64,000 nucleotides of DNA, from positions 2,345-66,344 of the IMG/VR virus record IMGVR_UViG_3300027973_000059; one strand, written 5' to 3'. Shown in pieces: positions 1 through 64,000 of this stretch (position 1 is its first letter; every line of letters begins with the position of its first letter). The notes under the pieces were generated by a model, which was given only the letters and a program-made list of their open reading frames with translations, did not search any database and was not told where the DNA came from. Source of the DNA: a virus. Both the position numbers and the translations under genes were made by a program.

Positions 1-50
1 CTGTACAACCAATTAAATATCAAAAATCAGAAGATATTCAATCTACTCCA

Positions 51-290
51 TTGTCTTTAATGAAAAAACCAGAAGTAATTGTTAAAAAACAAAATAATTA
101 CGATGAAGGGGAATCTATAATGTTGCGTATGCCAGATAGACTAGGTGGTGGGGGTGGTGCGTTTATAGGTACTAAAAAGAAAGACGGAACTGTAGAATAT
201 GTTAAACCTGAAGATTTTAAAAGAATGGGAGTTCCTCCTTATGGTCAAGAATTTATTTTAAACCAATTAGCTAAAAAAGATGAAAAGTAA
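51..290 (+). CDS. hypothetical protein
   Basis: ORF track; start uncertain. Confidence 0.5.
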   Translation: MSLMKKPEVIVKKQNNYDEGESIMLRMPDRLGGGGGAFIGTKKKDGTVEYVKPEDFKRMGVPPYGQEFILNQLAKKDEK

Positions 291-296
291 ATTAAA

Positions 297-1661
297 ATGA
301 TTGATATAGAAAACTACTCAAATTATCCAATTAACGACCAAATACCTAGTAATCAGTCGCTAAAAAATAAAGCCTTAGCCCAAATGAAGGCTAGAACTGA
401 TAATTATTTATCTAATCGTCCGTCTTTATCTCAATATATTAAAGATGCAGAGGAAAGGCAAAGAACTAATACTGCTAAACAAGTTGCTTTATTAGAATCG
501 CAAAAACTTTTAAATAAAGCAGCAAGTAGTAAGGTAGCAGCAAATGCTATGAAAAATATAGTAGAACCGGGCTTTGATGTTGCAATGTTAATAGAAGGAG
601 GTGGATTGGCTAAAAATGCAATTAAATCTGGATTAAAATCAATGAGTAAAAAAATAGCAGTAGATGAAGCCGCATCTACTATAACTTCAAAGGGTACTAC
701 TAGATATTTTAATAAAGCTAATAAAGAACTTCCATATACTACATCAATGAGAAGTATGGAAGAAGTTAAAAATTATAATCAAGGGCTAAAAAAACAATTT
801 AAAACTGGTTCAACAGAAACACCTTCTGAAGCATTAAAACCATATTTAACTGATGATAAAAAATTAGGTATTAATGATATTGATTGGGAAGAAATATCAA
901 AAATGTATGGCCCGGCGTCTCTTTTAAGAACAAATAAAATAAAAGAAGCAGACAAAGTACTTTTAGATTTTAGAAATAGAATTTCAACTCCAGAAGGGGA
1001 AAAAAGAATGAAATCTTTATTAGGTGATAGATATGAAAAGGTAAAAAATAATATAAAAAATTTAGAATTAAAAGAAGACCCATCGGATTATGCATATTAT
1101 ACATCTGGTGTAATGACCGAACCATATATAGGTTTACACCCAGAATTAGATAGAGAAATGATAAAGCCAATTGTTAGACATGAAATAGAGCATGCGGTGC
1201 AAAAGGGAGCTACTACCGAAGTTGATGATATATTATCAAATTTAGAATTAAAAAAAACTCCTAATAAAGTAAATTGGGATGAAAGAAAATTAGACAAGCA
1301 AATAAATCCACAGAATTTAAAATACAAATTAAAGGATAGACAAGATGCTACAGATTATTTTGATTCTGGTTCTAGCGGTAGAGAAAAAGGTGCATTTCTA
1401 GGAGAATTACAACAATATATGGTTGATAAAAAACTTATATCACATCCTTATGCTGTTAATGAAATAACCCCTTCAAAAATAAGAGATGTTTTTATAGACA
1501 ATATTGGGCAAGATGAATATCCGTTAAGAATATTTAACATAATGAAACCTACTGACAATAATTATAAAATTATAGCAGATGGTTTAAATAAAATGTTAAT
1601 AGGTGGGGGCGCTGTATTTGGAGCAAATAAATTAAATTCAATGAAAAATAATGAAAAGTAA
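297..1661 (+). CDS. protein with zincin-like metallopeptidase motif, possibly virion-associated
   Basis: 454 aa; HExxH motif (IVRHEIEHAVQ) with a downstream Glu (REKGAF). Confidence 0.5.
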   Translation: MIDIENYSNYPINDQIPSNQSLKNKALAQMKARTDNYLSNRPSLSQYIKDAEERQRTNTAKQVALLESQKLLNKAASSKVAANAMKNIVEPGFDVAMLIEGGGLAKNAIKSGLKSMSKKIAVDEAASTITSKGTTRYFNKANKELPYTTSMRSMEEVKNYNQGLKKQFKTGSTETPSEALKPYLTDDKKLGINDIDWEEISKMYGPASLLRTNKIKEADKVLLDFRNRISTPEGEKRMKSLLGDRYEKVKNNIKNLELKEDPSDYAYYTSGVMTEPYIGLHPELDREMIKPIVRHEIEHAVQKGATTEVDDILSNLELKKTPNKVNWDERKLDKQINPQNLKYKLKDRQDATDYFDSGSSGREKGAFLGELQQYMVDKKLISHPYAVNEITPSKIRDVFIDNIGQDEYPLRIFNIMKPTDNNYKIIADGLNKMLIGGGAVFGANKLNSMKNNEK

Positions 1662-1806
1662 ATTAAAAATGATGAAGCGAGCAGATGGCTCTTATTCTCC
1701 ACGAGGATTATGGGATAATATTCGTAATGCTAAAGGAAGTGGCAAAAAACCAACTGCCGAAATGTTAAAGCAAGAAAAGAAAATTAAATCAGAAGAAAAG
1801 AAATAG
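1651..1806 (+). CDS. small basic protein (51 aa)
   Basis: Read manually: MKSKLKMMKRADGSYSPRGLWDNIRNAKGSGKKPTAEMLKQEKK...; fills the gap between flanking genes. Confidence 0.65.
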   Translation: MKSKLKMMKRADGSYSPRGLWDNIRNAKGSGKKPTAEMLKQEKKIKSEEKK

Positions 1807-1808
1807 TT

Positions 1809-2093
1809 ATGGCTGGAGCTTGGCAACGTAAAGAAGGTAAAAATCCTGAAGGTGGATTAAACGCTAAAGGTCGTGCGTCTTATAATGCAGAAACTGGTGG
1901 TAATCTAAAAGCTCCGGTTAAGTCTGGCGTTAATCCTCGTAGAGTTTCTTTTGCAGCTCGTTTTGCTGGTATGCTTGGAGCAATGAAGAAACCAAATGGC
2001 GAACCAACAAGGAAAGCCTTAGCATTAAAAGCTTGGGGATTTGGGAGCGTTGAAGCTGCTCGCAAGTTTGCTAATGCACATAAAAAATCTTAG
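1809..2093 (+). CDS. small basic phage protein (DUF6321-like)
   Basis: AWQRKEGKNPEGGLNAKGRASYN...RRVSFAARF pattern typical of aquatic phages. Confidence 0.6.
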   Translation: MAGAWQRKEGKNPEGGLNAKGRASYNAETGGNLKAPVKSGVNPRRVSFAARFAGMLGAMKKPNGEPTRKALALKAWGFGSVEAARKFANAHKKS

Positions 2094-2094
2094 T

Positions 2095-2472
2095 TTATTT
2101 TAATAATGCTAAATCATTTAGCAATCTTATTAGTGGTATTAAAAATCCTTCGGAAGTATTGTTATCCCCTCCTTTCATTTTAAACTCATTGTTTTTATAA
2201 TATACTCTACATACTTTTTTTAACGATTCGGTTGGTAATAAAATAGCAGCATCAAGCACATCCATTCTGTATATCCAATAGTTAGCCGTAGTGGTAGCCA
2301 ATCCGCTTGGTTTATTTCTAGATTTATATTCAATATATAAATTACCAGTTTTATGAATAAGCCTATCGCTTTTTACTTCAATAAGCTTACCATTATTAAA
2401 TAAATTATTAAGCCAATCTTCTGCCTTTTCTCCAAAGTTTAAATCGTGACTAAAACTTGAAGAGTATTTCAT
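2095..2472 (-). CDS. PD-(D/E)xK-fold nuclease-like protein
   Basis: GEKAE...IEVKSD...TGNLYIEY motif. Confidence 0.55.
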   Translation of the reverse strand: MKYSSSFSHDLNFGEKAEDWLNNLFNNGKLIEVKSDRLIHKTGNLYIEYKSRNKPSGLATTTANYWIYRMDVLDAAILLPTESLKKVCRVYYKNNEFKMKGGDNNTSEGFLIPLIRLLNDLALLK

Positions 2473-2475
2473 TCG

Positions 2476-2754
2476 TTAATTTTTAACTTCCTTTTGTTGA
2501 TTTAGAATTTCTTTTCCTTTATCTGATAATGGTCTAGCATATATTCTTAATTTCTTTTGTGTAGTTGGGCATACAAAAGTTAAGCCTGCATCTAAATAAG
2601 CTTTGATTACTAATTCTAAAACTCCATCAGCATCTTCGCTTGCGCCAATTACATGAGGTTCGTCATAATCAAATTGCATACAGAAATCACATCCGTCTAG
2701 TGGTTGTGCATCTTGCGGAAGGTTTAATTGTTTTTCTTTTTTAGATTTTGCCAT
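2476..2754 (-). CDS. hypothetical protein
   Basis: ORF; likely start MAKSKK overlapping the upstream stop. Confidence 0.55.
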   Translation of the reverse strand: MAKSKKEKQLNLPQDAQPLDGCDFCMQFDYDEPHVIGASEDADGVLELVIKAYLDAGLTFVCPTTQKKLRIYARPLSDKGKEILNQQKEVKN

Positions 2755-3469
2755 TGTTAAAGTTTTTGTGGGTGTTTTCAATATCTTGTAAAAATTCTCT
2801 TGCTTTTTCTACTTTTTGCTCAATGCGTAAAATATCATCTTCGTTTCTACTAACGTCAAACATAAGTATTCTTTCTTCCATAGCTATATCATCAAACTTC
2901 ATGTTTAATTCTAGCTTCATGGCTTCTCTTACAAACTCTGGGCTTTCTTCTGAAATTACATCTAGCTTTTTAAGTAAATAATACTTCTCTTGTTGTATAA
3001 TATTATCTGGTGTATTTACAAGGCAATAAGCAATGGTAGCTTTGGTTTTACCCGTAAGCCACATATATGACATCATTTGCCAATAGTATAAATTATCAAG
3101 TTTATCTGGGATATTACCTAAGAATGTCCATAGGTCATAGCTAGATTTAATATCAATAATTCCATCATCAATAATATCTGGTAGCCCTGTTATGTATTTA
3201 TTTGAAAATCTTTCCGTATTTTTAACAAAAGGTTTCTTTAAGTACATAGACAATAAATCAATCGATTCTTGCTCTACTTCAATTCCTTTTTTCATTTGCT
3301 TTGTTTGAATATCTTTACTCCTATTATACTTATTAGAAATATAAACATCAAGCAAATGTCTTTGTGCGGTCTTAGAAAGTAACCCAGCTTCTTTGTCCGC
3401 TTTTGTTACTGGCTCAGTCATTATATATCCTACAGAGCTTGCTCTAATTAGTGTTTCATTCCAATTCAT
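2741..3469 (-). CDS. YqaJ/lambda-exonuclease family recombination nuclease
   Basis: IRASS, G.E.E, GLPD, IDIKSS, YYWQMMSYM motifs. Confidence 0.8.
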   Translation of the reverse strand: MNWNETLIRASSVGYIMTEPVTKADKEAGLLSKTAQRHLLDVYISNKYNRSKDIQTKQMKKGIEVEQESIDLLSMYLKKPFVKNTERFSNKYITGLPDIIDDGIIDIKSSYDLWTFLGNIPDKLDNLYYWQMMSYMWLTGKTKATIAYCLVNTPDNIIQQEKYYLLKKLDVISEESPEFVREAMKLELNMKFDDIAMEERILMFDVSRNEDDILRIEQKVEKAREFLQDIENTHKNFNNGKI

Positions 3470-3471
3470 AG

Positions 3472-3834
3472 TTATAAAGATTTATGTTTAGCGTTATAAG
3501 ATTCCAATACTTCTGGATTATTTTTAGCCATTAATTCCCAAGCTCTTAACTCATCTCTAGTCTTGCAAGCATTTATAAACTCTATTGTTTTTTCAGCTAA
3601 AGATTTTTTAGATTGGGTAGGAATAATTTCATCTGGGATTTCTTGGTAAAATTCATTTAAATCTTTTAATTTAATTACATTTTGCTTGTGATACTCTTCC
3701 ACAAGTTCTCTTGCATAGTCAAGAGCTTTGGTAGCAGATTCTCCCTCGTTAAGAGCAAATTCAACGCCAATTTTTTCAGAAGAATAATTTCCTAAGTTAA
3801 ATGTTCTAGTGTAGTTAATGGTTTGTATGTGCAT
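3472..3834 (-). CDS. hypothetical protein
   Basis: ORF in operon with the exonuclease. Confidence 0.65.
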   Translation of the reverse strand: MHIQTINYTRTFNLGNYSSEKIGVEFALNEGESATKALDYARELVEEYHKQNVIKLKDLNEFYQEIPDEIIPTQSKKSLAEKTIEFINACKTRDELRAWELMAKNNPEVLESYNAKHKSL

Positions 3835-3840
3835 AGTGGT

Positions 3841-4038
3841 TTATTTTATTCTAGTTACAGTAGTTACAGTGTCAGCAGCTTTTATTTTAAATAGTTTGTT
3901 TTTGTGAGCTTCTTTTTTCTTTAAATTAGAAACCATTACCATTACTGAAGTATATGGGTTGTCTAACCTAAGATGCTCTCCTAAAGTCAAATCGGCTACC
4001 TTACTGGAAACCGAATCGGGGGAAATGTTTCTTGCCAT
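3841..4038 (-). CDS. small protein, possibly DNA-binding
   Basis: ORF downstream of a minus-strand TAATTTTG promoter. Confidence 0.55.
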   Translation of the reverse strand: MARNISPDSVSSKVADLTLGEHLRLDNPYTSVMVMVSNLKKKEAHKNKLFKIKAADTVTTVTRIK

Positions 4039-4054
4039 GTTATTTGTTTTGGCA

Positions 4055-4109
4055 CAAAATTAATTTAATTAATTTAATATAAAAAATTTAATTTAATTTA
4101 TTATATTTG
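4055..4109. promoter_or_regulatory. divergent Bacteroidota sigma-70-type promoters
   Basis: TAATTTTG (-, 4055-4062) and TATATTTG (+, 4102-4109) flanking TTAATTAA-rich DNA. Confidence 0.6.
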
Positions 4110-4142
4110 TATTTCATACGCATAGAAGGTTTAACAAGTAAT

Positions 4143-4175
4143 CCCCCTTCCGTTTCTACGGTGAGGGGCTTTTTT
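4143..4175 (+). terminator. rho-independent terminator
   Basis: CCCC-TTC-CGT-TTCT-ACG-GTGA-GGGG followed by a T run. Confidence 0.65.
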
Positions 4176-4536
4176 ATGTTATAACATTTGTCAAGTTATA
4201 ACTTTACTTATTTGCGTAGTACTACTACTAACATTTAACATATTTTGTTACAAATACCTATAAATCAGTAGCATATTTGCCCTAATTCCATTACAACATT
4301 TTACATATTGTACCTAAAACATTGTACAATGTTCACGAATACGTGAAAGTTTGCTTTTTGTGAACAATGAGTAGTATTACTACCAATTTATGTAACTTAA
4401 TCACACTTTTTAGTACGAATAAATGTTCCCAATTTGGTTACAAAAGTTCGCTAATAGTAAACTTTATCAATCATAAAAGTTACCCAATAAGGCAACTTTG
4501 AGCCGTAAATGACCAATAATCGGCTCATGTTTGAGC
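4176..4536. repeat. array of non-identical palindromes
   Basis: ATGTTATAACAT, AAGTTATAACTT, GTAGTACTAC, AACATTGTACAATGTT, TTCACG-N4-CGTGAA, GTAGTA-T-TACTAC and others. Confidence 0.75.
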
Positions 4537-4539
4537 GAT

Positions 4540-4570
4540 AAAAAACCCCATGTCATTCTAAAACATGGGG
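4540..4570 (-). terminator. rho-independent terminator
   Basis: CCCCATGT-N9-ACATGGGG followed by TTTTTT on the minus strand. Confidence 0.75.
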
Positions 4571-4610
4571 CTGAAACTACAAACTATGATAACCACCGTA
4601 AAAATATAAA

Positions 4611-5156
4611 TTATTTTTCAATAAATTTCTTTTTTACCAAGTTTAGCTTTGCCCTATATTCTAGAATTAAGCCCTTTAGCTCATCTTTTGTAGGTTTTAC
4701 TGTTTGCCTAGCTGTTTCTCTTAAATAATCAACTACAGCATTATTTTCTTCGTGTAATTTGTATTCAAACTCTTCTATATTACCAGTTTTAAAGTAATTA
4801 CATTCCATACATTGTGGTCTGCAATTTTGTTCTAACCATCTAGTGCTTAAATTTGACCTACCCATAAAATGACCGCATTGTATTTCTGCAATAGTGTGTT
4901 TTTTACCACAAGTATAACATTCAACAATACCTGTTTTATCTGCATATCTATTTCTAATGTACTGGCTAAATACATGGTCAAGGTCTTGGACAAGATTTTG
5001 AAAACTTTCTGTATCATCTTCAAATTCTTCTAATCTTTTTTGCGTAGAGTGTACGGTGGCGCATTGTTTACACATCTTTTTTGAAAACCAATAATCAATA
5101 TTGCCACAATTAACACAACGCTTTTTCTTTGTTATTATTGTACTGTTATATGCCAT
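4611..5156 (-). CDS. ninG: NinG/Rap-like recombination endonuclease
   Basis: LDHVFSQYIR, CYTCG, QCGHF, RW...NCRPQC..CN..K.GN. Confidence 0.8.
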   Translation of the reverse strand: MAYNSTIITKKKRCVNCGNIDYWFSKKMCKQCATVHSTQKRLEEFEDDTESFQNLVQDLDHVFSQYIRNRYADKTGIVECYTCGKKHTIAEIQCGHFMGRSNLSTRWLEQNCRPQCMECNYFKTGNIEEFEYKLHEENNAVVDYLRETARQTVKPTKDELKGLILEYRAKLNLVKKKFIEK

Positions 5157-5436
5157 GTATTCTAAATTTTAAATGTATATTATCTTCATCCATCATGCTA
5201 TTACAAACATCTATAGCCATTTTATAGTAAATCTCTTTTGGTATATTATTCTTTTTAGCCATTTCTTCAACTTTGCAAATATCTGGTCTATTATCATAAA
5301 CGCTACACATATTATTTATAAGCATTTTACAAGCTCCGTCTTCATCAACATCAAATGGAAACTCATCATATGTGAGAAATTTTTTTATTAATCCAACTCT
5401 TTTACAACAACATCCACAATTAGTGCAGGGGAACAT
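5146..5436 (-). CDS. YkgJ-family cysteine cluster protein
   Basis: CxxCGxCC...C...CSVYDNRPDIC. Confidence 0.8.
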   Translation of the reverse strand: MFPCTNCGCCCKRVGLIKKFLTYDEFPFDVDEDGACKMLINNMCSVYDNRPDICKVEEMAKKNNIPKEIYYKMAIDVCNSMMDEDNIHLKFRIHGI

Positions 5437-5675
5437 TTTTTTATTTTATTTCTTTCTTGATTTTTAATTACTGTTTTATCTAATTTTTCTTGACCTTTTT
5501 TACTAGTGTATAACATTTGTATATCAAAGTAAAAATCTTTTTTATCATCTTTCGTTAAATCAGGATGATTTCTTATCCTGTGCATTATTTCATCTTCTGT
5601 TATCCATCTTTCCATTATTTTATTTTTTTTGTTTATTTTTAATCCATCCATTTCCCGTGTTTTCTTAAATGCCAA
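5388..5675 (-). CDS. hypothetical protein
   Basis: ORF track; start uncertain. Confidence 0.5.
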   Translation of the reverse strand: MAFKKTREMDGLKINKKNKIMERWITEDEIMHRIRNHPDLTKDDKKDFYFDIQMLYTSKKGQEKLDKTVIKNQERNKIKKCSPALIVDVVVKELD

Positions 5676-5776
5676 AATCTATGCTTTATTACTTCAATAA
5701 TAATACCCATTAAAGTATTAGCTTCATAAGTTCCTTCATTAATTATTAATTTCATAAGTTATTTGTTTTAGTTAGG

Positions 5777-5860
5777 CAAAGCTAATTAATTAAATTAAAT
5801 AAATAAAAAATATTTTTCAAAAAATAAATTTTGTAATTAAAAATAAAGTTCATTACTTTG
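5777..5860. promoter_or_regulatory. divergent promoters for recombination (-) and replication (+) operons
   Basis: TAGCTTTG (-, 5777-5784); TTTG at about 5830 plus TTACTTTG (+, 5853-5860). Confidence 0.55.
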
Positions 5861-5879
5861 CTACTCAATCAAATTATTT

Positions 5880-6077
5880 ATGAAAAACTCAAATGTAAAA
5901 GACGAGATTCTTCTCTATCTTGAACAAGAAGAACGACCGCTAGCTTGGCTTTCAAGAAAAACAGAAATCCCATACCCTACGCTTTATTCAATTTTTATTC
6001 AGAGGATAATGAATCTGTCTGATACAAATTTAGCAAAGATAAATAGAGCAATGGACACTGATTTTATTAATGATTAA
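5880..6077 (+). CDS. Cro/XRE-like HTH regulator
   Basis: LAWLSRKTEIPYPTLYSI helix-turn-helix pattern. Confidence 0.7.
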   Translation: MKNSNVKDEILLYLEQEERPLAWLSRKTEIPYPTLYSIFIQRIMNLSDTNLAKINRAMDTDFIND

Positions 6078-6086
6078 TTTAAGAAA

Positions 6087-6830
6087 ATGGCTAAGAGATT
6101 TACTGATACTGAAAAGTGGAAAAAACCTTTTATAAGGGGCTTACAAGGGGCTTATAAGCTCCTTTGGCTATATATTTGTGATGATTGTGACCATGCAGGG
6201 GTATGGCAAGTTGATATTGATGTAGCGCAGATAAGAATAGGAGAAAAAATTGATTTAAAAGAGGCTATTAAAAGTTTTGATGAAAAGATTATAATTTTTG
6301 ATAAGGGGAATAAATGGTTTATACCTTCTTTTATTGAATTTCAATACCCTTCTGGTTTAAATCCAGACAATAGAGCGCATAATAGTATAATCATATTGCT
6401 TGAAAAAAATAATTTGCTAGATAAACAAAATAAGCCCCTTACAAGGCCCTTACAAGGGCGTAAGGATATGGATATGGTTAAGGATATGGATATGGATATG
6501 GTTAAAGGGACAAAAAAAATTAAAATTTCATTTATTGGGGAAGAAATTATACAATATTGGGATTTATGGAAAGATTACAAAAGCAAACAATTTAAATTTA
6601 ATTATAAAACAGTTCAAAGCGAGCAAGCTGCATTTGATGATTTAGTTAGGCTGTCTGAAAAAAATTGTGAAAATGCTATTGAAATTATAAAACAATCTAT
6701 GGCAAATGGGTGGAAAGGGCTATTTGAGCTTAAAATAAGCCAAAATAAGCCACTTTCTCGAAGAATTGATAATAAGTATCAAAACGAATTAGAAACCGCT
6801 AGAAACGCCTTTAAACCAATTTCTGAATAA
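6087..6830 (+). CDS. replication initiator-like protein
   Basis: MAKRFTDTEKW...LWLYICDDCDHAG N-terminus, low-complexity linker, C-terminal SMANGWKGLF; lies upstream of the helicase. Confidence 0.7.
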   Translation: MAKRFTDTEKWKKPFIRGLQGAYKLLWLYICDDCDHAGVWQVDIDVAQIRIGEKIDLKEAIKSFDEKIIIFDKGNKWFIPSFIEFQYPSGLNPDNRAHNSIIILLEKNNLLDKQNKPLTRPLQGRKDMDMVKDMDMDMVKGTKKIKISFIGEEIIQYWDLWKDYKSKQFKFNYKTVQSEQAAFDDLVRLSEKNCENAIEIIKQSMANGWKGLFELKISQNKPLSRRIDNKYQNELETARNAFKPISE

Positions 6831-8689
6831 TGATAACAATTTTTAAAAACATTTTTTCTAAGGAACCAAATTACATTTCTGTTGAAGCCGCGTTAAAAAG
6901 AATACAAGAAGGTAAAAGTAAATCAACTGTATCTGAAATCAGAGGAACAATTGATAAAGAAAAAGCAAATAAGATTAAACTTAACCTTCCTTCGGTTTGT
7001 TTTAGTGGTAAATTTGGTCCCGATAGAACGGATGCTCAGTTAATTACGCATAGTGGTTACATAGTTTTGGATTTTGACAATGTATTTGAGCTTAGGGATA
7101 AGCAAAATGAGATTATATCAAATCAATTTGTTTATGCTTGCTGGATTAGCCCTTCTGGTAACGGATTAAAAGCTTTGGTAAAAGTAGCAAATGGGGTAAA
7201 ACATAGAGAACATTTTCAAGCATTACAAGAAGTGTTTCCAGAGATTGACCGAAGCGGAATTAACCAAAGTAGAGTTTGTTATGAAAGCTATGACCCTGAA
7301 ATTTACATAAATGACAAGGCTGAGGTTTTTAAGAAGATTAAAAAAACTGAAAAGGTTGTTATTTATGAGAAAAACGATGATGACCAAAAGATATTTAAGA
7401 ATGTTTTGACTTGGTTATCTAATAAAAATGAGGCTTTTGTTACAGGAGAAAGGAATAATTTTATATTTAAATTAGCTTCAGCTTGTTGTCGTTTTGGTAT
7501 TAATGAAACCGCAGCAAATTCTATGATTCATATGGAGTTTATAACCAATTCGGAGTTCACAAAAAGCGAAGCAGATAGAGCAATACGCTCGGCATACAAG
7601 GCTAATTCAAAAAACTTTGGAAGTGCATCATTTGATAAAGAAATATTAGTTGATAAAGTTTCTAGAAAGGAAATTGAAGTTGAAAAAGCCGTATTTGATG
7701 AAGGGTTAAAGTTAAAAGATGTTATTTATGGTATTGATGTAAAAGAGCAAGCTTTGAGAATTTATGATGAAGGCTATGCAAAAGTAGATGGAATTGGCGT
7801 ACCCGATTTAGATGATAAATTTAAACCAAAGAGAGGGGAGATTACAGTTCTTACTGGTATTGGTAACTATGGTAAATCTTCGTTTAAAAAGTGGTATCAA
7901 GCAATGCGTATAATGTTGTACGGAGAAAAGTTTGCTACATTTTCACCAGAAGATAATCCACCTGAAGAATACTACCATGACTTTGTAGAGATTATTTTAG
8001 GATGTGATTGTAGTCCTGCAAATCCACATAGACCATCTAAGCAAGTTTATGAATATGTTTACGATTTAGTGTGCAAGCATATATTTTATGTTTATCCTAA
8101 AGATGTATCGCCTACTCCACAATATGTGATGGAAGTGTTTTTAGAATTAATTGTAAAAGAGAATGTAGATGGCGTAGATATTGACCCATTCAATCAGTTA
8201 ACAAATGAATATCAAAAGTTTTCAAGGAGTGATAAATATCTTGAGTGGGTATTGTCTGTATTCTCAAGATTTGCACAGATAAATAATATTTTCTTTTGGA
8301 TAATTGCTCACCCTGTTAAAATGATTAAAGCTTCTGATGGTAACTATCCATGTCCAGATGTGTTTGATTTGACTGATGGCGCAATGTGGAACAATAAGTT
8401 AGATAATATTCTTGTATATCATAGACCTTTTGCACAAACAGACCCTAGCAATCCGTCTTGTGAATTTCATAGTAAAAAGATTAGAAGACAAAAGATTGTT
8501 GGTAAAAAAGGGTTTATTTTATTTCAAATGTATTTTCAAACAAGAAGATTTTTATTTAATGGATTAGATTCTTTGCAGAAAATAATTAATGATAAGAATA
8601 TAGTTTTAAGACCTGATGCGTCAGTTCAAAAAACATTTGATAATTGGGTGCCTTACAAAGATGATAATGGAACAGAAATTAATTTTTAA
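6830..8689 (+). CDS. BT4734/VirE-N primase + PriCT + DnaB/Twinkle-like helicase fusion
   Basis: LPSVCFSG, LDFD, SPSGNGLK, GERNN, Walker A TGIGNYGKSS, IDPFNQL, AHP. Confidence 0.85.
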   Translation: MITIFKNIFSKEPNYISVEAALKRIQEGKSKSTVSEIRGTIDKEKANKIKLNLPSVCFSGKFGPDRTDAQLITHSGYIVLDFDNVFELRDKQNEIISNQFVYACWISPSGNGLKALVKVANGVKHREHFQALQEVFPEIDRSGINQSRVCYESYDPEIYINDKAEVFKKIKKTEKVVIYEKNDDDQKIFKNVLTWLSNKNEAFVTGERNNFIFKLASACCRFGINETAANSMIHMEFITNSEFTKSEADRAIRSAYKANSKNFGSASFDKEILVDKVSRKEIEVEKAVFDEGLKLKDVIYGIDVKEQALRIYDEGYAKVDGIGVPDLDDKFKPKRGEITVLTGIGNYGKSSFKKWYQAMRIMLYGEKFATFSPEDNPPEEYYHDFVEIILGCDCSPANPHRPSKQVYEYVYDLVCKHIFYVYPKDVSPTPQYVMEVFLELIVKENVDGVDIDPFNQLTNEYQKFSRSDKYLEWVLSVFSRFAQINNIFFWIIAHPVKMIKASDGNYPCPDVFDLTDGAMWNNKLDNILVYHRPFAQTDPSNPSCEFHSKKIRRQKIVGKKGFILFQMYFQTRRFLFNGLDSLQKIINDKNIVLRPDASVQKTFDNWVPYKDDNGTEINF

Positions 8690-8706
8690 TAATAAAACAA
8701 AACACA

Positions 8707-9045
8707 ATGATTAGAATTTCAGTAATCGGAAGATTAGGACAAGATGCAACAGTAAACAATGTAAATGAAAAAACAGTAATTAATTTTTCAATGGCTTACA
8801 GCGAAAAGTTTAAAAACCAACAAGGACAAGAGGTAGATAAAACAACTTGGGTTTCTTGCGCTTACTGGACTGACAAAACCAACGTAGCCAACTATCTTAA
8901 AAAAGGTACTTTGATTTACATGGAAGGGAAGCCAGAGGCAAAAACATATTTGAATGATAAGACCAAAGAAACAGTGGCTCAACTCCATGCTAGGGTTACA
9001 AGCTTGCAATTATTATCTAGCAAATTAGATGAAAACCAAATTTAA
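8707..9045 (+). CDS. ssb: single-stranded DNA-binding protein
   Basis: IGRLGQD, TTWVSC, YLKKGTLIYMEG. Confidence 0.9.
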   Translation: MIRISVIGRLGQDATVNNVNEKTVINFSMAYSEKFKNQQGQEVDKTTWVSCAYWTDKTNVANYLKKGTLIYMEGKPEAKTYLNDKTKETVAQLHARVTSLQLLSSKLDENQI

Positions 9046-9269
9046 TGTATATTCACGAATTAAATAACCCAATAGATGTTGAAACACCACTTGGATACGG
9101 GAAAGCAATCGCATGGCTCGACTACGGAAGCGACACAAACACTGTTTGGAAAGTCATACTATACCACAACGGCATGGTGCGGAACTTTTACGATGACGAC
9201 ATACTTGTTTACCCCAATAAAATGGACGGCGGGGAATTAGATAAAAATTATTTTAAAAACAAACAATAA
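9045..9269 (+). CDS. hypothetical protein
   Basis: ORF coupled to ssb. Confidence 0.65.
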   Translation: MYIHELNNPIDVETPLGYGKAIAWLDYGSDTNTVWKVILYHNGMVRNFYDDDILVYPNKMDGGELDKNYFKNKQ

Positions 9270-9388
9270 TGGCAAAACTTACAAATTCATCCAAGGTTAC
9301 ATTTGGAACAAAAAAATCAGGAAGAGCAAAAAAATCTTATAACAAACATTCACCCCGTCCAAAACAATATAGAGGGCAGGGCAGATAA
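9269..9388 (+). CDS. small basic protein (39 aa) ending YRGQGR
   Basis: Read manually; TAATG-coupled to the previous gene. Confidence 0.55.
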   Translation: MAKLTNSSKVTFGTKKSGRAKKSYNKHSPRPKQYRGQGR

Positions 9389-9518
9389 AATAAATATATG
9401 AATAATAAAGCCGCAAAAAAACTAAGAAGATTAGCAATTGCTATTGCCGCAGCTAATGGTAAAATTGAAGACTCTGAAAGAATCTACAAGAATTTAAAAA
9501 CAGTGCATAAAGAAAATA

Positions 9519-9545
9519 AAAAAAGCCCCTAATGAAAGGGGCTAA
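9519..9545. terminator. terminator between convergent genes
   Basis: AAAAAAGCCCCT-AATGAA-AGGGGCT hairpin; T run on the minus strand. Confidence 0.65.
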
Positions 9546-9549
9546 TTTA

Positions 9550-9795
9550 CTAAGCATTTGCTGCTGTAAGAACTTGGTTAACTGTAGAAGTTACAATTAA
9601 TTGTACACTTCTTTGGTTTAAACCAGTTGGAGGAAGAGTAATTACAGAGTTAGCAGTAGCTCCATTAACAGGGTTTGCGCCTGTGTAAGGAACAACTACA
9701 ATACCTTGAGATGGGATAGCGCATACTACACCACCCGATGTTGCTGTTGCGTATTGGTTTCTTTGTAAAACCGTTACTGCGAAAATGTTTGCCAT
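9550..9795 (-). CDS. small protein, possible virion decoration protein
   Basis: Own TATATTTG promoter (9839-9846, -) and terminator; A/T/V/N-rich. Confidence 0.6.
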   Translation of the reverse strand: MANIFAVTVLQRNQYATATSGGVVCAIPSQGIVVVPYTGANPVNGATANSVITLPPTGLNQRSVQLIVTSTVNQVLTAANA

Positions 9796-9852
9796 TTTGT
9801 TTTTGTTTTAATTGTTATATAATATATAATTGGCTTAGCAAATATAATAAAT

Positions 9853-9882
9853 TTTGCCAAGTTTATAAAATGTTTAACTTTG
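9853..9882 (+). promoter_or_regulatory. promoter for the packaging operon
   Basis: TTTG-N18-TAACTTTG. Confidence 0.6.
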
Positions 9883-9900
9883 AATTAAATTAATTAAATT

Positions 9901-10581
9901 ATGAAATTGAAAGCTCCAAGTAATAGAGTAATCATTAAAGTTGACCTAGAAAGTAAGAATAGCCATACGTTTAAAGATGGTACAAAAATTAAACTAGAAA
10001 GAGTATATGATAATTTTAATATGCGTTATGTTAAACCTGTTAATGCTGAGGTTGTTGATGCTAAAGATATACCTACGGGAGCTGAAATTCTTATCCATCA
10101 TAATGCTACTCATGATACTTATAAGATTTTTAATTATCAAAGACCTACTACTGAAGCTTCTTCAGATATTCAATATTTCTCAATACCAATCGAAGAATGT
10201 TTTATGTGGAGAGAAGGGAAAGGTTCCATATGGAACGCTTTAAATAATTTTGTTACAGCTCTAAGAATATTCAAACCATATAAAGGTATGCTTGAGGGTA
10301 TTGAACCAGAAGTAATGAATAATAAACTATACATAACTAGCGGTGAGTTGAAGGGTAAAGCAGTTAATACCGTAATTTCAAGTGATTATGAAATTATATA
10401 TCAAAATGAAGATGGAACAGAAGGAAGAATTATTAGATTAAGATATTTTCCAGATGGTAATGATAGAAATGAGATTACAGCTATAAATGATAATTTGACA
10501 GAATTAGTTGAAAATGGCGATTTATGGGTAGGGTATAGCAAATCAGATGCAAAACAATTAAAAGAAGTAGAATGTCTGTAG
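9901..10581 (+). CDS. GroES-like domain protein
   Basis: MKLKAPSNRVIIKV start and GAEILIHHN; gene upstream of terminase. Confidence 0.5.
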   Translation: MKLKAPSNRVIIKVDLESKNSHTFKDGTKIKLERVYDNFNMRYVKPVNAEVVDAKDIPTGAEILIHHNATHDTYKIFNYQRPTTEASSDIQYFSIPIEECFMWREGKGSIWNALNNFVTALRIFKPYKGMLEGIEPEVMNNKLYITSGELKGKAVNTVISSDYEIIYQNEDGTEGRIIRLRYFPDGNDRNEITAINDNLTELVENGDLWVGYSKSDAKQLKEVECL

Positions 10582-10955
10582 AATTAGATAAAATAAAGGA
10601 TTTAGAGAAACAAGTTGCTTATTTGCAAGGTAAAAACGCCTATTATGAGCAAGATGGTATTGGTAAGCTATATCATGCCTTGAATAGAAAGGCTAATGAG
10701 ATGGCTGAGTTATTGAATAAAACTAGTCTTACAGCTATTGATATTGATGACCCTAAGATTAAGACTTTTGAAAGATTACAGAAAATATGGGCAGATGCTG
10801 GTACAATTTCGGCTTCAATTAAAACATTGGAAGTATTAGCCGGAATAAATCAAGAAGTAACTGACAAAAAAGAGGTCGTTCAAGTTAATAAAAAACCATT
10901 TTCACCAGAGAATATGGCTGATGCCGTTGGTGAATTAGCTGGCAAAAGAATATAA
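10572..10955 (+). CDS. putative terminase small subunit
   Basis: Helical protein upstream of terL; position only. Confidence 0.4.
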   Translation: MSVELDKIKDLEKQVAYLQGKNAYYEQDGIGKLYHALNRKANEMAELLNKTSLTAIDIDDPKIKTFERLQKIWADAGTISASIKTLEVLAGINQEVTDKKEVVQVNKKPFSPENMADAVGELAGKRI

Positions 10956-10957
10956 TT

Positions 10958-11608
10958 ATGAAATGTATTAATTGTAAAATAGATAAAGATTCTTCTGAAT
11001 TTTATTATAGAAATGATTCAGGCAAATATAGGGCTTCATGTAAGGTTTGTGAAAAAAACAGAGTAAATAAATATAGATTAGAAAAAATAGATATAATTAA
11101 GGAAAAGAAAAAAGAATATTGGAATAAAAATAAAAAAAAATTAAATGAAATTAATAAAGTAAAATCAGCTAATTATAGGCAAAATAATATTGAAAAAGTC
11201 AGAGAATCAGCTAAAAAATGGGCTAAAGAAAATAGACACAAACAGAGAGAATATACTAATTATAGGTATAAAAATGACGTTAAATACAATTTAAATATAA
11301 AGTTAAGACGAAGGTTATTTATGTCATTAAAAAGGGCAAAAGCAAGTAAAAAGAATTATACTATTAAATTATTGGGGTGCGATTTATTATTTTTTAAATC
11401 ATATATAGAAAGTAAATTTACTGATAATATGAGTTGGGAGAATATATTAAATGGCAAAATTCATATAGACCATGTTATCCCATGTTCATCTTTTAATTTA
11501 GAAAAAAAAGAAGAACAAGAAAAGTGTTTTAATTATTCAAATTTACAGCCTTTATGGGCTTTGGATAATCTTATAAAAAGTAATAAAACATTATGTATAG
11601 AAAAATAG
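10958..11608 (+). CDS. HNH/endonuclease VII-like homing endonuclease
   Basis: N-terminal CxxC...CxxC, LLGC, MSWEN, HIDHVIP, FNYSNLQPLWALDNLIKSN. Confidence 0.85.
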   Translation: MKCINCKIDKDSSEFYYRNDSGKYRASCKVCEKNRVNKYRLEKIDIIKEKKKEYWNKNKKKLNEINKVKSANYRQNNIEKVRESAKKWAKENRHKQREYTNYRYKNDVKYNLNIKLRRRLFMSLKRAKASKKNYTIKLLGCDLLFFKSYIESKFTDNMSWENILNGKIHIDHVIPCSSFNLEKKEEQEKCFNYSNLQPLWALDNLIKSNKTLCIEK

Positions 11609-13641
11609 ATGGAGGTTCAGAAATTGATATTCAATGGGTTAAGTGTCAATTACCACCAGAAGGATATGTATATAATATTCTTACTAAAAAAATTGAGTTC
11701 AGAGGTATTTATAAAATATCAGACAAAAAAGAAGAGCAATATTGGAAAAGGATTCCTATGCCAAGCTGGTACAAAGATGTTACGAAAGCTTGGGATGATT
11801 ATGATAAAAAAAAGAAAGATGATGATTCTGAATTTTATGATGAACAATTAGAAAATTATAAAAAACAAGAATGGGACAGAAGGCTTAATGGATTTTGGTA
11901 TTATAATAATGGCATTCCAACATATTTAACCGGAATGCATTATTTGTATTTACAATTTTGGTCAATTGATATTGGTTATCCAAAGTTTAGGATACCAGAT
12001 TTAGAGAAGTTCTATTTTATGGAATATTGTATTCAAGACCCGTTATGTATGGGTATGCTTGAGGTAACTAAAAGAAGGTTTGGTAAGTCATTTGTGGCTG
12101 GTTTATTTGTAACCGAATACACTACAAGGACAAAGATGACAAACGGCGGTATTCAGTCTAAAACAGGCTCTGATGCTAAAAAATTCTTTGCCAAGACAGT
12201 GGTTAATCCATTTAGACGATTACCTAAGTTTTTTAGACCAGAATATGATATGTCTTTGGGGGTAAATCCAAAGTCTGAGATGAGATTCCAAAAGACAAAC
12301 GTAAGAGGTAAGAAGGCAGAGGATAATGTAGATAAAGACGAATTAGGTTCAGTTATTGACCATCAATCAGCAGATACTGTTGCCTATGATGGACAAAAGC
12401 TCCATAGATATGTAGCAGACGAGTGCGGTAAAACCACAGAGGTTAATGTGTATGACAGACACGAGGTTGTGCGTTATTGTTTGCTAGATGATGAAGGACA
12501 AATTATTGGTAAAGCATTATATACCACTACAGTAGAGAAACTTACAACTGAAAAGGATGGCGTTCAAGATGCCTTTAAATTATTATGGGAAGAAAGTAAT
12601 CAAGAAAAACGACAAGATAATGGAACTACTTCTAGCGGTCTTTATCGATTCTTCATGTCTGCAAAGCGTACAAGAAATTTTGACGATTTTGGGTTTCCAG
12701 ATGAAGAAAAAACTTTGGCTCAAATTTCAGCCGACAGGGACACAGTAAAAAATAATCAAAGAGCATTATCTGCTCGTATTAGAAAAGAGCCTCTTACAAT
12801 AGACGAAGCTTTTAGTACAGATTCAGATAAGTGTATTTTTAATGTAATGAACATTGGAGCAAGAGAGTCTTATTTAAAAGAAAACCCTAAACTCAAGCGC
12901 CATATCATATTTTATAGAGATATTGACCAAATAGTTAGATGGAGAGAAATAAATGATAAAGAAGAAGATTTTCATTGGGTTATAACTCAGTTCCCACAGG
13001 CGGGCGAAGAAAACAAACATACCTACGATGTAAAAACTAGAAAGCCAGCTAGGGTATCTGATGGCGCAATAGCAATTGATGGTTATAGTAATAGTCAAGG
13101 TGGTAAGTATGGTTCAAAAGCTTCAGCTTGGATAGGGAGGAGATACGATTTATTAAAACCAGAAGATACTGGGAAAGCCATAGGTCATCTTTACGGCAGG
13201 CCTCAAATTAAAGAAACATTGCACGAGCAAGTACTTTTAGCAGCTGAATTTTATGGGTATCAAGCTTGGTATGAGCATAATAGTGATGATTATTTGTCAT
13301 ATTTTAGAGATAGGGGTAGGGTTGGCTATCTTGGTTCATACCCGCTTTCAACAATTGACCCAGCAAAAAGAGAAACAGCTGATAGACACAAAGGATTTCC
13401 TACTACACCGTTTAGCTTGACAAAACAAACCGATGTGGGTATTATGTATTTTGAATCACATATTGATTCAATAGATTTTGAAAATTTGTTAGAAGATGCA
13501 AAAAAATTCGACCCAAACAATAGAACAGACTATGATATTACCGTATCTTTTTTGATGTTAATTGTATGTTTAATGGAACCGGTCCAAAAACAAATCAAGA
13601 GAGAAGCGCTTGTAAAAAGTTATGTTCCTGTGTTTAATTAA
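11593..13641 (+). CDS. terL: terminase large subunit
   Basis: KRRFGKS Walker A, YVADECGK Walker B, C-terminal nuclease acidic residues; precedes portal. Confidence 0.85.
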   Translation: MYRKIDGGSEIDIQWVKCQLPPEGYVYNILTKKIEFRGIYKISDKKEEQYWKRIPMPSWYKDVTKAWDDYDKKKKDDDSEFYDEQLENYKKQEWDRRLNGFWYYNNGIPTYLTGMHYLYLQFWSIDIGYPKFRIPDLEKFYFMEYCIQDPLCMGMLEVTKRRFGKSFVAGLFVTEYTTRTKMTNGGIQSKTGSDAKKFFAKTVVNPFRRLPKFFRPEYDMSLGVNPKSEMRFQKTNVRGKKAEDNVDKDELGSVIDHQSADTVAYDGQKLHRYVADECGKTTEVNVYDRHEVVRYCLLDDEGQIIGKALYTTTVEKLTTEKDGVQDAFKLLWEESNQEKRQDNGTTSSGLYRFFMSAKRTRNFDDFGFPDEEKTLAQISADRDTVKNNQRALSARIRKEPLTIDEAFSTDSDKCIFNVMNIGARESYLKENPKLKRHIIFYRDIDQIVRWREINDKEEDFHWVITQFPQAGEENKHTYDVKTRKPARVSDGAIAIDGYSNSQGGKYGSKASAWIGRRYDLLKPEDTGKAIGHLYGRPQIKETLHEQVLLAAEFYGYQAWYEHNSDDYLSYFRDRGRVGYLGSYPLSTIDPAKRETADRHKGFPTTPFSLTKQTDVGIMYFESHIDSIDFENLLEDAKKFDPNNRTDYDITVSFLMLIVCLMEPVQKQIKREALVKSYVPVFN

Positions 13642-13671
13642 TTAAAATTTTACTAAATTCTTAATATTTAG

Positions 13672-13679
13672 TATATTTG
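13672..13679 (+). promoter_or_regulatory. promoter -7 element
   Basis: TATATTTG just before the portal gene. Confidence 0.55.
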
Positions 13680-13696
13680 ACACAAAATACACTCAA

Positions 13697-16090
13697 TTGG
13701 CAGATAGTCCTTTATCAATATCAGCAGCAAATAGTAATGGAGAAGCTTTAAAAAAGTTTCAAATTACTACCGATGTATCTTCTAAGAAAGATTACATGTA
13801 CGGTAAAAATGTTGCGCAAAGCATCTACTCTACAATATACGGTAACCAAACTTATTTTTGGTTAAGAAATAATAGATTTAGAAAAAATAGACAAATTGCA
13901 AATGGTAAAATAGACATGAGTGTGTTTATGGACCGTTTAGAAATGAACAGCAAAGCTAACTTTGTAAATATAAATTGGAAATCAATTATTATAGGTAATA
14001 CAATTGTTGCAAGGTTAGTTGGCTCATGGATGAGTAGAAGAGAGAAAGTTACAGTTGTTGCAACAGATAGTGCATCAGCAATGTTAAAAAAAGATGCAGC
14101 TGATGAAGCAGAATTTGTTTATCAAAATAAAGAAGTGCTTTCTCAATTACAGCAAGAGTCTGGTGTACAAATTATTCCACAAGACCAATTTGTAGCTGAA
14201 GATAAAGATGAATTAGACCAATGGATTTCAGAATTTAATCATTTACCGGAAGAGATACAATATAGTATAGGATGTAATAATGTACTTGAAGCCAATGGTT
14301 GGAATGATGTTTTAAAACAAAGACTATTACATGATTCAGCAGAAGTTGGGTTAGTGTGTACATATACTTGGATGGATGAAGAAGGGGAAGTTCATGTTCA
14401 ATGGATTCGTCCTGAAAACGCAATTTATTCATATTCTGATTTCCCAGATTTTAGAGATACAACATATCGTGGACATATCTTGTCTATGAAAATAAGTGAA
14501 ATAAGAGCTAGATATGGTAAAGCTAGTGGTGGAACATTATCTGAAGAAGATATATTTATGTTAGCTCAGTCATGTAAGGAATACCAATTAACGGATAAGA
14601 TTAAGTGGATGCAAGATTGGAATGTTTCTTGGCTAAGACCTTATGATGAGTGGAATATTGATTTAATGAATTTTGAAATTAGAACATTAGATTCTGATGG
14701 ATATACTGTTACCAAAACTAAAAAAAATGGTAGCACAATTATAAGAAAAGGCAAACCAGAAAAACTTGATGAGAATCAAGAATATTTAGAAGAGAAAAAA
14801 TGGAATATATACGAAGGTGTGTATTGTCCTGTTACTCAAAAGATGATTAAGTGGGGAATTAAGAAGAATATGATTCGCCCTCAAGACCCTAAAGAAATTG
14901 GTAATGCTGAATTTTCATATAGTTTATATATGTACGACCCATACGATATGCGTAATGTGGCTGTACCTGAAAAAATAGAAGAACCTATTGAGCAAATGAT
15001 TTTGGCTAGATTGAAGATACAACAAATGGTAGCTAAGATGGTGCCAGCAGGTGCTTCTATTGATGTTGACGCATTACAAGAGCTTGATTTAGGTTTAGGT
15101 GATTCAGTTAAACCATTAGACGTACAAAAGATTTGGGAACAAACTGGTAAACTTTATTATCGTGGTAGAGATGCCGAAGGTAATAGAATACCGGTGCCAA
15201 TCACAGAATTAGCTAATACAGGATTTGCTCCTCAATTACAAGCTTTAATTCAATTATACCAATTCCATTATCAAGTATTAAAAGATGAGCTAGGAGAAGA
15301 CCCTAACTTAATGAATCAAGCTGCACAGCCAAGAGTTGCTGCGTCAAATATAGAGGCTTCAAGAGTTTTAGCTAATAATGCAACCGAATATATGTATGAT
15401 GCATATATTTATGTAATGGAAGAAAGCTGTAAAAAAATAGCTTGTTTATTGAATAAAAGCGTAACATACGGAGCTAAGAAATATAGAGATTTGTTAAAAC
15501 AAGAAGATGTAAAAGATAGGAATTTTGTTGCAACGGTAAAAATGTTACCAACAGAAGTAGAGATAGCAAATTTGCAAGCAATGATGAATAATGCTATTGC
15601 ATCAAATCCTCAATTAATAATATATTTAGACCCTTTTAAAGCAATGAGAATTGCAAAAGAGAATGTGTCATTAGCTGAACTATATTTTAGACAAGCTCAA
15701 AAAAGATATATAAAAACAGAGCAAGAAAAAGCTCAAGCCAATAGTGAACAAAATGCACAGATTCAACAATCTAGCATGCAAGCTAAGGCTCAAGGGGATG
15801 CTGCTTTGTTAGATAAGCAAACGCAAGCTAAACAAAGAGAAATTATAATTCAAGGTATGTTTGATTTAGCTAAAGCTAGTATACCAATGCCAGTAGAATT
15901 AAAACCTTTAATAGCTGAAATGTTACAAAATGTTGAAATGCCATTAATGATGGATAATCAACAAATGGAACAAGCTATCCAACAACAAGAAATGGAAGCT
16001 CAGCAACAAATGATGCAACAACAAGGTCAACAAGGTTCTCCTGAAGAACAACAAATGATGATGGAACAACAACAAATGCAACAACAATAA
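13697..16090 (+). CDS. portal protein
   Basis: 797 aa after terL; crAss-type synteny; Q/M-rich tail; TTG start. Confidence 0.8.
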   Translation: MADSPLSISAANSNGEALKKFQITTDVSSKKDYMYGKNVAQSIYSTIYGNQTYFWLRNNRFRKNRQIANGKIDMSVFMDRLEMNSKANFVNINWKSIIIGNTIVARLVGSWMSRREKVTVVATDSASAMLKKDAADEAEFVYQNKEVLSQLQQESGVQIIPQDQFVAEDKDELDQWISEFNHLPEEIQYSIGCNNVLEANGWNDVLKQRLLHDSAEVGLVCTYTWMDEEGEVHVQWIRPENAIYSYSDFPDFRDTTYRGHILSMKISEIRARYGKASGGTLSEEDIFMLAQSCKEYQLTDKIKWMQDWNVSWLRPYDEWNIDLMNFEIRTLDSDGYTVTKTKKNGSTIIRKGKPEKLDENQEYLEEKKWNIYEGVYCPVTQKMIKWGIKKNMIRPQDPKEIGNAEFSYSLYMYDPYDMRNVAVPEKIEEPIEQMILARLKIQQMVAKMVPAGASIDVDALQELDLGLGDSVKPLDVQKIWEQTGKLYYRGRDAEGNRIPVPITELANTGFAPQLQALIQLYQFHYQVLKDELGEDPNLMNQAAQPRVAASNIEASRVLANNATEYMYDAYIYVMEESCKKIACLLNKSVTYGAKKYRDLLKQEDVKDRNFVATVKMLPTEVEIANLQAMMNNAIASNPQLIIYLDPFKAMRIAKENVSLAELYFRQAQKRYIKTEQEKAQANSEQNAQIQQSSMQAKAQGDAALLDKQTQAKQREIIIQGMFDLAKASIPMPVELKPLIAEMLQNVEMPLMMDNQQMEQAIQQQEMEAQQQMMQQQGQQGSPEEQQMMMEQQQMQQQ

Positions 16091-16112
16091 AATAACATAA
16101 AAAATAAATAAA

Positions 16113-16751
16113 ATGGCAACATCAATAAGTAAGCTATTAATTAGACTTCAAAAATTTAGTTCAAAAATAAGCAAAGTAGTAGATGCTACAAATGAATTTA
16201 ATAAAGGTGGATTTTATATCCAAGATTTATCTGGATGGGATTCAGCGGTAGTTCAGTTTGGTACAATATCAGCTGAAGGTACAATTACTTTTTATACTAC
16301 CAATGATGACGGAAGCGTAAACGCAGGTCAGTTATTACCAGCTCCAGAAGTTCCAGATAATTTTATACCAGTAAAAGGAGTTGATTTGGCAACAAAAGGT
16401 GATGTATTAGTTGCTAGCAATGATTCTATGGTTGAATTTGGGATTATTGGTAAATATTTATCATTATCAGGAGATACTATAGTTTACCCATTAAGTTATG
16501 CTTATGTGTTATCAAAAAATACATATCCAACACCGCAAGAAGCTTATAATGTAGGTGTTTTACAAGGAACTGAAATAGTATATACAACAACTTCTACACT
16601 ATCAAATTCAAATATACTTTTTGCTGATAGTAGATTAACTCAACCAATTTATGGTGACGGAACTAGTTGGTATGGTATTTCTTTACTTACAAATGATAGC
16701 GTAAAATATGCTATAACTATTGATGGCGAAGCTGCTATAGTTATAGATTAA
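16113..16751 (+). CDS. putative structural protein
   Basis: Beta-rich ORF in the head module. Confidence 0.55.
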   Translation: MATSISKLLIRLQKFSSKISKVVDATNEFNKGGFYIQDLSGWDSAVVQFGTISAEGTITFYTTNDDGSVNAGQLLPAPEVPDNFIPVKGVDLATKGDVLVASNDSMVEFGIIGKYLSLSGDTIVYPLSYAYVLSKNTYPTPQEAYNVGVLQGTEIVYTTTSTLSNSNILFADSRLTQPIYGDGTSWYGISLLTNDSVKYAITIDGEAAIVID

Positions 16752-16774
16752 AAATAGAAACCAAATAAGCATTT

Positions 16775-17932
16775 ATGCCAGAGAATACCCCAGCAGCTCC
16801 AATAGAGCTTGCAGAAGGCTTCAATCCGTTTTCGGATGATAATGCACCACAAGTGCAAACTAAGATAGAAGAAGCCCCTATCTTAACAAATGAGTCAGCG
16901 CAAGCGGCTCCTCCTCAACAAGAGGAAACAAAAGTAGAGGAACAAACGCCTGCTCAATCATTTGACTCAAATCAATTTGTTAAAGAAAGATTTGGTTATG
17001 ATACCGTAGAGCAAGCTGAACAAGAGTTTAAAAAACTCAAAGAGCAACCAAGTTTTGAATTTAAAGATGATGTTAGTAGAACATTATTTGATGCCATTAA
17101 AGAAGGCAAAGCAGACGATGTTTACGAAATTTTAAACCAACAAAAAAGGTTAGAAAAACTAATAACTTCAGATTTAACGCCAGACTTGGCTGCTGAAATT
17201 GTTAAAACAAATATTAAAAATAAATATAAAGATTTGACATCTGAAGATGTTGACCTTTTGTTTTATGACCAATATTTCGTACCTTCAAAGCCTGAACAAG
17301 CTTATGATGAATCCGATGAGGATTATGCTGGGAAAATAAAAACATGGCAGTCGCAAGTAGATTACGCTGATAGGAAGTTGATGATTGAAGCGAAAGTGAT
17401 TAGACCAGAGCTGGAAAAATTAAAAAGTGAAATAAAATTACCTGATATTTATAATGAGGCTGGAAGAGAAGCTGAATCTCAAGAGGAATTTGAGATTATG
17501 CAACAAGCAAGGTCGATTTATGAAAAAACACTTGATTCTGATTTCCAATCATTTAGTGGATTTAATGTTTCGGTAAAAGACGAGGATGTCGAAATACCGA
17601 TTTCATTTAATGTAGCTGAAGACGAAAGATTGGCAATGAAGAATGATTTGACGGATTTTGATAGTGACTCATATTTTGAGAAAAGATGGTTCGCCGAGGA
17701 TGGTAAACCAAAAGTTCAACAAATAATGGCAGATAAATATCTGCTAGAGAATCGTGAAAAAATCTTTTCAAAAATAGCAAATGAAGCAGCATCTCAAAGA
17801 TTGTTGGCTCATTTAAAGAAAAACGGGAATATAAATATCAACCAAAGCCCCACTCCTCAAGGAGCGAAACCAGACCTAAATGGCACCGAAGCTGAAAGGC
17901 TAAGGATGGCAGAATGGGCTTTTAGTTCGTAA
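16775..17932 (+). CDS. capsid scaffolding protein
   Basis: Acidic helical protein immediately before the capsid gene. Confidence 0.65.
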   Translation: MPENTPAAPIELAEGFNPFSDDNAPQVQTKIEEAPILTNESAQAAPPQQEETKVEEQTPAQSFDSNQFVKERFGYDTVEQAEQEFKKLKEQPSFEFKDDVSRTLFDAIKEGKADDVYEILNQQKRLEKLITSDLTPDLAAEIVKTNIKNKYKDLTSEDVDLLFYDQYFVPSKPEQAYDESDEDYAGKIKTWQSQVDYADRKLMIEAKVIRPELEKLKSEIKLPDIYNEAGREAESQEEFEIMQQARSIYEKTLDSDFQSFSGFNVSVKDEDVEIPISFNVAEDERLAMKNDLTDFDSDSYFEKRWFAEDGKPKVQQIMADKYLLENREKIFSKIANEAASQRLLAHLKKNGNININQSPTPQGAKPDLNGTEAERLRMAEWAFSS

Positions 17933-17980
17933 CTTGATATTTGCCTTTGGAGGAGGCGCAAAAAATAAAAAATAAATATC

Positions 17981-19393
17981 ATGGCAGGAATACCTACCTC
18001 AAATATTTTGCAGCCGGGTTCAATCTCGTTGCAAACCCAGAATAGGCAACTTATGGTTGACCTACAATTATTAACTCCACAGTACTACAAGCAATACACT
18101 CAAAAGTATGGCAATGAAGATTTTACATGGTGGTTAGCTGCTCATAGCGGCATGGAAGAAGTTAAAAACTTAAACTACTTCTGGTTTGAAAACCGCGGTA
18201 AATTAATGCCGGGTGTTACAAACGAATCTACAGTTGTTGCGGCAGCTGGTGCTTCTATTACATTAACTTTAGGACAAGAAGCTTACTACAACAGTGGTAC
18301 TCAAACTCCTTTAAGAGTTAATGAAACTTTGCGTGTTGCATCTTCAAACATTGAGGGTGTTATCGTAAGTATTGATGATTCTGTTCCTTACGCTTGGACT
18401 TTTGTAGTTGCTCCTAAGCAAACTTCTCAAGGTTTCCAATCAGCTGGTTCTGGTTCATTATTAGCTGGTGAGGTTTTATTATTCGGTGGTGACGCAGATG
18501 CTGGTGAAGCTTCTCAACAAATCAATCCTTTAATCCAATTGGACCAAAGATATGATAACTATGTAACAGAAATTCGTGATGGTTGGTCTAACACTGACTT
18601 AGCGCAAATGGCTGAAACATATTATGAGTTCCCTGTATCTCCAGATATGGCTCAAAATGGCGTTACTGCATTTACTTACAAAGGAATGTACAAGACTCTT
18701 GTTCGTTTCAAGAATAACGTAGAGAATAAATTAATGCGTGGTAATTTACAAAATAACACTGCAATTGATTCTAACTCACAAGGTTCAGTAGGTATCATTC
18801 CTAAAGTTGTTGCTGACGGTGAAACTGTTGGTTACACTCCGGGTACATTAGATATCGCTAAATTACATGAGATTACTCGTATCATGGACGTTAATGGTTG
18901 TGCTAAGCAATCTGCTTGGTTAACTGACATTTTCCAAAGACAAGATTTCTCTGATGGTATCTTCGCTGCTTACCCAGCTGGTGCTTTCGTTTATGGACAA
19001 GGTGAGAAGTCAAAAGAGGCTTCTGTTGCTTATGGTTTCCAAGAAATCTTTATCGATGGATATTTATTATCTGTAAAGAAGTACGCTCAATTCAACACTG
19101 AGGTTACTACTGGTTTAACTCCAAATGTAGATTACTTCCGTAATTTCGGATTAATCTATCCAATGGGTGAAACTAAGGATGCGAAAACCGCTCAAGTTTA
19201 CAAGAATATCACTATTATGTATCAACAACCTCCTCAAGGTGGTACTGTTGGTAACGGTATTCGCGTATGGCAATATGGTGGTGGTTCTCCAAACCCTACA
19301 GATGGTACAATGACTAATCAAATCGCGATGATTACCTACAGAGGTACTCGTGTTTGTGCAGCAAACCAATTTATCATCGTTCAAGGTAACTAA
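17981..19393 (+). CDS. major capsid protein
   Basis: 470 aa, high-expression codon bias, position after scaffold, followed by a terminator. Confidence 0.85.
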   Translation: MAGIPTSNILQPGSISLQTQNRQLMVDLQLLTPQYYKQYTQKYGNEDFTWWLAAHSGMEEVKNLNYFWFENRGKLMPGVTNESTVVAAAGASITLTLGQEAYYNSGTQTPLRVNETLRVASSNIEGVIVSIDDSVPYAWTFVVAPKQTSQGFQSAGSGSLLAGEVLLFGGDADAGEASQQINPLIQLDQRYDNYVTEIRDGWSNTDLAQMAETYYEFPVSPDMAQNGVTAFTYKGMYKTLVRFKNNVENKLMRGNLQNNTAIDSNSQGSVGIIPKVVADGETVGYTPGTLDIAKLHEITRIMDVNGCAKQSAWLTDIFQRQDFSDGIFAAYPAGAFVYGQGEKSKEASVAYGFQEIFIDGYLLSVKKYAQFNTEVTTGLTPNVDYFRNFGLIYPMGETKDAKTAQVYKNITIMYQQPPQGGTVGNGIRVWQYGGGSPNPTDGTMTNQIAMITYRGTRVCAANQFIIVQGN

Positions 19394-19412
19394 TTTGTTA
19401 CCAAAATAATCG

Positions 19413-19449
19413 GGTAGGGGCAACTTTATTGATTGCTCCTACCTTTTTT
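19413..19449 (+). terminator. rho-independent terminator after capsid gene
   Basis: GGTAGGGGCAA...TTGCTCCTACC-TTTTTT. Confidence 0.8.
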
Positions 19450-19471
19450 AAACATTAAAAAATAACCATTT

Positions 19472-20365
19472 ATGGCTCGTTTAAAGGCAGTAGGGTTAGC
19501 AGAAGCTAACTTCTCACAACAAGGTGAAGTAAAAGTACAAAGACAAAATGATGAGGCTGCACAAGCTATGCAGGAATCCTTTTCATCTAATACAGCAACA
19601 ACTTTCAAGATTTTCAAATTATCAGATACCAAGAAAAATGGCAAATACCATATGGAAGGTATTGATGATGTATGGAATGAAAAGAAAGGTAGAATGGAAA
19701 GAATAAGACTTTTGAGAGGTTATCCAAGTATTTGGGTAGAAGACCAGAAAGGACTAGAAAAATCATTTGTTGAACAAAACAGAAGAAGCTTAATTTTTGA
19801 TAGAAGAGTATTAAGAATAGCTGATTATGACGTAGAAGCTTTAGAGTTTTTAAGTCTATGCAACGCTAATCTAGACAATCCTAACAAAAAAGGTACTAGA
19901 AAAATTACATTCTTTCAATGGAATCCACAAAGAACAGCAGAGCTTGAAAGAGCTAAAAGAGTCGCTAAAGTTGAAGCAATTAAATATGCTTCATTGGCAA
20001 GCGAGGAAGAAATGCGTAAGCACTGCAATTTCTTGGGAATTACATTTACAGATGAATTAGGAATGCCTAAATCAATGGATGCATTAAGAAACGACTACGA
20101 ACTTTACGCTGAAGCTCAACCTAATAAGTTTATGCAAAGTGCTGGTTCTAAAGAAGTTGAAATAGCATTTATAGTTAAAAAAGCTTTAATTGATAACAAA
20201 ATTGACACTACTACAAAAAGAGGTTCAGCTTATTGGTCAAATAATGGAGGTTATATTTGTAAGATACCATCTGACAAAAAACCGCAAAATTATTTAGTCG
20301 AATTTGCAATGTATCCTCAAGATGAAAGTAAAGCATTTTTAGAGCAATTGAAGAAATTAATGTAA
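19472..20365 (+). CDS. conserved protein downstream of capsid gene
   Basis: 297 aa; crAss-type synteny. Confidence 0.6.
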   Translation: MARLKAVGLAEANFSQQGEVKVQRQNDEAAQAMQESFSSNTATTFKIFKLSDTKKNGKYHMEGIDDVWNEKKGRMERIRLLRGYPSIWVEDQKGLEKSFVEQNRRSLIFDRRVLRIADYDVEALEFLSLCNANLDNPNKKGTRKITFFQWNPQRTAELERAKRVAKVEAIKYASLASEEEMRKHCNFLGITFTDELGMPKSMDALRNDYELYAEAQPNKFMQSAGSKEVEIAFIVKKALIDNKIDTTTKRGSAYWSNNGGYICKIPSDKKPQNYLVEFAMYPQDESKAFLEQLKKLM

Positions 20366-20387
20366 TCTTTCCCCCTCTAAATAAAAG

Positions 20388-20421
20388 AAGCCCTGTAGCC
20401 TAAAAATTACGGGGCTTTTTT
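20388..20421 (+). terminator. rho-independent terminator
   Basis: AAGCCCTGTAG...TTACGGGGCTTTTTT. Confidence 0.75.
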
Positions 20422-20458
20422 GTATCTTTTTCGTATATTTGTTGTACAACTTATTTCA

Positions 20459-21151
20459 ATGAATGTTAATGATATGTATCAGATATGCCAATTTGCAATT
20501 AACAAAGCGCAAAATGGTTATTTAACTCCATCAGAATTTAATCTGACTATAAATCAAGCACAGGTTTCATATCAAGATTATTTATTAGGAGAGTTTCAAC
20601 AATACCAACCCGGAAGACCACAAGCTAGAATTAATTATAGTCAAAATGAAAATATAAGACAAAGGCTTACTCCATTACTTGCAACCGCAGCACTTGCAGT
20701 CAATGCTGGTACTGGTGCTGTAGTGTATCCGGGCGACTATGTTCAAGCGGATAGCTTATTGACTTCTACATTACAAAGAGTTAGATATACTCAACAAGAT
20801 AGCTTATATTCTTATTACAATAGCACAATAGACCCGGTAGCTACTAATCCTATTTATATGATTACTAGTACTGGATTCCAATTTTATCCAATAACAATTG
20901 GTACTGTTACCTTGAACTATATCAAGGAAGCTCCATCAATTGTTTGGGGTTACACATTAGTATCTGGACGACCTGTATATAATCCATCTGCATATAATCC
21001 GGGTCCACCAGCTTCTGGTAGCCAACAACCAGTATGGGCTGATGTAGATTTATTAGAAATAATAGCTAGAGCATTGAAATTAGTTGGCGTAAGTTTACAA
21101 ATTGGTCAAGTAGAACAATATGCTAATCAAGTAACTCAACAAGGACAATAA
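20459..21151 (+). CDS. head-tail adaptor/ring protein
   Basis: NKAQNGYLTPSEFN motif; start placed after the TATATTTG promoter at 20434-20441. Confidence 0.65.
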   Translation: MNVNDMYQICQFAINKAQNGYLTPSEFNLTINQAQVSYQDYLLGEFQQYQPGRPQARINYSQNENIRQRLTPLLATAALAVNAGTGAVVYPGDYVQADSLLTSTLQRVRYTQQDSLYSYYNSTIDPVATNPIYMITSTGFQFYPITIGTVTLNYIKEAPSIVWGYTLVSGRPVYNPSAYNPGPPASGSQQPVWADVDLLEIIARALKLVGVSLQIGQVEQYANQVTQQGQ

Positions 21152-21780
21152 TGACAAGAAATATATTTATAGAAAGAATATTAAGACAGATTTATAATGG
21201 GCAGCCATCTGATGATAGCAGCATTACTTATAATCTAGTTAATCAATGGCTTAATGATGCTATTGGTTTGGCTGTTAAAAAGAATTATACAGATAGTATT
21301 CAAATGGATGGTGTTGCTTATGTAAACAATTCATTTTATACTAGCTATTCTAGTTTGACAATAACACAAGTAGATAATACTACTTTTAAATTTACTTTAC
21401 CACAAATACCAGTAGCACTAGGCAAAAATGAAGGTATAGCTACATTACAATTTAGTAATAGCAAGACCCCAACATCTTTTGGCGCAGTGCCATTAAGTAT
21501 GAATCAAGTAGGTTACCAAGATACATTAAGACCAATTCAAAATAAAGTAGTTTATTGGCCACAAGGTCAAGAGGTTTATATGAGTACAGGAATACCATTA
21601 ACTGCCTATAAAGCTAATGTAAGAATGGTTAGTGGTGGTGATTCAACTGATTTAAATTCAACATTAATTATACCAGATGATTATGTGCCTATTATGGTTG
21701 AGTATATCAAAGCTCAATTAGCCTTTGAAAGGTCAAGACCAATAGACGCAAGTAACGATGGCGTAGATAACAACAACTAA
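21151..21780 (+). CDS. tail ring/structural protein
   Basis: Coupled ORF in the tail module. Confidence 0.6.
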   Translation: MTRNIFIERILRQIYNGQPSDDSSITYNLVNQWLNDAIGLAVKKNYTDSIQMDGVAYVNNSFYTSYSSLTITQVDNTTFKFTLPQIPVALGKNEGIATLQFSNSKTPTSFGAVPLSMNQVGYQDTLRPIQNKVVYWPQGQEVYMSTGIPLTAYKANVRMVSGGDSTDLNSTLIIPDDYVPIMVEYIKAQLAFERSRPIDASNDGVDNNN

Positions 21781-21784
21781 TAAT

Positions 21785-22057
21785 ATGAAACCAATTAGAG
21801 ATTTAGTTTTAGTAAAGCCATTTATGGCGGAAGGTGTTACAGAGGGAGGGTTATTTTTGCCTGAAAACTATATTGAAAGAAGCTGTAAGGCTAAAGTAGT
21901 TTCTACCGGAAGAGGCACAGCTAAAATAAAAATGGAGGCAAAAAAAGATGATATTATTTTTCATATCAAAGGAGCAGGGGAAGCAATTTTATTAAACGAT
22001 GAATTGCATTTTTTGATTCGTCACAATGATATATTAGCTTACGTTTCAAATAATTAA
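21785..22057 (+). CDS. groES: co-chaperonin GroES-like protein
   Basis: MKPIRDLVLVK...TEGGLFLP...KVVSTGRG...IRHNDILA. Confidence 0.85.
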   Translation: MKPIRDLVLVKPFMAEGVTEGGLFLPENYIERSCKAKVVSTGRGTAKIKMEAKKDDIIFHIKGAGEAILLNDELHFLIRHNDILAYVSNN

Positions 22058-22059
22058 AA

Positions 22060-22830
22060 ATGTCACAAGCAAGAAATTATATAACAATAGATTCAGTAAT
22101 CAATGATTACATTGATGAAAGTGAACAATCAGTCCACAAATACGCTAAATTATATAATATAGCAGTTAGGGGAATGGAAAAACTTGGCCTAGATTTTTTC
22201 TATAAAATTAGAACGGTTAAGATACCAATTGATACAACAAACTATACTGCTCAACTGCCTAATGATTACATTAGTTATACTAAGATAGGTGTATTAAACT
22301 CGGTAGGTGAAATTATTCCTTTGAAGTTTAATAACAAAATGACTTATTATGCAGACCAACAGCCAGATAGACTTGCTTTAACGCAAGATAATACATTAGC
22401 AACATGGTATCAATCTGATTTGCCTTTATGGTTTAATTATTGGGATGGATATGGGTTTAATAATATTTATGGCTTACCAAGTGGCTCACCATTTGTAGGC
22501 TCGTTTAATATAGACGATTCTAATGGGGTGGTTCTTTTAAATCAATATTTTTATTATTCTTATTTGATGATAGAATATTTATCTAGCGGAAACCCAGATG
22601 AGCCATTTAGAATACCTATTCAATTTAGAGAGGCATTATTATCATTCTTAGCTTGGAGAGATATAGCATCTATGCCAAGTACGAGAAAAGGTAATCTAGG
22701 CGATAAAAGAGATAGAAAGCAAGAATTTTACAATCAAAGAAGAATTGCTAACGCTCAATTTAAGCCATTGTACTTAATGCAAGCTTACGAACAAAATTTA
22801 GACACACAAAGAATGACTGTAAAAGCTTAG
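22060..22830 (+). CDS. tail tubular/ring protein
   Basis: LPNDYISYTKIG motif; precedes the muzzle gene. Confidence 0.6.
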   Translation: MSQARNYITIDSVINDYIDESEQSVHKYAKLYNIAVRGMEKLGLDFFYKIRTVKIPIDTTNYTAQLPNDYISYTKIGVLNSVGEIIPLKFNNKMTYYADQQPDRLALTQDNTLATWYQSDLPLWFNYWDGYGFNNIYGLPSGSPFVGSFNIDDSNGVVLLNQYFYYSYLMIEYLSSGNPDEPFRIPIQFREALLSFLAWRDIASMPSTRKGNLGDKRDRKQEFYNQRRIANAQFKPLYLMQAYEQNLDTQRMTVKA

Positions 22831-22836
22831 AAATAA

Positions 22837-25800
22837 ATGCCAATTATAAATAACCCTTTTAATGGTAAGCTTAATTTAGATGTTGCGGAATATAGAATAT
22901 CCAATGGCGATTATATTGATGCTTTAAATATAACCAAAGACGCACAAGGAATTAGTCAAGATATGGTTATTTCGAATATAATTGGGAATACGTTAATTCC
23001 TTATACTTTACCAGAAGGAACTAATAAAGTAATTGGATTTTATTCAGATAAAATAAGGAATAGAGCATATTATTTTCTTTGGAATAGTGAAGGGTATAAT
23101 AGTATAATCTATTATGATTTGAGTAATGATTCTATTACAACAGTATTAGAAAGTAGAACAGATAGCGATGATATTGATATTTTAAATTTTAATCCTTCAT
23201 ATAAAGTTCTTTCAGTTAATATATTTTATAGAGATGATGAGGGTGATTTGCTATTCTTTAATGATGGTTTAAATCCTCCAAAAAATATTAATGTAAATGA
23301 TAATTATGGGACATCTTGGAAATATGAGTATTTATTAATAGCTAAAGCTCCACCAATAATGCCTCCCAAGGTAGTTTATGAAAATGATACTACAGTAACA
23401 ATTAATAATTTAAGAAATAAGTTATTTCAATTTACATATAGATATGTGTATGTGAATAATGAAAAATCTGTATGGAGTTCTAAAAGCATAGTTCCACTTC
23501 CTCAACAAGATACTTTATTGTTAACTGATGATGTAATATTTACAAACAATTCAAGGATTTCTGTATCAGTATCTACTGGTGGTTTAGATGTAAAGGGGGT
23601 AGAAATTTCATTTAGAGAAACATCTAATGGTTTTACAAGCGATTGGTATTTTATTAAATTATTTAATAAATCCGATTTGGGTATAGATGATAATGTTATA
23701 TATACATATAATTTTTATAACGATAGCCTATATACGCAAATTGATGTTTTAGAAACATCTCAATTGCAAGATTTTGTTCCACAAAAAGCAAATGCAGCTG
23801 AATTAGCTAATGGAAATGTTTTATTATATTCTGGTATAACGGAAAGTTATAATAAAACAAATATGAATTTAGTTGGAAATTCTTTTTCTGATTTAGATGG
23901 GTATTATTTTGATTATTGTGGATTATTATTTTTTGCAACTAGCAATGGGTTAAATAGTGGCGTATATGGTACAATACTAAAAATTTATTTATTTGGTACT
24001 GGTGCAAATACTACAAATATTGTAAGCATTTTAAATAATGCAAATACGGAATTTGTTATTAACGCTGTTGATGATACTGGTGCAGATATAGGAATGACAT
24101 ATACCAATGCTTCTGCAACAGGTAATGTAAGCGCTATTTTAACTGCAATATCTAATGCTTTGATTGCAAACGGCTGGTCTAATTCAAGCATTGAAAATAA
24201 TATATTAACAATAAGTTTTAGTGCAGGATTTTTATTGCAATCAAGTGGAAATAAATTTATAGAAACAGCTGACAATACAGTATTTGCAAATACATGGAAT
24301 GCCGGGTATGCTTATGCTTTGCAATATTTTGATGCAGAAGGTAGAACTATAGGCGCTCAAACTAGCTTAACAGCCACAATTAATACTCCAAATTCAGGAT
24401 ATAATTGGTATAGTCAACCTTTTCTTGAGATATTAAATAGACCACCATTAGAAGCTACTTACTATCAAGTATTAAGGTCTAATAACACAACTTATAATAA
24501 AAGATTATTTTGGATAAGCAGAGGGGCTTATGCTAGTACATCTCAAGATACAACAGTTCAAAGATTTGCTTATTTAGATATAAGTAATATAGAAGATTAT
24601 AATTTACAAATAACATCTACTCAAGGAGTAGTTTCATATAATTTTGTTCAAGGGGATAGAGTTACATTTTTAGCTAGATACAATGCAAATAATGATGTTA
24701 TTCCAATTTACGAGCAATATGATTTTGAAATTTTAGGTACTGAATCTACTATTGTTTTAGAAAATGGCACTAGAAAATTAGGAAATTTTATTAAATTTTT
24801 ATATCCAGAAGCTGCTAATAATAACTTTAATTTTAGTTTTGGTGCATTACCATTGCCTTTTGGCACAACTGCGGAAGATTTCTTGCATTATCAAATATTT
24901 TTATATAATTATAGGAGTAATGCTAGCGCTACAGAAAGATTATATTACGAATTTGGTAAATGTTATGGAATAGGCAATCCGGGTACAAGTCTTGCATATC
25001 ATATGGGAGATGAAACACAATCAGCTACAAACCCATCAACAAGTCCTGCAATTGTAAGTATGGCTAATGGAGATTTATTTTTTAGAAAAAGAAAAGTTCC
25101 ATATAATGATAATTATATATTTACATCAGGTGCTACTAGTCAAGATATTAATTCAATAATGCAAATTAATGTAATACCTACAAGTCCAATTTCAAATTCA
25201 AGTTATATTGTTAAAACACAAGATTTTAATAATAATCTACCTGCTAATTTTCCAACATTTTCTAGTTCAAATTATTTCTTTTGGAATATATTAGCAACAA
25301 AAGCGTTAGTATTAAAATTAAAAGCTGATTTTTCTGTATATCAATCACAAGATAATAATAATACTAATTTCAATTTTAGGGCGCTTATAATATCATCTAC
25401 TTCTTCAAGTTTAATTGACTTATTCCCAACTAAAATTGTTCAATCTCAGGTACAAACATCTTTTGTACTTGATAATGTAATTTCTATTCCACCTAATTCA
25501 AAGCTTTGGTTACTTTGTTATACAGAAAACATTTTAGCTGGTGAAACATTTACCATCAATCCATTTAATTTAAATTTTCAAGTATTAAAAAATAGTATAA
25601 TAAATATTATTGAGTCTAGTTTTATTGATACATATAATTTAGTTACTAATAGTAATGGAAGGGCTTCGGTAATTGATGAGAATGCGAAACAAACATATTT
25701 CCCAACTTTAATTAGATTTGGTGGGGCATACCAAGTAAACACAAATATTAATAAAATTAATAATTTTGTATATGAAAATTTTGATGAGTATGATAGAAGT

Positions 25801-26955
25801 TTTGGTGATGTACTAAGATTGCATGTTAGAGATAGATATTTAAAAGTTTACCAAAAGTTTAAGGTAGGCAATGTGCCTATTTTGACTCAAATAGTTAAGG
25901 ATAGCGCCAATAATCCATTACAAGCAAATACCGATACCTTAATTAATAAGATTCAGTATTACGCTGGTGATTATGGGATTGGAGATGCAGCAACAAGTCT
26001 AGCTTGGAATAATTTTGCCGATTACTTTGTAGATAATTATAGAGGTGTAGTTTGTAGATTAAGTCAAGATGGTATTACTCCAATAAGTATTACCAATAGA
26101 GTGAATGCATTCTTTGTAGCTAACCTTACCGCTTACAGACAAGAATTAAACAATGGAGTATCTGCTGAAGCGGGTTTGCCATATGGTGGTAACCCTTGTA
26201 TCTATGGTGTATTTGATGCTTATACTAATAAGTATATCCTTGGAATGGAGGAAATCAATAGATATGAACCAGATTGTAATTATAACGGAGGAACAGCTAC
26301 TACTATTATTTTAGATTGTACATTTAACGGAGGGACAGCTACTTTGCCGCCAATTGATTGCGCATTAGTTGGAGGTACATTTGTTGCTATTCCGGGTCCA
26401 AATACATATGCTTTAGGCATTAGTGGTCCTGCGGGAGGCACATTTGCTTGTGCTAATTATTATAATGATACCACAATACTTTATACAGCGTCAGGAGTTA
26501 CAGTTTTAGCTAATGGGGTTCATTTATATTCAGTTTATAATACAGTAGATGCCCCAGCAGGATTTTATTCTGATAGTATAAATTCTTGGGAAATTGTAGC
26601 TGGTGGTATATTAGCTAATCAAACAGCTTGTCCTATGCCGGGTTCTCTTGCAGTTACTCAAGTGATAGGTGGTATTACGTCACAGCAGCCAACACCGGGA
26701 AATTACGAATGGTATCCAAATGCAACAGTTAGCATAAATATGCCATATATATCAGATATTACATTTGTAGTTGAAGTAGATTATGATGCATATTTAAGTA
26801 CTCAATTTATATCTGTAACAATACTAGCGGGTAATACTACTGGTTTTGGAGAAAATGGGCCATTCACAGGTCTTGTAACCACTCCTAATGTAGTTTCAGA
26901 ATGTATATTTTCATGTGATACACCAAGTGTAGATTTAACTGGATATTCGTGTTAA
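22837..26955 (+). CDS. tail stabilisation/muzzle protein (N-terminal part plus C-terminal extension)
   Basis: GKLNLD...NGDYIDALN start, FFNDGLNPPKNIN, YFVDNYRGVVCRLSQDGITPIS. Confidence 0.75.
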   Translation: MPIINNPFNGKLNLDVAEYRISNGDYIDALNITKDAQGISQDMVISNIIGNTLIPYTLPEGTNKVIGFYSDKIRNRAYYFLWNSEGYNSIIYYDLSNDSITTVLESRTDSDDIDILNFNPSYKVLSVNIFYRDDEGDLLFFNDGLNPPKNINVNDNYGTSWKYEYLLIAKAPPIMPPKVVYENDTTVTINNLRNKLFQFTYRYVYVNNEKSVWSSKSIVPLPQQDTLLLTDDVIFTNNSRISVSVSTGGLDVKGVEISFRETSNGFTSDWYFIKLFNKSDLGIDDNVIYTYNFYNDSLYTQIDVLETSQLQDFVPQKANAAELANGNVLLYSGITESYNKTNMNLVGNSFSDLDGYYFDYCGLLFFATSNGLNSGVYGTILKIYLFGTGANTTNIVSILNNANTEFVINAVDDTGADIGMTYTNASATGNVSAILTAISNALIANGWSNSSIENNILTISFSAGFLLQSSGNKFIETADNTVFANTWNAGYAYALQYFDAEGRTIGAQTSLTATINTPNSGYNWYSQPFLEILNRPPLEATYYQVLRSNNTTYNKRLFWISRGAYASTSQDTTVQRFAYLDISNIEDYNLQITSTQGVVSYNFVQGDRVTFLARYNANNDVIPIYEQYDFEILGTESTIVLENGTRKLGNFIKFLYPEAANNNFNFSFGALPLPFGTTAEDFLHYQIFLYNYRSNASATERLYYEFGKCYGIGNPGTSLAYHMGDETQSATNPSTSPAIVSMANGDLFFRKRKVPYNDNYIFTSGATSQDINSIMQINVIPTSPISNSSYIVKTQDFNNNLPANFPTFSSSNYFFWNILATKALVLKLKADFSVYQSQDNNNTNFNFRALIISSTSSSLIDLFPTKIVQSQVQTSFVLDNVISIPPNSKLWLLCYTENILAGETFTINPFNLNFQVLKNSIINIIESSFIDTYNLVTNSNGRASVIDENAKQTYFPTLIRFGGAYQVNTNINKINNFVYENFDEYDRSFGDVLRLHVRDRYLKVYQKFKVGNVPILTQIVKDSANNPLQANTDTLINKIQYYAGDYGIGDAATSLAWNNFADYFVDNYRGVVCRLSQDGITPISITNRVNAFFVANLTAYRQELNNGVSAEAGLPYGGNPCIYGVFDAYTNKYILGMEEINRYEPDCNYNGGTATTIILDCTFNGGTATLPPIDCALVGGTFVAIPGPNTYALGISGPAGGTFACANYYNDTTILYTASGVTVLANGVHLYSVYNTVDAPAGFYSDSINSWEIVAGGILANQTACPMPGSLAVTQVIGGITSQQPTPGNYEWYPNATVSINMPYISDITFVVEVDYDAYLSTQFISVTILAGNTTGFGENGPFTGLVTTPNVVSECIFSCDTPSVDLTGYSC

Positions 26956-26973
26956 AAATAAAAATAATATAAT

Positions 26974-27198
26974 ATGTCATTTTCAGCAACAATAAGTTTA
27001 GTAAGTGGGGGTGTAAATACTGGACCATTTGACCTTTATTCTAATACTGATTCATATACAAGCGCTTTTGCTAGTGGTATAAGTTTAGCATCAATGATAA
27101 CAGGGTATATAGCACTTACTGTTCCAACTTCAACAACAACTTGCAGAGTAAAATCTGCTGGCGAATGTGTCAACTATGTAGATATTCTAATTTCTTAA
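26974..27198 (+). CDS. small structural protein (paralog of next gene)
   Basis: TGPFDLYS...RVKSAGECVNYVDI. Confidence 0.6.
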   Translation: MSFSATISLVSGGVNTGPFDLYSNTDSYTSAFASGISLASMITGYIALTVPTSTTTCRVKSAGECVNYVDILIS

Positions 27199-27217
27199 TA
27201 TATATAAAAAATTAAAA

Positions 27218-27436
27218 ATGATTGTAACGTTAACATTAAATGGAGGTCAAGGAGTTTCTTTAGGACCAGTTTTTAATCTTACAGCAGATGTGGGGGTAGT
27301 AAGTCCTCATACAGTAACTTTGACGCAATTATTGGCAGGATTAGAAATAAATGTAGATATTATTGCTACGGAGGTAATTGTGCAATCTACTGGAAATTGC
27401 ACTAATTCATTAACCATTCCAATAGTACCAGCATAA
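27218..27436 (+). CDS. small structural protein (paralog of previous gene)
   Basis: LGPVFNLT...VQSTGNCTNSLTI. Confidence 0.6.
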   Translation: MIVTLTLNGGQGVSLGPVFNLTADVGVVSPHTVTLTQLLAGLEINVDIIATEVIVQSTGNCTNSLTIPIVPA

Positions 27437-27993
27437 TGCCAAATACTTTATTATTTCATCAAGACCCATATACCATCTCATTTGATGAGGTAGGTAATAA
27501 TTTTGAGTCATTTTATTCGTATTACCCAGAGTATTATGGATGTCTTAATACTAAGCTATTTTCATTTAAAGATGGTGAAATATGGGCGCATAATAATACA
27601 AGTACATATTGTAATTTTTATGGTGTTCAAGGGGATGCATCTATAACTACCGTATTTAATTCTGGGTCATTGGATAAAAAGACTTGGGTTTCCATTATGG
27701 AAACAGGCAATATCGCATGGGCTTGCCCAATAATATATACCCAAATGGACACAGGGGGAACAAGTAATAATAAGCAAGAAAGCGAACTTTTGGCATCAGA
27801 TTTTACTATTTTGGAATCTGAGTACCAAGCATCATTTTTAAGGGATTCTAACAGCCCCGGAGGGCTTGTAGAAGGGGATAGTTTAAAAGGTGGTTACATG
27901 GTCGTAAAATTTGAGAAAACAAGTGCCAATTCTTTCGTATATTTGAACAGCGCAACAACTAAATTCATCAATTCAGCATTAAATAATAGATAA
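27436..27993 (+). CDS. muzzle protein C-terminal domain as a separate ORF
   Basis: TISFDE...FESFYSYYPE...FSFKDGEIWAHN...NFYGVQ...SITTVFN. Confidence 0.6.
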   Translation: MPNTLLFHQDPYTISFDEVGNNFESFYSYYPEYYGCLNTKLFSFKDGEIWAHNNTSTYCNFYGVQGDASITTVFNSGSLDKKTWVSIMETGNIAWACPIIYTQMDTGGTSNNKQESELLASDFTILESEYQASFLRDSNSPGGLVEGDSLKGGYMVVKFEKTSANSFVYLNSATTKFINSALNNR

Positions 27994-27995
27994 TT

Positions 27996-28811
27996 ATGGA
28001 CCCATTTACAATTGCCGCTATCGCAGGAGGCGCACAAGCATTAGGCGGTGCTGCACAAAGCATTTTTAGCGGTAGAAAAAAAGCCGAAAGAGAATTAAAT
28101 GCATTTGCAAAACAAAGTCCATTATATCAAGGTAGTAAATCAATTAATGATTATTACCAACAAGCAATGAATAGATATAATGAAAATCCTTATCAATCTC
28201 AACAATATCAACTAGGTTCTATGAATGCTCAAAGAGCAACAGCTCAAGGCATTGGCGCATTACAAGATAGACGTTCTGCTATTGGAGGTATTGGTAGATT
28301 AGCGGCAGGGCAACAAAATGCTATGCAAAATTTAGGCGCACAAGCAGAAGCTCAAAGAAATCAAAGATTTGGTCAATACGGTCAAGCATCGCAAGCAAAA
28401 GCTTCTGAAGATTATAAAATGTTTGATATTAACCAAATGACTCCATATAACAGACAATTACAATTAAAACAATTGGCAGCTCAAGCAGCAAACGAAAGAA
28501 ATAATGCGGGGCTTCAAATGGTGGGTAGTGCATTAGGCGGTGTAGCTCAAGCAGGAATAATGTCTGGGTATAATAAATTGCCTGTTGATAAATTGCCTCT
28601 TGATAAAGTAGCAAATCTTCCATCTCCTTCTTTTGGCAATCCAAATGCTGGAAAGTTTGCTTCATTAAGTAAATTAGGGACTTTAGGTGCAAATTTTGGA
28701 ACATATAAATCTATATTTGGTAATAAATATTCATTACCAAATATTGGCGGGATATCTCAAGCAAATAATTATCCACAAATTCAAGGTGAATCTTTCTATC
28801 CAGAATATTAA
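27996..28811 (+). CDS. putative ejected (internal virion) protein
   Basis: A/G/Q-rich; hydrophobic N-terminus MDPFTIAAIAGG. Confidence 0.6.
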   Translation: MDPFTIAAIAGGAQALGGAAQSIFSGRKKAERELNAFAKQSPLYQGSKSINDYYQQAMNRYNENPYQSQQYQLGSMNAQRATAQGIGALQDRRSAIGGIGRLAAGQQNAMQNLGAQAEAQRNQRFGQYGQASQAKASEDYKMFDINQMTPYNRQLQLKQLAAQAANERNNAGLQMVGSALGGVAQAGIMSGYNKLPVDKLPLDKVANLPSPSFGNPNAGKFASLSKLGTLGANFGTYKSIFGNKYSLPNIGGISQANNYPQIQGESFYPEY

Positions 28812-28829
28812 TTATTAAAATAATAAAAA

Positions 28830-30101
28830 GTGGCAGCAACAGGATTATTAGGAATAAACCCATATCAAAAAGGAGTAGCTATAGATATATCATCTAAGCC
28901 AATTAATTTAGCTATTCAATTAGAACAAAAAGAAGCAGCTAAAAGAGATGCCTTAGATAAGTATTTCATGGATTACGAAAAGACTTTAAGTCAAAATGGA
29001 ATGCGTCCTCAAGACCAAAATTTATTTTTAAGCAAATTAGGGGAAGCTAAACAATATTATTTTAAAAATAGAGATAAGATATTAAATCCAGCTAAATACG
29101 GAGCAGAAGCTCAATCAACCTATAGTTCTTTATTAAGAGAAGGTCAAAGTTTAATAGGAGAATCAAAAGCTCAATTAGAAGATGACAAATTGGTAGCTCG
29201 AAATATTTATAATGCTACTCAACAAGGTAAAACAATACATGATGGCTTAATACCAATGATAGATGCTTCTCATCGTAATATAAGGGACAAAGAATTTAAA
29301 AGAGTTGACCCTTATGCTTTACAATTTGATGACCCTTTTAAATTAGACCAATTTGAAAAATCTATATTTGCAGGAATTGAACCTAACAAAGTAAATTCTG
29401 GGTATAGAACTAATTCTGCTGGCCAAGTAATTAATTTATATAAAAATGAATATGACCCACAAAGCTTAAAAGTATTTGGTAATAGGGCTAAATCATTATA
29501 TGAAACAAATCCCGCTGTGGCAAGAGAAACTAATAGATTAATTAAGACAGGAGATTATTTAGACCTTCAACCATATTATGAAAAATTAAATCCTAAAAAA
29601 AATATACAAAATGCAGAGCCATCTGATGTAGCTGCCGCTTTTGCATTAAGTTTAAAGCAACTTGGTAAAACTATTGAAACAGCACCTGCATTTAGACCAA
29701 GTGGACCACAACAAGAACAATATAGTCCAGAGGAACACTTAGATAGAATAATAACAGAAAGTCCACAAGAATTAGATTTTACTATAAATGGTAAAAAAAT
29801 GAATGGTAATCAAATTGATTTACCAGAAGTATTGAAAAATAAATATGGTAAAAAAATTGGTGATGCAACGTATAGACCTAGTTATTTTATAATTTCAAAA
29901 AATAAAGGTACACTTTACCCTATTTATGTTGAAGGTAAAACAAAATCAGGTAATGATGAAATAACAACTGGCGACCCTATATCGGTAGTAAACGATTTAT
30001 TACCTGCTATGGGTGAGCAATATGCAGGGAAAGCGTTTTTAAGAAAAAGTCCTATAACTGGTTTAAGTACCAGTGGAAGTAAGAAAAAGAAAGTTTGGTA
30101 A
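28830..30101 (+). CDS. putative ejected protein
   Basis: Position after the first ejection gene. Confidence 0.55.
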   Translation: MAATGLLGINPYQKGVAIDISSKPINLAIQLEQKEAAKRDALDKYFMDYEKTLSQNGMRPQDQNLFLSKLGEAKQYYFKNRDKILNPAKYGAEAQSTYSSLLREGQSLIGESKAQLEDDKLVARNIYNATQQGKTIHDGLIPMIDASHRNIRDKEFKRVDPYALQFDDPFKLDQFEKSIFAGIEPNKVNSGYRTNSAGQVINLYKNEYDPQSLKVFGNRAKSLYETNPAVARETNRLIKTGDYLDLQPYYEKLNPKKNIQNAEPSDVAAAFALSLKQLGKTIETAPAFRPSGPQQEQYSPEEHLDRIITESPQELDFTINGKKMNGNQIDLPEVLKNKYGKKIGDATYRPSYFIISKNKGTLYPIYVEGKTKSGNDEITTGDPISVVNDLLPAMGEQYAGKAFLRKSPITGLSTSGSKKKKVW

Positions 30102-30125
30102 GATTTAAATTAACAATACAGCAAA

Positions 30126-33100
30126 ATGGCAGAAGAATTAAATATAGGACAGCAAGTTGAAAATCCAAATGATAAAATAAAGATACTCTATAATACAGTA
30201 TCTAAAGATTATGATTTGGGTGATTTTAATGAGTTTTCTAAAAAACTTCAAAATCCAGACAGTAGAAAAAAATTCTATGATGTTGTTGGTAAAGAATTTG
30301 ATTTAGGGGGCTATAACGATTTTATTGAAAGAATAACAATTACCCCTGAAAAAAAAAATCTTGGATTTCAAGATGTTTCGACAAATTTCCCTATTACATC
30401 AGTATCACCATCACAAAAAAGCGCTAAAGAAGCTTTACAAGAAGGTGCAGGGATGGCTGACAACAGTTTCCTTAGACAAATAAATGCATATAATCCATTA
30501 ATAGGGGTACTCCCTAAAGATGAAGGTATACTGCCATCAAAATATAAAGGTTTAGAAGAACCTTCTTTAAAAGAAATTCGTGAAGGAAGAAAAGAACCTA
30601 AACAATACTATAATGCTCCACTTGAAAAAGGAGTAATTTTTACAGGTGATACAGAGATGATGGCCTCCGGTTCAAAAATAACTGAAGAGGATGCTAAAAA
30701 GTTACCTTTAGACGTAACTATAAAAAATAAATTTGCACAAGATTATATTGAAAAAATAAGAAAAGAACCGACAAATTATGAAGTTGAAGGTTCTTATTTT
30801 GACCTATCTATGGACCCTATGGGTGGTATTCATCTTACTATAGCTCAAAATGCAATAGACCAATTTGTATCAAAAGCAGCTGAAATAGGCGCTGGTGCTG
30901 CGACATGGTTAAGAGATAATATTGAATCCACAGAAGGATTAGAGGAATCAAACATAAAAGATTTATATGCAAAAGGTGGTGAGCTAACACAAGCTGGTAA
31001 ATCAGCAACATGGTTTAATGACCCATTAGGTAAGGTTGTATTAGGTTTGAATGGAATTAAATCAGATTTTAGAGGAGATTTACAATATAATGGTAAATTA
31101 CCAGACACTATGTTTGGCAAATTAGTTAGTGGTGGTATTGGCATATTGCCAGATATAGCTGCTGTAACATTATTACCTGAAGTTGAATTATTTGAAGGTG
31201 CTGGGTTACTTGCTAAAGCAGGTAAATTTTTTACAAAAAAATTCCCATTATATTTAGGAGGTTCAAGGGCGATAGGTGAATATGGAGAAGCAAGAGAAGC
31301 AGGGGAAACCTCGGCAGAAGCTGTTGGTTCAGCATTGGAAGGAGGAGTTAAAGGATATGGCGAAGGTTTAGCTATGGAACTAGCAGGCATCCTTAGTGGG
31401 AAAGCAACTAGAGCAGCAATGAAACCATTAGAAAAAATGGGAATAACAGGAGCAAAAGGTCAAATTACAAAAGAAGGGATTAATACAATTACTGATGCAA
31501 TAGGCTATGGTGCTTTGGTATCGCTTGCATCTGCTGGAATGGAAGGAAGAACTCCAACAGCAGATGAATATATACAAGGAGTAGGTCTTTCATTGCCATT
31601 TAGTGCAATGAGAATATTTAAAAATGCAAGAACAAATGCTCAGTTAAATGATGCTGTAGATAAAATTGAAGCATTACAAGCTGGAATTAGTTTAGCTAAT
31701 TTTGTTGACGCGACTACTCCTAGTATTGTAGATGTTTTTAATGGTAAAGAAACCGCTGCTGAATTAAATTTAAAATCTTTAGAATTTGCTAAAAAAGCTA
31801 GAGAAACTACTGATTTAAAGTTAAAGCAAGATTATATTATACAATCAACAATTGCTAAAAAAGCAGCTAATGTTAAACAAATAGCTGAAACAGTAATTAA
31901 TGATAAAAATGGTTTTAAAGAATTTAGAGAAAGCAATTTGCCAGATGATATTAAACAAGCATTCTTAGACAAGGCAGCAGAAGTATATAAAGAATTAAAT
32001 CCTACTGAACAACAAAAAACAGATTTAGGTAAAAGAATAATACAAGCTCAAACATTTGTTGATGATATGACAAAGCAAATGGAGGCAGAAACAGACCCTG
32101 TTAAAAAAGCTGAGTTAAAATACCAAATAGACGAAACTAATAAATTATTAGAAAAACAAAATACTGATTTAACTGATATAATTGCTAAACAAGCAAAAGA
32201 AAGAGAAGAATATAATAAACCAGAACCTGAAGAAACAGAAAAGCCAACTAAAAAAATCAGAAAACCATCTCAAAAGAAAATACAAAAAGATATTGATAAT
32301 GGTAATATTGTATCATTTACTTATGCTAATGAATCAGAAGTGCCTGAACCATTCAAGAATAATATAACGTCTACAGGGGAAACTAATGGAGTAAAATTCG
32401 TAAGAGTTTCAGTGCCAAAATCTGTTGCTGATTATGAATTAAGTAAAATTAAAGAACTAACAGATGTACCGTTGGTAACAGAACCTACTGAAATTAAAGG
32501 TTTTAAAGTAATTAAAAGAGCGCAAGATGGACCTAATGGAGAACCTGTATATGAAGTAGAAGGAGGAAAATTTTTGACAGCAGATGGAAAAGAATTAAAA
32601 GGGGCTAAAGTTAAATTACCAAAAGAAGAAGTTACACCAACTGAAGATATATATTTTAATCAATTACATAGAACTGAAAAGTTTGATGATAATGCTTCTG
32701 TTTCTACTTATTTAGGTCATAATAAGAATGAAAAAAATATATTTTACACATTACCAAATAAGGGCATAATTTCTTATGATGAAGTAATACCTAATACAAA
32801 TCGTTTTACTATAACAGCTAATGCTAAAAATGACACGCCTGCTGATATAAAAAATGCTTTTGAAAGGGTTGAAAAATATTTACCTGCAAACCACGAATTA
32901 TTAGAAAATAAATCTATATCTGTTGATGGATTAAAAGTATGGGATAAATTTATTAAAGATAAAAAATATATAAAAACAGGTGAAATAAATGAGGTTCAAA
33001 TAACACCGATAGATAAAGCAAATATATTTAAAGATATAAAATATACTACTGAAAATAAATGGAGTGGAGCAAAATTTGAAAATAAAGGGGGAGCCGAAGC

Positions 33101-35942
33101 TTTAGCAAGAGTAGAGAAATATATAAAAGATAATAATCTTGATTTTAAAGTTAAATTAGATGGTGATGTTATTAAAGTAGAAGTTCCTGTATTAAGATAT
33201 AAGCCAACTGAACAAGTGAAACCAACTGAAGTAAAGGTAGAAGTAGAAGAAAAAATTGAACCAGTTGTTACACAAAAAGAAATTAAATCAACTGCTAATA
33301 AAATTAGAAGTTTAAAAATAAAGCTTGATAAGAACGTATTGCAATCAAATGTTGCAGGGGTCCCTATAGCTGTTTATAATGTGGCTATTGAATCTATAGC
33401 TAGAGCTGTAGAAGCAGGAGAAACTATAGCTAAAGCTGTAAAAGATGCTATTAAAAAATATAAATTAGATGAAAATAAAGGGTTTAATTTAGATGAATTT
33501 ACTAATGGCATTACATCAAAATTGCCAACATCAAAATATAAGAAAGGCGATGTATTAGATATTGAAGAAGGTGATTATAAAACAGCTGCTAAAGTAATTA
33601 AGCAAAATAAAGATAATTTTAAAAAGAATCCAGAAGCTGTAACACCAGAACCTCAGTTAGATAAGAATGGCAAACCAAAAATAGAAGTAACAGTAGGTGA
33701 TGATGGGAAAAGAAGTGTACAAATAATTTACAAAAGTGTTCCATATAATTTAGAGAATGGGGCATTAAAGTTTGTATCTAAAGATAGAAAAAAAGCAATA
33801 GATGTATTATCTAATAAATTAGTAGAAGATTATAATGAAAATAAAGATAAGCCAGAAATAAGCGCAGCTATTGGCTGGTATGGTAATATGAGAAATTGGT
33901 TCCAAAAAAACTTTGGCGCTAATATAGAAATGTTTGGGCAGCTTTTAGCGGCTACGTCAGCAAGAACAGAAGTAGTAGATAACTTCAAGCAAGCTGTTGA
34001 GGCAATGAGAAATTTATCTAAAGGCAAATATGATGAATTATTAAAAGATTATGATAATCATATAAAAAGTATTAAAGAATTATCTGATAGTGAATTATTA
34101 AAAAAATGGCAAGAAAAAAATCCCAATAAAAGATTGTCAGAATTTGTTCCTAATGATTATAGAAGATTTTTGATAAATCAATATGAAAAAGTTCCATTAA
34201 GAAGTAACGGTAAAAAATTTAATGCAAATAGCAAAAAGGTATTACAAGCCTTGCATGGTAACTGGATTGAACAAACAGAAGGTCCAAAAACAAAAAACTT
34301 TGCAGGTAATTTGACTGGACGTTCATTTGAAGCCACAATTGATGTTTGGGCAGCTAGGTATTTAAGAAGAAAAATATTTGAAGGCAAAACTAAAGAATGG
34401 AGAATTTTACCACAATCAGAAGGTGGCGTACAATATGGTAAATTAAAATCAGGCGGAATGTCTGGTGATTACCCATTTGCTGAAGAAGTAATGAAAAAAG
34501 CTGCTGATAAATTAGGTGTAAAAGCAGACGATTTACAAGCATTTTTATGGTATTTAGAAAAAGATGTATGGGATAAAAACAATTGGACAAATGTAATAGG
34601 TAAGAAAAAAGCTTCTTTTGAAGAGGCTGCAAAAGGTGTTGCATCTGATAGATACCAAGCTGCCGTAACTACATTTAGAACTCCAGAAACATTTGACCCA
34701 GTAAAATTTGAACAAGAAAGAAAAAGTCTTGAAAATGAAATAGGAAAAATACCGGGAATTATTATATCTAGAGTTAATGCTTCAGAAGGTGAGTTTAGAA
34801 GTGCCACAGATATATTTTTAGAACCAACATATGATGTTGAATTTACCGTAGACAAAAATGCTGATATTTCAAATGTAATAAGAAAAGTAAATGAAATACA
34901 AGCTAAATACGACCAAGATGCTACCATAATAAGCAGATTTGTAGATGCAAATCATCCAAATGCTAGACCAATTATAGAAATTGGCTTAGCTGAACCAGTA
35001 GAAAAATCAGATATAATTGAAGATATCAAAAAGACACTATCAGATTTGGATGTAAGAGGCTTTACAATAGCTAGAGATAGACAAGGCAAAATATTGGGAG
35101 TAAGGTCACAATTTGTGCCGGAATTTGAGGGTGATGTCAAAATGGAGGATGGATTAAATAGATTTGCAACTGCTTTTGAGAAAATTAACGAAAAATATGG
35201 GGATAATAAGAAAATTTCATACCTTTCCACCGATTTTGTAGACTCAAAAGTTAAATTTAAAGAAAATGGAACAACCGAAAATGAACAAAATGGCGGAAAT
35301 CGTCCTAAAGAACAAGGCATTCAGGGAGAACTACCAAAGCAAGAAACAAGACCCTCAGAAGGTATCAGTGACGCTTCTAAAGAACAAGGAAAACAAAATG
35401 GGGGACAACGAAATAGAGCAGGTGATGGAGTGGTTCCAGAATCAGAGATTCCCGGGATAGGCGAACAAAAAACAACCTCTAAGGAAAAAGTACAAGGAAT
35501 TGTTGCAAATGTAAGAAAAGCAAAAATTGACTTATCCAAACTAAGTGATGGAGGTCCTCAATCAAATATTTTAGGTTTACCAGTAGCTGTTTACAATGCA
35601 GCTTTAGAAACTATTGCAGTTGCTATAGAATCTGGAGCCACATTGGCGGATGCTATTGCATATGCTATTGAAAAACATAAATTAGAAAGAAAAGAAAAAT
35701 TCAATAAGCAAGAATTAATTAAACAATTAGAAGAACTTACTGGTGAAAAAGTAGAATCTGATAAAGAAATTACTGAAAAATTAAAAAATAAACCAAGAAC
35801 TTTAGCTGATGAATTTGCTGATGCTGAAAAACGCAAGAGCGAAAAATCAATTCAAAATGCAAAAAATAAAATAATAAAAGATAACTTTGGTAAAATAGTA
35901 GATGAACTTTTAAATAATAAAAAAATAGATAGGATATGTTAA
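30126..35942 (+). CDS. large polyvalent ejected protein
   Basis: 1938 aa, multi-domain; internal repeat flanking a WY...LLAATS...TIDVW...LQAFLW domain. Confidence 0.6.
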   Translation: MAEELNIGQQVENPNDKIKILYNTVSKDYDLGDFNEFSKKLQNPDSRKKFYDVVGKEFDLGGYNDFIERITITPEKKNLGFQDVSTNFPITSVSPSQKSAKEALQEGAGMADNSFLRQINAYNPLIGVLPKDEGILPSKYKGLEEPSLKEIREGRKEPKQYYNAPLEKGVIFTGDTEMMASGSKITEEDAKKLPLDVTIKNKFAQDYIEKIRKEPTNYEVEGSYFDLSMDPMGGIHLTIAQNAIDQFVSKAAEIGAGAATWLRDNIESTEGLEESNIKDLYAKGGELTQAGKSATWFNDPLGKVVLGLNGIKSDFRGDLQYNGKLPDTMFGKLVSGGIGILPDIAAVTLLPEVELFEGAGLLAKAGKFFTKKFPLYLGGSRAIGEYGEAREAGETSAEAVGSALEGGVKGYGEGLAMELAGILSGKATRAAMKPLEKMGITGAKGQITKEGINTITDAIGYGALVSLASAGMEGRTPTADEYIQGVGLSLPFSAMRIFKNARTNAQLNDAVDKIEALQAGISLANFVDATTPSIVDVFNGKETAAELNLKSLEFAKKARETTDLKLKQDYIIQSTIAKKAANVKQIAETVINDKNGFKEFRESNLPDDIKQAFLDKAAEVYKELNPTEQQKTDLGKRIIQAQTFVDDMTKQMEAETDPVKKAELKYQIDETNKLLEKQNTDLTDIIAKQAKEREEYNKPEPEETEKPTKKIRKPSQKKIQKDIDNGNIVSFTYANESEVPEPFKNNITSTGETNGVKFVRVSVPKSVADYELSKIKELTDVPLVTEPTEIKGFKVIKRAQDGPNGEPVYEVEGGKFLTADGKELKGAKVKLPKEEVTPTEDIYFNQLHRTEKFDDNASVSTYLGHNKNEKNIFYTLPNKGIISYDEVIPNTNRFTITANAKNDTPADIKNAFERVEKYLPANHELLENKSISVDGLKVWDKFIKDKKYIKTGEINEVQITPIDKANIFKDIKYTTENKWSGAKFENKGGAEALARVEKYIKDNNLDFKVKLDGDVIKVEVPVLRYKPTEQVKPTEVKVEVEEKIEPVVTQKEIKSTANKIRSLKIKLDKNVLQSNVAGVPIAVYNVAIESIARAVEAGETIAKAVKDAIKKYKLDENKGFNLDEFTNGITSKLPTSKYKKGDVLDIEEGDYKTAAKVIKQNKDNFKKNPEAVTPEPQLDKNGKPKIEVTVGDDGKRSVQIIYKSVPYNLENGALKFVSKDRKKAIDVLSNKLVEDYNENKDKPEISAAIGWYGNMRNWFQKNFGANIEMFGQLLAATSARTEVVDNFKQAVEAMRNLSKGKYDELLKDYDNHIKSIKELSDSELLKKWQEKNPNKRLSEFVPNDYRRFLINQYEKVPLRSNGKKFNANSKKVLQALHGNWIEQTEGPKTKNFAGNLTGRSFEATIDVWAARYLRRKIFEGKTKEWRILPQSEGGVQYGKLKSGGMSGDYPFAEEVMKKAADKLGVKADDLQAFLWYLEKDVWDKNNWTNVIGKKKASFEEAAKGVASDRYQAAVTTFRTPETFDPVKFEQERKSLENEIGKIPGIIISRVNASEGEFRSATDIFLEPTYDVEFTVDKNADISNVIRKVNEIQAKYDQDATIISRFVDANHPNARPIIEIGLAEPVEKSDIIEDIKKTLSDLDVRGFTIARDRQGKILGVRSQFVPEFEGDVKMEDGLNRFATAFEKINEKYGDNKKISYLSTDFVDSKVKFKENGTTENEQNGGNRPKEQGIQGELPKQETRPSEGISDASKEQGKQNGGQRNRAGDGVVPESEIPGIGEQKTTSKEKVQGIVANVRKAKIDLSKLSDGGPQSNILGLPVAVYNAALETIAVAIESGATLADAIAYAIEKHKLERKEKFNKQELIKQLEELTGEKVESDKEITEKLKNKPRTLADEFADAEKRKSEKSIQNAKNKIIKDNFGKIVDELLNNKKIDRIC

Positions 35943-36427
35943 AATCATTATTGTCTAAGGACATGAAAGAAGGTATGCAAGATGCAGTTCAAGTAGAACT
36001 GCAACAATCAAGTTTATGGAAAAGTCTAGCAAATCAAATGCAAAGATTAGGTTACTTTGGTAGTCAAAAGTATTTCTTAGCAGAAAGTGCTGAGGAATTA
36101 ACTCATTATCAGATGCATGTAGAGTTTATGAATGATATGGGGGATTGCGCAGATTTGCCAAAAATAGATGCAATTAACGATAAAGTAAAAACTATTGGTG
36201 ATGCATTAGAAATTGGTTATGAAATTGAAACAGATGTATATAATCAATACAAAGAATTTTATGAAAAAGCAGTATCTGAAGATGCTGTTGTTGCACAATA
36301 TTTATTGCAATTTTTACAAATTCAGCGTGAAGCAGTAGGTCAATATGGTGATTTATTAGCTAAATATAAAGTGGCTGAAGAAACTAAAGAAATTTTATTT
36401 TTTGATAAATCAATGGGCAAAATATAA
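35936..36427 (+). CDS. ferritin-like protein
   Basis: 163 aa; ferroxidase-type spacing E...EELTH...E...Q..E. Confidence 0.8.
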   Translation: MLKSLLSKDMKEGMQDAVQVELQQSSLWKSLANQMQRLGYFGSQKYFLAESAEELTHYQMHVEFMNDMGDCADLPKIDAINDKVKTIGDALEIGYEIETDVYNQYKEFYEKAVSEDAVVAQYLLQFLQIQREAVGQYGDLLAKYKVAEETKEILFFDKSMGKI

Positions 36428-39381
36428 TGGCAAATCCTTGCAAATATTACATAGGTAAAAAAGAATATACTGAAGATGAATTTAAAAAGTACCTTAAAGA
36501 AGGTGGCTTAGATAAGTTTATTGAAGAAGGTTTGGATATATCTAAAATTAATATTGGCAAAGAAGCTGCGCCAGTATCTGGGATTAAAAATGCTATTTCT
36601 GAAGAAACAAGAACTCAATTAGGGTTGCCATCTTTGAGAATACCAAATTTAGGGTTGAAAACAAATAATTTACTAGAAGGTAAAAGATTAGTTGATTCTG
36701 GAGAAATTAATCCAGAAACAGTAGTTGATAGAATACTTAATACAACAGATAAAGCTGTCAATACACAAGAAGCGCAGGTAATGCAATACTATACACGCCA
36801 ATTAAATACAGTTAGGAATGATGTAATTAATGAATTGGCTAATGAAAAATTAACAGCAACCGAAAGATTAGATTTAATAGGTAAATTAGGTCAATATGGT
36901 GACAGACTAGACCAAGTTACTGAAGCAAATATATTATCTGGTGGTGATTGGGGTAATGTAGGTAATATAAGACAAGATGTATATGATGAGGGGTATAATC
37001 CTGTCAAAGATAAAGCAGCTATTAAAGAAATATATGGTGGACAAATACCAGCAGAAATTAAAGCACAAATAGATAAAGCAAATAAAGAAAGAGATGAAGC
37101 CCTTATTGAAATGGCTAAAAGAGAAGAAATAATAAGACAACAAGAGGCGCAATTAAAAATACAAGAAGTTGCCAAAACAAAAGTTGGAGAAAAAGTTGAC
37201 CATAAAAAAGTAAGAGCTGATTTACTTTCAGAATTAAAAGAAGCCAAAGAAGAACATCTTAAAGATTTAAAGGATAAAGGTATTCAACAAATGGGGGGTA
37301 TAGATGGGGTAATATTGACTCCAAAAATGATTAAAATTATTGGTAAAATTGCCGCTGATTATGTAAAAGAAGGGTATGAAAATTTAGAAGATGTTATTTC
37401 TAAAGTATACGATGAAGTAAAAGGGATTGTGCCAAATATAACTAAAAAGGATGTTAGGGATACTTTAGTATTAAATGAATCTGGTAAGTTAGAAGAAAAA
37501 GCTACTAGAATTGAAAAAGAAGCTGAAAAATATAAAAAAGAAGGAGTTCCTGCAAAATCCACATCAAGGAAATTAAAAGAAAAATTTGAATCAGATGATG
37601 CTTGGGTAAAAGCTAGGCAAAGACTTAGTAATGCTAATAAGAAAATTCAACAAATTAAATCCGTTGCATATAATTCAAAGAAAAATATGTACGAAAAGGC
37701 TTTGTTATGGATTACAAAAACATTTAGAGGATTTGTATTAAGTAGTGCCGGTGTAACGGTAAAGTTAGCTAGTGCTATATTTACGGGGGGTATTATAAAA
37801 AGAATACCAGAACAAGCAATTGGAGTAGTATATTCAAAAATATATAAAGGTATTGCTGAAAAAGCTCCTATAGAAGGATTTGTTTATGCTAAATCAGAAT
37901 TAATATTTGTTAAAGAATTTTTTAACCCTAAAAAGCTTGCTCAAAATACAATACAAATATTAAAAGAAGGGCAAAGTGATTTAAGCAAAAGAGTCGGCGA
38001 TATGGTTCATGAAGACTTGACTGAAATAACAATGCCGGGTGAACAAAAAACAAAAGTATTAAAAATATTAAAAGCAACACTAAAAGGATATGATATGATT
38101 ATATCATTGCCCGGTAATTCTCACATGATGATTAAAGACCCATTAAAAAGAGCAACATACTATGCATCATATGAAAATGCGCTTATATGGGCTGAAAAAA
38201 ATGGATTGGATATAAATGACCCATTAGTTATAAATACTATAGAAAATGCTGCATATAAAAGAGCTAATTATGAAATATTCTTAGAAGACAATGCATTAAA
38301 TAAAAAATTTAAGGAATGGAAAGCTGAATTAGAGGCAATGGGACCATCAGGAGCTACATTAAAGGCTTTAGTAGATTTTGCAATACCGATTTCTACAGTC
38401 CCTACAAATATTGTTAGAAGGGTGTTCTCAACGTCTCCGCTTGGCTTGGCAAAGGGCATTTATCAAGCAGAAGTAGCTAAAAAAGCTTTAAAAAAGAGTA
38501 TTGATAATTTAGAAACAGAGCAAGCAGATGCAATTATGCGTCAATTAAAACAAGGCACATTAGGTACTGCTTTATGGTTGTTGGGCTGGTTTGGGTATGC
38601 TAGTTACGGAGGTCTTTATACTAAATTTGACCCAAATAAAAAAAGAGAAGAAGGCAGTTTATTGTCAGATGATATGGATATAAATGGCATTAAAATACCA
38701 AAACCTGTACAGCATGCGGTTCCATTAGAAGTTATTCAAATGGCAGCTACTTCAAGACGTATTTATGAAAATTATGTAGATAATAAAGGTGTTTCTAGTA
38801 CTAGCGCTTTAACAGCAGCTGCATTGGGTTCTATTGGTTCTATGATTGAACAAATACCTGTAGTTTCAACACCTATTTTACTTGCAGAATCAATACAAGA
38901 CCCAACTAAATTTGAAAAATTAAAAGAGGATTACAAAAATAGATTACAGCCAAGAATTTTACAACAATTGGGAGTAGTAGGGGATTCAGATGAAGAAAAA
39001 TTTATTAAAAAGCATAGCTCATCTGATAATATATATAAAAATGAGCTAAAAGCTTATGATAAAAATGGCAAAGAGCTAGTAGTTACAAATGATTTATTCT
39101 TCAAATATAGAGAGGAAATAGCTAAGGAAGAGGCTAAAAGATTAAAATACATGTATGACAAAGGAGCAATTGCATCAAACGGGAAACTAAAAGCATTTGA
39201 TGATTTAACAGATGAAGAGAAAAAGACCGAGATAGCAAGATTAAAAAGATTAGCTACTGATAAAATTAAAGAAAAAGTGTTAGGTCAAAAAACAATGACC
39301 ATGAAAGAAGCTGTTTTAAAATCAAATTTACAGCAAGCTAGAGAATTCTTTGAAATCAAATATCAGAGAGTAAACAAATAA
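36427..39381 (+). CDS. large putative ejected protein
   Basis: 984 aa, helical with hydrophobic segments; coupled to ferritin gene. Confidence 0.55.
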   Translation: MANPCKYYIGKKEYTEDEFKKYLKEGGLDKFIEEGLDISKINIGKEAAPVSGIKNAISEETRTQLGLPSLRIPNLGLKTNNLLEGKRLVDSGEINPETVVDRILNTTDKAVNTQEAQVMQYYTRQLNTVRNDVINELANEKLTATERLDLIGKLGQYGDRLDQVTEANILSGGDWGNVGNIRQDVYDEGYNPVKDKAAIKEIYGGQIPAEIKAQIDKANKERDEALIEMAKREEIIRQQEAQLKIQEVAKTKVGEKVDHKKVRADLLSELKEAKEEHLKDLKDKGIQQMGGIDGVILTPKMIKIIGKIAADYVKEGYENLEDVISKVYDEVKGIVPNITKKDVRDTLVLNESGKLEEKATRIEKEAEKYKKEGVPAKSTSRKLKEKFESDDAWVKARQRLSNANKKIQQIKSVAYNSKKNMYEKALLWITKTFRGFVLSSAGVTVKLASAIFTGGIIKRIPEQAIGVVYSKIYKGIAEKAPIEGFVYAKSELIFVKEFFNPKKLAQNTIQILKEGQSDLSKRVGDMVHEDLTEITMPGEQKTKVLKILKATLKGYDMIISLPGNSHMMIKDPLKRATYYASYENALIWAEKNGLDINDPLVINTIENAAYKRANYEIFLEDNALNKKFKEWKAELEAMGPSGATLKALVDFAIPISTVPTNIVRRVFSTSPLGLAKGIYQAEVAKKALKKSIDNLETEQADAIMRQLKQGTLGTALWLLGWFGYASYGGLYTKFDPNKKREEGSLLSDDMDINGIKIPKPVQHAVPLEVIQMAATSRRIYENYVDNKGVSSTSALTAAALGSIGSMIEQIPVVSTPILLAESIQDPTKFEKLKEDYKNRLQPRILQQLGVVGDSDEEKFIKKHSSSDNIYKNELKAYDKNGKELVVTNDLFFKYREEIAKEEAKRLKYMYDKGAIASNGKLKAFDDLTDEEKKTEIARLKRLATDKIKEKVLGQKTMTMKEAVLKSNLQQAREFFEIKYQRVNK

Positions 39382-39393
39382 ATTAAGTTAATT

Positions 39394-39558
39394 ATGCCAT
39401 ATAAATCAAAAGCTCAAGAAGCATACTTTAATATCCATAAAAAGGAGCTAGAAAGACAAGGGGTAAATGTTAACGAATGGAACAAAGCTAGCAAGGGCAA
39501 AAAGCTTCCTGAAAGAGTTACCAAGCTTCAGGCTATGAAGAAAAGAAAAATGGGCTAA
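39394..39558 (+). CDS. small basic protein (54 aa)
   Basis: Read manually: MPYKSKAQEAYFNIHKKELERQG...KLPERV. Confidence 0.6.
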   Translation: MPYKSKAQEAYFNIHKKELERQGVNVNEWNKASKGKKLPERVTKLQAMKKRKMG

Positions 39559-39600
39559 TATAGCCATAAATTTCTTATATTTGGGTAAAATTTTAGTACA

Positions 39601-40119
39601 ATGCCTATTTCCCCAAGTTTTACCGCGTCACAAAACAGCGGCACGCCTAATTTAATTTTTTTAACTGACACCTCAACGGGTTCAGATGTAACTATAACTA
39701 AGCGTAGAATTTATTTGTTACAATCAAATGGTACTTATTTGGTACCAGCAGGAACTAATACCGATTATATTGAGTGGGCATTGGTGGATACAACCACTAG
39801 TTTAAATGTACTAATTCAAGATACGGCATTAAGTATTACTGTCCAGTGGTTAACAGCTGGCAATGTAGAAGTCGCTAGTGTAACCACATCCTTTGCCTTT
39901 ACAGCATACAATGAAACTTTTTATTATGGTTTAACTGAAAGCCAAGTAGCAAATGCAAATCTAACAGCAAGCACTAACTGGTATCAAACTAAAATGATAC
40001 TTAGAGTAGAATTAGATTCTGCATACCAAGCTATATCTTTTGCATCTGATATATTCAGTGCGCAAGCAGCTTTAAACAGAGCGACATTCATTAGTACAAA
40101 CCAAAGTTATTTCTTCTAA
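39601..40119 (+). CDS. tail structural protein (Ig/PKD-like start)
   Basis: FTAS...LTDTSTG; downstream of TATATTTG at 39576-39583. Confidence 0.55.
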   Translation: MPISPSFTASQNSGTPNLIFLTDTSTGSDVTITKRRIYLLQSNGTYLVPAGTNTDYIEWALVDTTTSLNVLIQDTALSITVQWLTAGNVEVASVTTSFAFTAYNETFYYGLTESQVANANLTASTNWYQTKMILRVELDSAYQAISFASDIFSAQAALNRATFISTNQSYFF

Positions 40120-40129
40120 ATAAATAATA

Positions 40130-40657
40130 ATGCCAACACCAGCACAAGTATTATCAATAGCTAAAATATCTGAATACTTATGGAATGATGCAATTCCAAA
40201 GGAGAAAGGATTTTTCAATGGCACCATAGACCCAAGAAAAGCAGTTCAATTATATATGGAATGGAAAGCTTTGAATTATGGTCTTGACCAAAATATAAGC
40301 ACTATACCCGGCGTAAGTAATTACGTCTTTGCTCTTTGTGGGGCTAAAGTAGCAATAGCACAAGAAATATTAGCTAATGGTAGCTCTGGTGGTAGTGTAG
40401 TACCGGGCGGTGGTGGACAAGGCGTTCGTGAATACTCTAAGTTCGCAGTAGAAGGAACAGCTAGCATCACATTCTCTGAAGCAGTAAATACAACTTTACT
40501 TTACGCATCAAGAGGTGGTTTGGATGTTGGAACCATTATTACTTCAGGCACACCATCGGGGAACCAAGTTTTATGGACATCTTCCACCGGCACACTTACG
40601 GTTGCATCTACTGTACCTTTCTACTTAAATGAATTTGTTAGAATACTAGTTAAATAA
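40130..40657 (+). CDS. tail structural protein
   Basis: ORF before the fibre gene. Confidence 0.55.
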   Translation: MPTPAQVLSIAKISEYLWNDAIPKEKGFFNGTIDPRKAVQLYMEWKALNYGLDQNISTIPGVSNYVFALCGAKVAIAQEILANGSSGGSVVPGGGGQGVREYSKFAVEGTASITFSEAVNTTLLYASRGGLDVGTIITSGTPSGNQVLWTSSTGTLTVASTVPFYLNEFVRILVK

Positions 40658-40662
40658 AAACT

Positions 40663-41205
40663 ATGCGCCAAATAAAAGATTATTCAGATTATTTAGTTAC
40701 CGTAGATGGTAAAATATTTTCGCTTAAAAGTATGAGATTTTTAAGCCAAAATAATAAAACAAAAGCTGGGTATCCTCGTGTGCAAATGTTTAATGAGTAT
40801 GGCTTTAAATGGCAAACAATACATAGACTAGTCGCAGAAACATATTTACCAAACCCTGAAAATAAAGCTCAGGTAAACCATATGGATGGAAATAAGGCTA
40901 ATAACTTATTATGTAATTTAGAATGGGCAACGCCTTCTGAAAATCAAAAACACGCTTGTGATACTGGATTAAGAGTTGTGAATGAAAAAATGTTGAAAGC
41001 ATTAAGTGATGGAGGAAAGAAGAACGGAGCAGCAAATGGAAAAAAAGCTAGGTTAAAAACATCCAAAATTATTTTAGACGACTCAACAGGTATTTATTAT
41101 ACTGGTGTTAAAGAAGCTGCTGTTGCATTAGGTTTAAAACCAACTACATTAAGGGCTAGGTTGAGTGGACAAAATCAAAATTTAACAACATTTAAATACG
41201 TATAA
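40663..41205 (+). CDS. NUMOD4/HNH homing endonuclease
   Basis: YLVTVDGKIFS, IHRLVAETY, VNHMDGNKANN...NLEWAT.SEN..H. Confidence 0.9.
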   Translation: MRQIKDYSDYLVTVDGKIFSLKSMRFLSQNNKTKAGYPRVQMFNEYGFKWQTIHRLVAETYLPNPENKAQVNHMDGNKANNLLCNLEWATPSENQKHACDTGLRVVNEKMLKALSDGGKKNGAANGKKARLKTSKIILDDSTGIYYTGVKEAAVALGLKPTTLRARLSGQNQNLTTFKYV

Positions 41206-41206
41206 A

Positions 41207-44200
41207 TTGGCAATTCAAGGATTAATTTCAGGCGATTTAAAGGTAAGAGCGCTAAATGGCGTACTTATAGCAACGGACGGAATTGTAACTGCTACGAGCT
41301 TCTCATCAGGTTCTAGTGGGACTGCTGGTTCGAGTGGAAGTAGTGGTACCAGTGCAACTTCAGGTACTAGTGGTACAAGCGCTACTAGTGGTACAAGCGG
41401 TACGACTGGAACGAGTGGAAGTAGTGGCACAAGCGGTAGCAGTGGAACGAGTGGAACGACTGGAACAAGTGGTAGCAGCGGTTCTAGTGCAACTAGTGGT
41501 ACAAGTGGAACGAGTGGCTCAACTGGAACAAGTGGTTCTAGTGGAAGTAGTGCAACATCTGGAACAAGTGCTACAGCAGGTACAAGTGGTACAAGTGCTA
41601 CTAGTGGAACGAGTGGAACAGATGGTACAAGTGGGACTAGTGGCAGCAGTGGCTCTAGTGGTACAAGCGCGACAAGTGGGACTAGTGGAACAGATGGTTC
41701 TGGAGGAACAAGTGGTACGAGTGGAACCAGTGCGACAAGTGGTACGAGTGGAACGACTGGGACCAGTGGCAGCAGTGGAACAAGTGGTTCGTCTGCTACA
41801 AGTGGTACGAGCGGTTCTAGTGGAACCAGTGCGACAAGTGGCACAAGCGGCACAAGCGGTTTACAAGGCGATAGATATGCCACAACTTCATCGACAACAT
41901 TTACATTGGGTAATGCAGGGACTTTAACTGTAGGTACTCAATTAGCATATACGGTAGCTCAATCTATTATTGTGGTTTATGACGCAACCAACTTCCAAGA
42001 GTGTGAGGTTACAGCTTATAATCCAGCAACAGGTTCTTTATCATTTGCAGCTCCAACAAGAACAGTAGGTAGCGGAACTTATTCTGCTTGGTCTGTAAAC
42101 TTAGATGGTGCGAGTGGAGGAGATGGTAGCTCAGGTACAAGTGGTTCTAGTGGCTCTAGTGCAACGGCGGGTACAAGTGGTACAACCGGAACAAGTGGTA
42201 GCAGTGGTTCAGCTGGTACGAGTGGAAGCACTGGCACGAGCGGTAGCAGTGGTACGGCGGGTTCAAGTGGCACAACTGGGACTAGTGGAAGCAGTGGAAG
42301 TAGTGGCAGCAGTGGCTCTAGTGGCTCTAGTGGAACGGCTGGTACCGCAGGAACGAGTGGTCGTAATGGTATAGATGGTTCATCAGGAGCTTCAATTGCT
42401 AACTGGTATGGTGCGTTTACAAGTACAGCTACTCAAGTGGTTACAGCGGCAAATACACCAACAGCAATTACATATACCAATGATGAATTAAGTAATGGTA
42501 TGGCTTATAGTGGTTCACAACTTACTGTTCAACATACTGGTATCTATGAGATTGCTTATTCATTACAAATAGAACATACAGGAGGAGGAGGAGCAGATGT
42601 TGACATTTGGTTAAAGAAAAATGGCACTAACGTTGTTAGAACTGACTCTATCTTAGGTTTAAGAAGCCAAAGTGCAAAGCAATTGCCATTTGTTTCTATT
42701 ATTGATAGTGCAAATGCTAATGATTATTATGAAGTTTATTTTCAAGCAAATGCATCTGATGTTCAAGTAACAGCAGTCGCAGCAACAGGTACAATACCAG
42801 CAGCACCATCAATAATTACCAACATAAAACAAATTGGTATAGCTGTAGGTACAACTTCAGGAACTAGTGGTAGCAGTGGTTCTAGTGGAGTAAATGGTTC
42901 AAGCGGAAATACGGGTTCAAGTGGTTCGGCAGGTTCTAGTGGAACGAGTGGTTCAAGCGGTAGCAGTGGAACGAGTGGTGGCACAGGTTCTAGTGGTTCA
43001 GCAGGTTCAAGTGGGACGACTGGAACGAGTGGTAGTTCTGGTACAAGTGGTAGCAGTGGGACAAGTGCAACAAGTGGGACAAGCGGCTCTAGTGGGACAA
43101 GTGGCAGCAGTGGAACGACTGGTACTTCTGGTACGAGTGCGACAAGTGGCATTGGTGGTAGTGGAACAGCTACTCAAGTGGCTTATTTTACTTCTTCAGC
43201 AGCTATAAGTAGTTCATCTAATCTTTATTGGGATAATACTAATAATAGATTGGGTATTGGTACTTCATCTCCAAGTGCATCAGTTACTGCTTCTGCAACT
43301 ACGGCTTCAACTCAATTTAAAGCATTTGGTACAGGACCGGGGATGACATTTAGTGATGCGGTAGCTTCAGTAACTTATGGAGGTGCAATAGGTGTAGCAA
43401 CAGTATCAAATAATTATATTACAGGAGCAGTAGCAGGAGATATGGCAATTACAAACCAATCTGCTTCAACAGGCGCAATAGTATTCGGATTAGGAACTGC
43501 CGAAAAGATGAGAATGACCTCTACAGGAAAATTATCAATTGGTAATACTAATGATACTTATAACTTAGATGTTAGTGGTACAGGAAGATTTACTTCTACA
43601 TTATTGGTTAGTGGCTTATTAACTGCTTCAGGGTTTGGTTCAAATAGTTTTTCTTCAGGAGGTACAGGGTATAATAAAATAACAATTAGAAATACTACGG
43701 CTGGTGCGGCTAATGGTGCTCAATTAAGCGTAGGAACTGATGCCGACCCCGACCAATTTTATGTTCAATCATTTGCAACAACATTTACAACAAGTGGAAT
43801 GAATATAGCTGGTGGTGCCGTTGTTAATGGAGAAGGGCCAGGTGGTTTAAGTATAGCAGCAACTCAATCAAATATTGGATTTTATACTAATGGTTCAGGT
43901 GCTGCAAACGAAAGAATGCGTATTACAAGTGGGGGTTTAGTTGCAATTGGTGCAGTACAAACTTCTCCATCTGCTGTTGTAGATTTAACATTAGGATTGA
44001 ATAGATATATAATGTGGGGTACAAGTGGAAGTGGAGCAGGTACAGTTAGGTCTTATGGTATTTCAAACAATGAATTAGCAGCAGGAGATTTTGTAATTAA
44101 ATCTTCAAGTACAAATAATAATACACTTGATACTGTTAAAATGCAAATTTTAAGTAGTGGAAATATATATAATTATAATAATACAACTACTTGGAATACA

Positions 44201-44524
44201 ACTTCAGACATTAGAGTAAAAGAAAATATTAATACAATAGAAAATTCTTTAGATGTTATATTAAAATTAAACCCTGTTTCATTTGATTATAAAGATGAAT
44301 TTGCAAATAAAAAGAGATGGGATAATAAACAAAAATTAAATAATATTGGATTTATTGCACAAGAATTTGAAACAATATTTCCTAAATATGTTACATATTC
44401 AGATGATATAATTAATAATGAAGAAGTAAATGATTTTAGAAGTATTGATACAGGGCATTTGGTTGCATATTTAGTAAAAGCTATTCAAGAATTAAATGAA
44501 AGATTAAACAAAGCAGGGTTGTAG
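41207..44524 (+). CDS. tail fibre with (S/T)-S-G triplet repeats and C-terminal intramolecular chaperone (peptidase S74)
   Basis: Three G-x-S repeat blocks; TSDIRVKENI...LNPVSF...GFIAQE...LVKAIQEL. Confidence 0.85.
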   Translation: MAIQGLISGDLKVRALNGVLIATDGIVTATSFSSGSSGTAGSSGSSGTSATSGTSGTSATSGTSGTTGTSGSSGTSGSSGTSGTTGTSGSSGSSATSGTSGTSGSTGTSGSSGSSATSGTSATAGTSGTSATSGTSGTDGTSGTSGSSGSSGTSATSGTSGTDGSGGTSGTSGTSATSGTSGTTGTSGSSGTSGSSATSGTSGSSGTSATSGTSGTSGLQGDRYATTSSTTFTLGNAGTLTVGTQLAYTVAQSIIVVYDATNFQECEVTAYNPATGSLSFAAPTRTVGSGTYSAWSVNLDGASGGDGSSGTSGSSGSSATAGTSGTTGTSGSSGSAGTSGSTGTSGSSGTAGSSGTTGTSGSSGSSGSSGSSGSSGTAGTAGTSGRNGIDGSSGASIANWYGAFTSTATQVVTAANTPTAITYTNDELSNGMAYSGSQLTVQHTGIYEIAYSLQIEHTGGGGADVDIWLKKNGTNVVRTDSILGLRSQSAKQLPFVSIIDSANANDYYEVYFQANASDVQVTAVAATGTIPAAPSIITNIKQIGIAVGTTSGTSGSSGSSGVNGSSGNTGSSGSAGSSGTSGSSGSSGTSGGTGSSGSAGSSGTTGTSGSSGTSGSSGTSATSGTSGSSGTSGSSGTTGTSGTSATSGIGGSGTATQVAYFTSSAAISSSSNLYWDNTNNRLGIGTSSPSASVTASATTASTQFKAFGTGPGMTFSDAVASVTYGGAIGVATVSNNYITGAVAGDMAITNQSASTGAIVFGLGTAEKMRMTSTGKLSIGNTNDTYNLDVSGTGRFTSTLLVSGLLTASGFGSNSFSSGGTGYNKITIRNTTAGAANGAQLSVGTDADPDQFYVQSFATTFTTSGMNIAGGAVVNGEGPGGLSIAATQSNIGFYTNGSGAANERMRITSGGLVAIGAVQTSPSAVVDLTLGLNRYIMWGTSGSGAGTVRSYGISNNELAAGDFVIKSSSTNNNTLDTVKMQILSSGNIYNYNNTTTWNTTSDIRVKENINTIENSLDVILKLNPVSFDYKDEFANKKRWDNKQKLNNIGFIAQEFETIFPKYVTYSDDIINNEEVNDFRSIDTGHLVAYLVKAIQELNERLNKAGL
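41300..43165 (+). repeat. degenerate 9-nt coding repeats (three blocks)
   Basis: AGTGGTACA/AGTGGAACG-type units encoding SGT/SGS. Confidence 0.9.
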
Positions 44525-44575
44525 CTACATTTGGATAATTAAATTAATTAAGTATCTTTGCAAAAATAAAAATAT

Positions 44576-44755
44576 ATGAACCAAGAAACTAAACAATTAC
44601 CAGTACCATCATTAACAGCAGAACAAGTTCAAGTATTAATGAACTATGCTAACGAGCAATTACCCACTAAGTATGGTAAAGAAATCCTAGGATTCATTGA
44701 GAAAGTAGCCATAGAACTAGACAAAGCTCAAGTTACAGAGGCAGTCACAGAATAA
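44576..44755 (+). CDS. small protein (59 aa)
   Basis: Read manually; after TATCTTTG promoter at 44553-44560. Confidence 0.6.
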   Translation: MNQETKQLPVPSLTAEQVQVLMNYANEQLPTKYGKEILGFIEKVAIELDKAQVTEAVTE

Positions 44756-44786
44756 AAAAACCGTAAATTTGTAAAAAATAATAAAA

Positions 44787-45131
44787 ATGGCAATTTATAA
44801 CTGGGTTGTATCCAAAATGGATGAAATACCTCAAGAAGGTTCATTATTAGACGTAGTAGTAACTGTTCATTGGCGTAGAAATGCAACTACTGAAGTAGAT
44901 GGCAAAGTATATGTAGCTGATGTATATGGAACAATGGGTTGTACTACACCTAGTCCAACAGACTTTACAGCTTATCCAGACCTTACTTTTGAACAAGTAT
45001 GTGGGTGGTTAGATGCGGGCTTAGATGTAGGTGCATTAGATATTAATTTAGATAGTCAATTAGAGAAATTAATTAATCCTCCAATAATAAGTTTGCCTTT
45101 GCCTTGGGCTACACCAGACGCCATAGCTTAA
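44787..45131 (+). CDS. tail fibre-associated protein
   Basis: VVVTVHWR...FTAYPDLTFEQVCGW...LPW pattern common after fibre genes. Confidence 0.6.
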   Translation: MAIYNWVVSKMDEIPQEGSLLDVVVTVHWRRNATTEVDGKVYVADVYGTMGCTTPSPTDFTAYPDLTFEQVCGWLDAGLDVGALDINLDSQLEKLINPPIISLPLPWATPDAIA

Positions 45132-45133
45132 AT

Positions 45134-47164
45134 TTACAAAATTTTTTGCATTTGTGCAATAACCATTTCTGCCGTTATTGATGTATGGCAAATAAAATTT
45201 TGGTTTCGCGGACACCAATTCCAGTTTGCAGAATCTAGCTTATGCTCTGACCAACAATCATGGCATACTTTCGTATTTACAATCCTTGTACATTTTGTAG
45301 TAAATTCATAGTCTGATGCTGTAAAATTTGCTATTAAAAATACATAGGTTCCAATAGCAAAGGCTAGCCAACTCAAACCACTACTAAGTGATATCTGGAA
45401 TTCAGCCCCTGCAATTACTTGCATAGTATATTCAATTGAAGTATCAGCTATAGGCTCACAATTATCAAATGGGTTAGCTTCTTTGGAAACATTGATTACC
45501 CTATACCCTTTAGAATGGAGGTAATTTATAACGGTTTGCCATCCGCTCCTTGTCCAAAACTTGCATTGTGCTGTAGAATTAGTCGCTATTGTCACATATC
45601 TGCCCAAATCCAGCCTTTCTCTGTTCACCCTTACTCTTGGTACCAACTCCTCAAAATCTAGCCCTAAAACGTTCGAGGCGCATTGTTGTAGTGGAACTTT
45701 GTTCGCAGGCACTGGTTCTTTATCAGAATCATGGAAATAACCCAACATGTACATAGCGTAACAATTTACCATCGTCCCCGGCTCAACAAACTCTAAATCA
45801 GGGTAGTCCAGTATTTTATTCCAAAAAGTGGACACTATAACCTCACAATTATGCTTTACTCTAAAAGCCTCACAATAAGGAATAAATGCAAGCGTATCAC
45901 CTAAACTACGGCTATCAATCGCTATAAAAACTTTTTTACCTTCTAAGTCCATAGTGCTATTGTAAATCAAATCTTTGCCCTCGAAAACTTTTGTCCTCCA
46001 TTTTGTGTACCACTGCCTATTTAATCGTACCCAATGGTTTGCTTTTATCGTATTTTGGTAATATATACTACCTTTTTCGTCTAAAAATTGAACCAAAAAA
46101 TCACTTTCACTATTGCCTTTAATCTCTAAAAATGGCTGATTGACAAAGTGTTGTGTAATGGATACTTGCTGTTTTCTAATTGGCACCTTCATAAGTTCCT
46201 TATAAGCTCTTTCATGCTTTAAGGCAAATGCTCTTGAATTTTTATCGTTAGAAGTTTTATATTTCCTCGTAATGGTTCTTAAATCTGTATCAATAGGGTC
46301 TAGGTATTTGGTAAACATATCGCCATATTGTGGTAAGTTTCTAGCCACTATCGGTAGCGTATGTGCCATAGCCTCACGCAAAACTAATGGGTTACATTCC
46401 CAAGTAGAATTAAACATAAAAACATCCGCCGCAGTCATAAACAATTCCACATCAGCTCTCTCACCCCATATCTTAACATTAGGTGGGACATCTTTCATAA
46501 GTGTCTGCCAATAATCTGCAAAATTGCCTGCTTGATTACCAACTGAATGAAACATCATTTCTGGATATTTTTTAGCTATCTCAAGCATCTCACCTTGGTT
46601 TTTACCTTTAGTCCATAAACCAACATTAAGAATATGCTTTTTATTCAAGTCCATTCCTAACTGCATCTTGGCTTTAATCTTTTCTTTATTACCAATAACT
46701 TTAAAATCAACAGGGTATTCTATTGTTTCATATAAGCTTTCTAAATCAGCGAATGTGTCTTCATGGTAAGGACTACAGAACATAAATAAATCTGGATGAA
46801 AAACCTTTGTACTTGTGTCAAATGCAATATCATGGCATGTTTCAATGATATACCATTTTCTATCATTTTTATATAAAGCTTTCATCAAATGTTGGTCTAA
46901 TCTTTCAGACATCTCATCAATATGAATGATATCGGGATTGATACGATTAATAATTTCTATTTTATTATCACCCGCATAGAATTTCTCACCCAATAAATCT
47001 ATAATCGCATTTCTTTGCACTACATACGCATCCCCATGAAAGCTATGTTCTATAACATAAACCTCAATGCCTTCGGTATGCGTAAGCAAACTTTGTATGC
47101 GTTTTAAAATAAATTGTGGACAACCCCCCGTTGATAAGTGAGGAGCTAAATAAACTATCTTCAT
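45134..47164 (-). CDS. GT4-like glycosyltransferase fused to a TibC/AAH-like (GT9-type) heptosyltransferase domain
   Basis: PHLSTGG, KGKNQ, WECNPLVLREA; then SRSLGDTLA, PLQQCAS..LGL, LSSGLSWLA, CHDCW...WCP...C. Confidence 0.75.
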   Translation of the reverse strand: MKIVYLAPHLSTGGCPQFILKRIQSLLTHTEGIEVYVIEHSFHGDAYVVQRNAIIDLLGEKFYAGDNKIEIINRINPDIIHIDEMSERLDQHLMKALYKNDRKWYIIETCHDIAFDTSTKVFHPDLFMFCSPYHEDTFADLESLYETIEYPVDFKVIGNKEKIKAKMQLGMDLNKKHILNVGLWTKGKNQGEMLEIAKKYPEMMFHSVGNQAGNFADYWQTLMKDVPPNVKIWGERADVELFMTAADVFMFNSTWECNPLVLREAMAHTLPIVARNLPQYGDMFTKYLDPIDTDLRTITRKYKTSNDKNSRAFALKHERAYKELMKVPIRKQQVSITQHFVNQPFLEIKGNSESDFLVQFLDEKGSIYYQNTIKANHWVRLNRQWYTKWRTKVFEGKDLIYNSTMDLEGKKVFIAIDSRSLGDTLAFIPYCEAFRVKHNCEVIVSTFWNKILDYPDLEFVEPGTMVNCYAMYMLGYFHDSDKEPVPANKVPLQQCASNVLGLDFEELVPRVRVNRERLDLGRYVTIATNSTAQCKFWTRSGWQTVINYLHSKGYRVINVSKEANPFDNCEPIADTSIEYTMQVIAGAEFQISLSSGLSWLAFAIGTYVFLIANFTASDYEFTTKCTRIVNTKVCHDCWSEHKLDSANWNWCPRNQNFICHTSITAEMVIAQMQKIL

Positions 47165-48525
47165 AACTTTAAATATTCTATAAATTCATTAATCTTATTT
47201 ATATCTTTTTCTCCATGGTAAAAAAGTAAATCATCTTTTTGTGCTGGCACTTTAAACCATTCACCCATAAAGTATTCATAACCTTTAAACTCAAGACCCT
47301 TGCGTAATCCATTAACATAAACTAATGGCAATCCTCTGTATGCTTTAAAATCATATAATAATGTTTGCAGAACGCTTTCTTCGTTGTACGGAGCATATCT
47401 TGCATTGTCTTTTAATATCATTGGGTGTTGACATCTATGACCCCAAATATCTAAGAAATCAATAGAATTTTGTCCTGCAACAAAATAACCCGTTTGTCTA
47501 TAGCCAGTGTATTTTCTTTTTGATTGGTCTGATTTAAACAATTCGCAGAGTGGAGCTTCTAGTGTATCACTTAAATCATCATAACTACTCGCACCACCTT
47601 TACCATTAATTATTAAGAAATCATATATCCCTTTCGTAAAGTATGGGTAATCTGATTCTACATTAAAGTAATCAAAGATGCTATCTACATATGGACTTGC
47701 TATACTATCTGTATCCACATAAGCCACTACTTCAGCATATTTCAAAGCATCTTTTACTATCTTAGGTCTTTCGATTAGTAACTTATATATCTGTTTATCT
47801 TCTCTAACTATGTAGTCATTTCTTTTCTTTAAATGGATTACATCACAATCCCATCTTTTAGTAATGGTATTTTCTACTTGTACTTTATTGTTCGAGTTAA
47901 GCATATAAACATAAATAGGATAAGTGCTAAAATTTCTAATGGAACGACAACAAGCATCCACAAGGTCATAATAGGAATCATCAGCATAAAGGACGTAAGC
48001 TTTCTCATGTTTTTGTTTTTTATTTGTGTAATAACCATAGAAATTATTGCCATAAAGCAGTTCCAAATCTGGGTATCTTTCTAGCATTATTTCAGGCGTA
48101 AGGTCAGGCTGTAAATGGGTTTCATGGACATTGCCTTCATACTCACCTTGCTCCATAACATAGGGAACAGCTACAAGATATTTTTTACCTCTTACTTTCA
48201 AAAAATTCATAAGCCATTGAGCATCTTCCACAGACAAATGTTCCAAAACATCACCCAATATATAAAAATCATAGGCTCCAAGTACATCAAAGGGCATTTT
48301 AAGGATATTCTCTTCATAAACCCACCCATACTTATTCTTTAACCCATATTGGTTTATGTATGGTTCCCATATTTCTACTGCATCCATTTTATAACCATAA
48401 CCACGAATTAAATCACTATAAGTACCACATCCTGCTCCAATATCTAATATAGTAGTATCTAAGGGGACATTTTGCAGAAACCAATTTCGGACAGAATCTT
48501 TGTAGAGAGGGTAGCTTGTAGGCAT
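47161..48525 (-). CDS. class I SAM methyltransferase fused to a GT-A-like domain
   Basis: LDIGAGCG, GDVLEH; YVDTDS DxD motif, EESVLQ, FYHG. Confidence 0.75.
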   Translation of the reverse strand: MPTSYPLYKDSVRNWFLQNVPLDTTILDIGAGCGTYSDLIRGYGYKMDAVEIWEPYINQYGLKNKYGWVYEENILKMPFDVLGAYDFYILGDVLEHLSVEDAQWLMNFLKVRGKKYLVAVPYVMEQGEYEGNVHETHLQPDLTPEIMLERYPDLELLYGNNFYGYYTNKKQKHEKAYVLYADDSYYDLVDACCRSIRNFSTYPIYVYMLNSNNKVQVENTITKRWDCDVIHLKKRNDYIVREDKQIYKLLIERPKIVKDALKYAEVVAYVDTDSIASPYVDSIFDYFNVESDYPYFTKGIYDFLIINGKGGASSYDDLSDTLEAPLCELFKSDQSKRKYTGYRQTGYFVAGQNSIDFLDIWGHRCQHPMILKDNARYAPYNEESVLQTLLYDFKAYRGLPLVYVNGLRKGLEFKGYEYFMGEWFKVPAQKDDLLFYHGEKDINKINEFIEYLKL

Positions 48526-48541
48526 AGTTGTATGTTTTGTA

Positions 48542-48598
48542 CAAAAGTAGGAATTAATTTAATTAAATTAATGATTAATGGTAAAAATCTTATCTTTA
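48542..48598. promoter_or_regulatory. divergent promoters
   Basis: TACTTTTG (-, 48542-48549) and TATCTTTA (+, about 48591) around AATTAATTTAATTAAATTAA. Confidence 0.5.
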
Positions 48599-48602
48599 GC
48601 CC

Positions 48603-48980
48603 ATGAAAATAGAAGTCAGCATAGGTGAAGTGGTGGACAAATATACCATCCTAACCATAAAAAAGCTTTTAATACACGATACAGAGAAGCTTATAAACAT
48701 AGATAAAGAATGGAAGGTGGTAAAAAACGCCCTCAACAGAAAGCACTCAGTCATTTTAATAGACCCCTTAGTCCAAGAGCTGTATTCCATAAACAAAAAA
48801 CTATGGACAGTAGAAGACCATCTAAGAGAACACGAACACAAAAAAGATTTTGGAGAAACTTTTGTAGAACTAGCTAGAGAGGTTTACCAATTAAATGATG
48901 TCAGAGCCATCATGAAAAAACAAATCAACGCCAAATACGGCTCAGAACTAACCGAAGAAAAATCATACAAAGAATATTAG
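48603..48980 (+). CDS. DUF6165-like protein
   Basis: VSIGEVVDKYTIL.IK...N..LW.VED..R...AR.VY..ND.R...K..IN...EEKSY. Confidence 0.7.
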   Translation: MKIEVSIGEVVDKYTILTIKKLLIHDTEKLINIDKEWKVVKNALNRKHSVILIDPLVQELYSINKKLWTVEDHLREHEHKKDFGETFVELAREVYQLNDVRAIMKKQINAKYGSELTEEKSYKEY

Positions 48981-49034
48981 GTTTATTAATTTAATTAAAT
49001 AACTTTGCCAAGATTGTAACAATTATAATAACTT

Positions 49035-49259
49035 ATGAATAAAGTAAAAGAAATATTGCTGTCTTATATGACTGCTATGAATCCAACAGAAAAACAAAAA
49101 GAAGTAGCTGAAAAAAGACTTGAAATATGTATGGATTGCGAGGAATGGGCAAAAGATGCCATAGTACAACATTGCAAAGCTTGCGGGTGCGCTACAAAAA
49201 TTAAAGTGTTTACCCCTGTAGGTTCTGGGGCTTGCCCAAGGTCTAAATGGACAATATAA
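49035..49259 (+). CDS. small Cys-rich protein (DUF6171-like)
   Basis: RLEICMDC...CKACGC...K......CP..KW. Confidence 0.65.
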   Translation: MNKVKEILLSYMTAMNPTEKQKEVAEKRLEICMDCEEWAKDAIVQHCKACGCATKIKVFTPVGSGACPRSKWTI

Positions 49260-50155
49260 TGGCAATAGTTTACATACATAGAAGAAATGATATACAAGAT
49301 GCATTCTTAAATGTATTTTATGTTGGTATTGGTAAAAATACCCAAAGGGCTTATGATAAAAGAAAAAATGATAGGTCTGATTTTTGGCATAAAATAGTTG
49401 CTAAAAGTGGCTATGCAATAGAAATTACACATGTTAATTTATGTTGGGAAGAAGCTTGTGCAATAGAAAAATATTTAATATGTTTTTATGGCAGAAGAAA
49501 TTTGAATTTAGGTAATTTGTGCAATTTAACTGATGGCGGAGAAGGTGTAATAGGTCATATAGATACGCCTGAACAATTAGAAAAAAGAATACAAGCAGCA
49601 ATAATCGTTAATAATAGAGATGGGGCTAGAGAAAAAATGAGCATAGCTTTAAAAAAAGCAACTTCTAGTCTAGAACATAGAAAAAAAATGAGTCAATTAG
49701 GCAAAGAAGCAAGTAATAGACCTGAAGTAAAACAAAAAAGATTAGAAAAATATAAAATATTATTACAAAATCCTGAATTTAAAGAAAAGCATAGATTAGC
49801 AACAAAAATGGCATTAAACAACCCTGAAATTAGAAAAAAAATTAGTGAAGGTGGGAGGATAGCACAAAATAAACCAGAGGTAAAAGAAAAAAATTTAATA
49901 CATCTTAAAAAATTACATGAGAATAAAAAACTTTTAGAAAAAAGGAATAATTCTATTAAAAAGGCTTGGGAAGAGAAAAATAAACTAAATATAACATTAT
50001 CAATAAAAAGATGTGAGAACCCTAGATGCAATAAGGATTTTGAGCAAAAAAGGTCATTTCAGAAATATTGTTGTTATAATTGTGGGGGAAGCGTTTACAA
50101 GCAAAAAAAACGAACAATGGCAAAAAAAGTGGACAATATAAGTAAATTTATTTAA
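49259..50155 (+). CDS. GIY-YIG-like homing endonuclease with NUMOD3-like repeats
   Basis: VYIH...FYVGIG...R...E..LI..YG...LCNLTDGGEG; basic repeats; C-terminal Cys cluster. Confidence 0.75.
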   Translation: MAIVYIHRRNDIQDAFLNVFYVGIGKNTQRAYDKRKNDRSDFWHKIVAKSGYAIEITHVNLCWEEACAIEKYLICFYGRRNLNLGNLCNLTDGGEGVIGHIDTPEQLEKRIQAAIIVNNRDGAREKMSIALKKATSSLEHRKKMSQLGKEASNRPEVKQKRLEKYKILLQNPEFKEKHRLATKMALNNPEIRKKISEGGRIAQNKPEVKEKNLIHLKKLHENKKLLEKRNNSIKKAWEEKNKLNITLSIKRCENPRCNKDFEQKRSFQKYCCYNCGGSVYKQKKRTMAKKVDNISKFI

Positions 50156-50184
50156 TTATTGGCTATATTTGGTAAAAATTTGAC

Positions 50185-50370
50185 ATGGGAAATAACACAT
50201 TAGCTGACGTATCTGCATCTGTAAGTTTATTAAGTGCTGCTGTATCTATGACTACAATTCAGCCATATATTAGCTTAGTTGCTAGTTTAATTGGTATTTG
50301 TTCTGGTTCGTTTGCAATAAGGTATTATTATTTTAAGTTTAAGGAGATAAAAAAACGTGGCAACAATTAA
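50185..50370 (+). CDS. holin-like membrane protein
   Basis: Hydrophobic segments, basic C-terminus; TATATTTG at 50164-50171. Confidence 0.5.
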   Translation: MGNNTLADVSASVSLLSAAVSMTTIQPYISLVASLIGICSGSFAIRYYYFKFKEIKKRGNN

Positions 50371-50908
50371 AAACATATTAATATTAGCACTTATTGTTGT
50401 GGTGCTATTTTTTGTTTTAGCCCCTAATAATGGAGGAGGTGGCACTAAAGTTATCACCAAGATAGACACAATAATAAAGCACGATACAATAAAAAAATAT
50501 AAGAAAGGGAATAACATCCCTTTTGTCGTTTTAGATACTCTTTATCAAATTGACGAAGTTCATGACACTACTTACATTGTCAATGACTACAATACAATCA
50601 AGGCTTATTCGGATACTTTACAGATAAATGCGGATAATAGCGTATATATTAAAGATACCATTACTCAAAACAGAATCATAGGAAGGTCATATAAGGCTAA
50701 TCTAAGTGAAAAAACAATTACAATTACCAACGACATATACCATAAGCCCAAGAACGAGCTTTATATAGGTCTATTAGGCGATATTAGACGCTTTGATAAC
50801 AAGATAGGAGTAGGAGTTGGTTTAAATTACAAGAAGCAAAACGAGGCTTATACCATTAGTTTTACCACTAACCAAATAAGTCTAGGCTTATATAAAAAAT
50901 TATTCTAA
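50357..50908 (+). CDS. membrane-anchored lysis-module protein
   Basis: N-terminal TM; DT-rich region. Confidence 0.5.
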   Translation: MATIKNILILALIVVVLFFVLAPNNGGGGTKVITKIDTIIKHDTIKKYKKGNNIPFVVLDTLYQIDEVHDTTYIVNDYNTIKAYSDTLQINADNSVYIKDTITQNRIIGRSYKANLSEKTITITNDIYHKPKNELYIGLLGDIRRFDNKIGVGVGLNYKKQNEAYTISFTTNQISLGLYKKLF

Positions 50909-51210
50909 TGGCTACAAGTAAAAAAGTAAACATAGGGGCTAACCCATTACCAATAAGTTTTAAAGACTTTGCCAAAAATCCTGTAGTGGGAACTTTGTTT
51001 ATTGTCTTAATAGCTATTGGGTATTTATATGTAGATATAAGAAGCACATTCCAATCACAAGCCAAGTCCCAAGATTTTAGAATTGAAAAAGTAGAAAACA
51101 GATTAGATTTAGTTCAAGAAGCTTTAAGAAGAAGCGACTCAGCTAAAGCAGTATCTACTACTCAATTAAGAACATTGCAGGAACTAGGCGCAATTAAATC
51201 CATCAAATAA
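50908..51210 (+). CDS. membrane protein with coiled coil
   Basis: One TM followed by heptad-like helix. Confidence 0.55.
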   Translation: MATSKKVNIGANPLPISFKDFAKNPVVGTLFIVLIAIGYLYVDIRSTFQSQAKSQDFRIEKVENRLDLVQEALRRSDSAKAVSTTQLRTLQELGAIKSIK

Positions 51211-51325
51211 TGAGAGATTTATTAAACGATTACGGGTTCCATATCCAATTATTATTAGTTGGCGTATGCTGGGCATTTATGGCGGTTTATGTATATGAAA
51301 GAATAAAAGAGAAAAAAAATAAAAA

Positions 51326-51652
51326 GTGAGATATTTTTTATTAATATTTTTGTTTGGATGTCAAGCTACTGCACAGAACGAAAGTGAAACTGCAAAAAAA
51401 GATAGAGAGTTTCAAAACCTTTTATCAAAAGTAGAAGAAAACACACAAGCAAGTGCTAAAGTTCAAAAAGAGGCTAGTAAAAAACAATCACAAATAGTAA
51501 CGGAAGCCGTTAATACAATAGTAACATTAAAAGAAGAAAACAAAGATTTAAAAACAGAGTTAAATGAAGTTAAAGTTAAGCTTGATAGTGCTAATGCTGA
51601 TACTATCATACCATTTGTCTTACTCCCAATACCCCGTAAAAAGGTTATTTAG
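51326..51652 (+). CDS. lipoprotein, spanin-like
   Basis: Signal peptide with LFG-C lipobox; coiled coil. Confidence 0.55.
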   Translation: MRYFLLIFLFGCQATAQNESETAKKDREFQNLLSKVEENTQASAKVQKEASKKQSQIVTEAVNTIVTLKEENKDLKTELNEVKVKLDSANADTIIPFVLLPIPRKKVI

Positions 51653-51959
51653 AGGTGATTCAGTGGTTATGATGAAAGTTTCGCAAGCTGATACAATAAA
51701 TTTATTATTTAGTTCATATAACAACACAATAAGTACATTAAAAGATTCGTTAACAATTAAAAAAGAAAAATATGATAGCCTTTATCAAACAATATATCAA
51801 ACAAAAGATAGCTTCTATAATTGGAAGTGGAAATATGAAGCAAATAGAAACATCTATATTGCCAGAGAAACCGAAAAAGAAAAAGACAAAAAGTACGACT
51901 TTGCCCAAAAAGTAATCCTTATAGGAATAATATTTTTACAATTTCAAAGTATAAAATAA
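51564..51959 (+). CDS. secreted/membrane coiled-coil protein, spanin-like
   Basis: Signal peptide; overlaps the lipoprotein gene. Confidence 0.5.
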   Translation: MKLKLSLIVLMLILSYHLSYSQYPVKRLFRGDSVVMMKVSQADTINLLFSSYNNTISTLKDSLTIKKEKYDSLYQTIYQTKDSFYNWKWKYEANRNIYIARETEKEKDKKYDFAQKVILIGIIFLQFQSIK

Positions 51960-52183
51960 TGAAACAATTTTTTCAAGATGAAACGGGACAATTAAGTATG
52001 AAGCGCATATGTGGATTGCTTTGTACCACAGCCTTGTGCGTTACCATGTACCACAATAGTTTTAGTGATGAGCATACAGCACCATCGCCGGTATTAGTAG
52101 AATCGGTAGCGTTATTGGCTTTTGGATGTCTAGGATTAACAGCAGTAGAAAAAATATTTAAAAAAGATAAAACACAAGACTAA
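51959..52183 (+). CDS. holin-like protein
   Basis: Two TMs, SMKR motif; coupled to endolysin. Confidence 0.55.
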   Translation: MKQFFQDETGQLSMKRICGLLCTTALCVTMYHNSFSDEHTAPSPVLVESVALLAFGCLGLTAVEKIFKKDKTQD

Positions 52184-52653
52184 TGAAATTATCTGAACAC
52201 TTAGACTTAGCCGAAGTAATTCGTAGCGAAACTGCCAAGCGTCATGGTATATCAAATATGCCAACAGAAGAACATATTGCTAACTTTAAATTGTTAGCAG
52301 AAAATGTATTTGAAAAAGTAAGGAACAATTTTCGTTGTCCTATCCACATTAGTTCAGGATACAGGTCAAAAGAACTTAATGCTTGTACGCCGGGCGCTTC
52401 GGCTACATCACAGCATAGTACAGGTGAAGCGATTGATATTGATATGGATGGTAGTGCAAATGGGGTTACCAACAAAATGGTATTTAATTACATCAAGGAT
52501 AGTCTAGAATTTGACCAATTAATTTGGGAATTTGGTACCAATGAAAACCCTGATTGGGTTCATGTTTCTTATGAAAGTACCGGTAAGCAAAGAAAACAAA
52601 TTTTAAAGGCGACAAGAGTTGATGGAAAACCACACTATTCTCCATACAAATAA
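52183..52653 (+). CDS. endolysin, peptidase M15A family
   Basis: SSGYRS...N, SQHSTGEAIDI, WVHVSY. Confidence 0.9.
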   Translation: MKLSEHLDLAEVIRSETAKRHGISNMPTEEHIANFKLLAENVFEKVRNNFRCPIHISSGYRSKELNACTPGASATSQHSTGEAIDIDMDGSANGVTNKMVFNYIKDSLEFDQLIWEFGTNENPDWVHVSYESTGKQRKQILKATRVDGKPHYSPYK

Positions 52654-52658
52654 AACAT

Positions 52659-53663
52659 ATGTCTGCAAGCAATGGCAACCACCTAATCTCAAAAGAATAC
52701 CGAACCAAACATCCTGATATGCCTACTAAGAAATTAGCTAGGATAATGTATTCTGAAAATAATTTGAATTTTAAAAGCGTGGATTCTGCAATGAGTTCTT
52801 TGCGTTATATTGAAGGCAAATATGGGTCTATAGCTAGAACTAGAGTAAAAAATAGTGAGTTTTTAAAAACAGAAGCTAGACCATACAATCCTTACAACCT
52901 TCCCAAGTCAGATGAAACAGTTTTTGAGCCATATGAAATAACAGGGCATAAAAGAGTTTTAGTATTATCTGATATCCATGCTCCTTACCATAACATAGAA
53001 TCCATTACCCTAGCTTTACAACACGCCAAGAAAAGTAAACCTGACGCTTTACTTTTAAACGGCGATACAATAGACTGCCATAGGCTAAGTAGGTTCATCA
53101 AAGACCCGAAAAAGCGTAATTTTAAATTAGAATTAGATACATTCAAATCGTTATTTGACATATTTGAAAAAGAATTAAAATGTAAAATCTATTTTAAAAT
53201 AGGCAATCATGAGGAAAGGTATGAGCATTTTCTTTATGAAAAAGCTGGCGAACTTGTGGGAATAGAAGAATTTGAATTTTCTAATATTATTAAAGCAAGA
53301 GCAAGAGGGATTGAAATTATTGGTGGTAAAAAACCAATGAAATTAAATAATCTTTGGGGTGTGCATGGGCATGAGTATGTTGGGGGTATTTCAGCTCCCG
53401 TAAACCCCGCAAGAGGATTATTTTTGCGCTCTAAAGTTAGCTCGTTTCAAGGACATTGTCACCAAACTTCCTCCCACGTTGAATCAAGACTTTCGGGAGA
53501 ATCAATAGCCACTTATTCAATAGGCTGTTTATCAGAATTGTATCCGGATTATATGCCATTCAATAAATGGAATCATGGATTTGCAGAGATTGATTTAGAT
53601 GAAAATGGACAAGACTACGAATTCAGAAATTATAGAATTAAAAATGGTAAGGTTTCATTATAA
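52659..53663 (+). CDS. calcineurin-like metallophosphoesterase
   Basis: SDIH, NGDTID, GNHE, HGH, GHCH. Confidence 0.85.
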   Translation: MSASNGNHLISKEYRTKHPDMPTKKLARIMYSENNLNFKSVDSAMSSLRYIEGKYGSIARTRVKNSEFLKTEARPYNPYNLPKSDETVFEPYEITGHKRVLVLSDIHAPYHNIESITLALQHAKKSKPDALLLNGDTIDCHRLSRFIKDPKKRNFKLELDTFKSLFDIFEKELKCKIYFKIGNHEERYEHFLYEKAGELVGIEEFEFSNIIKARARGIEIIGGKKPMKLNNLWGVHGHEYVGGISAPVNPARGLFLRSKVSSFQGHCHQTSSHVESRLSGESIATYSIGCLSELYPDYMPFNKWNHGFAEIDLDENGQDYEFRNYRIKNGKVSL

Positions 53664-53938
53664 TGGCAAAGATTAAAATAATATATCGTAAACTAGGGAA
53701 GGAACAAGCCTACGGCATAGCCTCAAGTGATGGTATAATAGAAATTGATAGCCGACTAAAATCAAAGAAGCACCTTGAAGTTTTAATTCATGAGCTTTTG
53801 CATCTCTTAAATCCAAAGGACACAGAGGAAATGGTTATTAAAAAGTCTGTTACATTAACCAAGATATTATGGCAAGAAGGATATAGAAGGATTGACCAAT
53901 CTACTGACCACGAACCACTTCAAGACGGCAGTAAATGA
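53663..53938 (+). CDS. small zincin-like metallopeptidase
   Basis: IEID..L......VLIHELLH...E. Confidence 0.65.
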   Translation: MAKIKIIYRKLGKEQAYGIASSDGIIEIDSRLKSKKHLEVLIHELLHLLNPKDTEEMVIKKSVTLTKILWQEGYRRIDQSTDHEPLQDGSK

Positions 53939-54091
53939 GAGCGTATCGAGTATATTTCAAAAAAAACGGCATAAACCTAACTAAATTGGTCTATGCCGAG
54001 TCTTTGCTTGAGGTTCTCAATCAATTTAAAAACATGGAAGTAGTAATGATAAAAGAATTAGACTTGCTTCCGGAAGGCGATATAGATGTTA

Positions 54092-54286
54092 TTAGTCTAA
54101 ATTAGGTTTAATAATTAAATAATATTCATCAATTCCATTAGGCTTAATTTCAGCTTTCCATATTCGTAATATTCTTCTACGATTATAAGAATCAAAAAAA
54201 TTATATTGTCTTATCAAGACTTCTCCCTTAAATAACTGCATCTTCCCTTTTGTCTTGTACCATAGGTATTCTTTCTTTGGATTCAT
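54092..54286 (-). CDS. hypothetical protein
   Basis: ORF in minus-strand block. Confidence 0.5.
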   Translation of the reverse strand: MNPKKEYLWYKTKGKMQLFKGEVLIRQYNFFDSYNRRRILRIWKAEIKPNGIDEYYLIIKPNLD

Positions 54287-54387
54287 ATTTCTTTTTTAAT
54301 TCATTGAACTGAGCGACTAATTCCTTTATTCTTTCTCTTAACTGCTCATTTTCTAAGTTAAGAATATAGTTCTGTCCTATCTCATAT

Positions 54388-54618
54388 TTATTTTTCATCA
54401 TCATTATTTTCGGGGATTATAAATTTACATTCCTTAACAGGGTTATTAGCCCATTTATTATACAGGTCATACATCTCCTCAAATCTTTCTTGGTCATACC
54501 AAGCATTATGATATAGTTCAGCAATAATCATTTGCCTTTCAAAAGGAGTGAAGTCAGCAAATGTAGTAAAATTAGCAAGCTCTATTGGTTTGCCTAAAAC
54601 ATCTTCAGTATTTATCAT
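54388..54618 (-). CDS. hypothetical protein
   Basis: ORF with TAAATTAAACAAAATG start context. Confidence 0.65.
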   Translation of the reverse strand: MINTEDVLGKPIELANFTTFADFTPFERQMIIAELYHNAWYDQERFEEMYDLYNKWANNPVKECKFIIPENNDDEK

Positions 54619-54628
54619 TTTGTTTAAT

Positions 54629-54832
54629 TTAAAAGTTTACATCTACGGTTAAAACATGCACCTTGCCTACTTTATTATATTTTAATACTTCCGGCAAATG
54701 CATGTTATGATTCAATCTATATTTAATTGCCTGCTGTGATAATTGTGCATTAGGATTTTTTCTATTTGCTCTAAAATGATTTGGGTCAATTTTAGATGCA
54801 TATTCTGATACACTAATTTGTTTTGTCTTCAT
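54629..54832 (-). CDS. small HTH-like protein
   Basis: ISVSEYA...LSQQAIKYRL. Confidence 0.5.
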   Translation of the reverse strand: MKTKQISVSEYASKIDPNHFRANRKNPNAQLSQQAIKYRLNHNMHLPEVLKYNKVGKVHVLTVDVNF

Positions 54833-55050
54833 TATATTATTTCTTTTAATAAAATTTTAGTAATAGATGGATTTGCAATTGACCATTTTACTTCTTCAAA
54901 TGCTTCTAAAGCCTCTTGTTTAGCTTTTTCTTTTGTTTCTACTGAATCATTTGTATAATACAATACACATTTTTCTTGTTTGCCATCCAAATATACTCTA
55001 TACCAATTTTCTTTGAATCCTTCTGTAAGGGTTAATGTTACTTCTTTCAT
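54832..55050 (-). CDS. hypothetical protein
   Basis: Coupled ORF. Confidence 0.6.
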   Translation of the reverse strand: MKEVTLTLTEGFKENWYRVYLDGKQEKCVLYYTNDSVETKEKAKQEALEAFEEVKWSIANPSITKILLKEII

Positions 55051-55053
55051 TGT

Positions 55054-55290
55054 TTAATTTTTAATTTGTTTAAAATCTTCTTCAAATACAATTACCAAAA
55101 TATTTGCATAATCATCTTGCACTAATAATCTATAATCTACTACTAGATGCACATTATTTCCATTTTCATCAGTATGGATATATTTATCACCTACATTTAA
55201 AGGGATTGTGCATTTTATATCTAATAATAAGTTTTCAAATGATGGATTTCTTTTAATCCATCTAAATTGTAATTGTGTTTCTTTTTCCAT
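55054..55290 (-). CDS. hypothetical protein (paralog of 55469-55675)
   Basis: Shares MEKET...NVGD...DE.G. Confidence 0.6.
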   Translation of the reverse strand: MEKETQLQFRWIKRNPSFENLLLDIKCTIPLNVGDKYIHTDENGNNVHLVVDYRLLVQDDYANILVIVFEEDFKQIKN

Positions 55291-55468
55291 TGTTTTTTAG
55301 TTTAATTTATTAATTTTAATTTCTTCAATTTGTCCCTCTGCTTGTTCGTCCTTTTCTCTTTCTTCAATATCTTCTTCGGATTCCCAATCGCAATGGTCAA
55401 GACAATCAGGACAAATATCCATTTCGGTCATTGTGGTATATGCTCCACAGCAAGTTGAATAAGGCATA

Positions 55469-55675
55469 TTAAATATATTTTAATGTTATTACTAAATTGT
55501 TTGTTACTGAATTAAATAATCTTTTACTTGTCATTAAAAATTGAGTTTGACCTTGTTCATCAAGGTAGCTAATATAATCTCCTACATTAGGAGAAATAGT
55601 AAAAGGTAGTTTAAGTGTAATATATTGCCCATCTTCTTGCATGTGCAAATAATGGATTGATGTTTCTTTTTCCAT
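55469..55675 (-). CDS. hypothetical protein (paralog of 55054-55290)
   Basis: Shares MEKET...NVGD...DE.G. Confidence 0.6.
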   Translation of the reverse strand: MEKETSIHYLHMQEDGQYITLKLPFTISPNVGDYISYLDEQGQTQFLMTSKRLFNSVTNNLVITLKYI

Positions 55676-55678
55676 AAT

Positions 55679-55915
55679 TTAATTGTTAAAATGTTTATCA
55701 AAAATTTCGTTAAAATAGTTTTCTCTGTTGGATGCTACGCAGTTTACTTCTTCTGCAAATTCATCCCATTCTTTATCGGATTTAATTACGCCCCATTTAT
55801 CGGCTAATGCTTGCCACATAGTTATAAAGTCTTCCATATCTAAATTGGGTAAAGCTTCGCTCTTAAACATCTTAAAGAATGTTTCGCATAGTAGTTTCTT
55901 AGCTGTTTTTTCCAT
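55679..55915 (-). CDS. hypothetical protein
   Basis: Likely start MEKTAKK. Confidence 0.55.
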   Translation of the reverse strand: MEKTAKKLLCETFFKMFKSEALPNLDMEDFITMWQALADKWGVIKSDKEWDEFAEEVNCVASNRENYFNEIFDKHFNN

Positions 55916-56045
55916 GGCGTAATCTTTTAAGTTCAAAATAAAGGTGAGCCGTAAAATACACGCAACAAGCAAGCGGGACGCTAATGAAAAAGAATTTCAA
56001 CATTTCAAATACAAAAATTAAAGTTTCTTTAATTAATAGTTTCAT
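55899..56045 (-). CDS. small hydrophobic protein (48 aa)
   Basis: Read manually; directly after the promoter at 56068. Confidence 0.5.
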   Translation of the reverse strand: MKLLIKETLIFVFEMLKFFFISVPLACCVYFTAHLYFELKRLRHGKNS

Positions 56046-56067
56046 AGTTATTTTTTTAGTTTGAGGA

Positions 56068-56100
56068 CAAATATATGTATCATTTTGGTTATAGCAAAAT
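56068..56100 (-). promoter_or_regulatory. Bacteroidota-type promoter
   Basis: TTTG-N19-TATATTTG on the minus strand. Confidence 0.7.
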
Positions 56101-56117
56101 AAATTAATTTAATTAAT

Positions 56118-56285
56118 TTACTCTGAAAGATATGTTTCCCAATTGTGGTTGTCTATTTCTATCTGTAATTGTTCCTTTAATTTTTTAATCTTCCCCATTA
56201 CAGCATAAACATTTTTAGCTTGGTTTAGCTCTAATTTTTTGTTAAGAGCTTTAATTTGATTTTGTAGTTTTTTAATAGTTTTCAT
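56118..56285 (-). CDS. small coiled-coil protein
   Basis: Likely start MKTIKK. Confidence 0.5.
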   Translation of the reverse strand: MKTIKKLQNQIKALNKKLELNQAKNVYAVMGKIKKLKEQLQIEIDNHNWETYLSE

Positions 56286-56464
56286 TTTAGATAATTTAAT
56301 AATTATAGAATTAGTATATTTTATATTAAGCAAATTAGAAAAAAATAAATTTAAAATATGCCTAAGTGGATGCTTTTTTTGTTGCCTACCACTTATAGAG
56401 AATTACGGAATTGTAAATTTTTACAAAAAAATGTGCGTTTTACGAATGCGCACCCCTCGTTAAC

Positions 56465-57001
56465 CTAACTAGGTAAGTATTGTTTTGGTATATTAGTATT
56501 CAGTAATCTGTAGCCATTCTGTGCATACTGAGTAAGTTTTTCTGTCAATACCTGCTTGAAGTAATCCGGGTGGTTCTGCCAAACCTCTTTTAATGGCATT
56601 TTAAAGCCTATTTCTCGGTACTTCTCTTCGTTACCTATCAAGATGGCTTTCTGCATTTTTTTAGTCAATGTTTTGGCGTGTAAATCATCATCTCTTTTCT
56701 TTACCAATTTTTCAACCGCCTCATCAATGTAACGCGTTAAATTCATGTCTAATTCCAATGTTCTACCAATGAGCTGTGCATCCCATGTAATGGGTGGTAA
56801 TGTCAGACAATAGGTTTCTGCTAGCTTAATCAATTGCCTGCTAGCATCGGTCCCATCATGGCAGTAATCAGTTTCACCACCAATACCTCTATTCTCTGTG
56901 GTCCCACATTTAACACCATCAACCCAAATATTTGCTTGGAAGCAATAAGTTTCCTCGCTTAATTTGTCATAGAATTTAAAGTTTTTAAGTTCAATTTTCA
57001 T
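56465..57001 (-). CDS. hypothetical early protein
   Basis: SEETYCFQA...ENRGIGG; ATG about 20 nt after a hammerhead cut site. Confidence 0.7.
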   Translation of the reverse strand: MKIELKNFKFYDKLSEETYCFQANIWVDGVKCGTTENRGIGGETDYCHDGTDASRQLIKLAETYCLTLPPITWDAQLIGRTLELDMNLTRYIDEAVEKLVKKRDDDLHAKTLTKKMQKAILIGNEEKYREIGFKMPLKEVWQNHPDYFKQVLTEKLTQYAQNGYRLLNTNIPKQYLPS

Positions 57002-57014
57002 GTTATAATTTTTT

Positions 57015-57070
57015 GGTTAATACGGGCTATAAATAACCCGTTTCAAGGATTCACCTATCATCAGTTAACC
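57015..57070 (-). ncRNA. hammerhead ribozyme type I (variant stem II base)
   Basis: GGUUAA-CUGAUGA-UAGG UGAAU CCUU-GAAA-CGGGUUAU UU AUAGCCCG-UA^UUAACC. Confidence 0.8.
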
Positions 57071-57273
57071 TAATCTAAAATGAATCTAATAATTAATGTG
57101 TCATTGTTAAATACATTAATATTCAACATTCGTTCAAATCTTCTAATGTCAATTGGTTTTATTTCTTGCCTAATAGATTCTGCTATAAAGTCTTCATCAC
57201 TGCAAGTTAAACAATTGAAATTATCATCCATTTTATCAACGTCTATTGAATAGACTTTAATTGAATTTATCAT
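57070..57273 (-). CDS. hypothetical protein
   Basis: TAG stop overlaps hammerhead stem I. Confidence 0.6.
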   Translation of the reverse strand: MINSIKVYSIDVDKMDDNFNCLTCSDEDFIAESIRQEIKPIDIRRFERMLNINVFNNDTLIIRFILD

Positions 57274-57274
57274 T

Positions 57275-57658
57275 TTATCTAATTTTAAAATTTGTAAATT
57301 GTTTATCTAATTCAAATGCATTCATCCATGGGACATTGATAGGTTCCACTCCAAAGTAATTTATAGGATTACCTAGAATCTCACATTCATCAATACCATC
57401 TATTTGTTGGGTGCAATATTCTCTGACATCATCTTTACCCCAAGTAAGCAAATATCCAATACCCCATATCTCGCAATAGGGTTCATCATTTGCACTTTCT
57501 TGATGAAAGTTAACATCTAGTTTAGTTCCATCTTTAAGTTCAAATCCATGCCAAAAATCACCTGTGTCACCGGCATTTAAATCAAACATAAAGATATGGT
57601 CTTGATAATGCAAAGTCAATACTTTGTTATCATAATCAACTACGAATTTGTTTTCCAT
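57275..57658 (-). CDS. hypothetical protein
   Basis: ORF in early operon. Confidence 0.65.
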   Translation of the reverse strand: MENKFVVDYDNKVLTLHYQDHIFMFDLNAGDTGDFWHGFELKDGTKLDVNFHQESANDEPYCEIWGIGYLLTWGKDDVREYCTQQIDGIDECEILGNPINYFGVEPINVPWMNAFELDKQFTNFKIR

Positions 57659-57669
57659 GATTTTTAATT

Positions 57670-57933
57670 TTAAAATATTAAAGATTGTTCGTTATAAAAT
57701 GGTTTGTAATCATCCATAAAAGCCTCAAATTTTAGCTTATCATTTAAGGTGGTACATTCTATTACATACTTATCATGTAGCCTTAATTCGTCTTTAATTG
57801 CATCATGCAAATATGCTGTTTGTTTTTTATCACATTCATTTGCTAGCATCTTAAATAATTCATCTGCATCAAATTCTTCTAGAATTCTAGCAATCCAATT
57901 TTCTAATACTTCAGTAGGTATTTTGTTTTTCAT
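57670..57933 (-). CDS. hypothetical protein
   Basis: ORF in early operon. Confidence 0.65.
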   Translation of the reverse strand: MKNKIPTEVLENWIARILEEFDADELFKMLANECDKKQTAYLHDAIKDELRLHDKYVIECTTLNDKLKFEAFMDDYKPFYNEQSLIF

Positions 57934-57943
57934 TTTGTTTAAT

Positions 57944-58216
57944 TTAAAATCGTTTATAATATTTATTGAATCTTTTTTTTGTTTGCATATACCAAGTTTT
58001 ATCCTCGGTAGATTTTATAATTACCCAATATAAAAATTTACAATAGCATTCACCATCACCTTCATGATAATCAGATGCAGTGAATCTACCTTTATGTCCA
58101 TCGTAATGAAGACCACAATAAGGTGCAGTTTCGTAATCGTAATTTTTAATATAATCTAGTCTATTATCTAGGTAATAAAATAGATTGTAAAGAGAGCGTA
58201 ATAAATAATTTTTCAT
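57944..58216 (-). CDS. hypothetical protein
   Basis: ORF in early operon. Confidence 0.6.
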   Translation of the reverse strand: MKNYLLRSLYNLFYYLDNRLDYIKNYDYETAPYCGLHYDGHKGRFTASDYHEGDGECYCKFLYWVIIKSTEDKTWYMQTKKRFNKYYKRF

Positions 58217-58221
58217 TTTGT

Positions 58222-58419
58222 TTAAATTTTATTAAGTTCAAAAATTAAATCACAAGCGGATAACTTTGGCAAATTGTGAAGCTCACAATAAGCTAAATAA
58301 AGAACATTTGCCCCATCTATCCAATCATCATTTTTAAATGTTTCACTTGCTTTATACCATGCCTCCATAAATCCTTTTAAGAATGCTAAATGCTCGCTTT
58401 GTGTTTGTGCGTTTTTCAT
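58222..58419 (-). CDS. hypothetical protein
   Basis: ORF in early operon. Confidence 0.6.
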   Translation of the reverse strand: MKNAQTQSEHLAFLKGFMEAWYKASETFKNDDWIDGANVLYLAYCELHNLPKLSACDLIFELNKI

Positions 58420-58452
58420 TGTGTGTTTGTTTAAAGGTTATTTGTTTAATAA

Positions 58453-58710
58453 TTATACTGCGATAGTCCAATCAGTAACTTCAAAACTTACATTTGAACT
58501 AACCGAATATCCTTTTGCTCTTAATCTACTTGCCACCACAGGCATATAGGTAAATTCTTCTACCGACCACCCAAAGGCGGGCGCTCTATAACAAGTTTCA
58601 AATCGGGTGTGCAACCTATCCCCTAATTGCTTGATAATTCGGTTTTCTAATTCAGTTAAAAAAAGTTCTTTCTTTTCTTGTGGTGTCATTGTTTGTGTTA
58701 ATGTTTGCAT
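58453..58710 (-). CDS. hypothetical protein
   Basis: ORF in early operon. Confidence 0.65.
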   Translation of the reverse strand: MQTLTQTMTPQEKKELFLTELENRIIKQLGDRLHTRFETCYRAPAFGWSVEEFTYMPVVASRLRAKGYSVSSNVSFEVTDWTIAV

Positions 58711-58727
58711 TTTGTTTAATTTATTAT

Positions 58728-58979
58728 TTAAAAATTTGTTTCATTTAATACAGCAATTCTTTCAACTTGAATATTCCAAGTTTCTAAATAAGCAAATAAA
58801 TATTCATCACTTTTTTGAATTTCGTTTTTAGAATAATCATTTGCCAATTCATCTATATCATACCACCTATCCCACATACTGGTTAGAATATAATTTCTCA
58901 ATCCTTTTAAGGTAAAAAACTTTGGAGGTTCAGCCAATTCATCTTTGTCAGTAATTTTGTAAACGATAATTTTTTTCAT
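58728..58979 (-). CDS. hypothetical protein
   Basis: Start re-placed at MKKIIVY (conserved initiation motif). Confidence 0.6.
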   Translation of the reverse strand: MKKIIVYKITDKDELAEPPKFFTLKGLRNYILTSMWDRWYDIDELANDYSKNEIQKSDEYLFAYLETWNIQVERIAVLNETNF

Positions 58980-58989
58980 TTTGTTTAAT

Positions 58990-59406
58990 TTAAAATTTGA
59001 TAAATTGATAATCGTATTCACCTTCATATGCTCCAATAAAAATTGAATCATCACCTAAATTTATTTCATCAAGTTCTTCGGGGTCTGATAATGTAATTGC
59101 GCCACAGATACGACTATGCCATTCCTTTTTGTTTAGGATTGGATGTACTTCATTTACATTGCAAAAAATCATTACACCATAAAGTTTTTCAGCATTACGA
59201 ATAAAAGTGAATGAACCTTGGTCTTCACCTTTCTCATAACTGATGCATCCTAAACTTGATTCAATATTCTCAGCACCCGTTTGAATTTGCACTAATGATT
59301 CTAAATAATTTTGTGCTTCTAAATCATTCTTAAATTTTCTTATGTAAGCTAGGTTTTCAGATGAATAACCTTCGCCATTCCATGTTTCTACAATTGCGTA
59401 TTTCAT
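58990..59406 (-). CDS. hypothetical protein
   Basis: Start re-placed at MKYAIVET (conserved initiation motif). Confidence 0.65.
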   Translation of the reverse strand: MKYAIVETWNGEGYSSENLAYIRKFKNDLEAQNYLESLVQIQTGAENIESSLGCISYEKGEDQGSFTFIRNAEKLYGVMIFCNVNEVHPILNKKEWHSRICGAITLSDPEELDEINLGDDSIFIGAYEGEYDYQFIKF

Positions 59407-59416
59407 TTTGTTTAAT

Positions 59417-59605
59417 TTAATTGTGACTAAATGCGATGCTTTGTACATAAATGCCTTTGCCCCAAAACTTTTCGTAAATTTTTTTAATTTTAAATTTGTC
59501 TTGGTTTGAATTTTTAAAAATTGGATTGTTTAACAAATCAATTTTTTCAGTTCTAAAAATTTCTCCGTTTGTTGATGTGATTTTTGCGAATCTGTAAGTT
59601 TTCAT
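59417..59605 (-). CDS. hypothetical protein
   Basis: First ORF after a hammerhead. Confidence 0.55.
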   Translation of the reverse strand: MKTYRFAKITSTNGEIFRTEKIDLLNNPIFKNSNQDKFKIKKIYEKFWGKGIYVQSIAFSHN

Positions 59606-59643
59606 TTTGTTTTTTCAGTTTTTAATGTGGTGCCTCCACAATT

Positions 59644-59694
59644 GATTAAGACCACCCGAAGGTGGTTTCGTCCATTAGGACTCGTCAGTTAACC
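59644..59694 (-). ncRNA. hammerhead ribozyme type I
   Basis: GGUUAA-CUGACGA-GUCC UAAU GGAC-GAAA-CCACC UUCG GGUGG-UC^UUAAUC; perfect core. Confidence 0.95.
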
Positions 59695-60602
59695 TAGATA
59701 ACATTAGCGTATACTGATTCAAATAACTTCTCATCTAGTGTACGTTGTTGGTCAAAAGTTTTTTTCAATTTGCCATGGATTAATTCATTGAATGCATTGT
59801 ATACTATCCATTGGTTTGGATTAGTATTAAGCAATCTAGTTTCACGCTCAACTACATCAAAGATGAAACGAGCATTTGCACTAGGCTCCGGATTCTTATC
59901 AGATGCCTCATATTTAAAAATACCTAGGTTCTTCGCAGTTACCTTAACATAATCCTCAAGATTGTAAACCGGACGCTCAGCAAGTACTTCAAATTTGCGC
60001 TTCAATGTAAAGAATTCGTTGTCCATAAATTGACTAACAATCGTATCCAATTTAGGCATAACAATATCAGCAATGGCACCCGAATGCTTAACAGAAAAAC
60101 CAATGTGAGTCTGTGCAACATGTAAGCCATTGTCACATACCTTGCGCCAAAAACCAAAGGAACCACTAGTCTTGCATGAACCATCATAAGAATTAACAAA
60201 GCGCAACATAGGACGCAGGATATCCTTATCACCTTTAACCTCTACTTTATAGCGGTCATCAGCTAGGATATAATCCACTACAAAAGAACGATTGTCGCGG
60301 TTAATACTACGCTGTTGGTAGTAGATGTCAGCGTCAATCAACTTTTCTTCCACGCCTAAAAAGAACTTCTCATTAGGCAGGTGGCCATAAGAATTAGAAA
60401 CCACATTCACGATTTGATTCTCGCAAATGATTGCATTCTCTAAACCTCTTCTAGAGCTTAATCCGGTCAATTCTTGCAATGGGACTACCTTGGACTCAAC
60501 CAAGACATTATCTTGTCTAGAATTGGCTAAAATGTGGCTTAGTTTTGATTCTGCTGAATCAATAGAATGCGCTGAGAAATTGTCGTTAAAAATACTTTTC
60601 AT
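59694..60602 (-). CDS. DUF932/DUF945-family protein
   Basis: VSNSY..LPN, NSYDGS, FWRKVCDNGL, KHSG, W.VYNA; start re-placed at MKSIFND. Confidence 0.75.
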   Translation of the reverse strand: MKSIFNDNFSAHSIDSAESKLSHILANSRQDNVLVESKVVPLQELTGLSSRRGLENAIICENQIVNVVSNSYGHLPNEKFFLGVEEKLIDADIYYQQRSINRDNRSFVVDYILADDRYKVEVKGDKDILRPMLRFVNSYDGSCKTSGSFGFWRKVCDNGLHVAQTHIGFSVKHSGAIADIVMPKLDTIVSQFMDNEFFTLKRKFEVLAERPVYNLEDYVKVTAKNLGIFKYEASDKNPEPSANARFIFDVVERETRLLNTNPNQWIVYNAFNELIHGKLKKTFDQQRTLDEKLFESVYANVI

Positions 60603-60641
60603 GATAATAGTGCAGTTTTTTATGTGGTGACTCCACATTAT

Positions 60642-60707
60642 GGTTAAGACGGGTAAGTGGGGGAACTTACTCCGTTTCGGCTATATCTAAGCCATCCTCA
60701 GTTAACC
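60642..60707 (-). ncRNA. hammerhead ribozyme type I (extra U after A9)
   Basis: GGUUAA-CUGAGGA-U-GGCU UAGAUAU AGCC-GAAA-CGG A GUAAGU UCCCC ACUUAC CCG-UC^UUAACC. Confidence 0.85.
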
Positions 60708-60710
60708 TCG

Positions 60711-60962
60711 TTACATCAATTCATATCCGTATACAATCTTACCATCTATAAACAATGGTGTGTATTCGCCATGACTAGCAACCATATCATCTAATTCATA
60801 GAAAGTGGTTGATTTTGCTATACCTAATTCATGACAAACGGCAATCACAGTTCCATCTCCTCCAAAAATTGGATGCTCATAAAATTCAATCAATTGCTTT
60901 TGATTGTTGACGATTTCACCATATTTAAATGGATTTAGGCTCATTAATTTTGAATAATTCAT
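60711..60962 (-). CDS. hypothetical protein
   Basis: ORF ending 3 nt before a hammerhead. Confidence 0.65.
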   Translation of the reverse strand: MNYSKLMSLNPFKYGEIVNNQKQLIEFYEHPIFGGDGTVIAVCHELGIAKSTTFYELDDMVASHGEYTPLFIDGKIVYGYELM

Positions 60963-60980
60963 TTTGTTTAGTTTAATATA

Positions 60981-61223
60981 TTATTTAATGGTAATAGGTT
61001 CAGAATAAAAGGCAAAAATCTCTCTAGAATAAGATGCGTAAGGGGTTTGCAATGCCTCTCCATTTTCTAGCATTTGTTCTATCTTTTTTTTCTTATAAAA
61101 GTTACTTAAAACTTTAATACCTTTTTCAATAGATAAGATTTCTAAATCTTTGGTAATGTTATCCTCTCTCATAATAACATAAATGGGCTTCGACATTTCT
61201 TTTTTGTTTTGTGTGTTTTTCAT
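60981..61223 (-). CDS. hypothetical protein
   Basis: ORF in early operon. Confidence 0.6.
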   Translation of the reverse strand: MKNTQNKKEMSKPIYVIMREDNITKDLEILSIEKGIKVLSNFYKKKKIEQMLENGEALQTPYASYSREIFAFYSEPITIK

Positions 61224-61228
61224 TTTGT

Positions 61229-61399
61229 TTAGTTTTGAAGGTTAAGTGAATTGATTTGAATACGAGCATTTAATAGCTTCCATTCATTGTAAGCAGATTT
61301 GAAATCTTTGCCTAATTGAATGTGAGCATTAATAAATTTCTCATAGCTAGATGGGGAACGTTTAATGCGTCTACCACTAGTAGTAAATACTTTTTGCAT
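61229..61399 (-). CDS. small protein (56 aa)
   Basis: Read manually: MQKVFTTSGRRIKRSPSSYEKF...; ATG about 20 nt after a hammerhead cut site. Confidence 0.6.
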   Translation of the reverse strand: MQKVFTTSGRRIKRSPSSYEKFINAHIQLGKDFKSAYNEWKLLNARIQINSLNLQN

Positions 61400-61413
61400 A
61401 ATAGTTTTTTTTT

Positions 61414-61462
61414 GGTTAAGACGCCCGCAGGCGTTTCGTCCATTAGGACTCGTCAGTTAACC
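61414..61462 (-). ncRNA. hammerhead ribozyme type I
   Basis: GGUUAA-CUGACGA-GUCC UAAU GGAC-GAAA-CGCC UGCG GGCG-UC^UUAACC; perfect core. Confidence 0.95.
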
Positions 61463-61686
61463 TACTTACATAATGTAATATTTATACCTTCCGCTTCACC
61501 TTCAAGCCATCCTCTGCCATTGTGAAATACTAGAGGTACATTCAATTTGTTAGCTACCTCAATTGAATCGGAGCTAATTTTTCCTTGAAGCATAATCCTA
61601 CCGCCAAACGCTGTTTCAATGCTTACTGCATAAAATAAATCTAAATCGATTTTTAAGGCGCTTAATTTTTTAAATAATTCATTCAT
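61462..61686 (-). CDS. hypothetical protein
   Basis: Start re-placed at MNELFKK; bracketed by two hammerheads. Confidence 0.65.
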   Translation of the reverse strand: MNELFKKLSALKIDLDLFYAVSIETAFGGRIMLQGKISSDSIEVANKLNVPLVFHNGRGWLEGEAEGINITLCK

Positions 61687-61701
61687 AATTGATAAATTTT
61701 T

Positions 61702-61763
61702 GGTTAATATGCACATCCTTTATGGATGCACATTTCGGCTAATTTAAGCCTCATCAGTTAACC
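61702..61763 (-). ncRNA. hammerhead ribozyme type I
   Basis: GGUUAA-CUGAUGA-GGCU UAAAUU AGCC-GAAA-UGUGCAUCC AUAAA GGAUGUGCA-UA^UUAACC. Confidence 0.9.
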
Positions 61764-61776
61764 TTGTTATTTGTAT

Positions 61777-62001
61777 TTATTTACCTTGAATTATTCTAAT
61801 TGCTTGTAATTTTTTATAATATTCATCCGCAATCATATAATGTACTTCTGCTTCATTTACATCATTTTGTTGACTAGCTTCTGCTTTCCATTTAAGATAT
61901 GCACTTACATATCTTGTTTCTAAATCATCCATTTGCAAAGCAGTTAATTCAATCATGTAGTTGCCATTACTTAATTTGGTTCCGTTAATTACTTGTGACA
62001 T
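61777..62001 (-). CDS. hypothetical protein, first gene of the early operon
   Basis: ORF between two hammerheads. Confidence 0.65.
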   Translation of the reverse strand: MSQVINGTKLSNGNYMIELTALQMDDLETRYVSAYLKWKAEASQQNDVNEAEVHYMIADEYYKKLQAIRIIQGK

Positions 62002-62014
62002 GTTATATAGTGTT

Positions 62015-62066
62015 AGGTTTCGCCATTCTGTGGCTCATCAGTACTGCGAATATTAGCAGTAGACCT
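62015..62066 (-). ncRNA. hammerhead ribozyme type III
   Basis: AGGUC^UACUGC UAAUAUUC GCAGUA-CUGAUGA-GCCA CAGAA UGGC-GAAACCU. Confidence 0.92.
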
Positions 62067-62403
62067 TATGGTCAGAAATTCAATATAAGTAAATTGGATA
62101 GGTGGGAGTCTTGATAACGATATTACATCGTGGCAGTGTCATTTGTGGGTTGCTCTCATTGTGTGAGGCATTGCCGTTGTCCATCTATAAGGCGGTGAAC
62201 CTTATCGCTTATATTTGCATCCTTTCAAGCTATCCCGTTGGCACCATGTGTATTGGAGTGAGTCGTTTAGGGCTATTCAGCCGACTGATTACATAGTCTA
62301 GAGGTAAGCAGTAAATTTGACCAAACTCAATGGTGGCGCGGGTTTTACTAGATATTTCAAAGAACGATGTTGCAACATTGATTGGGGGCTTTCCCCCGAT
62401 TGC
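62062..62403 (-). ncRNA. putative structured leader RNA (about 340 nt)
   Basis: GC-enriched, no credible ORF, several stems, boxA-like GUUCUUUGAAA. Confidence 0.5.
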
Positions 62404-62407
62404 ATAG

Positions 62408-62438
62408 CAAATATATACATATACTTTGATTCAGCAAA
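62408..62438 (-). promoter_or_regulatory. early-operon promoter
   Basis: TTTG-N19-TATATTTG on the minus strand. Confidence 0.75.
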
Positions 62439-62599
62439 ATAATTTAATATAATTATATAAATGTGGATAACTTTTAATTTAATTAATACATATACATAAG
62501 CCAATGCAAATGTGTCTATTTCGCATTTTAAGACGATTACAGACACTCAAAATGCTTTTGATGTCATAATATCAACAGCCCCAAAATAATTTAAATTTG

Positions 62600-62960
62600 A
62601 GCAAATTAGATTTTTTAATAATGCGTAACTCATTGACCAAACTAAATACCTTAGCATTACTAAATCTATTAGCAATCATGCATACCATACCAACCAATGC
62701 CACCAAGCTACAACCAATACCCCTGTATACCCTATCTATATACCCATACCATACAGCATAGAAAAGTGCATGACCCAACCCACACCCACGCCACCACCAA
62801 TACCATGACCATGACCATAGCCCATACCCCTCAAACTCACTGAAATCAACAACCTCAATCAATCAATGCATGGACCAAGAAACAAGACCTACCCGGTGCA
62901 GGAGAATCAAAGCCCCAAAAAAAAATCGCGGTCATTTATATATAGCGGACCCCTGAGGAA
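62600..62960. other. strand-skewed C/A-rich non-coding spacer
   Basis: G-poor runs such as CCCAACCCACACCCACGCCACCACCAATACCATGACCATGACCATAG. Confidence 0.65.
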
Positions 62961-63048
62961 GTGTTGATGTAGAACATTTCGGAATTATTTTTAATATATT
63001 TTGGTCATGGTGGAAAAAATATTTCGTATATTTGGTAAAATTTATATT

Positions 63049-63273
63049 ATGGCACTGGAGCAAATAACAACAGACATGGAAGTAATGGAACAACCAGCCC
63101 CAAAAGGCATGGTAAGAACCGAAATGGGACGCTTAGTTAAGAAAGCTGACCAAGATGCCTTTGAAAAGAAAAGTAGAGCCGCAATGCAGACGCAATTGAA
63201 AAGCAGAGGTGCTTCATCTTTAAAAGAAAAGAAAGTCGGATATGCTTTAAAAGCAATGAAAAAGAAAAAATAA
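63049..63273 (+). CDS. small basic protein
   Basis: Start MALEQ after TATATTTG (63027-63034). Confidence 0.65.
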   Translation: MALEQITTDMEVMEQPAPKGMVRTEMGRLVKKADQDAFEKKSRAAMQTQLKSRGASSLKEKKVGYALKAMKKKK

Positions 63274-63324
63274 TTATCCAATAGGAACAAAGATGGTTCG
63301 GTTGATGTTTTCTCGTTTGACTTA

Positions 63325-63351
63325 GCCTCCCTTAAAAAAGGAGGTTTTTTT
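63325..63351 (+). terminator. rho-independent terminator
   Basis: GCCTCCCTT-AAAA-AAGGAGGT-TTTTTT. Confidence 0.75.
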
Positions 63352-63410
63352 ATGTACATAAAGTTGTACAATGTTATAACATAATGTATCTTGCATCAAA
63401 GTGAATCATT

Positions 63411-63563
63411 ATGAAACGTACAACAATTTATCTAACTCCAGAAGTTCATGAGAAACTTATAAAACTGGCAGACAAAAAAAGATGGTCGGTAACTAAGACA
63501 GTAGAATTTATTCTGTTAAAAACTTTAAAAGATAAAACTAATGTCAAAGAAAGTAATTCTTAA
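63411..63563 (+). CDS. ribbon-helix-helix (Arc/CopG-like) DNA-binding protein (50 aa)
   Basis: Read manually: MKRTTIYLTPEVHEKLIKLADKKRWSVTKTVEFIL. Confidence 0.75.
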   Translation: MKRTTIYLTPEVHEKLIKLADKKRWSVTKTVEFILLKTLKDKTNVKESNS

Positions 63564-63999
63564 CATAACACCCCAGACCCATGTAAGAGCAACACAAGGG
63601 GACCGTATATTCTTTAGAATTCCAAGGGAAAGGCTAAGACCACCCGGACTAAAAAGATTGCTTAGATTAGAAAAATATAATCAGTACAAAATTGATTTGT
63701 CAGCAGAAGCAAAAATAAAAAACTTTGTGATGCCTCCGGTAGGTGCTTCCATAACTTTCTTTATACCAGTTCCACCCTCTTGGTCAAAGAAAAAAAAGAA
63801 ATTACATCATGGACGATTTCACCAATCAACTCCGGATTTAAATAATTTGACAAAAGCTTTTGAAGATGGTTTACTTGCAGAAGACAAACAATTAGCACAC
63901 TACGAGCTTTCTAAAAGATGGGTTGATTTTGAAATAGGATGGATTGAAGTTTCCTACAAAGACTACGAAGAAGTTCTTAGCCTACCAACGCAAAAATAA
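63541..63999 (+). CDS. rusA: RusA-like Holliday junction resolvase
   Basis: FFIPVPPSWSKKKK, TPDLNNLTKAFEDGL...ED. Confidence 0.75.
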   Translation: MSKKVILNITPQTHVRATQGDRIFFRIPRERLRPPGLKRLLRLEKYNQYKIDLSAEAKIKNFVMPPVGASITFFIPVPPSWSKKKKKLHHGRFHQSTPDLNNLTKAFEDGLLAEDKQLAHYELSKRWVDFEIGWIEVSYKDYEEVLSLPTQK

Positions 64000-64000
64000 C

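Follow-up and report, generated by a model that had tools for sequence, protein, structure and literature searches.

Six hammerhead ribozymes, one of type III and five of type I, lie in a single leftward operon of a freshwater tailed phage, and taken together the data favour a picture, given a probability of about 0.7, in which all six are functional and self-cleave the operon transcript into gene-sized mRNAs. The source record (66,344 bp, or 66.3 kb) is uncultivated, linear and apparently complete, and its terminase, portal, primase/helicase and tail fibre genes identify it as a tailed phage. The window, i.e. the whole stretch of DNA that was analysed, comprises 64,000 nucleotides, and the features discussed are collected in Table 1.

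Table 1. Features of the operon and its surroundings (positions in the window; bp of stems, cut sites and model scores as computed)
Feature	Position	Strand	Description
Inverted terminal repeat, right copy	62706..64000		1,295 bp, perfect
Candidate Bacteroidetes-type promoter	62408..62438	-	TTTG (62438-62435), spacer of 19 nt, TATATTTG (62415-62408)
Leader	62067..62400	-	about 335 nt, predicted start to HH1; poorly conserved in relatives
HH1, type III	62015..62066	-	stems I 6, II 4, III 4 bp; predicted cut after C62062 (GUC); next ATG 62001; R2 67.9 bits (in R2 training set)
HH2, type I	61702..61763	-	stems I 6, II 4, III 10 bp; predicted cut after A61708 (AUA); next in-frame ATG 61686; R1 51.5 bits (outside training set)
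HH3, type I	61414..61462	-	predicted cut after C61420 (GUC); ATG 61399; R1 66.4 bits (in training set)
HH4, type I variant	60642..60707	-	predicted cut after C60648; R1 36.2 bits (outside training set)
Small conserved hairpin	60623..60637	-	GUGG-AGUCA-CCAC, then AUAAAAAACUG; between HH4 and DUF932 start
DUF932-family gene	59694..60602	-	start 60602; Pfam DUF932 E 4e-15; phrog_21518 E 1e-106
HH5, type I	59644..59694	-	predicted cut after C59650; one G-U pair in stem I; R1 65.9 bits (in training set)
Small hairpin, second copy	59626..59640	-	GUGG-AGGCA-CCAC; between HH5 and ATG 59605
HH6, type I, weakest copy	57015..57070	-	predicted cut after A57021 (GUA); ATG 57001; R1 51.2 bits (outside training set)
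Terminator-like hairpin	53959..53997	-	10-bp stem, 10-nt loop, then G and eight T; read from sequence

Identity of the intergenic elements

An earlier note on this DNA had described six minus-strand elements with a hammerhead core and three stems, and all are present where it placed them, HH4 with an extra U and HH6 with a 3-bp stem II. Each of the six has the core: CUGANGA and GAAA are present, the closing pair is A-U, and the cleavage site reads UC or UA. Over the set, stem I has 6 bp, stem II 3-4 bp and stem III 4-10 bp, in type I or type III topology. A relaxed core pattern, CTGANGA-N6-40-GAAA, matches the minus strand of the window exactly six times, each time at a reported element; its six plus-strand matches all lack the stems. 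A strict descriptor, which demands uninterrupted stems (I at least 4, II at least 3 and III at least 3 bp), A15.1-U16.1 and an H17 other than G, recovers four of the six (HH1, HH2, HH3 and HH5) and matches nowhere else on the two strands of the 64 kb. Applied to 500 dinucleotide shuffles of the window, it gave 12 matches, or 0.024 per window versus four observed. HH4 is picked up additionally by the relaxed scan; it departs from the consensus by the extra U, which stands between A9 and stem II and recurs in many homologues of relatives, and by a bulged A in stem III. The short stem II of HH6 is flanked by U/U and can alternatively be drawn with an extra U as in HH4 or with a U-U closing pair.

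Covariance model R1 was built from IMG/VR homologues, HH3 and HH5 being part of its training set. With filters off it returns exactly the five type I copies from the window (E 2e-14 to 8e-7), and its next-best match scores 12.5 bits and falls on the core of HH1, the type III element. The division into one type III and five type I copies made in the earlier note is upheld by the descriptor scans, by R1 and by the homologues. In the search with Rfam models that it had suggested, neither Hammerhead_1 (RF00163) nor Hammerhead_3 (RF00008) matches any of the six at the gathering cut-offs. In E-value mode four copies are listed and aligned full length, all below cut-off (Hammerhead_3 35.8 bits for HH1, E 5e-4, against 48.5; Hammerhead_1 31.5 bits for HH3, then 23.1 and 20.3, against 34), while HH4 and HH6 are not listed by the Rfam models even in this mode. 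The gathering score is a curation threshold and not a biological feature, and the long stem III is handled as an insertion or misaligned in the Hammerhead_1 alignments, so that the score is probably lowered.

The arrangement is also present in related phages. The DUF932 protein led to 13 related loci, every one of which has type I matches, one to five each; the 34 matches are all on the gene (operon) strand, and type III homologues occur in three of the 13. Homologues of HH1 are found in loci L131, L134 and L135, of HH2 in L126 (967-1027), of HH4 in L126, L127 and L138, and of HH6, with compensatory stem III changes, in L126 (4705-4760) and L131 (5715-5770). Six hammerheads in 5 kb had been considered unusual, a claim that does not hold for this group of phages: relatives have four to five, and an unrelated phage record in IMG/VR has nine in 4.3 kb. 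Short assembled contigs of relatives were also obtained from one metatranscriptome run.

That stems II and III differ in sequence yet keep their pairing is confirmed among the homologues, where compensatory changes are present in all three stems. In 33 type I sequences 99.2% of cells are paired, with double changes in 12 of 16 pairs, and in eight type III sequences 99.2% are paired, with compensatory changes in 11 of 16 pairs, percentages that are inflated because the scanner that picked the sequences demanded pairing. For type I, none of 500 shuffles is as high, and slid controls are 25-42% paired. Stems II and III vary freely, unlike stem I, whose strands GGUUAA/UUAACC, parts of the palindrome GGUUAACC, are common to all five type I copies (with one G-U, in HH5) and are the same across the 34 matches in relatives except at the two most distant loci (GUGUAA/UUACAC).

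In four of the six isolated elements the minimum-energy fold is the hammerhead junction; isolated HH4 favours an alternative fold by 2 kcal/mol. With 30-60 nt of flanking sequence the active fold of HH1, HH5 and HH6 sits 2.7-8 kcal/mol above the minimum, the value for HH6 being about 8. Stem I is short (6 bp) and AU-rich. A U-N-A-A-U motif is conserved in loop II, and in 97 of 99 cases an A comes right after the 6-bp stem I; neither flank shows Watson-Crick covariation with loop II, such as might point to a pseudoknot that stabilises stem I. On the core, the stems, the shuffle control, the covariance model, the homologues and the compensatory changes, the identity of the elements as one type III and five type I hammerheads is strongly supported.

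The operon and the placement of the ribozymes

The leftward operon is about 8.4 kb long and extends from the candidate promoter near 62410 to the terminator-like hairpin near 53960, with the six hammerheads within its first 5 kb. It starts about 270 nt inward from the right copy of the terminal repeat, and from its adjacency to the genome end and its small orphan genes we infer that it is early. The candidate promoter was assigned with the consensus of Bacteroidetes promoters, and it is the sole occurrence of TAnnTTTG on the minus strand between 57591 and 62700. The promoter and the start-codon contexts of the phage look Bacteroidota-like. The transcription start is predicted near 62401, and a 5′ hairpin, GGGGG-AAAG-CCCCC, comes next at 62397-62384. 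Nucleotide similarity of the leader region to L126 and L131 ends near 62386 and 62316. Among the ribozymes, a scan found no other consensus promoter apart from one further consensus -7 box, which is intragenic (57583-57590), and no convincing terminator, the single minus-strand terminator-like match being inside the DUF932 gene (60429-60404). The hairpin listed last in Table 1 is probably the end of the operon; it is absent from the terminator consensus scan because that scan permits loops of 8 nt at most.

Successive hammerheads bound 1, 1, 3, 1 and 9 open reading frames, and the nine between HH5 and HH6 have no ribozyme at their junctions. The DUF932 gene is directly preceded by a hammerhead in all nine mapped loci. 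The small hairpin that follows HH4 and HH5 is found in two exact copies, versus 0.15 expected, and is kept in relatives, with the stem GGUG/CACC in L129 and L130.

All six elements are strictly intergenic, and a same-strand open reading frame runs across the ribozyme in only two of 103 distinct type I contexts. In 56 of these contexts the ribozyme 5′ strand contains the upstream stop, as TAG ending on G1 (18), TAA at nt 4-6 (22) or TGA at nt 8-10 (16). Three copies had been said to have a TAG stop that overlaps stem I, which is correct for HH3, HH5 and HH6, where the TAG shares the first G of the stem. The next ATG is 12-21 nt past the ribozyme 3′ end in 73 of the 103 contexts; the commonest spacing family-wide is 13 nt (22 contexts), a distance also seen at HH1 and HH6. 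From predicted cut to ATG the leaders of HH1 to HH6 compute to 60, 21, 20, 45 (9 with ATG 60638), 44 and 19 nt, in agreement with the 20-60 nt estimated before.

Transcript processing and its alternatives

Cutting at gene boundaries without a protein is the most economical reading of the sequence, and the layout fits it. Each ribozyme would fold during transcription of the operon and cut its own backbone. Hammerhead cleavage leaves a 2′,3′-cyclic phosphate upstream and a 5′-OH downstream. With six cuts the primary transcript would yield a leader some 340 nt long, five pieces of 354, 288, 772, 998 and 2629 nt, lengths that follow from the predicted cut sites as the earlier note had it, and a distal piece of about 3 kb. 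A type I ribozyme would remain as the folded 3′ end of the upstream message, and the downstream message would open with UUAACC and a short leader rich in A, about 19-21 nt long, or 44-45 nt long at the sites with the inserted small hairpin. The type III HH1 would strip the leader and remain as the structured 5′ end of the first message. Cleavage probably takes place in vivo and would uncouple the stability and translation of neighbouring genes. At the HH5 position DNA relatives (runs X6, X8) have a terminator-like hairpin and a T-run in place of the ribozyme, which fits a role in making mRNA 3′ ends. Counted against the mechanism are the failure of every copy to reach the Rfam cut-offs, the core insertion and competing fold of HH4, the 3-bp stem II of HH6, the higher energy of the active folds of HH1, HH5 and HH6 within their flanks, the short AU-rich stem I and upstream stop codons inside it. 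Most junctions of the operon have no ribozyme, e.g. those of the nine frames between HH5 and HH6, and processing is therefore not generally required for expression.

Where the upstream stop is inside stem I, terminating ribosomes would mask the 5′ half of the ribozyme. Cleavage might then be conditional and take place mainly when translation is sparse, as a translation-sensing switch or a decay entry that shuts the operon down and not as constitutive maturation. This is unlikely. The frequency of stops inside the 5′ strand and the competition that the active folds of HH1, HH5 and HH6 face from their flanks would suit such control, and regulated cutting of phage hammerheads is raised in passages of Perreault et al. 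(PMC3088659). However, no sign of regulation was seen in this operon, economy of space explains the compaction equally, and about 50 nt separate the stop from the emergence of the type I 3′ strand, which leaves room for folding before the first ribosome or between ribosomes. Less likely again is that the elements are mainly conserved modules at the boundaries of gene cassettes, serving as linkers for recombination or as selfish passengers; as short conserved stretches flanked by variable small genes they would favour cassette exchange between related phages, and cleavage would be secondary. Of nine similarity-block ends in the operon relative to the closest relative, L126, five are no more than 7 nt from the edge of a hammerhead. 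DNA relatives have 281 other letters in place of the gene that HH1 and HH2 enclose, with junctions at the HH1 3′ end and inside HH2. Gene families shuffle among ribozyme-bounded slots in nine loci, and the pairing of hammerhead and DUF932 gene is constant in all nine. Purifying selection on ribozymes between fast-changing genes would also place block ends there, and compensatory changes in all stems together with an invariant catalytic core argue for selection on RNA function and not on DNA homology.

Cleavage could also be followed by ligation, the reverse hammerhead reaction circularising or re-joining the excised messages. As the stem I strands are common to the type I copies, the 5′ end of a piece could pair with the ribozyme that forms its own 3′ end or with one on another piece, and with the shared palindrome the five type I copies would be interchangeable. 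That hammerheads can also catalyse the reverse reaction is established (review PMC6765202), and the uniformity of stem I, next to the free variation of stems II and III, is what ligation would call for. Its products would be exonuclease-resistant circular phage mRNAs, or an RNA-level shuffling of gene cassettes. This is nevertheless improbable: passages of Perreault et al. (PMC3088659) report that circular or spliced products of prophage arrays were sought and none found; stem I is mismatched within single operons elsewhere (three different in L055, two in L029 and L036), and compatibility is thus no general property; and simpler causes can account for the conservation of stem I, such as the TAA and TAG stops it contains or a tertiary interaction in which the conserved loop II takes part. 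Chance look-alikes, or decayed and inactive relics, are the least credible explanation and are disfavoured. They would agree with the sub-threshold Rfam scores of all six copies and the off-consensus HH4 and HH6, but hardly with the excess of strict matches over the shuffled expectation or with elements that are on one strand, all intergenic and conserved with compensatory changes in 13 related loci.

Comparison with known systems

In phage T7, RNase III cuts the early polycistronic mRNA at structured intergenic sites, which gives gene-sized mRNAs whose 3′ ends are stabilised by the hairpins they retain. The likeness of the proposed self-cleavage to this processing would be functional only: T7 uses a host protein enzyme that acts on double-stranded stems, whereas here the RNA would cut itself and leave 5′-OH and cyclic-phosphate ends. 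RNase III-type sites were considered for the intergenic elements and rejected, the elements being three-way junctions with a hammerhead core and not long perfect hairpins. Catalytic core and three-helix junction are shared with the Rfam families Hammerhead_1 and Hammerhead_3.

Two viral systems with a single ribozyme are close in placement. In the fusarivirus PtFV1, passages of the description (NAR 2026, PMC13725137) report a type I hammerhead that fills a short intergenic UTR and cuts 7 nt before the next open reading frame, the 5′ end being confirmed by RACE; this is a eukaryotic RNA virus with one site, tied to subgenomic RNA and translation initiation in fungi. In the haloviruses HF1 and HF2, which are linear dsDNA viruses, the hammerhead HHphage comes 13 nt before the start codon that opens the first gene of an early polycistronic transcript, and mapping placed a transcript 5′ end no more than 3 nt from the cut (PMC3088659). 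The 13-nt spacing is the same as at HH1 and HH6. The HF1/HF2 ribozyme differs in standing alone, in having an unusual insertion in its core and in belonging to an archaeal virus; the present operon has six with consensus or near-consensus cores.

The closest parallel is in the arrays of Perreault et al. (2011, PLoS Comput Biol, PMC3088659), in passages of which the same processing idea is already proposed. The identification of hammerheads in the earlier note is strongly supported and the layout fits processing, but the novelty that it attached to array-based transcript cutting was overstated. As in those arrays, hammerheads of mixed type on one strand of phage DNA stand on either side of single genes or of short runs of small genes that are not conserved, and with six on the minus strand the operon has well over the two that make a clustered array. 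The arrays tested there are triple ones from prophages of Clostridium, Azorhizobium and Agrobacterium, and they cleave in vitro and in E. coli. Unlike the tested arrays as described in these passages, the present set has six copies in 5 kb, adjoins the terminal repeat of a linear phage record and has one shared stem I. Hammerheads between small phage genes are an arrangement already described for other phages, and the operon presents it in an unusually dense and regular form.

Identity and sequence support of the six hammerheads

The six minus-strand elements proposed in an earlier note, one of type III (HH1) and five of type I (HH2 to HH6), are hammerhead ribozymes. Their positions and their identification are correct, and the predicted cut sites, the fragment sizes and the overlap of a TAG stop with stem I in three copies were reproduced on re-checking. 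A relaxed core (CTGANGA-N6-40-GAAA) occurs six times on the minus strand of the window, and these occurrences are the six elements. A strict descriptor detects four of the six and has no other match within the window; HH4 is recovered additionally by a relaxed scan. The strict descriptor matched 12 times across 500 dinucleotide shuffles, an average of 0.024 per window. In HH4, stem III has a bulged A and a further U is inserted between A9 and stem II; stem II of HH6 is just 3 bp long with U/U on its flanks. When the elements are folded in isolation, the hammerhead junction is the minimum-energy fold of four of the six. For HH2, HH3 and HH4 the active fold stays at the minimum or within ∼1 kcal/mol when 30-60 nt of flanking sequence is included; for HH1, HH5 and HH6 it lies 2.7-8 kcal/mol higher. 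As judged from sequence, the elements are very probably active, HH4 and HH6 being the more doubtful cases.

Rfam models were searched as the earlier note proposed. In E-value mode four of the six elements are listed, all below cut-off (Hammerhead_3, 35.8 against 48.5 bits; Hammerhead_1, 31.5, 23.1 and 20.3 against 34 bits), but at gathering cut-offs none of the six is reported in the window. The printed Hammerhead_1 alignments misalign the long stem III or take it as an insertion. Because no copy reaches the Rfam cut-offs, this phage subfamily is under-reported by routine annotation. Rfam models of other ribozyme classes (twister, pistol, hatchet and others) have no match in the window at E up to 10. 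Weak 22-bit matches to RAGATH-1-hammerhead are just overlaps with HH2 and HH3. A weak TarA match at 9518-9645 on the minus strand (25.6 bits; cut-off 80) is no TarA RNA, its score being due to a terminator-like hairpin that carries a U-run.

A pattern scan of IMG/VR, limited to the 5′ strand of stem I, the core and GAAA and expected to give many chance matches, returned at least 119 matching stretches; among the matches listed, 61 of 119 hold a complete hammerhead by the descriptor. A type I covariance model (R1) was built from 33 sequences, consisting of IMG/VR matches and copies from relatives, with HH3 and HH5 included. Applied to the window with filters off, R1 recovers precisely the five type I copies, which score 36-66 bits; the next match has 12.5 bits. 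A search with the DUF932 protein encoded in the window yielded 13 related IMG/VR loci (67-97% identity). R1 has 34 matches in these, all on the gene strand, with at least one and up to five per locus; the survey of related phages suggested earlier thus found type I hammerheads at all 13 DUF932-linked loci.

Besides the window, the type III model (R2) detects type III copies in just 3 of the 13 relatives. That a type III copy always heads the array is a tendency and not a rule: it stands first in seven of eight loci having both types, a count from which two 95-100-nt scanner matches (in L065 and L094) were left out as spurious, and the array of the closest relative opens with a type I copy.

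Paired cells make up 99.2% of the type I alignment, with double changes at 12 of 16 pairs, and 99.2% of the type III alignment (n = 8), where 11 of 16 pairs are compensatory; the paired percentages are inflated because the inputs were picked by a scanner that requires pairing, while the diversity of pair types per position is not. The type I covariation score was equalled by none of 500 shuffles, and slid controls were paired at 25-42%. Covariation of stem I extends to more distant phages (GAUUAA/UUAAUC, GUGUAA/UUACAC, GUUAUA/UAUAAC, GGUCUA/UAGAUC). Loop II of type I copies is mostly U-N-A-A-U, and an A directly follows the 6-bp stem I in 97 of 99 copies. A pseudoknot linking loop II with the 5′ or 3′ flank is unsupported, complementarity being equal to that of permuted pairs (3.25 vs 3.24; 3.54 vs 3.50).

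Placement at gene boundaries and exchange among relatives

Placement was analysed in 103 distinct type I contexts. A same-strand open reading frame runs through the ribozyme in only two. In 56, the ribozyme's own 5′ strand supplies the stop codon of the upstream frame, by a TAG ending on G1 (18), the TAA of GGUUAAC (22) or the UGA of CUGA (16). In 73 contexts the distance from the 3′ end of the ribozyme to the next ATG, counted for frames of 35 codons or more, is 12-21 nt, most commonly 13 nt (22 contexts) or 16 nt (17 contexts). The elements of the window conform to these rules: from HH1 to HH6 the gaps between ribozyme end and ATG are 13, 15, 14, 39 (3 with an ATG at 60638), 38 and 13 nt. 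The two long gaps each contain a small conserved hairpin, of which there are two exact copies against 0.15 expected. It recurs in relatives ahead of the DUF932 gene and of the following gene, and its stem covaries in two related loci, L129 and L130. The hairpin may be a protein-binding or 5′-stabilizing element.

Features of the hammerhead region and of a related cultured phage (window coordinates unless stated)
Feature	Position	Strand	Remarks
Candidate promoter	62438-62408	-	TTTG + 19-nt spacer + TATATTTG; upstream of small-ORF run
HH1	62015-62066	-	type III
HH2	61702-61763	-	type I
HH3	61414-61462	-	type I
HH4	60642-60707	-	type I
DUF932 gene	59694-60602	-	
HH5	59644-59694	-	type I
HH6	57015-57070	-	type I
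Small conserved hairpin	60623-60637; 59626-59640	-	GUGG-AGNCA-CCAC + AUAAAAAACUG
Terminator-like hairpin	53997-53959	-	10-bp hairpin then T-run; downstream end of ORF run
Cover by contigs of RNA run X24	57669-58191; 59774-60629; 60949-60985; 61196-61230; 61777-61952		
Hammerhead of phage phi19:3	L139 12003-12051 = NC_021789.1 21769-21817	-	overlaps gp051 end; gp050 start 28 nt beyond

When nine loci are mapped side by side, small gene families are seen to shift between slots bounded by ribozymes, with a hammerhead directly ahead of the DUF932 gene in all nine. Between the window and its closest relative, five of nine ends of similarity blocks lie no more than 7 nt from the edge of a hammerhead. 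Contigs of relatives from two metagenome DNA runs (X6 and X8) display two exchanges. In one, 281 different letters take the place of the gene that lies between HH1 and HH2. In the other, 58994-59694 (HH5 plus two genes) is absent, with 40 letters in its place. Read on the minus strand, these 40 letters form a G + C-rich hairpin followed by a T-run, immediately past the DUF932 stop. A terminator-like hairpin in the place of HH5 fits a role of the ribozyme in defining 3′ ends. Titles and abstracts of the DUF932 papers surveyed give no function for this protein.

Putative transcription unit and proposed processing

A run of small open reading frames extends on the minus strand from ∼62000 to 54092. 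The candidate promoter upstream of it matches the Bacteroidetes promoter consensus. No further minus-strand TAnnTTTG is found among the ribozymes, save one within a gene at 57583-57590. Between this candidate promoter and the terminator-like hairpin at 53997-53959, a consensus terminator scan listed no convincing terminator, its single minus-strand match among the ribozymes being located within the DUF932 gene. A sigma-70 promoter scan was uninformative (47 found vs 54 expected). The leader ahead of HH1 is ∼335 nt long (62080-62400, minus strand), starts with a GGGGG-AAAG-CCCCC hairpin and encodes a 34-codon frame (62184-62080, minus strand) that terminates 13 nt ahead of HH1; it is not conserved in L126, the closest relative, or in L131.

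The sole RNA run, X24, offers eight short contigs. None is at least 99% alike, so they come from relatives and not from the window phage. They carry no ends, strand or level and are thus uninformative on cleavage; the stretches they leave uncovered prove nothing.

The most economical reading of the sequence is that one long transcript would be self-cleaved at the six intergenic sites. By type I topology, the ribozyme would remain on the upstream piece and form its folded 3′ end, and the downstream piece would start with a short A-rich leader bearing a 5′-OH. With type III at the head, the first message would keep its ribozyme at the 5′ end. Transcript processing is a reasonable interpretation, and its general form has already been published.

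Other roles appear less probable. The location of a stop codon in stem I would suit a cleavage that is conditional on ribosome traffic, though this is given lower odds than processing as such. A primary function of the hammerheads as cassette boundaries is also the less favored view. The common palindromic stem I might permit ligation of the pieces into circles; against this less probable outcome, stem I sequences are mismatched within the arrays of three other loci (L055, L029 and L036), and the search for circles reported by Perreault et al. (PMC3088659) was negative.

The phage and comparison with known hammerheads

The source record is 66,344 bp long and rated complete by CheckV, the window being its final 64 kb. 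PHROG matches (primase/helicase, large terminase, portal, virion structural and tail-fibre proteins) indicate a tailed phage. A perfect 1,295-bp inverted repeat is present at the record ends (1-1295 of the record; 62706-64000 of the window). Long terminal repeats in inverted, not direct, orientation are unusual in tailed phages, and the repeat may be an assembly artefact. Within the repeat sits a gene for a RusA-like resolvase (63541-63999; Pfam E 2e-10). The record of the closest relative is likewise classed with inverted terminal repeats.

The window has 32.5% GC, and the DNA runs with this sequence come from freshwater, river and lake metagenomes. Among cultured phages (INPHARED), the only nucleotide relatives are Flavobacterium psychrophilum phages, by a 66-nt match in DUF932 genes. 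The assignment of a host is one that we infer. A search of genome contigs gave one match, a 13-kb contig (CAIMDI010000011.1) in a bin labelled Candidatus Taylorbacteria, which probably stems from a related phage and was mis-binned. This contig encodes a DUF932 protein with 91% identity to that of the window.

Six hammerheads in 5 kb had been regarded as unusual, which does not hold within this phage group. Searches of full records with R1 gave five and four type I copies in two close relatives, three in another record and nine, all on one strand within 4.3 kb (4448-8718), in an unrelated 51-kb IMG/VR phage record (L019). By these counts the window array is dense and not exceptional; that of L019 is denser.

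Among the papers searched, none describes hammerhead arrays for Flavobacteriia or freshwater phages. Neither the stop-in-stem-I rule nor the fixed ATG spacing was found in them, and Dataset S1 and Figures S1-S3 of PMC3088659 may hold them; nor were the constant DUF932 link and the terminator swap, on both of which the supplements of that paper may bear. Together, the placement rules, the DUF932 link and the terminator swap lead to concrete predictions on transcript ends, stability and translation.

In Perreault et al. (2011; PMC3088659), three triple arrays are reported to cleave in vitro and one in E. coli, and haloviruses HF1/HF2 carry a hammerhead 13 nt ahead of the first early gene. Two reviews (PMC6155905, PMC6765202) describe phage hammerheads near one another that flank small non-conserved open reading frames, and call the role of bacterial and phage hammerheads an open question. 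For this old question the present phage group represents a clean, well-defined natural system, with up to six ribozymes here within one putative promoter-to-terminator unit. A relative of the motif is carried by a cultured phage, Cellulophaga phage phi19:3, whose single type I hammerhead belongs to the same subfamily (R1, 49.6 bits) and is missing from the annotation.

Follow-up and report, generated by a model that had tools for sequence, protein, structure and literature searches.

Type I hammerheads with a common stem I in the early operon of an uncultured freshwater phage: putative cutters of the early transcript

An uncultured freshwater phage, represented by a 66,344-bp virus record, carries six hammerheads within 5.1 kb of the minus strand, five of type I and one of type III. 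Their most likely function, with cleavage predicted, is the cutting of the early polycistronic mRNA 16-25 nt before start codons. All five type I copies have the same stem I, and a survey of related sequences indicates that this uniformity is best read as an inherited trait of a hammerhead subfamily under strong purifying selection, so that the compatibility of the fragment ends would be a by-product. We regard as fairly probable this account as a whole, in which the array would cut the early transcript into defined mRNAs.

Hammerheads and genes of the early operon

Both strands of the window (the whole 64-kb stretch of DNA analysed) were scanned for type I hammerheads with a pattern that demands CUGANGA and GAAA, each followed by a hairpin (stem II and stem III, respectively), then UH, and at least 4 bp in stem I. 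Exactly five matches were obtained, all on the minus strand (Table 1); control scans of 20 mononucleotide shuffles of the window gave no match in 18 and one match in two. These are the five hammerheads that a previous sequence-only reading had located, and its description of a uniform stem I beside variable stems II and III also held. The core is present in all copies as CUGA(U/C/G)GA and GAAA, with UA or UC before the cut site. The 5' arm of stem I is GGUUAA in 5/5 copies and the 3' arm is UUAACC in four, the copy at 59694 having UUAAUC and hence a G.U pair, while five different stem III and four different stem II sequences were read. The sequence GGTTAACTGA occurs exactly six times in the window, five of them at the type I hammerheads; the remaining one lies on the plus strand at 18918 and is not followed by a hammerhead core.

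Rfam searches at gathering scores found no hammerhead match in the window. In E-value mode (E up to 10), RF00163 listed three of the five type I copies, at 31.5, 23.1 and 20.3 bits for a cut-off of 34. RAGATH-1 (RF03152) gave a single match, to a copy of the relative L030 (34.2 bits, cut-off 56.3). With RF00163, RF00008 and RF03152 the core sequence and the three-helix layout agree, but every score lies below the gathering score. The type I copies show the conserved core and the covarying closed stems II and III of their class at scores under the RF00163 gathering score, and the type III copy shows its core, closed stems I and II, an open stem III and conservation in relatives. The canonical 10.1-11.1 pair directly follows A9 in three of the five window copies, the exceptions being c and e. 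An extra U before stem II, as in copy c, was seen in 38 of 164 members of the GGUUAA subfamily, and a U10.1-U11.1 start of stem II is reported as active (PMC3088659). When the elements were folded in isolation, the minimum-energy structure had the full three-helix shape in 3/5 copies and lacked it in those at 60707 and 59694. Using a pattern free of any demand for stem II or stem III pairing, 137 distinct matches were collected from other viral contigs; both stems were paired in 122 of them vs 7 of 685 sequences with shuffled inner segments. Orthologues of hammerhead c in L026, L027, L037, L038 and L041 have compensated changes in stem III. The type III layout of closed stems I and II and open stem III recurs in L034-L038 (type III scan), its loop II CAGAA is conserved and its stem II is compensated (GCCA/UGGC, GUCG/CGAC, GUCA/UGAC, GCUG/CAGC). 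Motifs, positions, conservation and covariation are thus directly visible, and by these features the hammerhead motifs are real, the cleavage itself being predicted.

The promoter-like pattern TTTG-19 nt-TAnnTTTG, which follows the promoter consensus of the Bacteroidetes literature, had 11 matches in the window vs 6.0 expected, and so the motif is weak on its own. Homology with most relatives ends at about 62385, just downstream of this site. The leader is not unusually structured, since its fold z-score is 0.23; a 211-nt metatranscriptome contig identical to 62135-62345 may be DNA carry-over. The blocks bounded by the six hammerheads contain 1, 1, 3, 1 and 9 ORFs, a Pfam family is absent from 9/10 early ORFs, and no terminator-like sites were found on the minus strand in the intergenic sequence between hammerheads. 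Three of the five window type I hammerheads overlap a TAG stop codon, and the start codons that follow the type I copies have no Shine-Dalgarno-like sequence. The window has TAAACAAAATG in eight exact copies, every one of them on the minus strand from 54616 to 61231. Flanks and start codons were counted in a set of 164 distinct GGUUAA-type hammerheads: A precedes the 5' arm in 96% and follows the 3' arm in 97%, and the first ATG lies 10-19 nt past the 3' arm in 131. A hairpin after the hammerhead, like the one where the DUF932 gene could start (at 60638, or alternatively at the in-frame ATG 60602), was present in 7/164 and only in the phage's own clade.

Table 1. Features of the early operon (minus strand) in window coordinates
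Feature	Position	Strand	Remarks
Promoter-like site, TTTG, 19 nt, TAnnTTTG	62408..62438	-	Pattern match, head of early operon
Non-coding leader, G+C 41-45% (richer)	62063..62396	-	Composition; would be cut off by the type III hammerhead
Type III hammerhead, predicted cut 62062/62061	62012..62069	-	RF00008 35.8 bits, E 5.4e-4, gathering score 48.5
ORF1, 74 aa, no family	61777..62001	-	
Type I hammerhead a, predicted cut 61708/61707	61702..61763	-	RF00163 23.1 bits, E 0.43
ORF2, 74 aa	61462..61686	-	G of stop TAG also in stem I of hammerhead b
Type I hammerhead b, predicted cut 61420/61419	61414..61462	-	RF00163 31.5 bits, E 7.3e-4, cut-off 34
Three small ORFs, no family	61399-61229, 61223-60981, 60962-60711	-	TAAACAAAATG before the latter two
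Type I hammerhead c, predicted cut 60648/60647	60642..60707	-	CUGAGGA separated from stem II by an extra U; stem III with a bulged A
Hairpin AUGUGG-AGUCA-CCACAU, then AAAAACUG	60622..60638	-	Conserved, adjoins hammerhead c
DUF932 protein gene	59694..60638	-	Pfam PF06067, E 4e-15
Type I hammerhead d, predicted cut 59650/59649, 3' arm UUAAUC	59644..59694	-	5' half identical to hammerhead b
Hairpin, second copy, UGUGG-AGGCA-CCACA, then UUAAAAACUG	59626..59640	-	
Nine small ORFs without intervening hammerheads	57070..59605	-	Exact TAAACAAAATG before 5 start codons
Type I hammerhead e, predicted cut 57021/57020	57015..57070	-	U.U pair at stem II base
ORF, 178 aa, no family	56465..57001	-	First cistron of last fragment

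Stem I in relatives and other viral contigs

The clade set, composed of the window and 14 related loci (one without hammerheads), contained 35 hammerheads, 28 of them distinct. Among the distinct sequences the 5' arm was GGUUAA in 28/28 and the 3' arm UUAACC in 26/28, the two exceptions forming wobble pairs, whereas 23 stem II and 21 stem III sequences were counted, all pairing. GGUUAA was kept in 30/30 of the further hammerheads of the 13 related loci, and orthologues in relatives with 77-97% DUF932 identity have the same stem I. An identical stem I was found in at least 120 other viral contigs; 107 of 120 lack any 100-nt match to the DNA of the window, with G+C of 29-50%. The check suggested by the sequence-only reading, whether stem I is uniform within each related genome but differs between genomes, thus gave uniformity within the genomes and also the same stem I between them.

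Compensated stem I variants are found in other contigs, for instance GAUUAA/UUAAUC and GGUCUA/UAGAUC, which indicates that the helix can change; GUGUAA/UUACAC is the form upstream of DUF932 in L039 and L040. In the wider family, the same position relative to start codons is held by at least 60 different stem I sequences. Orthologues were defined through their flanking context, giving small samples of 21 GGUUAA pairs and 14 pairs with another stem I, which are not independent. Change per site in the GGUUAA pairs was 0.014 for stem I, 0.252 for stem II and 0.176 for stem III, and in the other pairs 0, 0.066 and 0.059. This second sample includes GUCUGA, GUCUAA and AUGUAA, found together in mixed arrays, and stem I is thus the slowest-changing helix also where arrays mix different stem I sequences.

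A further sample of 103 same-locus pairs was picked without reference to most of stem I. Mutually incompatible stems I were found in 66 pairs and compatible ones in 37, vs 5.3 expected; the same stem I was shared in 28, where 1000 shuffles gave 3.6 on average and 13 at most. Common descent accounts for this excess of shared stem I, and selection for compatibility would do so too. Within a single array, that of L112, GAUUAA/UUAAUC is mixed with GGUUAA/UUAACC.

Fragment ends and alternative explanations

The predicted cuts would release fragments of 288 nt (61707-61420), 772 nt (61419-60648), 998 nt (60647-59650) and 2629 nt (59649-57021); the first and third are the two whose circularisation the sequence-only reading had envisaged, and their extents agree. 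Any fragment between two type I hammerheads would start with 5'-UUAAYC and end with GGUUAA-core-stem II-stem III-UH, ends that are complementary by construction, so the geometric premise of that reading, that a fragment can re-form a hammerhead from its own ends, stands. In ViennaRNA ensembles the end-pairing probability of the 288-, 772- and 998-nt fragments was 0.55-0.79 at 37 C and 0.61-0.98 at 15 C, values that are upper bounds because the model omits the entropy cost of closing a long loop. The fragment after hammerhead d begins with UUAAUC, which by calculation pairs with GGUUAA about 3 kcal/mol less strongly. For the bare 6-bp helix a Kd of about 1e-5 to 1e-3 M was calculated between 15 and 37 C, and joining of separate fragments is consequently unlikely.

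These ends could be the very reason for the uniform stem I, if excised fragments rebuilt a hammerhead from their own or each other's ends and were ligated, by the ribozyme or by a host RtcB-type ligase, into exonuclease-resistant circular or re-joined mRNAs. Type I hammerheads do circularise retrozyme RNA, the precedent to which the sequence-only reading had pointed; in vitro the reported experiments gave 1-3% alone and 30-80% with RtcB (PMC7229834). Since the flanking A residues are conserved on both sides of stem I, a re-formed hammerhead would retain its surroundings; no copy-specific pairing of loop II to a flank, of the kind that a foreign leader would break, was found, and the excess of compatible same-locus pairs points the same way. 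We nevertheless judge this explanation decidedly unlikely. The phage genome gave 0 matches to the RtcB family PF01139, which was detected in 10 of 14 control genomes including Bacteroides thetaiotaomicron, and the weaker start after hammerhead d would not favour closure. Stem I is shared with unrelated contigs and is equally frozen in mixed arrays, and compatibility is therefore unnecessary to explain its invariance. The sequence-only reading had counted mutually incompatible stems I within one genome as evidence against circularisation: such combinations are common in the wider family (the 66 pairs above, and the L112 array), and stem I is uniform within the related genomes. Its interpretation is thus upheld in its geometry and not in singling out compatibility as the selected trait. 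Two metatranscriptome runs gave 12 thin RNA contigs, none of them running back on itself, a coverage too thin for the absence to count, and contigs do not reveal RNA ends. Circular or spliced products of phage hammerhead arrays are not a new idea: Perreault et al. raised it in 2011 and describe a search in three arrays in which none were detected (PMC3088659).

That one element was recently duplicated within this genome, the simpler alternative offered by the sequence-only reading, would fit the exact 32-nt 5' half common to hammerheads b and d. It is rejected as extremely improbable: stems II and III differ throughout the five copies, and orthologues of every stem III type occupy the same gene position in the relatives with 77-97% DUF932 identity, so that the copies predate the divergence of these phages, and these orthologues keep stem I. 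The same 32-nt repeat (59665-59696 = 61433-61464), which differs in the L026 orthologues, could instead point to hammerheads as junctions of exchangeable gene cassettes, where one common stem I would let recombination or gene conversion yield working hybrids and would become uniform across gene-exchanging phages. Homology blocks with relatives begin or end at the hammerhead edges 61463, 61419, 60708, 59695, 59642 and 57071, DNA contigs of run X6 contain variant genomes whose joints lie at 59695, 59642 and, inside hammerhead a, 61738, the stem III type CCACCUUCGGGUGG is paired with four different stem II sequences, and the same stem I recurs in many otherwise dissimilar contigs. We still find this an unlikely cause. 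Block ends, counted in 7 of 16 loci (HSPs of at least 150 nt), numbered 13 for the 5 hammerhead junctions and 26 for the 10 other ones, or 2.6 per junction in both, so that they are not more frequent at hammerheads than at ordinary junctions between genes. Among paralogues of the same genome, the 5' halves had a mean distance of 0.294 vs 0.308 when permuted (348 of 2000 permutations as low, not significant), and orthologues between genomes were closer, at 0.20; moreover, selection for future recombinants is second-order. Lastly, selection might act on the sequence itself, if a host or phage factor recognised either the helix GGUUAA/UUAACC or the 5' end UUAACCA... that processing leaves, for example in starting translation, in protection or in handling of the 5' end. 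The fixed spacing between the 3' arm and the start codon and the conservation of stem I across unrelated contigs are compatible with it, and in some fungal and plant RNA viruses self-cleavage of a 5'-UTR type I hammerhead is described as needed for translation start (PMC13725137). Yet the many different stems I of the wider family occupy the same place before start codons, TAAACAAAATG precedes the start of eight further cistrons of this operon that have no hammerhead there, and no candidate factor was found among early ORFs that mostly lack a Pfam family; we consider such recognition very unlikely.

Known hammerhead systems and cutting of the early transcript

The closest known systems are the phage arrays described by Perreault et al. 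in 2011 (PMC3088659), in which closely spaced hammerheads on one strand flank single genes or short runs of genes, of unknown function, within a phage operon, as the six minus-strand copies do here, and for which the cutting of long phage transcripts to gene-length mRNAs was proposed. Clustered hammerheads that flank prophage genes are reported to cleave 2-kb transcripts in vitro and have been proposed as processors of long phage transcripts (PMC3088659; PMC6765202). Compared with the main-text description of the 2011 arrays, the present one differs in having a single 6-bp stem I with flanking A in all type I copies, in the location of these copies 10-19 nt before start codons without a Shine-Dalgarno-like sequence, and in the type III copy that heads the same operon. 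Retrozymes and viroid-like RNAs, as presented in PMC7229834 and PMC7761336, share the unit released by two cuts, with 5'-OH and 2',3'-cyclic phosphate ends that rebuild the ribozyme, and are circularised mostly by RtcB or tRNA ligase, 1-3% by the ribozyme alone. In those systems one repeat unit supplies both ribozymes as its copies, and the RNA is non-coding or a replicon. In contrast, the ribozymes that bound a unit here share only stem I and the core, with different stems II and III, the units consist of distinct protein-coding cistrons from a DNA phage that has no ligase gene, and neither identical repeated bounding ribozymes nor a tandem repeat of units was found in the array. The type I hammerheads of RNA-virus 5'-UTRs (PMC13725137) likewise lie just upstream of the coding region and define by cleavage the 5' end of the translated RNA, as predicted here; unlike the phage array, those systems have eukaryotic hosts, cap-independent translation and RNA genomes.

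Concerning the cutting of the early transcript, we infer cleavage in vivo, its effect on mRNA fate and a reason for the invariance of stem I. Transcription of the early operon on the minus strand probably starts at a promoter near 62400, and six self-cleaving hammerheads, one of type III and five of type I, would be part of the transcript, the type I copies directly behind stop codons. Each type I cut would leave a downstream product that starts 5'-OH-UUAACC-A-rich leader-AUG and an upstream product whose 3' end is formed by the stem III hairpin and bears a 2',3'-cyclic phosphate. Stem I, a 6-bp A/U-rich open helix with an unpaired A on both sides, would tolerate almost no change and would thus be passed on unchanged to all copies, whereas stems II and III, as more stable hairpins, could drift through compensated changes; the invariance would then come from the lack of mutational slack in a weak open helix. 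Compatible fragment ends may permit non-covalent end pairing and a small ligated fraction. In this phage the long early transcript would then be converted into single-gene or few-gene mRNAs with short unstructured leaders and structured 3' ends, and as separate mRNAs these would be expected to have uncoupled stability and translation.

Hammerheads and anatomy of the early operon

Our own scanner required CUGANGA and GAAA, each followed by a hairpin (stem II and stem III respectively), then UH, and 4 bp or more in stem I. It returned five type I hammerheads from the window and no others (a to e), all on the minus strand; on 20 shuffled sequences it gave no match in 18 cases and one match in two. 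The five copies with 5' arm GGUUAA described in the sequence-only reading were thus all recovered, with UUAACC as 3' arm and UUAAUC in d only. Both fragment coordinates proposed there were also correct, and the cut sites delimit fragments of 288, 772, 998 and 2629 nt. Rfam gave no match in the window at gathering scores. In E-value mode it listed three of the five type I copies (a, b and d) and one type III hammerhead, which lies at the head of the operon, 5' of ORF1, and was absent from the earlier list.

Some copies depart from the canonical form. In copy c an additional U precedes stem II and an A is bulged in stem III, and stem II of copy e begins with U.U, a start reported as active (PMC3088659). 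The minimum-energy fold of the isolated element was the full hammerhead in three of the five, c and d failing. Of the 164 distinct hammerheads of the GGUUAA type, 38 have such an extra U, placed between CUGANGA and the first pair of stem II; since it recurs it is presumably tolerated, and no mention of it was found in the passages of PMC3088659 consulted.

Further copies were collected with a pattern that fixed stem I and the core without requiring stems II and III to pair, yet both stems pair in 122 of the 137 distinct matches listed, versus 7 of 685 with shuffled inner segments. The protein of the DUF932 gene, the cistron between c and d, led to 16 related loci (63-97% identity), 15 of which contain hammerheads, 32 in total by the scanner. 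Orthologous sites in these relatives show compensated changes in stems II and III, and the type III copy recurs in five loci (L034-L038) with loop II CAGAA kept and four compensated versions of stem II. On these three lines, the pairing contrast with shuffled segments, the compensated changes and the type III recurrence, we take the ribozyme motifs to be real; so is the stem I that they share.

Features of the early operon (window coordinates)
Feature	Position	Strand	Remarks
Promoter-like site	62438-62408	-	Upstream of the G+C-richer leader
Non-coding leader, ~330 nt	62063-62396	-	G+C 41-45% in a ~32% genome
Type III hammerhead	62069-62012	-	Rfam 35.8 bits, cut-off 48.5, E 5.4e-4
Type I hammerhead a	61763-61702	-	Own scanner; Rfam E-value mode 23.1 bits
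Type I hammerhead b	61462-61414	-	Own scanner; Rfam E-value mode 31.5 bits (cut-off 34)
Type I hammerhead c	60707-60642	-	Own scanner
Type I hammerhead d	59694-59644	-	Own scanner; Rfam E-value mode 20.3 bits
Type I hammerhead e	57070-57015	-	Own scanner
Hairpins (UGUGG, 5-nt loop, CCACA)	60622-60638, 59626-59640	-	Directly 3' of hammerheads c and d

The operon reads, 5' to 3', type III hammerhead, ORF1, a, ORF2, b, three ORFs, c, a hairpin, the DUF932 gene, d, a second copy of the hairpin, nine small ORFs, e and a 178-aa ORF. The hairpin is conserved. Both of its copies are followed by AAAAACUG, and the first overlaps the start of the longest possible DUF932 ORF; the hairpin also lies 3' of the orthologous copies in L026, L027, L028, L030 and L032, so that 7 of the 164 GGUUAA-type copies have it. 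Cistrons without a preceding hammerhead usually start after TAAACAAAATG, whose eight exact copies all belong to this operon and stand 5' of eight small ORFs (54616-61231, minus strand). These sites look like a second, ribozyme-free type of cistron junction. The non-coding leader is nearly unchanged in a relative in sequencing run X6, with 2 differences over 443 nt, and is covered by a 211-nt metatranscriptome contig with 0 differences; in most relatives of the DUF932 clade homology ends exactly at its start (~62385). It is not unusually structured (fold z-score 0.23) and lacks an Rfam match, which ruled it out as a structured RNA. A G/T-rich stretch made up of GGT/GTG-like words (62680-62870, minus strand; 84.6% conserved in the related locus L026), with a strong strand skew that amounts to a plus-strand GC skew of about -0.57, lies 5' of the early promoter region. 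A related genome in run X6 (window 59694-58994) has neither hammerhead d nor the two ORFs that follow; a terminator-like 40-nt hairpin-plus-T-run behind the DUF932 gene takes their place.

The window spans bases 2345-66344 of a 66,344-bp IMG/VR virus record whose completeness is rated at 100%, and has a G+C content of 32.5%. Pfam identified a BT4734-like/PriCT_1 primase, a collagen-repeat tail fibre with a Peptidase_S74 chaperone domain, and glycosyltransferases in the window. IMG/VR classes the genome as having inverted terminal repeats. No protein-primed polymerase was detected among the 10 large ORFs of the whole record scanned with Pfam, six of which have no Pfam family. The phage database search returned a single match, a 66-nt stretch in the DUF932 gene of Flavobacterium psychrophilum phages, and the runs in which the DNA occurs come from freshwater, river and lake metagenomes. 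Cistron leaders are A-rich and free of Shine-Dalgarno-like words. Together with the TTTG-N19-TAnnTTTG promoter-like site, whose consensus we take to be of the Bacteroidetes type, these leaders fit a Bacteroidota host. Among genome contigs the only DUF932 match was L278, a 13-kb contig in a Candidatus Taylorbacteria bin, with a gene 91% identical to that of the window and two GGUUAA/UUAACC hammerheads; it was dropped as a host indication, being most likely a phage contig in the bin.

Stem I in relatives and in the wider family

In the window and 14 related loci (one of them, L036, has no hammerhead) there are 35 hammerheads with 28 distinct sequences. All 28 have GGUUAA as 5' arm and 26 have UUAACC as 3' arm, the two exceptions (UUAAUC and UUAGCC) still forming wobble pairs. 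Stem II exists in 23 versions and stem III in 21 beside this single 5' arm. Recent duplication of one element, offered as a simpler cause of the uniformity, is rejected because stems II and III are so diverse. The expectation that stem I would be uniform within genomes and different between them was correct in its first half, whereas the second half failed, since the same stem I is found across related genomes. At L039 and L040 (DUF932 identity 63-64%) the hammerhead before the gene has GUGUAA/UUACAC instead. The Rfam model overlooked known copies in the relatives' whole records, including one in the record of one relative (G001), so four whole records of the L039/L040 group were searched with our scanner; each contains one or two hammerheads, all GUGUAA, and with so few copies they say little on uniformity.

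Beyond these loci, the GGUUAA/UUAACC form was found in at least 120 further viral stretches, with G+C contents of 29-50%; 107 of the 120 listed have no 100-nt DNA match to the window. Co-resident copies in the listed loci carry the same stem I in 136 of 156 scanner matches, and the exceptions include fully compensated forms within the same arrays (GAUUAA/UUAAUC, GGUCUA/UAGAUC). A wider sample, drawn with a pattern of the core, the stem II closing pair and the first two 3'-arm bases only, comprised 175 hammerheads in 113 loci (92 new and 21 earlier ones, among the matches listed) with at least 60 versions of stem I. After removal of loci sharing an identical copy, 28 of 103 same-locus pairs had identical and 37 mutually compatible stems I, versus means of 3.6 and 5.3 in 1000 shuffles (maximum 13 for both), so arrays tend toward a house stem I. 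However, 66 of the 103 pairs are incompatible, and single loci may hold seven copies with six versions (L012) or four copies with four (L021). Judged from these pairs, hammerhead arrays of phages do not in general require compatibility.

Possible roles: transcript processing, exchange or circular mRNA

Among the 164 distinct hammerheads that carry this stem I, an A stands 5' of the GGUUAA arm in 96% and 3' of the UUAACC arm in 97%; in 131 of them the first ATG follows 10-19 nt past the 3' arm. In the window, a hammerhead overlaps the TAG stop codon of the upstream ORF at three junctions. Taken together, these facts describe the element as a module that would end one cistron and give the next a 16-25-nt A-rich leader. 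A check for orphan acceptor sites gave a single candidate, at 13856, since minus-strand TTAACCAWAA in the window is otherwise always a hammerhead 3' arm. The most likely role of the array is processing of the early transcript, with predicted cleavage immediately 5' of start codons. Later reviews still name transcript processing as the suggested role and call the function open (PMC6765202).

The uniform arms could also reflect use of the ends. It is quite improbable, in our estimation, that the phage makes covalently circular early mRNAs (288, 772, 998 and 2629 nt) or joins non-adjacent fragments. If it did, one shared stem I would let any 5'-OH end fit the 3' end of any cleaved ribozyme, a widespread single stem I would be a shared ligation address, and the outcome would be protein-free, ribozyme-defined circularisation or splicing of mRNA in a bacterial virus. 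The claim that the ends of a fragment can pair again holds in ViennaRNA ensembles of the 288-, 772- and 998-nt fragments, where the 5' UUAACC is predicted to pair with the 3' arm with P 0.55-0.79 (37 C) and 0.61-0.98 (15 C), in a model that makes no charge for closing long loops. Pseudoknot pairing of loop II with the flanks, specific to each copy, equalled that in permuted data (0.23 vs 0.23 downstream, 0.23 vs 0.22 upstream), so there is no such pairing for a foreign leader to disturb. The bare stem I helix has a calculated Kd of about 1e-5 to 1e-3 M, which makes the joining of separate molecules unlikely. Retrozymes were circularised to 1-3% by the ribozyme alone and to 30-80% by RtcB, as reported in PMC7229834; no RtcB was found in the phage genome. 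Spliced or circular products of successive cleavage and ligation were already proposed in 2011, neither being detected in that study (Perreault et al., PMC3088659), and in our literature search no publication reported circular RNA from the hammerhead arrays of phages. One search found 24 runs, two of them RNA, which contained 0.06 and 0.05 of the sampled words and gave 8 and 4 contig pieces; none turned back on itself, a sample too thin to speak for or against circles, and contigs are unable to show RNA ends. An RNA contig joining 60972 to 61777 was considered as RNA joining and is read instead as a variant phage genome, because of its ~94% identity to the window and a joint that is not at any cut site.

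Exchange at the hammerheads at the DNA level has anecdotal support: b and d have an exact 32-nt 5' half in common, many homology blocks stop at hammerhead edges, and the joints of variant genomes in run X6 fall at hammerheads or within them. Yet block ends number 2.6 per junction at hammerheads and at ordinary gene junctions alike, and hammerheads as recombination hot spots were rejected for being no hotter than other gene junctions. The likeness of 5' halves among same-genome paralogues does not exceed that of permuted data either (348 of 2000 as low), so that concerted evolution is not significant. Breaks in DNA contigs of run X1 at 59667-59694 and 61435-61462 are explained by the exact 32-nt repeat and carry no biological meaning.

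What holds stem I constant was approached through orthologues, defined by homologous flanks on both sides. Across 21 GGUUAA pairs the per-site change was 0.014 (stem I), 0.252 (stem II) and 0.176 (stem III), and across 14 pairs with another stem I, several from mixed arrays, it was 0, 0.066 and 0.059, both samples being small and non-independent. Even so, the helices rank in the same order in pairs for which mutual compatibility cannot be the cause. Stem I is an open helix of 6 bp, mostly A-U, with a calculated duplex energy of -4.1 (37 C) or -6.5 kcal/mol (15 C), and a single G.U would cost about 3 kcal/mol. From these calculated energies we infer that it has scant room for mismatched intermediates, which longer G+C-rich hairpin stems would tolerate. 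The uniformity of stem I is best accounted for by inheritance under strong constraint within a widespread hammerhead subfamily, the compatibility of ends probably being a by-product.

The role of phage hammerhead arrays has been a standing question since 2011. This locus and at least 120 contigs with the same stem I offer a clean and abundant natural test set: the 6-bp arms are identical, the predicted cuts fall at a fixed distance upstream of the start codons, and the hosts probably do without Shine-Dalgarno-led initiation. If the compatible ends were used, this would be the first hammerhead-made circular or re-joined mRNA in a bacterial virus and would supply a natural blueprint for making circular RNA by ribozyme in bacteria. 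If the arms serve cleavage alone, the array adds a well-defined subfamily and a clear case of uneven helix evolution, in which stems II and III drift beside a frozen stem I.
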